From a virus (lineage: Duplodnaviria > Caudoviricetes), in IMG/VR virus record IMGVR_UViG_3300018089_000005, positions 1-24,077 of that record: a DNA stretch of 24,077 bases; one strand, written 5' to 3'. Shown one piece after another: positions 1 to 24,077 of this stretch. Below the pieces are notes generated by a model. The model did no database searches and had not been told where the DNA came from. It saw only the letters and a list, made by a program, of their open reading frames with translations. The translations under genes and the position numbers were made by a program. Position 1 is the stretch's first letter. Every line of letters starts with the position of its first letter.

Positions 1-322
1 CGATACGTTCGCACTCTATGAAGTAGAGCCGCGCTTCCTTACCTTTCGCGGTGCGCTCTACCATGGCAAGCTCCTTAGCCATGTCAAGAGTTAGCGCGTA
101 CTCTTTGGCTGGCCTGCCACCAACTGCTGAGGTTTCGCTCAAAAATGAGCAAAAGTCCTTTCCTTCAAGAAACTCATATTCTTCAACGCGCCTAGCAATC
201 CAATCCTTAAAAGCTGTGCGTACTTCTAAGAATGTATGCAACTTGCGTGCATCCACGGTTTTAACGGTATCGGTCCCAATGATGGAAGACGCGACTGGTA
301 TAAGTGTGTTAAGATCAGGCAT
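1..322 (-). CDS. AntA/AntB-family phage antirepressor (partial, runs off window start)
   Basis: Not in the ORF track. Manual translation from ATG 322 gives MPDLNTLIPV...TVDARKLHTFLEVRTAFKDWIARRVEEYEFLEGKDF...GGRPAKEYALTLDMAKELAMVERTAKGKEARLYFIECER, the AntA N-terminal signature. GAGG RBS upstream. Confidence 0.9.
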   Translation of the reverse strand, partial: MPDLNTLIPVASSIIGTDTVKTVDARKLHTFLEVRTAFKDWIARRVEEYEFLEGKDFCSFLSETSAVGGRPAKEYALTLDMAKELAMVERTAKGKEARLYFIECERI

Positions 323-349
323 ACCTGAACCTCTGTATAGGTTGAAAGG

Positions 350-400
350 GAGAGACGGCCAGCGTGTTTAGAGTACCCTGGCCGTTTCGTTATTGTAGCA
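350..400 (-). promoter_or_regulatory. Repeated antirepressor leader, copy A (extended -10 TGnTACAAT plus ACGGCCAG hairpin)
   Basis: Minus strand TGCTACAATAACGAAACGGCCAGGGTACTCTAAACACGCTGGCCGTCTCTC, near-identical to 1335-1384 except in the hairpin interior. Confidence 0.75.
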
Positions 401-412
401 TACCGCATTTCC

Positions 413-561
413 TCACGCGCGTTTGAAACGCGAGTGAGCCCGTTTCGCTTCCGGCTTGCGGCTCTTGAAGATGAGAGCGTATATACCTGACTCGTTGATA
501 ACCAACATCTGTTGCTCGCCGGAAGGGGTATTTACACTGTAAATACCCTTTTCCTCATTTT
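413..561 (-). pseudogene. Bro-N antirepressor fragment
   Basis: Manual translation ENEEKGIYSVNTPSGEQQMLVINESGIYALIFKSRKPEAKRAHSRFKRA* matches the Bro-N motif (EKG...TPGG.Q...INESGLY.LI..SRKPEAK.F). The N-terminal half is missing and it stops early. Confidence 0.8.
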
Positions 562-587
562 CCCTGACCGTTTCGTTTTTTAGCACA
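562..587 (-). promoter_or_regulatory. Degenerate partial copy of the antirepressor leader
   Basis: Minus strand TGTGCTAAAAAACGAAACGGTCAGGG versus TGTGCTACAATAACGAAACGGCCAGG. The -10 is damaged and the hairpin 3' arm is lost. Confidence 0.65.
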
Positions 588-1307
588 TTAGGATATAGCG
601 CGTCTAACTGCGGACACGTTCCATTTCAAATTATAGCCACTCTTGGGACCCTTACCCCAGGAGTGTTTGGCGCAATGCGCCTCTCCTGCCTTAGTAGGTT
701 CCCATGTCCCGTTGGTCTTGGTCTGCCAGCCTAGCGACGCAAGTTTCAAATTGAATGCCTGAGCGGATTGTATCCCGAGCACGCGCGCAGCTTCGGTCGG
801 TTCGAGCATGACAACTTCGGTAGGGATATTGTCCTGGGCAGGGGCGTAGGTTAGCAGTGGGTGCAAGTCCACGCCAACTTCTGCCTTGACCGCTTTGACG
901 GCTTCTATCTGTGCGTAATGCAGTGGTACTCCAAGCAGGGATGCGATATCAAGGTGGGCTTTCAGTTCAATTGCCGCGCGCTGTCCAGGAAGTAGCATGA
1001 CGGACGGTTGCTGCTGTTGTGTTGCTTCCAATTCCTGCCAGCGGTCAATGACTTTGGCGCGCAGCGGGATGCTGTAACCTGTCACCAAGATGTAGGTTTC
1101 TCGCTTGGGAAGATTAAAACACGGATATCTTCTACCGCTGTTGTCTGTATAATCTCCCGAGAATTCGGGAGATTGAATTTCCAGTTCGTTCAGCATCTTG
1201 CGTATATCCGCCATGACATGGTCATGCCGTTTTCCAGTCAGTTCGGCAATCTCACGGCTCGACATGGTAGGCGTGGCATGGGTAAACGTGGTAAGATCGG
1301 TGGACAT
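588..1307 (-). CDS. Rha-family phage regulatory protein / antirepressor
   Basis: MSSREIAELTGKRHDHVMADIRKM...CFNLPKRETYILVTGYSIPLRAKVIDRWQELE is the Rha domain. The C-terminus (FNLKLASLGWQ...WEPTKAG) is KilAC/ANT-like. AGGAG RBS. Confidence 0.9.
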   Translation of the reverse strand: MSTDLTTFTHATPTMSSREIAELTGKRHDHVMADIRKMLNELEIQSPEFSGDYTDNSGRRYPCFNLPKRETYILVTGYSIPLRAKVIDRWQELEATQQQQPSVMLLPGQRAAIELKAHLDIASLLGVPLHYAQIEAVKAVKAEVGVDLHPLLTYAPAQDNIPTEVVMLEPTEAARVLGIQSAQAFNLKLASLGWQTKTNGTWEPTKAGEAHCAKHSWGKGPKSGYNLKWNVSAVRRAIS

Positions 1308-1334
1308 ACTTCAATCTCCTGTGAATTGAGGTGT

Positions 1335-1384
1335 GAGAGACGGCCAGCGTGTTACTAGCACCTGGCCGTTTCGTTATTGTAGCA
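1335..1384 (-). promoter_or_regulatory. Repeated antirepressor leader, copy B
   Basis: TGCTACAATAACGAAACGGCCAGGTGCTAGTAACACGCTGGCCGTCTCTC upstream of rha. Confidence 0.75.
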
Positions 1385-1404
1385 CAGAAGAATCGGAGGC
1401 TGTT

Positions 1405-1593
1405 GTGACTAACCAAGAACGAAAGCGCGTATATCGCTTATGGCTCGAAGGAGTCTATACGCGAGACCTAGCAGCGCAGTACGGCGTCAATCGCACCACG
1501 ATTAGAAGCGTTGTGCGCGAGGAACTTGACGCCGAGATCAAGCGGTTATTGCGCGGCAGCGTGGTATTGCCGCGCAATGATCAGGCTAGTTAA
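1405..1593 (+). CDS. Small helix-turn-helix protein divergent from rha
   Basis: GGAGG at 1395-1399 then GTG 1405. TRDLAAQYGVNRTTIRSVV is an HTH pattern. Confidence 0.7.
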   Translation: MTNQERKRVYRLWLEGVYTRDLAAQYGVNRTTIRSVVREELDAEIKRLLRGSVVLPRNDQAS

Positions 1594-1901
1594 CTTTCTC
1601 CAGGCACCGCATACTTTCGGAAATTCTGATCCCCGTTCTCGATATGCTCTAGGTTCCCGTTCTGCGCAGTTCTGAACATTCCCTTTGGCAGGAACACACG
1701 GTCAAAATGTTGGTGCCAGTGCCCTTCGTCTTCTGTTGGATAACCATCAACATATTGCGTTGGACCGCATGCGCTGCATAGTTTTTTACCGAACCTGTCT
1801 TCAATGCCGGCCCAGTCGAAGAACTGTACGCGCACAAACCCATCGTGAGAAAGTGCTGTATTTTCGCAACATCCGCAGCGTTCGCATTGGAAAAGACTCA
1901 T
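1590..1901 (-). CDS. Cys-rich phage hypothetical protein
   Basis: FQCERCGCCENTA...LCSAC. Start overlaps the upstream stop. Confidence 0.7.
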   Translation of the reverse strand: MSLFQCERCGCCENTALSHDGFVRVQFFDWAGIEDRFGKKLCSACGPTQYVDGYPTEDEGHWHQHFDRVFLPKGMFRTAQNGNLEHIENGDQNFRKYAVPGES

Positions 1902-2665
1902 CCTACCATCTCCATTTGCCCGTTAACGTTCGGCCAATGTCGCACTTGCATCACAGGAGGCAATATCTCATAAGGAATCTTCCGTCCGAGATCCGTGATC
2001 TGCTTTATGAAAACTGGCGTCTCCGCATCACGGCACTGTTTCAAGATGTCCAATATCCAATCAAAACGGTATGGTCGCGCTTCCGGCCCGGATTCAGTCC
2101 CGACAATGACCCAGCCTAAGCGGCCATCCAGAAAGTTAGTCAGATCGATAGGTCCAAGCAGAGGCTCGGCACTCACGAACCGTAAAGCGGCTGGCGTTTT
2201 AAGGAGTAGCGGGATACGTTCGTCAGCCGTTTCCTGATTCTCCACACTAACGCCCAGCCAAACCGACAGCAGCGGCCAGTTCGAGAAGTGCTTGCGTGAT
2301 ATGATGTAATCCTGCATGCGCTTCGGACGTTTCGTCAGGATTTGAAACGTGTGCTGCGGACAAGAAGACATCACTGCAAACACCCTGTCCAGAAACTCGT
2401 CAGATACATGTTTGTGGAACAAGTCGCTCATGCTGTTGACAAACACGCGGCGCGGTTTTCTCCAGCTCAGAGGCTCTTCCAGCCTATCAACATGACACTG
2501 TACGTCAGTGAATTGACGCCCTTCATAAGGCTGGCCGGGTGCCGCAAGCCGAGGCCATAGGCGCTCTGCGTAACAATTACGACATCCTTTGGACACCTTA
2601 TGGCAGCCCGAGACTGGGTTCCAAACGTATTCACTCCATTCGATTTTTGTTGTACCAGACATCAA
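1898..2665 (-). CDS. DUF5131 / phage Gp37-Gp68 family protein (radical-SAM-like CxxxxxxCxxC)
   Basis: TKIEW...WNPVSGCHKVSKGCRNCYAE...FVNSMSDLFH...FQILTKRP...WLGVSVENQ...RFVSAEPLLGPI. Confidence 0.92.
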   Translation of the reverse strand: MMSGTTKIEWSEYVWNPVSGCHKVSKGCRNCYAERLWPRLAAPGQPYEGRQFTDVQCHVDRLEEPLSWRKPRRVFVNSMSDLFHKHVSDEFLDRVFAVMSSCPQHTFQILTKRPKRMQDYIISRKHFSNWPLLSVWLGVSVENQETADERIPLLLKTPAALRFVSAEPLLGPIDLTNFLDGRLGWVIVGTESGPEARPYRFDWILDILKQCRDAETPVFIKQITDLGRKIPYEILPPVMQVRHWPNVNGQMEMVG

Positions 2666-3180
2666 GCATTACCTCTCTGTAGTTTGTGCAATTCCACGAA
2701 ACTGTAAGGAAAAGAATTCTCTGCATCCGCCGTAAAATCCTCTCGGGCATGGCAAGGCCAATCAATCCCACGAAATGGTGGAAACCAGGTATCTCCGTCA
2801 AAATCGTGCCGTATCAAGGTCAGGTGTATTCGATTGGCATACCTTATGAAGTAGTGATACAAGCTTGCTCCTCCGATCACCATCAGCTCGGTGCCACTAC
2901 GTGCTAGTTCGAGTGCCTCATCGACCGAGTGCAGCGCCTCGCAGCCTGGCGCATTGAAGCCGGGGTCATGAGTCAGCACCAGGTTGATTCTGCCCTTGAG
3001 CGGACCGCCGATGGAATCGAAGGTCTTACGGCCCATTAGCACATGCTCTCCCATGGTCAGTGCGCGGAAACGCCGCATGTCGGCGGGAAGCCGCCATGGC
3101 AGTCGGTTGTCCTTACCTATCACTCGGTTGCTGGACATGGCCGCGACCAGTGACAGCGTTTCGATTGTGTCTTTGCTCAT
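2662..3180 (-). CDS. folA: Dihydrofolate reductase
   Basis: AAMSSNRVIG..N.LPW.LPADM..F...T.G..VLMGRKTF.SIG.PL.GR.NLVLT, VIGGA, FDGDTWFP. Confidence 0.95.
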   Translation of the reverse strand: MSKDTIETLSLVAAMSSNRVIGKDNRLPWRLPADMRRFRALTMGEHVLMGRKTFDSIGGPLKGRINLVLTHDPGFNAPGCEALHSVDEALELARSGTELMVIGGASLYHYFIRYANRIHLTLIRHDFDGDTWFPPFRGIDWPCHAREDFTADAENSFPYSFVELHKLQRGNA

Positions 3181-3347
3181 AGCTCAGTGATCAGCACGAC
3201 AGATCCAAACAGAAACCATTTGACAGTTCGTATCGCGGCAATATGCTTATAATGGCGATATATAAATCCCCACCAGCGGCGCCGGGTCGCGGTTGATGTA
3301 TGCCACCATGTTTTGGTGCCTCGATGATTAGGAGCGTATTTAGTCAT
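3177..3347 (-). CDS. Small hypothetical protein
   Basis: Fills the operon gap with an ATGA overlap to folA. Start taken at the ATG after the upstream stop. Confidence 0.45.
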   Translation of the reverse strand: MTKYAPNHRGTKTWWHTSTATRRRWWGFIYRHYKHIAAIRTVKWFLFGSVVLITEL

Positions 3348-3357
3348 GTTATTCTTC

Positions 3358-3567
3358 TCAAAACGGTATTGCTTCAGACCATTGATCGCATCCATGCGCT
3401 TGTATCTCGCTAGGAACATCTGCTTTCCTTTTCTGGCAGTAATTGGATGCGAGCTTGAAGTGATCGCATTCCTTGCATTCGCGCCGCTCAGAAAGGGATC
3501 TCACAATCTCTAATGCCTGCTCCAATATATTGACCATACGCATCTTCTCCGTCGGAGTTGGATTCAT
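3358..3567 (-). CDS. Small Cys-rich phage protein ending in -IPF
   Basis: CKECDHF...C...C pattern, GAGG RBS, overlaps the helicase 3' end. Confidence 0.65.
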   Translation of the reverse strand: MNPTPTEKMRMVNILEQALEIVRSLSERRECKECDHFKLASNYCQKRKADVPSEIQAHGCDQWSEAIPF

Positions 3568-5173
3568 CGTCTTGTCCTCTTTGTCTCGTCACTCTTTCCA
3601 CAAACAGATAGTCAACAATCTCATCGTACTTGCCATTCATCCGAGTCGTAATCACGCTCGGTTCTCTTAAGCCGTCACGATCAATCATCTCAAGCGCTTC
3701 GTTTATCGTTTCAGGCACAGTGCTTCCGCTGCGTTTTTCCCACCATTTAGCCGCTTTCTGTCGTGCCCATCCGGTATGTTCAAGGCAAATCCATTCGCTT
3801 GCTATCCTCTGTGCCCAGTCGTAGTAATCAACTCGCAGAGACGGCGGCTTTCCTTCCTTTCGGTGCTCGCGGTACTCCACTCTAGCTACTTCGTGGCGTT
3901 CTAGTTCAACTTCCCAGCTTAGGATTGGCGCCGCGCTTGCGACGGTAGTAAGTTTGTTTTCTGCGGGCGCCCGTTCAGGCTCAGGCCACGCATATCCGCA
4001 ATCCGGGCACGTAAGCATGCTGATCGGAACAATGCTTTCGCATTCCGGGCAGACCTTCGTAGGCGGCGGGGCGTCGCCTTTTTTGCGTATATTCACTTGG
4101 TCGATGGGTCCGTGGCGTTTAACATTCCCAGCAAAATCAAGCACTAAGCATTCGGATTTTCCTTCTGCAATGCGCATGCCTCTACCGCTCATTTGGCAAA
4201 AAAGCACGGGACTCATGGTGGGCCTCAAGAACGCAATCATGTCTGTCTGTGGTGCATCGAATCCGGTTGTCAGCGTGTTTACGCTAGACAGCGCGCGCAG
4301 GTCTCCGGCCCTGTAAGCACGGATCATCTCCGCGCGCTCGGCGCTTGGCGTATCTCCAATGATGCACCCGGCAGGAATGCCGGATTGATTCATGAACTCT
4401 GCTGCTGCTTGACTGTTCTTGACGCCAGCACAAAACAACAGCCACGAGCGACGACTCTCGCCCATTCTAATCACTTCCCGTAAGCACTCTTTCAGCACGC
4501 TCGCAACAGCAGCATCCAGCTCTTCTTGAACGAACTCCCCCGAGCGCACATGCACGTCACTGGTATCAATCTGTGTCTGTGTCTGCTTTGTAGTGAGCCT
4601 CGAAAGCCATCCTTCGTCAATGAGCCGTTTGATGTCTGTGTTGTAGGCAATGTCGGTAAAGATTCGATCATCGCCTTCTGTGAGCATGCCATGGCCGGTA
4701 CGATATGGTGTGGCTGTTAATCCAATGACTTTGAGATCGGCATTGAACTTCATCAGATTGGAGATAAGCGCACGATACATCGTATGTCCTTTTGCTGGGA
4801 CACGATGCGCTTCATCAATGATGACGATATCGAACCGTCCTAGTTCGTGCCAGCGCTTATGTACGGACTGAATTCCAGCGAATAGAATTGGTGATAACGT
4901 GTCGCGTCGCTTGAGCCCGGCTGAATAAATCCCTGCGGGGGCCTGCGGCCAGGAGCGCATCAACTTCTCGTGGTCTTGCTCCAAGATTTCTTTGACATGA
5001 GACAATATTAGAACACGTTGATTATGCCATTGATCGAAGATGCTTTTGATGAATCCGGCAAGAATCCAGCTCTTGCCTCCCGCTGTCGGAACTACCACGA
5101 GAGGATTCCCATCATTGGCGCCGAAGTAACCATACAGCGCATCGATCGCTTCTTGTTGGTATGCTCGCAACAT
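3488..5173 (-). CDS. SF2 DNA helicase, RadD/YejH-like, with zinc ribbon
   Basis: Q motif LRAYQQEAI, Walker A PTAGGKS, DEAH, TAT, LTTGFDAP, QMSGRGMR, CPEC...CPDCG. Start reassigned to ATG 5173, next to the MTase stop. Confidence 0.93.
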   Translation of the reverse strand: MLRAYQQEAIDALYGYFGANDGNPLVVVPTAGGKSWILAGFIKSIFDQWHNQRVLILSHVKEILEQDHEKLMRSWPQAPAGIYSAGLKRRDTLSPILFAGIQSVHKRWHELGRFDIVIIDEAHRVPAKGHTMYRALISNLMKFNADLKVIGLTATPYRTGHGMLTEGDDRIFTDIAYNTDIKRLIDEGWLSRLTTKQTQTQIDTSDVHVRSGEFVQEELDAAVASVLKECLREVIRMGESRRSWLLFCAGVKNSQAAAEFMNQSGIPAGCIIGDTPSAERAEMIRAYRAGDLRALSSVNTLTTGFDAPQTDMIAFLRPTMSPVLFCQMSGRGMRIAEGKSECLVLDFAGNVKRHGPIDQVNIRKKGDAPPPTKVCPECESIVPISMLTCPDCGYAWPEPERAPAENKLTTVASAAPILSWEVELERHEVARVEYREHRKEGKPPSLRVDYYDWAQRIASEWICLEHTGWARQKAAKWWEKRSGSTVPETINEALEMIDRDGLREPSVITTRMNGKYDEIVDYLFVERVTRQRGQDDESNSDGEDAYGQYIGAGIRDCEIPF

Positions 5174-5174
5174 T

Positions 5175-5723
5175 TCAGACAGCCTCGCTTGGCGCCTCAT
5201 CTCCCCAGACATCCCAATTCGCCCTACGATACCTGGCGAAGCATTCCAGATATGGCCCATCGTACAGACGCTCGATACGCTCATACTGCTCATCGGGCTT
5301 GCGCGAGTGCTCGCGTCTAGGGCTCATAATCACTTGCGGAACATCGCGCACCTTTACCGGCATGCGCCCGCGAATTCCTAACAAGCACAATTCCGCATTT
5401 CCGCGTGTGTAATGGCCTAATCCGAATGCTGGGGTTCCAGCCCGAGTCATTTTGATCCAGGTAAAGGCGACAGTCCTATACTCGAATCCCCAAGCGTCCA
5501 TGACGGCTAGCCCGTCTGGCAGACATGGCATCGTGATCCAGAGGAACAATGCGCAATCAGGCGCAGCCCACTGGTCTATACTCGGACGCATCGCTTTGAT
5601 ATCTCCCTGGCTCATGGTCGGATAGAAGCTCTCGGCCGTTCGCCGGCCCATATCTCTTGACCAGGCACGGTAAGCCCAAGGCGGGTCTGCCAAAATGCAT
5701 CTGTATCTTGTTGCAACGTTCAC
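5175..5723 (-). CDS. MT-A70-family adenine methyltransferase
   Basis: ILADPPW, LFLW.T, AWGF.Y....F.W.K, G.G.YTR.N.E.CL.G..G, REHSRKP, LE.FAR....W..WGDE. Confidence 0.93.
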   Translation of the reverse strand: MNVATRYRCILADPPWAYRAWSRDMGRRTAESFYPTMSQGDIKAMRPSIDQWAAPDCALFLWITMPCLPDGLAVMDAWGFEYRTVAFTWIKMTRAGTPAFGLGHYTRGNAELCLLGIRGRMPVKVRDVPQVIMSPRREHSRKPDEQYERIERLYDGPYLECFARYRRANWDVWGDEAPSEAV

Positions 5724-5726
5724 TGA

Positions 5727-5924
5727 TCATGTTCTCCGCTTCACATTGATCCGACGAGCAGAAAGCCTAATACCTTCGCTCAAGTTTCCCCCGCCCAGGG
5801 CTCGCAGCTTGTCCACTGTACTGATATCCAGCATGACTTGGTGGCGTGTCATCGGCCTATCTCCGATAGGTTTGCGGCCAGCCCCCTCCCTGGTGCCGCC
5901 GCGCGTCTTTTTTATACCTCCCAT
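5727..5924 (-). CDS. Small DNA-binding protein (GGxRxGAGR plus ribbon-helix-helix-like)
   Basis: RGGTREGAGRKP...LRALGGGNLSEGIR. GGAG RBS. Confidence 0.75.
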   Translation of the reverse strand: MGGIKKTRGGTREGAGRKPIGDRPMTRHQVMLDISTVDKLRALGGGNLSEGIRLSARRINVKRRT

Positions 5925-5982
5925 ATTGCGATTGTTCTCCTATGAATATCAGTCATCTATAGTTGATACTATACACACATAT

Positions 5983-6183
5983 TCAGATGGTATCAAGGGG
6001 GCCTCTCCAGCAAGCACGCACTTCCATCCAGCAAAATCGAATCCCGTACATCAACCCCAGAATCGTTCCAGCCACAGCACAGATTGGAAAGAGAAACATG
6101 GCAAGTAACAGAGTGATACTACGCCGTAACAGGGTGTTCGTAGCCTTGCCTATTGATTTAATCACATCATGCGTAAGACACAT
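5983..6183 (-). CDS. Small membrane protein
   Basis: Hydrophobic stretch, AGGA RBS, operon orientation. Confidence 0.5.
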   Translation of the reverse strand: MCLTHDVIKSIGKATNTLLRRSITLLLAMFLFPICAVAGTILGLMYGIRFCWMEVRACWRGPLDTI

Positions 6184-6225
6184 TGCTGTTTCCTAACACG
6201 GTATCCAAGCAGGATACCGGCTCTA

Positions 6226-6435
6226 TCATGATTTCACCGCTACGTAGAACTCTTTGTAAATCGCTGCTTGTCTTGCTTTGTCACAATCCAGGCAAGCTCT
6301 ATTGCGCACACGGCGCAAAGACACGTGTCCATTGATGCAAGGCTCGCCTGTATTGTAGTATTTCAGCCCGAGCGCTTTTGCTGCCGGGCGAAGGATCAAA
6401 GGGTACTGCTGCTTAAACTCTGTCGTTAAACGCAT
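6226..6435 (-). CDS. Small Zn-binding phage protein (YxTGxPCxxGH...CxxC)
   Basis: AKALGLKYYNTGEPCINGHVSLRRVRNRACLDC resembles a module often N-terminal to phage HNH endonucleases. No HNH domain here. Confidence 0.65.
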   Translation of the reverse strand: MRLTTEFKQQYPLILRPAAKALGLKYYNTGEPCINGHVSLRRVRNRACLDCDKARQAAIYKEFYVAVKS

Positions 6436-6449
6436 TTTCTCAAGCCTAT

Positions 6450-6626
6450 TTAAAGTGCTTTCAACCCTAAACGCTGAAGCTCCAGATATATTTCATCGGC
6501 AAAATCTTTAGATTTGTCATCTGACAAATCAGCCATCTGCATGATTCGCATAAATAAATGTGCTTCATTCTCCGTCTCTAGCTTGATCGTAATTGGACGA
6601 TACTCATTTTCAATTTTGATTTTCAT
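6450..6626 (-). CDS. Hypothetical protein (58 aa, not in ORF track)
   Basis: AGGAG RBS. MKIKIENEYRPITIKLETENEAHLFMRIMQMADLSDDKSKDFADEIYLELQRLGLKAL*. Confidence 0.6.
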   Translation of the reverse strand: MKIKIENEYRPITIKLETENEAHLFMRIMQMADLSDDKSKDFADEIYLELQRLGLKAL

Positions 6627-6646
6627 GACAATCTCCTAAATGTTGC

Positions 6647-6949
6647 TTAACCGTATTTCATCATGTCGATAATGCGCATTGCCTTCTTCGCGGTGAGCGT
6701 TTTAACCCACTTTGAATTATGCAAGTAACAAGCAGCGCCTTTGCTATCGCCACGCAGCAAAGCCTTCATCATCAGATTGAAATGCATGTTTGAAGATAAC
6801 GCAGGCACGCCGAAGTTAAATGCGATTTCAAGAATTACATATTGACGTTCGCTGCTTAATTCTGTCCACCATGGATAATGTTTCGCTATGGCGCCGCGTA
6901 ATAATGAAATATCATCCTTCAACTGATCTATGGCATTATTGTTTAACAT
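6647..6949 (-). CDS. C-terminal lobe of a T4-type (GH24) lysozyme, lacking the catalytic N-lobe
   Basis: PWW..L...RQ.VI.E.AFNFG...A...GD...AA....NSKW....A.RI..MM..G. GGAG RBS before ATG 6949. Confidence 0.7.
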   Translation of the reverse strand: MLNNNAIDQLKDDISLLRGAIAKHYPWWTELSSERQYVILEIAFNFGVPALSSNMHFNLMMKALLRGDSKGAACYLHNSKWVKTLTAKKAMRIIDMMKYG

Positions 6950-6963
6950 ATTGGTCTCCATGT

Positions 6964-7578
6964 TTAACTGCATTTACTCGCTCCACATGACAAGCACACA
7001 TTGCATCCATCCATCATGACCACTGAGAATTCCTGACACTTGTCACACTGTGCTCCTTTCGGTGCCAGATCCTTGGCTTCCGGCATATCCTTGACCGGAG
7101 CGACCGACACAGGCTGATACAGCCCTAGACCTTCAAGATGCTGCGCCAGCACGTTTCCTATCTCGGCCACAATCGAGGGAACGTACTTGCCGCCCTTCTT
7201 CCAGAAGCCGCCGTTCGGGTCGAATACGCTCTTTAACTCTTCGACCAGGAAAGCCACCTCGCCGCCTTTTCTGAACACCGCCGACATGATGCGTGTCATG
7301 GCAACCACCCACTGGAAGTTGTCCATGTTCTTCGAGTTGATGAAGACCTCAAAGGGACGGCGCACCTCGTGCGGAGTATCATTGTTGAGGATGATATCGT
7401 TGATGGTGACGTAAAGCGCGTGCTCAGAGAGCGGCGTTTTGATCTTGTAAGTCGTTCCCTGCAACTGCTCGGGACGCGCCATCTTCTCGTGCAGTACGTG
7501 TGGCTCTGGGGCTTTTGCTGGGCCGGATTTGTTGCTGACGACTTCTTGTGAGACGATCTTCTGCTCGATTTTGATCAC
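6964..7578 (-). CDS. nrdJb: Class II ribonucleotide reductase C-terminal subunit NrdJb (TSCPD domain plus Zn ribbon)
   Basis: RPE.L.G.TYKIK.P..EHALYVTIND...RPFEVFINSKNM..FQW.VA.TRIMSAVFRKGG...FLVEELK.VFDP.GG...C.KC...DGC..CL.CG.SKC. Confidence 0.88.
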   Translation of the reverse strand: MIKIEQKIVSQEVVSNKSGPAKAPEPHVLHEKMARPEQLQGTTYKIKTPLSEHALYVTINDIILNNDTPHEVRRPFEVFINSKNMDNFQWVVAMTRIMSAVFRKGGEVAFLVEELKSVFDPNGGFWKKGGKYVPSIVAEIGNVLAQHLEGLGLYQPVSVAPVKDMPEAKDLAPKGAQCDKCQEFSVVMMDGCNVCLSCGASKCS

Positions 7579-7639
7579 AGCTTATTCTCCTAGAACTTGT
7601 ATAGCAGGCGCGCACTAGGCGCGCCTTGCTGGATGATGG

Positions 7640-7813
7640 CTACTGCTCTCGCGCGATGCGCTGCACGTCGGCCCATGATAGACCGCCCATGACGCTCTTA
7701 GGTCCACGCTGGCGCATTCCGACAGCTCTCAGCACCCAAGATGGGATCTTGCGACATCTCGGCTGTGGGACCTTCTCATGGCCCATGCGGGCCTGTTTCT
7801 TCTGGGATGACAT
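7640..7813 (-). CDS. Basic hypothetical protein (57 aa, not in ORF track)
   Basis: GGAGGT RBS, MSSQKKQARMGHEK...WADVQRIAREQ*. Confidence 0.5.
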   Translation of the reverse strand: MSSQKKQARMGHEKVPQPRCRKIPSWVLRAVGMRQRGPKSVMGGLSWADVQRIAREQ

Positions 7814-7843
7814 TTAATTTATACCTCCACTATTGAGAGCTGA

Positions 7844-8146
7844 CTATGAGTTGAAATTCATTTTGTGACGGTCGTCTATACTAGCAACTTCAACCTCCGT
7901 TGGCAGAAAACCGCCTATAGACAATATTCTGCTCTCCTGTACATTAGCCTTGTATCCACGATACTTACAGCATATCTCGATCATTTGCGGCAACCAAGAA
8001 TTTAGATGAAATTGCCAATCGTTTTTGTATTTTCCCTCATTAATGAGGCCAGACAGTAATTCTGAGAACTGAGACAAGAATTCCCACTCGTCTTGGGCAT
8101 CTGTGCTAATGCCCATATTGTCGCCACATTTAAATAACTTGATCAT
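7844..8146 (-). CDS. Hypothetical protein
   Basis: AAGGAG RBS, operon orientation. Confidence 0.65.
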   Translation of the reverse strand: MIKLFKCGDNMGISTDAQDEWEFLSQFSELLSGLINEGKYKNDWQFHLNSWLPQMIEICCKYRGYKANVQESRILSIGGFLPTEVEVASIDDRHKMNFNS

Positions 8147-8174
8147 TTTCTATCTCCTTCTTGATGAAATATCT

Positions 8175-8603
8175 TCAGCCTCCTACGAACGATAGATCGC
8201 TCACAAGGTCTGGGTGCAGCATGGCGTCTACCGGGCAAATGTGCCGCACACCCTGGCAGCAGGCCGCTGCTGCGTCAAGTACCGCCTGCTTGATATTTGG
8301 AAACTTGATCGCAACATGAAACTTGCTGTCTACCTCGGTCACAGTCACCTCAGCATCCTTCATGTCTTTTGGTGCTATGTTGTGCCGCTTGCCTTTGCCC
8401 TGTGCTAGAGTCAAGGCCACCTTGAGCATACAGGCTCCAAGTGCCGCTGGAACCGCCACGGTTGGATGCTCAGGACCCATCATGAGATTGCCATCTCGGC
8501 AATACGCTAGATGATATCCGTCATCCAGATTAAGATGAATGAGAAACCTACCAAGGAAATGCTCAGGTACTACTGACTTAGCAAACATCTGATTACCCCT
8601 CAT
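8175..8603 (-). CDS. Hypothetical protein
   Basis: 142-aa ORF in operon orientation overlapping the upstream stop. Start uncertain. Confidence 0.6.
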   Translation of the reverse strand: MRGNQMFAKSVVPEHFLGRFLIHLNLDDGYHLAYCRDGNLMMGPEHPTVAVPAALGACMLKVALTLAQGKGKRHNIAPKDMKDAEVTVTEVDSKFHVAIKFPNIKQAVLDAAAACCQGVRHICPVDAMLHPDLVSDLSFVGG

Positions 8604-8790
8604 TACCGTGCTTGCCCAGACACATCATCAAAACAACTCCGGTCAAACCTGTTAACAAGCCAAAGATGGCCATCGCTTGACGGCCGTGCTCGGGAAATAC
8701 GTCCGGTACAGTCAGCATGGCAATACCGATGATAAAGGTTCCTATTCCTACAACTCCGGTAATGAAACACGAAGCTACCCAGATGTTCAT
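8593..8790 (-). CDS. Small two-TM membrane protein
   Basis: AGGAGG RBS, two hydrophobic segments. Confidence 0.65.
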   Translation of the reverse strand: MNIWVASCFITGVVGIGTFIIGIAMLTVPDVFPEHGRQAMAIFGLLTGLTGVVLMMCLGKHGNEG

Positions 8791-8791
8791 G

Positions 8792-8890
8792 TTAACCTCC
8801 TCTCCGCGTGCGGGCTAAGATATATTCCAGCGCCGCGAAGCTGCCAGCCAAAACGATTAACATCATTGCTGCTCCTGCTATTTCGATCAC
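8792..8890 (-). CDS. 32-aa single-TM peptide (not in ORF track)
   Basis: AAGGAG RBS plus GTG. MIEIAGAAMMLIVLAGSFAALEYILARTRRGG* exactly fills the gap between neighbours. Confidence 0.5.
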   Translation of the reverse strand: MIEIAGAAMMLIVLAGSFAALEYILARTRRGG

Positions 8891-8894
8891 CGTT

Positions 8895-9065
8895 CTACTC
8901 CTTTTCTTCGTTTAGTTTCTTAAGTTCTCTGAGAATACGTTCCAAATCTTTCATAACGCTCGCTATTTTTTCGGCTCTGGTAGTAACCTTCTGTTTTGGT
9001 TCATCATAGGTACTTATTAAATCCCAATAATACGTATCATGTATCTCTTTCAATGATAAGCACAT
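8895..9065 (-). CDS. Small coiled-coil hypothetical protein
   Basis: GAGG RBS before ATG 9065, just after the exonuclease stop. Confidence 0.5.
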   Translation of the reverse strand: MCLSLKEIHDTYYWDLISTYDEPKQKVTTRAEKIASVMKDLERILRELKKLNEEKE

Positions 9066-9072
9066 CTCTGAT

Positions 9073-10170
9073 TTACCTCTCGCAATCCTTCGTACATCCA
9101 GGTATCGACGATACCGTTGCATTAAAGGCCGCTTTAATTTCCTGCACATTCCCATCTGCCAGCATTGCGGGTGGTGTGCTTTGGATTTCCTTGCTTGAAA
9201 AGAATCCGGGACCGTTACGGAATCTCTTTCCCTGATGCTCGTACTCTACATACCTCTGTTCGTCACTCGCATCCACTTGCTGATATGGCAAAAGAGTCGG
9301 GATGAAAACATGCTGATTGCATCCTTGCCGCTGATCTTCCAAGCTGATCTCGCTATCCCACTTCTCGCACCACCACACTCCACCTTCGCGATCTGTCATG
9401 GCCGTGCTGCTAATGCAGGTACGGCAGTTGACTTCCGGCACTGTGCCGTAATGGCACACGGGTATATAGCTGCACATCTTGCATTGATACCATGCAGGAT
9501 TTGATGAAATGCGCTCGGGCGTCTCAGACGCTTCTACCACATCTCTGGCGCGCAAAAGCAGTTGCTCCGCGAAGTCTGGATTCGCATCTGTCATCACGGA
9601 TATCGTTTCCCTGCCGCCAGGGGTTGAACATGTCAGGTAGTGCTGCGAAATGCCAGCATGGTGCATGTAGAGCACTGCCTGCGCGTAATACATCGAAGAC
9701 CATTCCTCTAGGGCTTTCTTTTCTCCATGCTGTTCCACGCATTTTCGCAGCGCGGATTGCTCTGTCGGGTCAACCTGTTTGTGTTCCCAAACAAACCATT
9801 CGCCAGGATTCTGCAACAATCCAGTGATAGCGCCGTCCATGTGGCCGCTGACATGTCCACTCACCGCGGTATATGCAAACTGCTCTCCAGTGTTTGGATC
9901 AACGGTATGCAGTTCTATTTCATCTACCAGGCGCAACCGCTCTGCCATAACAGCCTCCCCACGGTGGCCGTCCGTAAATCGTTTCAAAGTTGCGGCAGAG
10001 AAGTTTTTCCGTCCACACCATCGAAACGAGTAAAACAAATGCCGCGCGCACGGATGTCCGATGCTCGACATGCCGAGATAAGGACGCAAGCGATCCTGCT
10101 TAGCGCGCGCTTCTAGTGCCGCATCAACTGCGGCCAATGTTGGATCTTCAAGATTGGAAGATTTCTTCAC
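9073..10170 (-). CDS. Cas4-like / PD-(D/E)XK phage exonuclease with Fe-S-type cysteines
   Basis: YLGMSSIGHPC, GH.DG, WEHK, Q...YM, CKMC.....C, then extra Cys cluster NCRTC...C...C..H. Confidence 0.88.
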   Translation of the reverse strand: MKKSSNLEDPTLAAVDAALEARAKQDRLRPYLGMSSIGHPCARHLFYSFRWCGRKNFSAATLKRFTDGHRGEAVMAERLRLVDEIELHTVDPNTGEQFAYTAVSGHVSGHMDGAITGLLQNPGEWFVWEHKQVDPTEQSALRKCVEQHGEKKALEEWSSMYYAQAVLYMHHAGISQHYLTCSTPGGRETISVMTDANPDFAEQLLLRARDVVEASETPERISSNPAWYQCKMCSYIPVCHYGTVPEVNCRTCISSTAMTDREGGVWWCEKWDSEISLEDQRQGCNQHVFIPTLLPYQQVDASDEQRYVEYEHQGKRFRNGPGFFSSKEIQSTPPAMLADGNVQEIKAAFNATVSSIPGCTKDCER

Positions 10171-10213
10171 CTACTTCTCCAATGCCGGGGGTCAAAGCCC
10201 CCGGCTGTATCTG

Positions 10214-10432
10214 TTATTCAGGCTGCCCAGCAACCTGCCATACGATGCGCGCGTACTCCATATGCGCCTGACGTACTTGCAAGTGACGCCGAGCATTTCT
10301 GAGCCTAGCCCGTGCTTTGTCCCGAACAGTGCATGCCCGACCGTTGCCGCACCGATTGCCTTGGCATCTCTGGCACATCGTGAGTAGATCCTTCTCCGCA
10401 CGGTCCACACGTTTCTGCATGATCCCTCGCAT
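10214..10432 (-). CDS. Small Cys-containing hypothetical protein
   Basis: CQRC....C.....C, lies between the SSB and exonuclease genes. Confidence 0.5.
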   Translation of the reverse strand: MRGIMQKRVDRAEKDLLTMCQRCQGNRCGNGRACTVRDKARARLRNARRHLQVRQAHMEYARIVWQVAGQPE

Positions 10433-10435
10433 GGG

Positions 10436-10954
10436 TTAGCCAGCCTTCTTTGCCCAGGGAGGCGCCGTCTTGGAAACCTTGGCATCGGTGGCGGCGGAAG
10501 GAGGCTGTGTGACGGGCGCGATGTATGGCGAAGACGATTCTCCAATGGCTTTGAAAGCTTTGATTTCGTTTCTGGCTTCGCGGTGAGTTCCAGTTTTATC
10601 GACGCCAGCCTGCACGTAAATGACTCTGATCTCCATAGGAATATTATGCAGCTCCTGGCTGTCCCTAATCCTAAGCTTACCTACCGCGCGGCACAGCGAT
10701 GATAGCTGACGCTGCCCGATCTCTTGAGCGCTAGTATTGGGGTTGGTTAATGTGATATTTCCCCATACGAGACGCCTGGTAAATGGGCCTTCCAAGACCT
10801 GGCATGCCAGCGCCAGGTAGGTGCCTGTGCCAGCCTTGTTCTTTTTCACGTCAGAATCCGTAATCATCGCACGATAGATTCCGGTGGGTATAGGCTCGAA
10901 GTCGTCTTGAGGTTTGACAGACTCAGCGTTGAACTCATTTCCTAAAGATGCCAT
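10436..10954 (-). CDS. DUF669-family phage single-stranded DNA-binding protein
   Basis: FEPIP.G.Y.A.I..S......G.G.YL.L...VLEG...R.VW.N..L.N.N..A.EI....LS.LCRAVG...NEIK.F...PPW. Follows the Sak4-like gene. Confidence 0.88.
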   Translation of the reverse strand: MASLGNEFNAESVKPQDDFEPIPTGIYRAMITDSDVKKNKAGTGTYLALACQVLEGPFTRRLVWGNITLTNPNTSAQEIGQRQLSSLCRAVGKLRIRDSQELHNIPMEIRVIYVQAGVDKTGTHREARNEIKAFKAIGESSSPYIAPVTQPPSAATDAKVSKTAPPWAKKAG

Positions 10955-10969
10955 TTCAATAACTCCTGA

Positions 10970-11668
10970 TTAGATTGGGTTAGATTGCATATTAAGAATC
11001 TTGGCTATAATTTTGCCAAGATCCGGTGGTTCGAATGGTAACAATTTACCACTTCTATCTTTGCATCCAAATTGGTAATCGCTAACTGTTTGTAACCATC
11101 TACTCTTCTTTCCTTCAGTGTCCTCCTCGACGCGAAGCGCCATCACTTCATCAAATAGGTACGGGATCGCCTGACCTACCTTATTACCTGGCATCATCGG
11201 AGAATAAAGCATAGCCCCGCTCATATCATCTTTCATACGCTCAATTTTTGCGCTCATGTAAACATTGCGCTCAGGCAAGTCACGAAATGCCTTGACCAGA
11301 TCAAGCATAGTTTCCTGTAGAGCTCCGTATGCAGCTCGGGGATCTTTGTTGATCTTTTTCTCGGCAGCAAGAACTACCTCTGCAATCTCCGAAATAGAGT
11401 CAATAGCAACATTTACAAATTTTCTGCCATCAGCAGATTCCAATACAAAGCGATATGCTTCATATACGTCTGCTAATGTACTCACGGCAAGCGTAGGAAT
11501 GTCATATTCAGACAATGATAGTAGCCCAGCCTCGGCAGAGATAATGACAGTATCTGGTCCAAGCGTTGCACATAACTTCGTTTTCCCAGATCCAGCACCG
11601 CCGTATACCAGCATTTTGACGCCATGCAGTTGCGCGGAGTCTTTCGTGGATGTCAAGCGAATAGCCAT
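10970..11668 (-). CDS. Sak4-like AAA_24 ATPase (phage recombinase)
   Basis: KMLVYGGAGSGKT, ISAEAGLLS, IDSISEIAE, PYLFDEV, KDRSG.L...E.PDL. Confidence 0.9.
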   Translation of the reverse strand: MAIRLTSTKDSAQLHGVKMLVYGGAGSGKTKLCATLGPDTVIISAEAGLLSLSEYDIPTLAVSTLADVYEAYRFVLESADGRKFVNVAIDSISEIAEVVLAAEKKINKDPRAAYGALQETMLDLVKAFRDLPERNVYMSAKIERMKDDMSGAMLYSPMMPGNKVGQAIPYLFDEVMALRVEEDTEGKKSRWLQTVSDYQFGCKDRSGKLLPFEPPDLGKIIAKILNMQSNPI

Positions 11669-12055
11669 TTACAGCACCTCCACAGATATGCTCGGCTTGG
11701 CCGGCGTCGCCGTGATGGCCTGTGCTAAGATGGCGTATAAAGCCGGTTCGTTGTTTTGCAGATAGCGCATTTCTTTCAGATCCAGCTCGGGCTTATAGCG
11801 CAGTACATTGGCACGTATTGGTAGCGGGATTTGATCCTGTATCTTCTCTAGGATCTCTGAATCTACCTTGCGGTTGATGCGCGTAGTCACTGTGACGCGG
11901 AACCAAGTTGTATCTTGGTGTTGCTTGCCCTCATCCGCCAGTTTGCCCATGCACTCCAGCAGTAGCTTCTCAGCCTCTAGCCGCGCCTGACGCGCTGCCT
12001 CTTCCGCTGCCTTTGCCTCGCGCCATTGCTGCGCAATTTCGTCGATGCGAGTCAT
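11669..12055 (-). CDS. Conserved phage protein upstream of Sak4
   Basis: W..AK.AE..A...R...E...RYKPELD...T.TPAKPS.S pattern typical of this recombination module. Confidence 0.75.
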   Translation of the reverse strand: MTRIDEIAQQWREAKAAEEAARQARLEAEKLLLECMGKLADEGKQHQDTTWFRVTVTTRINRKVDSEILEKIQDQIPLPIRANVLRYKPELDLKEMRYLQNNEPALYAILAQAITATPAKPSISVEVL

Positions 12056-12058
12056 GGC

Positions 12059-12256
12059 TTACCACCCCGCCGCAACGGCTATGACACTGTAGACAACATA
12101 GGCGATTTCTGTGGCGAGCGCTCCAAGCGCGATTCCGACCATGGCCTCCATTAACCATTCCTGTGTCTGACGATCAACTTCCGGCTCAGTCGGAATCTGG
12201 CGAATGGCTTCGTATTGCGCGATAGCGCGGCGTGCATAATAGTCTGTTGCGTTCAT
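12059..12256 (-). CDS. Small membrane protein
   Basis: C-terminal hydrophobic helix. ATGA-coupled to the upstream ORF. Confidence 0.55.
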   Translation of the reverse strand: MNATDYYARRAIAQYEAIRQIPTEPEVDRQTQEWLMEAMVGIALGALATEIAYVVYSVIAVAAGW

Positions 12257-12399
12257 TTGCTTTGCATTTCCAAAGTTGGTTTACGATTCTGTTGCTCTTT
12301 CTCAGTCTGTCTAGATAAGGTTCTGTTGTGCATCTCCAAAGCGATTCTGAATACGATTTCCAACACCTCCCACATATCACCTTTGCGATTCTCACTCAT
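12253..12399 (-). CDS. 48-aa hypothetical protein (not in ORF track)
   Basis: MSENRKGDMWEVLEIVFRIALEMHNR...QSK*. Its TGA overlaps the next ATG. Confidence 0.5.
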   Translation of the reverse strand: MSENRKGDMWEVLEIVFRIALEMHNRTLSRQTEKEQQNRKPTLEMQSK

Positions 12400-12581
12400 G
12401 TTGTGAGAGTCCTGTTGCGAATGACCATGATGACCACCAGCTTCCTAAACATCGCATGCAGAGCTTGTATGCTTGTACCATTGACGCATGGCACTAGAGC
12501 CCCGTTGCGAGATACGGTCAATACCCCTTTGGCGAGCGGATGTTGGATAATGCGGATACACATGTCATATTCCCCAGGTTG

Positions 12582-12956
12582 TTATATCAGCTCTGAGTTC
12601 ATATCCCGTGCACGATTACGCGCATCTAATAAAGCCTCAACATCGTCTGCGCTAATACCGACCCGCTCCATGGAGTTTGACAAAGCCTCCTCGATAAAGG
12701 ACTCTGCCACAGTCCTGACGCGGGACAAAAACTCGTGCGTAAAGAGGGTGATAGTGGAAGGAATCTTTCCGCTTAGTGCGTGTGCAGCCCTTATGCACAT
12801 CGCAAGCGATCCAGCGGCATCCCGCATAATCTCCTCTCCGGCGCACGTCATGAGTAGGATGCTAGTCATCTCGATTTTCTCAACTTCGGTCAGGTTGTCT
12901 ATGCTGCGAACGCCGCGCAGCACACAGCGATCTGCGATTTCGGTCAGAGTGCTCAT
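12582..12956 (-). CDS. First gene of leftward early operon, hypothetical
   Basis: AGGAG RBS directly downstream of pL. Confidence 0.75.
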   Translation of the reverse strand: MSTLTEIADRCVLRGVRSIDNLTEVEKIEMTSILLMTCAGEEIMRDAAGSLAMCIRAAHALSGKIPSTITLFTHEFLSRVRTVAESFIEEALSNSMERVGISADDVEALLDARNRARDMNSELI

Positions 12957-13005
12957 GGTATTTGGTCTCCTGTTGCGTCAGCGTCTTTGCCTGCTGACGA
13001 TTACT

Positions 13006-13033
13006 ACTATACTACATATTTTGTACGTGTCAA
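13006..13033 (-). promoter_or_regulatory. pL early promoter with operator-like site
   Basis: Minus strand TTGACA-N16-TATAGT. The spacer contains ACAAAATATGTAG, similar to sites at pR. Confidence 0.8.
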
Positions 13034-13055
13034 CAAGTTTTTTTGCAGGGCAGGC

Positions 13056-13082
13056 AAAAAAAGAGCCCGTGGTCAGCGGGCT
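13056..13082 (-). terminator. Rho-independent terminator after repressor gene
   Basis: Minus strand AGCCCG-loop-CGGGCT followed by C and T7. Confidence 0.8.
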
Positions 13083-13121
13083 ATAGGGGAGAAGAAGAGG
13101 AAAGTGTTGCGGCAGTAAGAT

Positions 13122-13598
13122 TTATTTCATATTTGATGCGCGGGTGCCGCGACGCCCGGAGCGTCTGCGATCAGCTCCTATATAGTCACGAGTCACGATC
13201 AGCTCGTAAGCGTCTCCTTGCTGGATGGCAAGCATCTGGGACAGCGCGGCTGTGAGCATGTCTGCTGAGAGCTTGGATGATGCCTGACCCTCCAGGCGCT
13301 TAATCTCCGATTCGGTATCGAGCATAGGTCGCTCACCCTTTATCAGCCAGTCATAGCGCACTCCAAGCACCCGTGATAGAGGGTACAGTACCCCTGCGCG
13401 CTGCGTTCTACCAGAACGCCCAGCAAGGATCCCTTGGATATTTTGCCATGAGCAGTCCACACGCTCGGCAAGCTTGCGCATGCCAGCAGTGTTTATCGTA
13501 TACCCCGCCCTCAGCATCGCCTGTCTCAGACGGTCCGCGATGGTGCCGACAAGCAGCCCTCTTAACGGCAGTGTCGTATCTGGAGTGTAGCAAAACAT
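13122..13598 (-). CDS. CI-like XRE repressor without S24 autopeptidase domain
   Basis: TIADRLRQAM...RKLAERVDCSWQNIQGIL.G...LSRVLGVRYDWLIKGE. Divergent from cro. Start uncertain. Confidence 0.82.
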   Translation of the reverse strand: MFCYTPDTTLPLRGLLVGTIADRLRQAMLRAGYTINTAGMRKLAERVDCSWQNIQGILAGRSGRTQRAGVLYPLSRVLGVRYDWLIKGERPMLDTESEIKRLEGQASSKLSADMLTAALSQMLAIQQGDAYELIVTRDYIGADRRRSGRRGTRASNMK

Positions 13599-13630
13599 GT
13601 TGTTGACTCCTACAAGTTTTGTTGTATAAT
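13590..13630 (+). promoter_or_regulatory. pR promoter and operator-like repeats
   Basis: TTGACT(13603)-N16-TATAAT(13625). Palindrome TACAA-N6-TTGTA (13611-13626) and related GCAAAACATGTTGT (13590-13603). Confidence 0.82.
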
Positions 13631-13637
13631 GAAGTTT

Positions 13638-13850
13638 ATGAGCAAAGATGCACTAATCAAAGCAGTCAAGATAGTCGGTGGCCAGTCGGCGATGGCTCGA
13701 CTTTGTGGAGTTAGGCAAGGTCATGTGTGGTTTTGGCTTAACAGACGCAAGGGCAAGCTGCCCGCTGAGTTGGCTCTTCTGATCGAGAAAGCCACCCATG
13801 GCGCCGTCACGCGCCATGAACTGCGTCCCGACATCTTCTCACCTCCATAG
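13638..13850 (+). CDS. cro: Cro/YdaS-like repressor
   Basis: AL.KAV.IVGGQSAMARLCGVRQ..VW.WL...P.E.AL.IE.AT.GAVTRHELRPDIF. The ATG lies 7 nt after the -10, so the mRNA is probably leaderless. Confidence 0.9.
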   Translation: MSKDALIKAVKIVGGQSAMARLCGVRQGHVWFWLNRRKGKLPAELALLIEKATHGAVTRHELRPDIFSPP

Positions 13851-13895
13851 CTGCCGCCTGCTCATACGGCAGCTCTATTTCGGATACTGGACGTT

Positions 13896-14141
13896 ATGTC
13901 TACTGAGAAAGATTTCGAGTTGAAAACCAAGGTCGGCGAAGACACTTGGCGAATTTTTACTCAACTGGCAGCTCTGCTTGAGAGGTCTGCGGCAGAGTAT
14001 CTCCGCCGTCTTGTAGAGGACCACTGTTACGGACAGCAACGTCGATTGCATGTGCTTACTTTACAGGCAGAGGCCACACAATGTCTAGGGCTAAACAAGT
14101 CTATTAGCGGCCAAGTTAGACCTAAAGCGCGTCAATCATAG
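13896..14141 (+). CDS. CII-position regulator, ribbon-helix-helix-like
   Basis: Position after cro. ELKTKV.E.....F..LA....RS.AEYLRRLVEDH. Confidence 0.6.
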   Translation: MSTEKDFELKTKVGEDTWRIFTQLAALLERSAAEYLRRLVEDHCYGQQRRLHVLTLQAEATQCLGLNKSISGQVRPKARQS

Positions 14142-14154
14142 GAGTATAGCTTAG

Positions 14155-14346
14155 ATGCGTGAGTTGTTTGTAGATGATATCAAGGTCGGTATGCGGGTGA
14201 GATCCCGCTGTCATGTCGAAATGCCCTGGGGCACAGAAGGTGTCATAGAGCGGACCGATCCCACGCTGCCGTATATGGCCTGCGTACTGGGAGATGATGG
14301 CAGACGGCGCTTGCTGTTTGTCTGGGAGATGAGCATCAATGACTAA
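14155..14346 (+). CDS. Small SH3/KOW-like hypothetical protein
   Basis: AGGAG RBS. IKVGMRVR...GTEGVIE. Confidence 0.6.
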   Translation: MRELFVDDIKVGMRVRSRCHVEMPWGTEGVIERTDPTLPYMACVLGDDGRRRLLFVWEMSIND

Positions 14347-14938
14347 GTTGCGGGGGAACGTTGTTAGCTTGGGCCTGTCTGGGCCGCATTTGCACCCAAC
14401 CAAGGAGATGGTCCGTAACCTGTTCGGTTATACACCTCTCACCATCAAGAGAGAGCTTAATTTGGAGGGGCACTGGCTAGCGTGGGAACGCGCGACCATC
14501 GAGGGTCCTGGCGGTTTTCTCTTGGCCGTCGCTATCGTAGGGCCGTGCCGGGAAAGAGCGCAGCTCGAACTGCATGATAGCCATCGTGCCATACTTAGGC
14601 TTCCCAAGCTACCTGAAAGGCAATCCGGGGATCTTGACGGCACGTTTGGCTTCACCGTGGTCGGCCCGCGCGGCGTGGTCAAAGTCAGAAACGGTGCTAT
14701 TATCGGCGCCCCCCACATCCATATACCGGATACATCTCCATGGGCACAGCACACCACTCTCGCTGTGCACGTCATGTCATCCAGCGCAGATTTGTGGTAC
14801 GACGACATGCCTGTCAAGGTCGGCAAGCATACGGCCACAGAGGTGCACCTAGACCGTGAGCAGGCGCTGCTTGCGCTTGGTGCCGGCCCGTATCTCGTAT
14901 CGGCCCACACCACCAAGGAGGAGTCACATGAGCACTGA
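14339..14938 (+). CDS. PduL-like phosphotransacylase (divergent)
   Basis: S..HLH...LFG...L...G...A.E..TI.GP.G....V.IVGP.R...Q.E...R.SGDL.GT.G.T.VGP.G.V....G.I....HIH...VHLD. Confidence 0.8.
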   Translation: MTKLRGNVVSLGLSGPHLHPTKEMVRNLFGYTPLTIKRELNLEGHWLAWERATIEGPGGFLLAVAIVGPCRERAQLELHDSHRAILRLPKLPERQSGDLDGTFGFTVVGPRGVVKVRNGAIIGAPHIHIPDTSPWAQHTTLAVHVMSSSADLWYDDMPVKVGKHTATEVHLDREQALLALGAGPYLVSAHTTKEESHEH

Positions 14939-15059
14939 CCTCTTGGAGTGGGTAGACCGCAGCAACCCGGCGCTCAGAGAGCTTTGCAAGTGCTTTGAAG
15001 CGCTCCTCAAAGAGACGCAGGAGCTTATGGAGCTCATCCACGCAGTATTACCCATCTAA
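14928..15059 (+). CDS. 43-aa hypothetical protein
   Basis: AAGGAGGAG RBS before ATG 14928. Confidence 0.55.
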   Translation: MSTDLLEWVDRSNPALRELCKCFEALLKETQELMELIHAVLPI

Positions 15060-15073
15060 CGTTTTTATCGGTC

Positions 15074-15331
15074 ATGAAACCAAAATTTCCGGGCGATGCA
15101 TCGTTTCATCCGCGGGATCTATCTGACTACGACCTGCTGCAATGGGCTGCGCGATGCACTAACCGCTATGGCATACAGCACATCGCGCGCATGACCGATA
15201 TCAACGAAATGCGCGCTCTCCTCATCGAGAGCGCGTGCATTAACCAAGAAGTACGCAGACGCCTCGTTGTGCAATTGAATCTCAATGAGGATCTGATGCA
15301 CCTCATGAAACTAAGAGAGCCAACATCATGA
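15074..15331 (+). CDS. Hypothetical protein
   Basis: ATGA-coupled to the primase gene. Confidence 0.6.
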   Translation: MKPKFPGDASFHPRDLSDYDLLQWAARCTNRYGIQHIARMTDINEMRALLIESACINQEVRRRLVVQLNLNEDLMHLMKLREPTS

Positions 15332-17643
15332 TGATAACTCCTGACCAAAGGGAGCACGGATTATATCCTGAGTCACCGCTTGAGCATGCGTTGCGATACG
15401 CGGATCTCGGCTGGCGCGTTTTGCCATGCTACTGGGTGGATGCAGGCGTTTGCTCCTGTAGCGCGGGGCGGGATTGCAAAAGCCCGGGCAAACATCCGCT
15501 CCTGCCTACCGGGCTGCATGCCGCCAGCTCGGAAGCCTTTACCCTACGTGCGTGGTGGGCGCTGTGGCCTAAAGCCAACATCGCCATCGCTACCGGCGCG
15601 GCGTCGGGGGTTTGGGCCGTGGACATCGACCCGCGCAAGGGCGGAGACGATACCTGGGATATTCGGCTGACAACGCATGGCGGCATCCCAAACACCATTA
15701 TGCAGATATCGGGAGGAGGGGGTGCGCACTACCTGTTCCGGGCGCAGCCCGGCCGTACCGTCACGTGCGGCGTTGACCGGCTCGGCCCAGGCGTTGACAT
15801 CAAAGGCGATGGCGGCTATCTCATGGTCGCGCCGTCGTCGCATGTCCAAGACCCATACTGCTGGGACGGCTCCTCAAGCCCGCTAGACGGCGTAGCGGCG
15901 GCGGACGCCCCAGAGTGGCTGTACGGGCTAATCGAGGCTCCTGCTTCGTCTCAGGGCTCGTGCGGGGCATCTGCGCCGCTGGATGACGCTCTGCTGCGCG
16001 ACATCCTGTCCGCGATCCACTACATCCCATGCGAGGAGCGTGATATGTGGCTCAAGGTCGGGATGGCGCTGCACTCAAGCGGCGCGGGACAGCAGGCGTA
16101 TGGCATCTGGTGCGAGTGGTCCAGGCAATCTGACAAGTTCGATCCCAAGGATCAGCAGAGGACGTGGAACAGCTTTAAAGACAAGGGGCTTGCCGGTGCT
16201 GGCGTCAATACCATCTTCCACTTGGCGCAAGAGTGCGGCTGGCTCAACACGGCGAAGCGGGCGCAGCCCACGCAGCCCGACACGATGATCGAAGTACGCG
16301 CGGCGCCAAGTCCGCAATCCGTCGCACATGATGTTCCCACCATTCCGCAAGGATTCATCGCTGATTTATTTGGTTTTATCGAGTCGATTACGGCCAGGTC
16401 ATTGCCGCGCGGTAATCTCATCGCCGCCATCTCTGGGATTGGCACTCTCTTAAATTGGCGATTCGCCACGGATACGGGGCTGCGCTCCAATGGTTATTAC
16501 ATCACGCTCGCGCCTACCTCGGCTGGCAAGGAGGCGGCACGTGACGCGATCAAGCTTGTGTATCAAGCGCTTGATTGCACGCAGTTTCTAGCGGAACAGG
16601 TCAAGTCTGGTATAGGACTGCACTCAGCAGTATCGCGGCGTGATGGCGTGGTGCTGTTTCTGTGGGACGAGATTGGCCTGACGCTGGGAGGCATCAACGG
16701 CTCTCATGCTGGATTTCACCAACGGGAGATTATGCAACATTTACTCACGCTGCATGGCGCAAGCAAGTCGTTTATCCATGGACCGGAAGCAGCCAATGCC
16801 GAGTTGAATCCCGCACTCGATATCGATCACCCGCATGTCTCGTTGTACGGCACTAGCACGGAAGACGCATTTTGGCCCGCGCTACGCCATGAGCATGTCA
16901 CCAACGGACTGCTTAACCGTTTCCTGATTGCTATCGAGCCTAAGCGGAATCCGCCTAAAAATCCTGCGTATCTCGATGTGCCTGAATCTCTGAAGGAATG
17001 GAAGCAAGCGCTTGAACGGCGCATTGCAGAGGACCCAAGGCCGCCAAGAGGAAATGTGACGAAAGATAAAGCTTATCCTATCGTGATCCCTCACTCCCGC
17101 GAAGCGACAGCGCTGTTGGAAGAGTTCCGGGCATTGATAGAGACGCGCCTGGATGATAGATACGGCAGCCTGTGGGGCCGCTCATGGGAGAAGGCATCCA
17201 AGGTATCTCTCAATTACGAGCTGTCGCGTAATCCGTTCGCGGAAGAGATTGGAGCAGACGCTACGGAATGGGCCGTGCAATACGTGACGCATAGCGAGAG
17301 ATCCACCATCAAGTGTATCTCCGGGCACGTTGCCGACAATGACTTTCAGTCGGATCTCAAGTCCGTGCAACGTGTGTTCCAGGATGCTGGCGACAGGGGG
17401 ATTACCAGCAGCGAGATGATGCGCGATCCAGTCTTTACCCGGCTCAAGGCGATTGCCATCAAGGACATCATGCCACGACTTGTGGCAGGCAAACAGATTC
17501 AGTACGGCCGTATCACATCTGTCGCTACCCGTAATCGCTATGCCTGGGTATGGAGAGGAGATCAGGGAGAGCACTGGTCAGAGGAGATTCAGGATCAGAC
17601 ACAGAACGAGCTGGTAGCGCTCAAAAAGCGATTGGATGGATAA
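15328..17643 (+). CDS. Replication protein: Prim-Pol plus PriCT-2 plus DUF3987-type P-loop helicase plus C-terminal winged helix
   Basis: AL.YA..GW.V.PC...CSC...C.SPGKHP, NIAIATG, VDIDPR.GG, G.HY.F, G.D.KG.GGY....PS.H; W..VGMAL...W..WS..S.KF...W.SF; APTSAGKE, LWDEIG, NGLLNRF. Confidence 0.92.
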   Translation: MMITPDQREHGLYPESPLEHALRYADLGWRVLPCYWVDAGVCSCSAGRDCKSPGKHPLLPTGLHAASSEAFTLRAWWALWPKANIAIATGAASGVWAVDIDPRKGGDDTWDIRLTTHGGIPNTIMQISGGGGAHYLFRAQPGRTVTCGVDRLGPGVDIKGDGGYLMVAPSSHVQDPYCWDGSSSPLDGVAAADAPEWLYGLIEAPASSQGSCGASAPLDDALLRDILSAIHYIPCEERDMWLKVGMALHSSGAGQQAYGIWCEWSRQSDKFDPKDQQRTWNSFKDKGLAGAGVNTIFHLAQECGWLNTAKRAQPTQPDTMIEVRAAPSPQSVAHDVPTIPQGFIADLFGFIESITARSLPRGNLIAAISGIGTLLNWRFATDTGLRSNGYYITLAPTSAGKEAARDAIKLVYQALDCTQFLAEQVKSGIGLHSAVSRRDGVVLFLWDEIGLTLGGINGSHAGFHQREIMQHLLTLHGASKSFIHGPEAANAELNPALDIDHPHVSLYGTSTEDAFWPALRHEHVTNGLLNRFLIAIEPKRNPPKNPAYLDVPESLKEWKQALERRIAEDPRPPRGNVTKDKAYPIVIPHSREATALLEEFRALIETRLDDRYGSLWGRSWEKASKVSLNYELSRNPFAEEIGADATEWAVQYVTHSERSTIKCISGHVADNDFQSDLKSVQRVFQDAGDRGITSSEMMRDPVFTRLKAIAIKDIMPRLVAGKQIQYGRITSVATRNRYAWVWRGDQGEHWSEEIQDQTQNELVALKKRLDG

Positions 17644-17819
17644 GTGAAATTTATGGATTTGAGATGCGCATCAATACTGCTTATGTTGCAGCGCATTGAT
17701 GCACTGCAACCAGAGTTACTCCCTGAACGGTCTGTGCATGATGCACTGCAACAAACCTAAGCGCCACATAGAGGACGATTTTCACTTTTAACTTTGCGTA
17801 GGAGGACAATGCTGTTTTC

Positions 17820-18065
17820 TTTAACTTGACGTGCGTAACTAATTGAATTTATGGATAGAAATTTTAACTCTCGGAACCTTGATACTTGATACTTTGCGTC
17901 AAGCTCTCAATATATATCTATATACATATTATCTATATGAGAATCATTATCATTGAATACCTATGTATAAGTTAGATAAGTTAGATAAGTTAGATAATAT
18001 ATATCATATATATGTATATATATCTATATATATCAATATCTTATGTATATATCTAACTTTGCTTT
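17820..18065. repeat. Candidate phage replication origin (AT-rich region with iteron-like repeats)
   Basis: Very AT-rich with (TA)n tracts. ATAAGTTAG x3 at 17967-17993, inverted copy TATCTAACTT at ~18050-18059, CTTGATA x2 at ~17878-17891. Directly downstream of the primase/helicase. Confidence 0.65.
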
Positions 18066-18112
18066 AGAGTTGTTCTAAGTATGTTCCAAGTTGCAGAGTT
18101 AGGAGGAATATC

Positions 18113-19006
18113 TTGAAGAAGCATGATCAAACACAGACTGGCTCTCCATACGTTGGAGTAGTGGTCAGGGTAGAGCTAGGAACCAATGCACAAGGTCTCA
18201 TGCTGGATGTTAGCGTCGCCATCCATGACTGCTGTGGAGACAGAGCGCTACTGCCTATGTACATCCAGATAGGAAGGGACCCTGGAGAAGCGCAAAGATT
18301 TTACAATGCGACAGGAAAGTATGGGGTAGAACATTTAGATGATTTCTTCGGAACGAAATTGTTGGTTTTCATAGAGCAGTACGATGGAGCATTGAGAATT
18401 ACTGCGTTTGACAAGGCGGCTAAGGATGCGATGAATATTCTGCCGTTGCCAACCCAGGTCCATTCTAAAAGCCAAACCGCGAGACAGGAGAGCGATGCTC
18501 AAGCGGATACGGAATTTGATGCCATTCTCGCAAAGGTGCTGGAGCTCATACGAAGCACTGGTAGGGACGGCATCACGGATCGCAAGCTGAATCGATATTT
18601 CAGGCAGCCTAATTTTCTGAACATGTTTAGCGGCGACTCAGTGCTTGCCAGGCTAGAGGCCTACGGGCACATAGCGATGTTCCCGGATCCGGCAGAAGGT
18701 CTCTTTAGCGTGGTATGGATAGCGGCAGAACATCTTGGAACAGTGGCTTACGAGCAGGTGATGGCGTTCGTTCACAAGCGCTACCGACTTGTGTCGAATC
18801 AATCGATTGCCAAGTATTGCCCGGCGTATAGGGTGTTGAATCCGGCCAGCCGAAAGGAGGTGTTGAAGGCATTATCAGACAACCAAGTGATTGCGCGCCG
18901 AGAGATTGCAATGGCGCGTGGTAGAAGCAAATGGGCATGGATTGCAATACAGGAATCTCCCAAAGGATCGGAAGCGTGTAAGCGTGCTGGTCTTTGGGGT
19001 AAATAG
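18113..19006 (+). CDS. DUF669-like OB-fold plus two winged-helix domains
   Basis: AGGAGG plus TTG. N-terminus aligns by eye with the SSB at 10436. Two repeats resemble the primase C-terminus. Confidence 0.7.
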   Translation: MKKHDQTQTGSPYVGVVVRVELGTNAQGLMLDVSVAIHDCCGDRALLPMYIQIGRDPGEAQRFYNATGKYGVEHLDDFFGTKLLVFIEQYDGALRITAFDKAAKDAMNILPLPTQVHSKSQTARQESDAQADTEFDAILAKVLELIRSTGRDGITDRKLNRYFRQPNFLNMFSGDSVLARLEAYGHIAMFPDPAEGLFSVVWIAAEHLGTVAYEQVMAFVHKRYRLVSNQSIAKYCPAYRVLNPASRKEVLKALSDNQVIARREIAMARGRSKWAWIAIQESPKGSEACKRAGLWGK

Positions 19007-19025
19007 AGAGAGAGGTAATCGAATT

Positions 19026-19283
19026 ATGACTAACCCAGCTAAGTTTGATGCCATCGCCAGGCAAGTGCTGAACGTTATCCGTGATCGTGGAGATAACGGC
19101 GCAACGGAACGAGAGCTGGAAGTGTATTGCCAAGAGTACCGGACGCTTGACCCCAGCGGGCGGATGGCAGTGATGAGAGCACTGTGGAGAGACGGCTGGG
19201 TGGAGCAGGAGATGATCAAATCCGCTCTCGAGCCGATGAAAACATGGTTTGCTGTTAGCGCAGATGATGTCACATCCCTGTAA
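19026..19283 (+). CDS. Stand-alone winged-helix protein (paralog of primase C-terminus)
   Basis: GAGG plus ATG 19026. FDAIARQVLNVIRDRGDNGATERELEVYC...W. Confidence 0.72.
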   Translation: MTNPAKFDAIARQVLNVIRDRGDNGATERELEVYCQEYRTLDPSGRMAVMRALWRDGWVEQEMIKSALEPMKTWFAVSADDVTSL

Positions 19284-19301
19284 TCCTACAGGGCCGTCAC
19301 A

Positions 19302-19610
19302 GTGAGAGGTTATAGAGTCGTGAGAGAAGCAAGTTCATATCAGGATACAGTCGCAGAGCAGGAGGCAGAGTTCGCAGTTATCACCCAGCGCGTGCTGGCG
19401 TTCATCCGGCGCCAAGGTGAGCTCGGAGTAACGAACCGCGAGTTTGAAAGGCATTGCCGGACGTATCGTATGCCGGCCTTGTTTGGATGCGATGCGGTGT
19501 TGGCGAAGCTCGCGGCGAGCGGGTGCATCGTGCAGAAGGCGATCTTGAATAGTAACAGGCCCAGGGTAGCCTGGGTGGCAGGCACAACCGACGGAGATGT
19601 GAAACCATGA
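19302..19610 (+). CDS. Stand-alone winged-helix protein (paralog)
   Basis: EFAVITQRVLAFIRRQGELGVTNREFERHC...AWVA. ATGA-coupled to the next gene. Confidence 0.72.
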   Translation: MRGYRVVREASSYQDTVAEQEAEFAVITQRVLAFIRRQGELGVTNREFERHCRTYRMPALFGCDAVLAKLAASGCIVQKAILNSNRPRVAWVAGTTDGDVKP

Positions 19611-20065
19611 ACAAATCTGATTTTATCGCGCAAGCCCCGAAAGCCGCTATCAAAGCGGGCGCATTGCTGGGTGTCGATCCACTCATCATCGTGGCGCAGG
19701 CGGCCCTGGAGTCAGGATGGGGAGAGCACACGCCAAAGCCCGATAGTGGGCACGGCGAGAGCTACAACTTTTATGGTATTAAAGCCGATAATGGCTGGCG
19801 CGGGCCTACATCTGGTGGGCATTGGACCACTATCCAGGGCAAGTTCCGAGCCTACTCCTCCTTGGAGGCCGGATTTGTTGGATATTCTGAGTTTATTCAC
19901 GATAATCCCAGATATCGCCATGCGCTCGCGGTGGCGGGAGATCCAGAGGCGTATCTCAAGGCGCTGCAACAGGCCGGGTACGCAACCGATCCCGACTACG
20001 CGGCCAAGGTGTTGGCCGTCTGGCGCAAGTTGTCTCAGCATGTGGAGGGCGAAGCTCATGGGTAA
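19607..20065 (+). CDS. GH73 glucosaminidase/muramidase (FlgJ-like)
   Basis: AQAALESGWG, NFYGIKA..GW.G, FRAYSS, NPRY, LQ.AGYATDP.YA.K. Confidence 0.92.
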   Translation: MNKSDFIAQAPKAAIKAGALLGVDPLIIVAQAALESGWGEHTPKPDSGHGESYNFYGIKADNGWRGPTSGGHWTTIQGKFRAYSSLEAGFVGYSEFIHDNPRYRHALAVAGDPEAYLKALQQAGYATDPDYAAKVLAVWRKLSQHVEGEAHG

Positions 20066-20186
20066 GGCAGGGCGTGAGGCGTTCGTAGAGGCACGATTGC
20101 ATGTTAGGAGCGGCCCAGATATGACTGAGGAATATGCGCGCCTCTCAAATCGTCTCATGGCGTGGAGGGTATCATTTCATGGGTAA
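20058..20186 (+). CDS. 42-aa hypothetical protein
   Basis: GGAGGG RBS, MGKAGREAFVE...SFHG*. Fills the gap with overlaps on both sides. Confidence 0.5.
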   Translation: MGKAGREAFVEARLHVRSGPDMTEEYARLSNRLMAWRVSFHG

Positions 20187-20568
20187 GGCGCAGCGTGCGA
20201 AGGGTGCATCAGCCGAGCGTGAACTGGCCGCCCTGTTGAGTGACAGGCTGGGTACACAGGTTAAGCGCCGGCTAGGAGCGGCGCGCGACGGCGGGCACGA
20301 TATCGACGGCGGAATCATGCTGGATGGTGTGGCCTTAGAGGTTAAGCGGCAGGAGAAACCTTCCTTGGGCCTGTGGTGGTCTCAGGCGTGCGATCAGGCT
20401 GTGAGGGCGGCCAAGGTACCAGTCTTGGCTTATCGTGCCTCACGGTGCGCATGGCGCTTCCAGGTTCCGCTGGGCTGGGTGCATGCCGGATTTGATGTCG
20501 CCAATGTCGATATGGTGGTGACTATGGGGCTGGAGGAGTTCTGCGCGGTAGTGAGAGAACGGATGTAA
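20179..20568 (+). CDS. PD-(D/E)XK Holliday-junction-resolvase-like nuclease
   Basis: QRAKGASAERELA.LL...GG.DI...LEVKRQE.....WW.QA...PVLAYR....W. GGAGGG RBS before ATG 20179. Confidence 0.85.
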   Translation: MGKAQRAKGASAERELAALLSDRLGTQVKRRLGAARDGGHDIDGGIMLDGVALEVKRQEKPSLGLWWSQACDQAVRAAKVPVLAYRASRCAWRFQVPLGWVHAGFDVANVDMVVTMGLEEFCAVVRERM

Positions 20569-20921
20569 ACCAACCCCTCACTAAAGTGAGAGGCTTTGCC
20601 AATGGAGCAAATCGCTATGCGATATGCAACTGACATTAGGGATGTTTACAGGCAGATAGGCGTCACGCCGCGTCGCCAGGGGACGTATTTCCATGTCTCC
20701 CAATACCCCTTGCTGGATCGTGCCGAGAGCGCGCCTTCCAGTGGGCGAGCACAGAGACGCTTCGGCTTGCGCCAGCAACCCTCCGTTATTTGTTTCTGTC
20801 CGGCCAGCGGACTGGACATCGACGCAGGGCACGCGCGCCATTTCTATATTTTATCAAAAAACAGGAGGAATTGCGCTCCTCCCCGCCCTGAAGGGTTGGG
20901 TTTCCGCGCAATAAATTGAAG
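20565..20921 (-). mobile_element. Miniature non-autonomous IS200/IS605-type element 1 (357 bp, no tnpA/tnpB)
   Basis: Minus-strand right end AAAG-CCTCTCAC TTTA GTGAGGGG-TTGGTTTAC. Left end TTCAT|N12-GCGCG-GAAA-hairpin. Ends are homologous to 22290-22506. Removal restores an ATGA stop/start overlap. Confidence 0.8.
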
Positions 20922-21185
20922 ATGAACAAGGTTGATCTGAATCTGCTGAAAATCACAGTTCTGACTGAGGTTGCCCAAGTGGTGGACTCTGACGAGCGCT
21001 ATCGCATCCTGGACGCGATGATCATCGCGCTGGATTATCCTGACTCGTGGTGGATTAAGAGGCAGGACATGATATTGAAAAACTGGATTGTTACTCTGCG
21101 AGCAGTGCGTAATCCCGACATGATGCAGCCACAGTCAGACGCAGAGCAGAACGCTGTACTGCATCTTCAGGAGAATCATCGATGA
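20922..21185 (+). CDS. Hypothetical protein
   Basis: ATG at the element boundary. ATGA-coupled to dUTPase. Confidence 0.65.
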   Translation: MNKVDLNLLKITVLTEVAQVVDSDERYRILDAMIIALDYPDSWWIKRQDMILKNWIVTLRAVRNPDMMQPQSDAEQNAVLHLQENHR

Positions 21186-21622
21186 CAGACCAGATACAGG
21201 TAGCGAGGGTAGTAGGGGGAGAGGATCTGCCGCTGCCGCATAAATCGCATCCCGAGGATGCTGGGTTTGATCTGCGCGCGGCTCATGCCGACGTGCTTGC
21301 GCCGGGCGTGGGATGCGTAATGGGGACCGGGTTCTCCTGGCGCATCCCACACGGATGGTACGGCAAGATCGAAGGTCGGTCAGGTATGGCAGCAGCAGGA
21401 GTTATTCCTGTGGGCGGAGTGATAGATAGCGGTTATCAGGGCGAGGTCCAGGTGATCCTGCTTAATCTCGGCGAAGATGTGCACGTCGTGCACCGGGGAG
21501 ATCGGATTGCGCAGATGGTGGTATTACCTATTCACCAGGCAACTGAGGTTGCCTTGGCGGAAGGTAATGGCGCGACATCGTCTCGCGGAGAGGGCAGCTT
21601 TGGCTCCACGGGGGCCAATTAG
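21182..21622 (+). CDS. dut: Trimeric dUTPase
   Basis: Motifs AGFDL, GRSG, GVIDSGYQGE, GDRIAQ, RGEGSFGSTG. Confidence 0.96.
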   Translation: MTDQIQVARVVGGEDLPLPHKSHPEDAGFDLRAAHADVLAPGVGCVMGTGFSWRIPHGWYGKIEGRSGMAAAGVIPVGGVIDSGYQGEVQVILLNLGEDVHVVHRGDRIAQMVVLPIHQATEVALAEGNGATSSRGEGSFGSTGAN

Positions 21623-21676
21623 GGCTATTTTGGGAATCGGTTGCTTGAGCTTGCAAGCTGGCACCGATAGGACAAC

Positions 21677-22135
21677 GTGTGGTTAGTTAAGGAGGCATTT
21701 GTGATTATCGGGTATATCCATTATCGCTGTATGGCATGGTCCGCTCAGGGACAACGTGACAAGGACGGAGGCACGGGTTATCCGCGCCAGAGTATCTATT
21801 GCCGGGCCTATGATCCTGGACATGTATGGGACGAGTCGAATCCGCACGCCATACCGCTGCTCATTGAGGTGGAGTGGTGGGAGATGGAGAGCGCTATACA
21901 GTCTCTCCCTGATCATCTGCGAGCCGTGGTGCGTGTGATGTACCTACAGCATGACACTGTGACTGCAAAGGCAAAGCAATTGCATATTTGTAGAGGCACG
22001 TTGTTTAACCGGCTGGGTGCGGCGCATGCCCAGATTATGGATTATTTGCTGGATCACTCGACCAAAACGCCTAAGCAGGCGAAGGAGCCTGTTGTATGGA
22101 GGTTGCAAAGCTCTGAGCACAAGATGACAACGTAG
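21677..22135 (+). CDS. Q-like antiterminator / sigma-region-4-type late regulator
   Basis: W...G.GYP...AI.SLP.HLR.VV...YL......KA..L.I.R.TLF.RL..AH. Last gene of the right early operon. True start may be GTG 21701 (AAGGAGG upstream). Confidence 0.7.
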   Translation: MWLVKEAFVIIGYIHYRCMAWSAQGQRDKDGGTGYPRQSIYCRAYDPGHVWDESNPHAIPLLIEVEWWEMESAIQSLPDHLRAVVRVMYLQHDTVTAKAKQLHICRGTLFNRLGAAHAQIMDYLLDHSTKTPKQAKEPVVWRLQSSEHKMTT

Positions 22136-22145
22136 GCGTAGTACA

Positions 22146-22180
22146 AGCGCAGTACAGAACTAGCGATCCTGTACTGCGCT
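22146..22180. terminator. 12-bp stem-loop after Q-like gene
   Basis: AGCGCAGTACAG-N11-CTGTACTGCGCT. No strong U tract. Confidence 0.45.
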
Positions 22181-22200
22181 AAATTATTGTTCTAAAGCTA

Positions 22201-22229
22201 TTGACATGCTTATAAGATGAGCATATTTT
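22201..22229 (+). promoter_or_regulatory. Putative sigma70 promoter with palindromic spacer
   Basis: TTGACA-N17-TATTTT. Inverted repeat ATGCTTAT-AAG-ATGAGCAT overlaps the spacer. Confidence 0.55.
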
Positions 22230-22289
22230 ATAGTTGTGTAGTGAGCGAGCCGGGCGCTTACCCGGCACCCCAATCTAAAGAGACCTGAG

Positions 22290-22506
22290 GTCAATAACCC
22301 CTCCCTAAAGGGAGGGGCTTGTGGATTGGAAGGCCAAAACGTTGACTAGCCTGTGGCAACCGGAAAACGCCTGACGTAACAGGTCAAGCATTCAGATTGC
22401 CGGTTCTTAACCTTTAGCGCGTGGAGATTCCACGCCGCTTAACAAACAGGAGGAATCGCGCTCCTACCCTACCTGAAGGAAGGGGTATCCGCGCGATAGA
22501 TCGACG
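22290..22506 (-). mobile_element. Miniature non-autonomous IS200/IS605-type element 2 (217 bp; HEARO/omegaRNA-like end)
   Basis: Plus strand GTCAATAACCCCTCCCTAAAGGGAGGGGCTTG...GTTGACTAGCC. Other end AGGAGGAATCGCGCTCCTACCCTACCTGAAGGAAGGGGTATCCGCGC-N12|GTGAA. Confidence 0.82.
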
Positions 22507-22851
22507 GTGAATGATACCAGGCCGAAACGGATTCAGTTAAGTCGCAAGCTTGGATGGCGCAAGCCAGCAGGCGCTATTGTAGTCTCCAGACCTAGCAGAT
22601 GGGGAAACCCGCATCCAATTGGTCGGGTATGCCCACACTGCGGAGGTTGCCCGACGCACCTTCGTGTTGAAGCATTTGAGCAGTTTCGCCTAGATATGCT
22701 GCAAAAGCGAGCTGACGATGCCATAGGATTGGCTCGATGGCTTTCCCCCCTGAAAGGCCATGACTTGGCATGCTGGTGTCCACTACCAAAGACTGGAGAG
22801 GTGGACCACTGCCATGCGTCAATATTGTTGCAAATGGCAAATAACGATTAG
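22507..22851 (+). CDS. DUF4326-family protein
   Basis: PKRIQLSR..GWRKP.GAI.VSRPSRWGNP...LKG.DLACWCP......CHA.ILL..AN. Confidence 0.88.
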   Translation: MNDTRPKRIQLSRKLGWRKPAGAIVVSRPSRWGNPHPIGRVCPHCGGCPTHLRVEAFEQFRLDMLQKRADDAIGLARWLSPLKGHDLACWCPLPKTGEVDHCHASILLQMANND

Positions 22852-22860
22852 TGATGGTAG

Positions 22861-23526
22861 ATGTCTTTGCCAATGGAGCAAATCGCTATGCGATGTGCCA
22901 GATATGTGACACTCGGAACAGGTCAGCAGATCGGTCTAGGACAGTACGTCTCGGCCATTAAGCTAGCCAAAGATAACAGAGATCATATCTTCGAGCCAGG
23001 TCTAGCAAGCGGGTGGCCGGCGACCGGAGAAGAGATTGTGCAAGAATTCCGCCGTGGCGTGCAGGATCGGATCAATTTGCGTGGCAGAATAAATGTGCGT
23101 GCTCTCAAACCTATGTCTGAGGATCGCAAATATCGGCATTTGGCGCGTACTCAGGAATGCCAATGCCGAATGTGCGGTGCTTCTATCTCGTGGAGGCCAA
23201 TGCACGGGCGGTTCTGCGATGCGTGCTGTCGCACGCGCATGCGTATAAACCCTCGCGCTACGTATCTGGACGCTTTGTTGCGCATCATCGTGCGCTTGGC
23301 TGAGGGGCCGGCCACCTCTGGAGAGCTGATGAAGGTCGCCGGCAGATCCCGCGCGACGCTGACGCGGGAGATACGGGATGCCAAGGATTTGGGAGTGGTG
23401 ATTGGGATACGTGGGCATAAGCATTATGAGATGGTCGATGCTGGGATCTTTGATCTCCCCAGGTTGCGCGAGTGGGCGGAAAGGCGCGACCAGCAGAAAG
23501 CTAATGGAGAAGAATGCTACACCTAA
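22861..23526 (+). CDS. Hypothetical phage protein with Zn-finger and C-terminal HTH (possibly a fusion)
   Basis: CRMCG...RFCDACC, then LAEGPATSGELMKVAGRSRATLTREI. A likely start is ATG 22888 behind GGAG. Confidence 0.65.
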   Translation: MSLPMEQIAMRCARYVTLGTGQQIGLGQYVSAIKLAKDNRDHIFEPGLASGWPATGEEIVQEFRRGVQDRINLRGRINVRALKPMSEDRKYRHLARTQECQCRMCGASISWRPMHGRFCDACCRTRMRINPRATYLDALLRIIVRLAEGPATSGELMKVAGRSRATLTREIRDAKDLGVVIGIRGHKHYEMVDAGIFDLPRLREWAERRDQQKANGEECYT

Positions 23527-23899
23527 TGGCTATCTCTCGTTGTCGTTCAGTGGACAATACACCAGCAGACAAGGCAGAGACGTATGCCTTGCAGATGTCA
23601 AGGAACTTGTCAGCCGCGATTCCTTTACTCCTAAGCTGCGTTCCTGGAATGTGAAAATCAATAAGTTCACCCAGGATTAAGTCTTTGTTTATGAACGATT
23701 TTAGCGCCTGCGCGCCGATGTAATCACCCAGGTTGCTTGCGTCGATGTTTGCGATTGATTTTACAGAAGCGCGGAGGCTTATTACACGTTCCCTTGTGTC
23801 CAAGACATAGCAATCAACAGAGCTATCGCCAAGCATCAGTTCCCCGCGATATTTCGCGAATGGAGAAGGAGGAAATTCAGCGTTGTGGTCATCTGACAT
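23501..23899 (-). pseudogene. Truncated P63C-family gene (N-terminal half), integron-cassette-like
   Basis: GEL.LG...VDCYVLD..ERVIS...G..A..F.DICKAY..A...G.L...Q..IA..C.IL stops where the family continues into GIIALVDEATG. No such continuation in any minus frame. Confidence 0.72.
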
Positions 23900-23917
23900 A
23901 AGTTATTGCTCCGTTAA

Positions 23918-24040
23918 ACCTAACGCATCAGCTCAGCCGCCGGCCCGGCGCTGTGCGTGACAGGAGAGCAGCGCGTGAACAAGCCACGGACCGAGAAAAC
24001 CGCCGCTTCAGGGCCGGTCGGCTGCAGCGCCTTGTTAGCG
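23918..24040 (-). mobile_element. Integron attC site (123 bp)
   Basis: Minus strand R'' CGCTAAC-AAGGC-L'' GCTGCAGC-CGACCGGCCC...GGGCCGGCG-L' GCTGAGC-TGATGC-R' GTTAGGT, with unpaired extra bases on the L'' arm. RBS and ATG follow immediately. Confidence 0.88.
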
Positions 24041-24077
24041 CTCCGTTCGTCAGGGTACACCCCGGGACTGCGCTCAG

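Follow-up and report, generated by a model that had tools for sequence, protein, structure and literature searches.

Protein-less members of the IS200/IS605 family, termed PATEs, have been described in Haloquadratum (PMC3119063) and, as the ISGst PATEs, in Geobacillus stearothermophilus (bioRxiv 10.1101/2023.03.14.532601). In the latter work, Meers et al. report that PATEs often encode omegaRNAs needing TnpB in trans, and an ISGst IscB element with a TTCAT motif. Among gene-bearing relatives, the ISC (IscB) and IS605B (TnpB-only) elements have one terminus in common, in opposite orientation, and share an N/ATGA target; ISC1-1_MA, IS605B-1_MA, ISC2-1_HM and ISC2-1_MS are inserted 5' of ATGA and start with 5'-GT (PMC4810608). 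Target choice in the IS200/IS605 family follows the principle that a guide tetranucleotide is complementary to the cleavage motif (PMC8266576).

We analysed a stretch of 24,077 nucleotides (the window), a 24-kb phage fragment whose source contig is ~35% complete. It carries two gene-less IS200/IS605 elements, E1 and E2 (Table 1), which are PATE-like members of this described class; for PATE guide RNAs, use in trans has already been proposed in print. Like PATEs, both lack a TnpA, TnpB or IscB reading frame, have subterminal hairpins at both ends, cause no target duplication, share their ends with gene-bearing elements and hold omegaRNA sequence in the right end. Like the ISC and IS605B elements, they start with 5'-GT, share one terminus in opposite orientation and lie at this type of target; the left end of E2 adjoins the TTCAT motif class of the ISGst IscB element. 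In contrast to the PATEs, their carrier is a phage, the end of E1 is the rare GTTTAC and both scaffolds look incomplete; unlike ISC and IS605B elements they encode no nuclease, and the flank of E2 is GTGA. What is added here is a clean phage example in which a single genome holds a TnpB-derived and an IscB-derived PATE sharing their left end, together with a filled and empty site pair for E1.

Results

Two gene-less elements at start codons

A sequence-only reading had proposed that the window holds two gene-less IS200/IS605 elements targeting start codons. This identification holds: the elements share a left end, adjoin the ATGA-type target and contain no transposase or nuclease gene in Pfam, PHROG and TnpB-profile searches, the open reading frames inside E1 belonging to no family. 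Subterminal palindromes are found at both ends of E1 and E2, and terminal inverted repeats are absent. Over 64 nt, the two left ends show 81% identity (E 1e-12), with a two-sided change in the outer stem. As had been described, both elements terminate in CCGCGC-N12, followed by ATGAA (20922, E1) or GTGAA (22507, E2). Counting both strands, RTGAA is present at 76 of the window's 48,154 positions, so two such junctions at equal spacing are not chance. A fixed 4-5 nt target adjoins the left end, which for E2, with its GTGAA, is judged by analogy only, as are the E2 boundaries, since the left junction could equally be placed 4 nt later, with N16 preceding ATGAT. Removal of E1 in silico gives CGG ATA TGA, in agreement with the earlier reading.

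Related left ends behave in the same way. All 12 in our set adjoin ATGA; for genome loci with this left end the count is 10/10, eight of these being at ATGAA and six at the N12 spacing. These genome loci carry IscB, TnpB or no gene, the pattern being common to IscB loci (L016, L017, L024) and TnpB loci (L045, L021). The start-codon placement of E1 and E2 is accounted for by the published N/ATGA target of the group.

Table 1 Features of E1, E2 and their surroundings in the window
Feature	Position	Strand	Remark
Dihydrofolate reductase (DHFR) gene, start ATGAG	2662..3180	-	Empty orthologue of the L013 E1 site
RusA-like resolvase gene upstream of E1	20176..20568	+	Equal length with or without element
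Flank, would-be TnpB guide of E1	20545..20564	-	No other window match at <=3 mismatches in 14
E1, TnpB-type gene-less IS200/IS605 element, 357 nt	20565..20921	- (TnpA-sense)	88.5% copy in L013
E1 right end: TTAC 20565-68, hairpin 20574-93, guide AAAG 20594-97	20565..20597	-	Sequence
E1 TnpB-type reRNA part: inner GTAAAC (20644-49), then V-N-x-P-N-V motif, variable stem with minus-strand G.U pairs	20598..20649	-	Flanking stem-1 arm absent
Frame free of stops over 105 codons across E1, opening at SD-linked ATGs 20602 and 20617, TGA two bases before next gene's ATG	20602..20919	+	Predicted; no homologue
Extended -10-like motif TG-N-TAAAAT in E1 left end, directed into element	20848..20856	-	By eye; absent from promoter scan's list; identical in L013 copy
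E1 left end: outer stem, hairpin 20881-20900, guide GAAA 20901-04, 12-nt tail	20856..20921	-	
E1 target: ATGAA, which reads TTCAT on minus and starts an 87-aa gene	20922..20926	+	No known family
Sigma-70-like promoter (10/12), ~60 nt upstream of E2	22201..22229	+	Predicted to transcribe flank and omegaRNA 5' module
Flank, would-be IscB guide of E2	22270..22289	+	Best other window matches: 3 mismatches in 14
E2, IscB-type gene-less IS200/IS605 element, 217 nt	22290..22506	+	
E2 omegaRNA 5' module with a GTCAA..GTTGAC stem, the hairpin of the right end (22298-317), minus-strand guide CAAG (22318-21) and the TAGCC also present in IscB locus L016	22290..22351	+	Rfam HEARO
E2 interior: three hairpins, HEARO core motifs absent	22352..22440	.	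Longest folds better on minus (18 pairs, 4 G.U)
E2 left end: hairpin, guide GATA (22486-89), 12-nt tail	22441..22506	-	
E2 target GTGAA, start of DUF4326 gene (22507-22851)	22507..22511	+	One mismatch to GATA guide
33/34 copy of E1 20594-20627	22865..22898	+	Gives SD and ATG (22888) to following phage gene

We compared the guide tetranucleotides with their cleavage motifs. At both ends of E1 and at the right end of E2 the two are complementary at guide positions 1, 2 and 4; at the left end of E2, position 4 fails against GTGAA. The imperfect fit of E2 to the left-end rule noted earlier is therefore correct, with one refinement: GATA accompanies ATGAA in 5 loci from 3 genomes, a defective guide is rejected, and the odd part is E2's GTGAA. 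At the right ends the pairs are AAAG/TTAC in E1 and CAAG/TGAC in E2. In IS608, guide AAAG pairs with TTAC. CAAG/TGAC is found in all six loci compared, so it is E1 that was altered on both sides, which bears out the compensatory change noted previously; a separate count of 19/19 for this pair arises from the search pattern itself and was set aside. The inner partner in E1 is altered as well (GTAAAC) and matches the GTTTAC end.

A second copy of E1

Another metagenome contig, L013, contains an 88.5% identical copy of E1 with the same ends, located where a DHFR gene starts with ATGAA, and fixes the E1 boundaries independently. Comparison of the two sites reveals ATGAA at both and otherwise unrelated flanks, and the window's own DHFR gene is without the element. 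Thus, E1 has moved. The copies differ at 41 columns, 34 of these within the first 115 nt, while the gene-less interior shows 7 differences in 242 nt; ~200 nt of the E1 interior have no known source. The L013-type junction was also found in run X2, which may be the same sample as L013.

Further copies were not recovered. Viral contigs gave 0 loci each for further E1/E2 left ends, the E1 right end and the E1 inner motif. Eight candidate loci in metagenome contigs comprised two from the window's own record, the real copy in L013 and five chance matches without hairpins. Plasmid and phage BLAST returned short end matches at most, or nothing. No second copy of E2 was found in the viral, metagenome, plasmid or phage searches.

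Guide-RNA scaffolds of E1 and E2

The earlier reading likened one element end to a TnpB reRNA and the other to an IscB omegaRNA, and this distinction is retained. E1 and E2 are probably of separate origins, E1 being TnpB-type and E2 IscB-type. The minus strand of E1 resembles the TnpB omegaRNA of ISDra2 (PMC10097598) and the V-N-Q-P-I-V TnpB ends L029-L060, with a pseudoknot pair between the 3' end and the inner partner, then the motif, the variable stem and the terminal hairpin in equal order. It differs in that the 5' arm of stem 1 does not adjoin the inner partner and in that the end is GTTTAC, not GTTGAC. Stem 1 around the inner partner has 2/5 pairs in E1, compared with 5/5 in 26 of 29 comparable loci, and the three loci without a fully paired stem 1 are all gene-less. 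Its pairing probability is 0.0 in the L013 copy and 0.99-1.0 in L045 and L053; in E1 alone, the arm can find an alternative pairing 56-60 nt upstream (probability 0.84-0.98). A TnpB-end model gave 20.3 and 25.2 bits (E1 at 20.3) compared with 36.9-82.7 for 10 TnpB-type loci outside the model, and since E2 reaches 27.2 via the shared hairpins the model does not separate E1 from E2. The TnpB reference set was chosen by a motif and all its ends are GTTGAC, so that a divergent scaffold class could be missed. A TnpB profile built from 16 frames, one of which (L059) has no Pfam match, picked up in E1 only a non-significant V-N-x-P-N-V piece. Assignment of E1 to the IscB type was rejected, there being no HEARO match in E1 or the L013 copy and the bases after GTTTAC differing between the two.

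E2 was compared with the HEARO or IscB omegaRNA (RF02033). The first 62 nt match its 5' stem, right-end hairpin and TTGAC-TAGCC junction, while the central multi-stem core and the 3' pseudoknot strand are absent, the core motifs being present in L016. The model check suggested earlier thus returned a partial match, of 29.8 bits (E 0.0012, gathering cut-off 83) with 135/211 model positions skipped, whereas full IscB loci score 62-125 bits. Rfam at gathering level gave 0 matches in the whole window. A promoter scan yielded 2 sites against 2.5 expected in shuffles, so the position of the candidate upstream of E2 is the sole argument for it.

Partners and empty alleles

The proposed search for autonomous tnpA, tnpB or iscB partners did not yield a cognate in the contig, the viral contigs or 401 genomes. 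The contig contains no Y1_Tnp or TnpB family match, and tblastn queries from three IscB proteins detected no IscB in it; the left-end pattern occurs in 0/401 Gammaproteobacteria-class genomes, with no cognate TnpA identified, and searches of viral contigs for a TnpB element bearing the E1 end or inner motif gave 0 hits. An NrdJb-like phage protein has matches in 129/301 Gammaproteobacteria-class genomes at ~55-72% identity, none of them close.

Exact empty alleles, the other proposed check, were not obtained for the E1 or the E2 site: resolvase relatives are only 43-45% identical (3 loci) and there are none for gene 20922, with which an atlas search brought up nothing of use. Run X2 contains relatives of the flanking genes without the elements. 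The gene after E1 has another upstream neighbour there, and 283 nt stand in place of 22286-22899. Within the window, trans targets of the E1 and E2 guides are no better than 3 mismatches in 14.

E1 and translation of the neighboring genes

On the plus strand, the GTAA of the E1 end provides the upstream resolvase gene with its TAA stop. The upstream stop codon is replaced by the E1 end at 2/2 sites, with both upstream proteins unchanged in length. The predicted frame through E1 ends TGA-AG-ATG. Neither element is an RBS donor to the next gene, a role we rejected because there is no SD at 20922, 22507 or the L013 DHFR gene.

These features could mean that the phage retains E1 as a translation relay or regulator, in which the stop is restored, ribosomes re-initiate at the element's own SD-linked ATGs and are handed over to the next start, and the minus-strand transcript acts as an antisense RNA against the start region of 34 nt at 22865. 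In the L013 copy, too, the frame stays open despite an indel of 15 nt, 3/8 full TnpB elements are 94-97% stop-free on the same strand, and the 33/34 match falls on a gene start. However, some stop-free frame arises in 180/2000 shuffles, the L013 copy has no ATG for it, the open reading frame matches nothing but itself, a stop follows 5 codons on in any case when the end is the canonical GTCA (E2 frame) and the orthologous sites of relatives lack E1. We regard a role of this kind as improbable.

Discussion

We propose that E1 and E2 are protein-less elements at RTGAA start codons that are probably moved by a host Y1 transposase (TnpA) acting in trans and have probably ceased to be working guide RNAs. 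The host TnpA would read the end hairpins and pair the guide tetranucleotides with TCAT and with TTAC or TGAC, giving peel-and-paste movement. A TnpB element and an IscB element, both with this left end, are the probable ancestors of E1 and E2, respectively. With ATGA as the target and insertions inside genes purged, those at start codons would be the ones to persist. By restoring the upstream stop, the GTAA end would make E1 well tolerated in ATGA overlaps, as would the open plus-strand frame, which may pass ribosomes to the next gene. E2 would be older and probably stuck, its target ATG having turned into GTG.

The sequence-only reading had gone further, in proposing working orphan guide loci, and this is so far without support. 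In such a system, E1 minus-strand RNA, transcribed from the -10 motif, would load a divergent GTTTAC-class host TnpB, or E2 RNA would load IscB or IsrB, and the complex would cut element-free alleles in co-infecting relatives, resulting in homing. E1 shows signs of RNA-level constraint that count against the loss of a working guide: the inner partner and end have changed together (GTAAAC/GTTTAC) in a triple coordinated change at the right end, and the variable stem is paired in both copies, with G.U pairs on the minus strand, despite the concentration of differences in this region. Promoter-like motifs are suitably placed, Meers et al. expect trans use of PATE omegaRNAs, and run X2 holds relatives of these genes that lack the elements. 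The gaps in the scaffolds, stem 1 being absent in the usual register from both E1 copies and the HEARO core from E2, disfavor this role; moreover, the viral contigs yielded no TnpB element that has the end or the inner motif of E1, and with a different upstream neighbor in X2 the E1 guide would not match there. We therefore consider working guides unlikely.

A combination of these ideas would make E1 a translation-neutral, RNA-only selfish element in the ATGA overlaps of a phage population, which rebuilds the stop, relays ribosomes and produces a TnpB guide of non-canonical form, with a GTTTAC end and without an adjacent stem 1, for a host TnpB that cuts element-free sister phages, the same RNA being antisense to the start of a phage gene that 34 nt of E1 have overwritten; to this we give less credence than to either of its parts. 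Least probable of all is that both are dead relics, which came as full TnpB and IscB elements, underwent gene loss where they stand and have since then spread through phage recombination alone: E2 is a single copy with a mismatched target, the E1 right end is mosaic and PATE core deletions via repeats have been described (PMC3119063), but the same gene-less interior at two unrelated sites with exact ends means that E1 moved after gene loss, leaving this explanation to E2.

The idea that RNA-only elements home between phages has been put forward, and we found no test of it in the literature searched. The altered scaffold of E1 would carry greater weight if it still guides a nuclease, and E1 with its two junctions would provide a ready substrate.

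E1 and E2 are protein-less IS200/IS605 elements

E1 and E2 lie in a phage operon encoding an endolysin, a RusA-like resolvase, an 87-aa gene without known family, a dUTPase, a sigma-like gene and DUF4326. The window is a complete 24,077-base virus record, estimated by CheckV at ~35% completeness. Its sequence is contained in full in one peat metagenome run, possibly its source, and relatives are present in a second. The sequence-only reading delimited both elements, placed CCGCGC-N12 ahead of RTGAA start codons, and noted that taking E1 out restores an ATGA stop/start overlap, all of which our analysis confirmed, with ATGAA behind E1 and GTGAA behind E2. RTGAA occurs at 76 of 48,154 positions in the window. 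Identity is 81% between the two left ends (64 nt) and 88% between the right-end hairpins (25 nt).

Altae-Tran et al. reportedly found stand-alone omegaRNAs in 2021. E1 and E2 are real elements of the protein-less (PATE) kind, which has already been described: in Haloquadratum (PMC3119063) and in Geobacillus, where, according to Meers et al., PATEs often encode omegaRNAs that require TnpB in trans (bioRxiv 10.1101/2023.03.14.532601). In the available portions of PMC13565253 and bioRxiv 10.64898/2026.02.14.705889, RNA-only homing in phages is not put to the test. Further gene-less elements of like build (~150-400 nt, with TnpB-type right ends) occur in a Chloroflexia genome and in phage contigs besides this one; the left-end hairpin of one, L047, is 94% like that of E1, and stem 1 is weakened in three.

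Family searches of the contig returned no Y1 transposase or TnpB, with positive controls matching in 6/14 and 8/14 genomes. A tblastn of the window with three IscB, four TnpB and one TnpA frames from fetched loci gave a best E of 0.012. The phage also carries DHFR, dUTPase and MT-A70 methylase genes. Both gene starts at the short duplicated segments read M-G-K-A, suggesting a putative old local duplication.

Positions of the elements, repeats and neighboring features
Feature	Sequence	Positions	Remarks
E1	window	20565-20921	357 nt
E2	window	22290-22506	217 nt
34-nt repeat	window	20594-20627 (E1); 22865-22898	33/34 identical, E 3.5e-9
E2 interior hairpin	window	22355-22405	18 pairs, 4 G.U on minus strand
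Slot after sigma-70-like promoter	window	22201-22900	variable among relatives
Short duplicated segments	window	20026-20076; 20146-20197	120-nt spacing; around two successive gene starts
Leader repeat	window	350-400; 1335-1384	51 nt, 90% identical, upstream of Rha and antirepressor-like genes
PduL/PTAC phosphate propanoyltransferase	window	14339-14938	PF06130, E 2.6e-30
TSCPD (NrdJb-like) gene	window	6964-7578	
TnpB element	L029	1674-2990	at a gene's ATGA start
Gene-less element	L043	1674-2030	
Gene-less element	L055	1410-1768	
Gene-less element	L047	1360-1770	
Gene-less element	L038	1430-1770	
Gene-less element	L023	1868-2253	
Gene-less element	L056	1674-1830	

A TnpB-type and an IscB-type end

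We fetched 34 viral loci using a pattern that combined the motif adjoining the E1 inner partner with the common GTTGAC-type end; 29 had a proper right end and five were chance matches. A TnpB C-terminus finishing in V-N-Q-P-I-V or alike is present in ~20 of the fetched loci and IscB in none, and Pfam confirmed 3/4 frames tested. E1 and its copy in the metagenome contig L013 read V-N-I/V-P-N-V here. The motif was full in one and partial in two of three TnpB loci picked independently of it, and absent from two IscB loci and E2. E2 matches HEARO, the Rfam model of IscB omegaRNA (E 0.0012), and has TTGAC-TAGCC in common with the IscB locus L016. Judged by the V-N-x-P-x-V motif and the HEARO and TTGAC-TAGCC matches, E1 appears to be of TnpB type (minus strand) and E2 of IscB type (plus strand), in line with the earlier likening of one end to a TnpB reRNA and one to an IscB omegaRNA. 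With a covariance model built from 19 TnpB ends, the types were left unseparated (E1, 20.3 bits; L013 copy, 25.2; E2, 27.2), so the split rests on the motifs.

The guide-RNA scaffolds appear incomplete

In ISDra2, the pairing partner of the 3' end sits in the loop of stem 1, and stem 1 is bound by TnpB (PMC10097598). The equivalent stem has 5/5 pairs, with varied letters, in 26/29 loci, the other three being gene-less, and retains 2/5 pairs in E1. The pairing probability of its arm is 0.0 in the L013 copy versus 0.99-1.0 in the TnpB-type loci L045 and L053, and the E1 arm is able to pair only 56-60 nt upstream. Plain decay of E1 is countered by a covaried pseudoknot pair and by a variable stem whose pairing, which includes minus-strand G.U pairs, is kept in both copies. 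The proposed omegaRNA match of E2 was found, and its alignment skips 135/211 HEARO positions. The core motifs are absent from E2, and three IscB loci score 62-125 bits with HEARO. Would-be E1 and E2 guides had no other match in the window beyond their own flanks. We consider it improbable that E1 and E2 are working orphan guides. The E2 interior hairpin folds at -22.8 kcal/mol on the minus strand, opposite to that of the omegaRNA module, versus -15.3 on the plus.

Guide tetranucleotides

The right-end pairs in the sequence-only reading, AAAG/TTAC in E1 and CAAG/TGAC in E2, are present. CAAG/TGAC is found in 6/6 comparison loci, from which both E1 copies differ, having AAAG/TTAC with the inner partner GTAAAC. 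In IS608, guide AAAG likewise pairs with TTAC. Which sites are cleaved is decided by the guides lying 5' of the hairpins (PMC8266576; Meers et al., bioRxiv 10.1101/2023.03.14.532601). Of the left ends flanked by ATGA, 13/13 fit at guide positions 1, 2 and 4, and 7/13 at position 3; since the target is constant, this is consistency, not covariation. The imperfect fit claimed for GATA/TCAC in E2 is real, but GATA itself is ordinary: it goes with ATGAA in five loci from three genomes, and the misfit therefore lies in GTGAA. The simplest reading is that ATG may have changed to GTG after insertion. The guide fits ATGAT too, with the boundary set 4 nt later, but in the empty site DUF4326 would then be start-less.

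Mobility of E1

A metagenome contig scan gave eight loci, one of them L013, whose E1 copy is 88.5% identical. The copy has base for base the ends of E1, lies between unrelated flanks, and is again inserted at ATGAA, in this case where a DHFR gene starts. The DHFR region of the window, 80% identical to that of L013, starts ATGAG and has no insertion. Among the loose ends listed for peat run X2 (12/25), one shows the DHFR junction as in L013, with which X2 may share a sample; X2 also has an orthologue of the 87-aa gene without the element and with a different upstream neighbor. These comparisons indicate that E1 is mobile. Between the two copies, 7/242 interior positions differ, so E1 moved after losing its gene, and 34/41 differing columns fall within the first 115 nt, which suggests that its right end was swapped. 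No second copy of E2 was found.

Insertion at start codons and fit into the operon

A left-end pattern search of 185,579 genomes gave 10 loci. ATGA follows the left end in 10/10 and ATGAA in 8/10; the spacing is exactly N12 in 6/10, the remaining spacings (9, 13, 15, 16) being chosen post hoc. Cargo was IscB in L016, L017 and L024 (Pfam), HNH only in L022, TnpB in L021 and no gene in L023. Kapitonov et al. (PMC4810608) report N|ATGA as the target of IscB as well as TnpB elements that have one terminus in common. By reading, ~11/76 RTGAA sites in the window resemble gene starts, and 3/3 insertions (E1, E2, L013 copy) are at start codons. Loss of insertions that fell inside genes would be a simple explanation. 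A literature search on such placement returned only an unrelated paper. The gene behind the L029 TnpB element appears DUF4326-like by eye.

The GTAA end of E1 converts the upstream A-TGA to G-TAA, which leaves the length of the upstream protein unchanged at each of the two E1 sites. No SD precedes the downstream start codon at the three filled sites (E1, E2, L013). The E1 plus strand has a 105-codon frame with two SD-linked ATGs and a stop two bases ahead of the next ATG; in the L013 copy the same frame is open, without an ATG. Some stop-free frame arose in 180/2000 shuffles, and 3/8 full TnpB elements (L045, L059, L060) are 94-97% stop-free in one opposite-strand frame, the other five not. 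A putative role of the E1 frame as a translation relay is possible.

The slot behind the sigma-70-like promoter differs among relatives: an X1 contig (the other run compared) diverges past 22280 into a different gene start, and in an X2 contig 22286-22899 (E2, DUF4326 and the 34-nt copy) is replaced by 283 other bases. The 34-nt repeat begins at the E1 guide tetranucleotide; within E1 it belongs to the variable stem, with a 3' half similar to the loop in L013 (134/10,000 shuffles). The X2 relative aligns from 22900 onward only. The downstream copy supplies the SD and ATG of a phage gene whose one homologue starts three residues later, and we infer that copying probably ran from element to phage.
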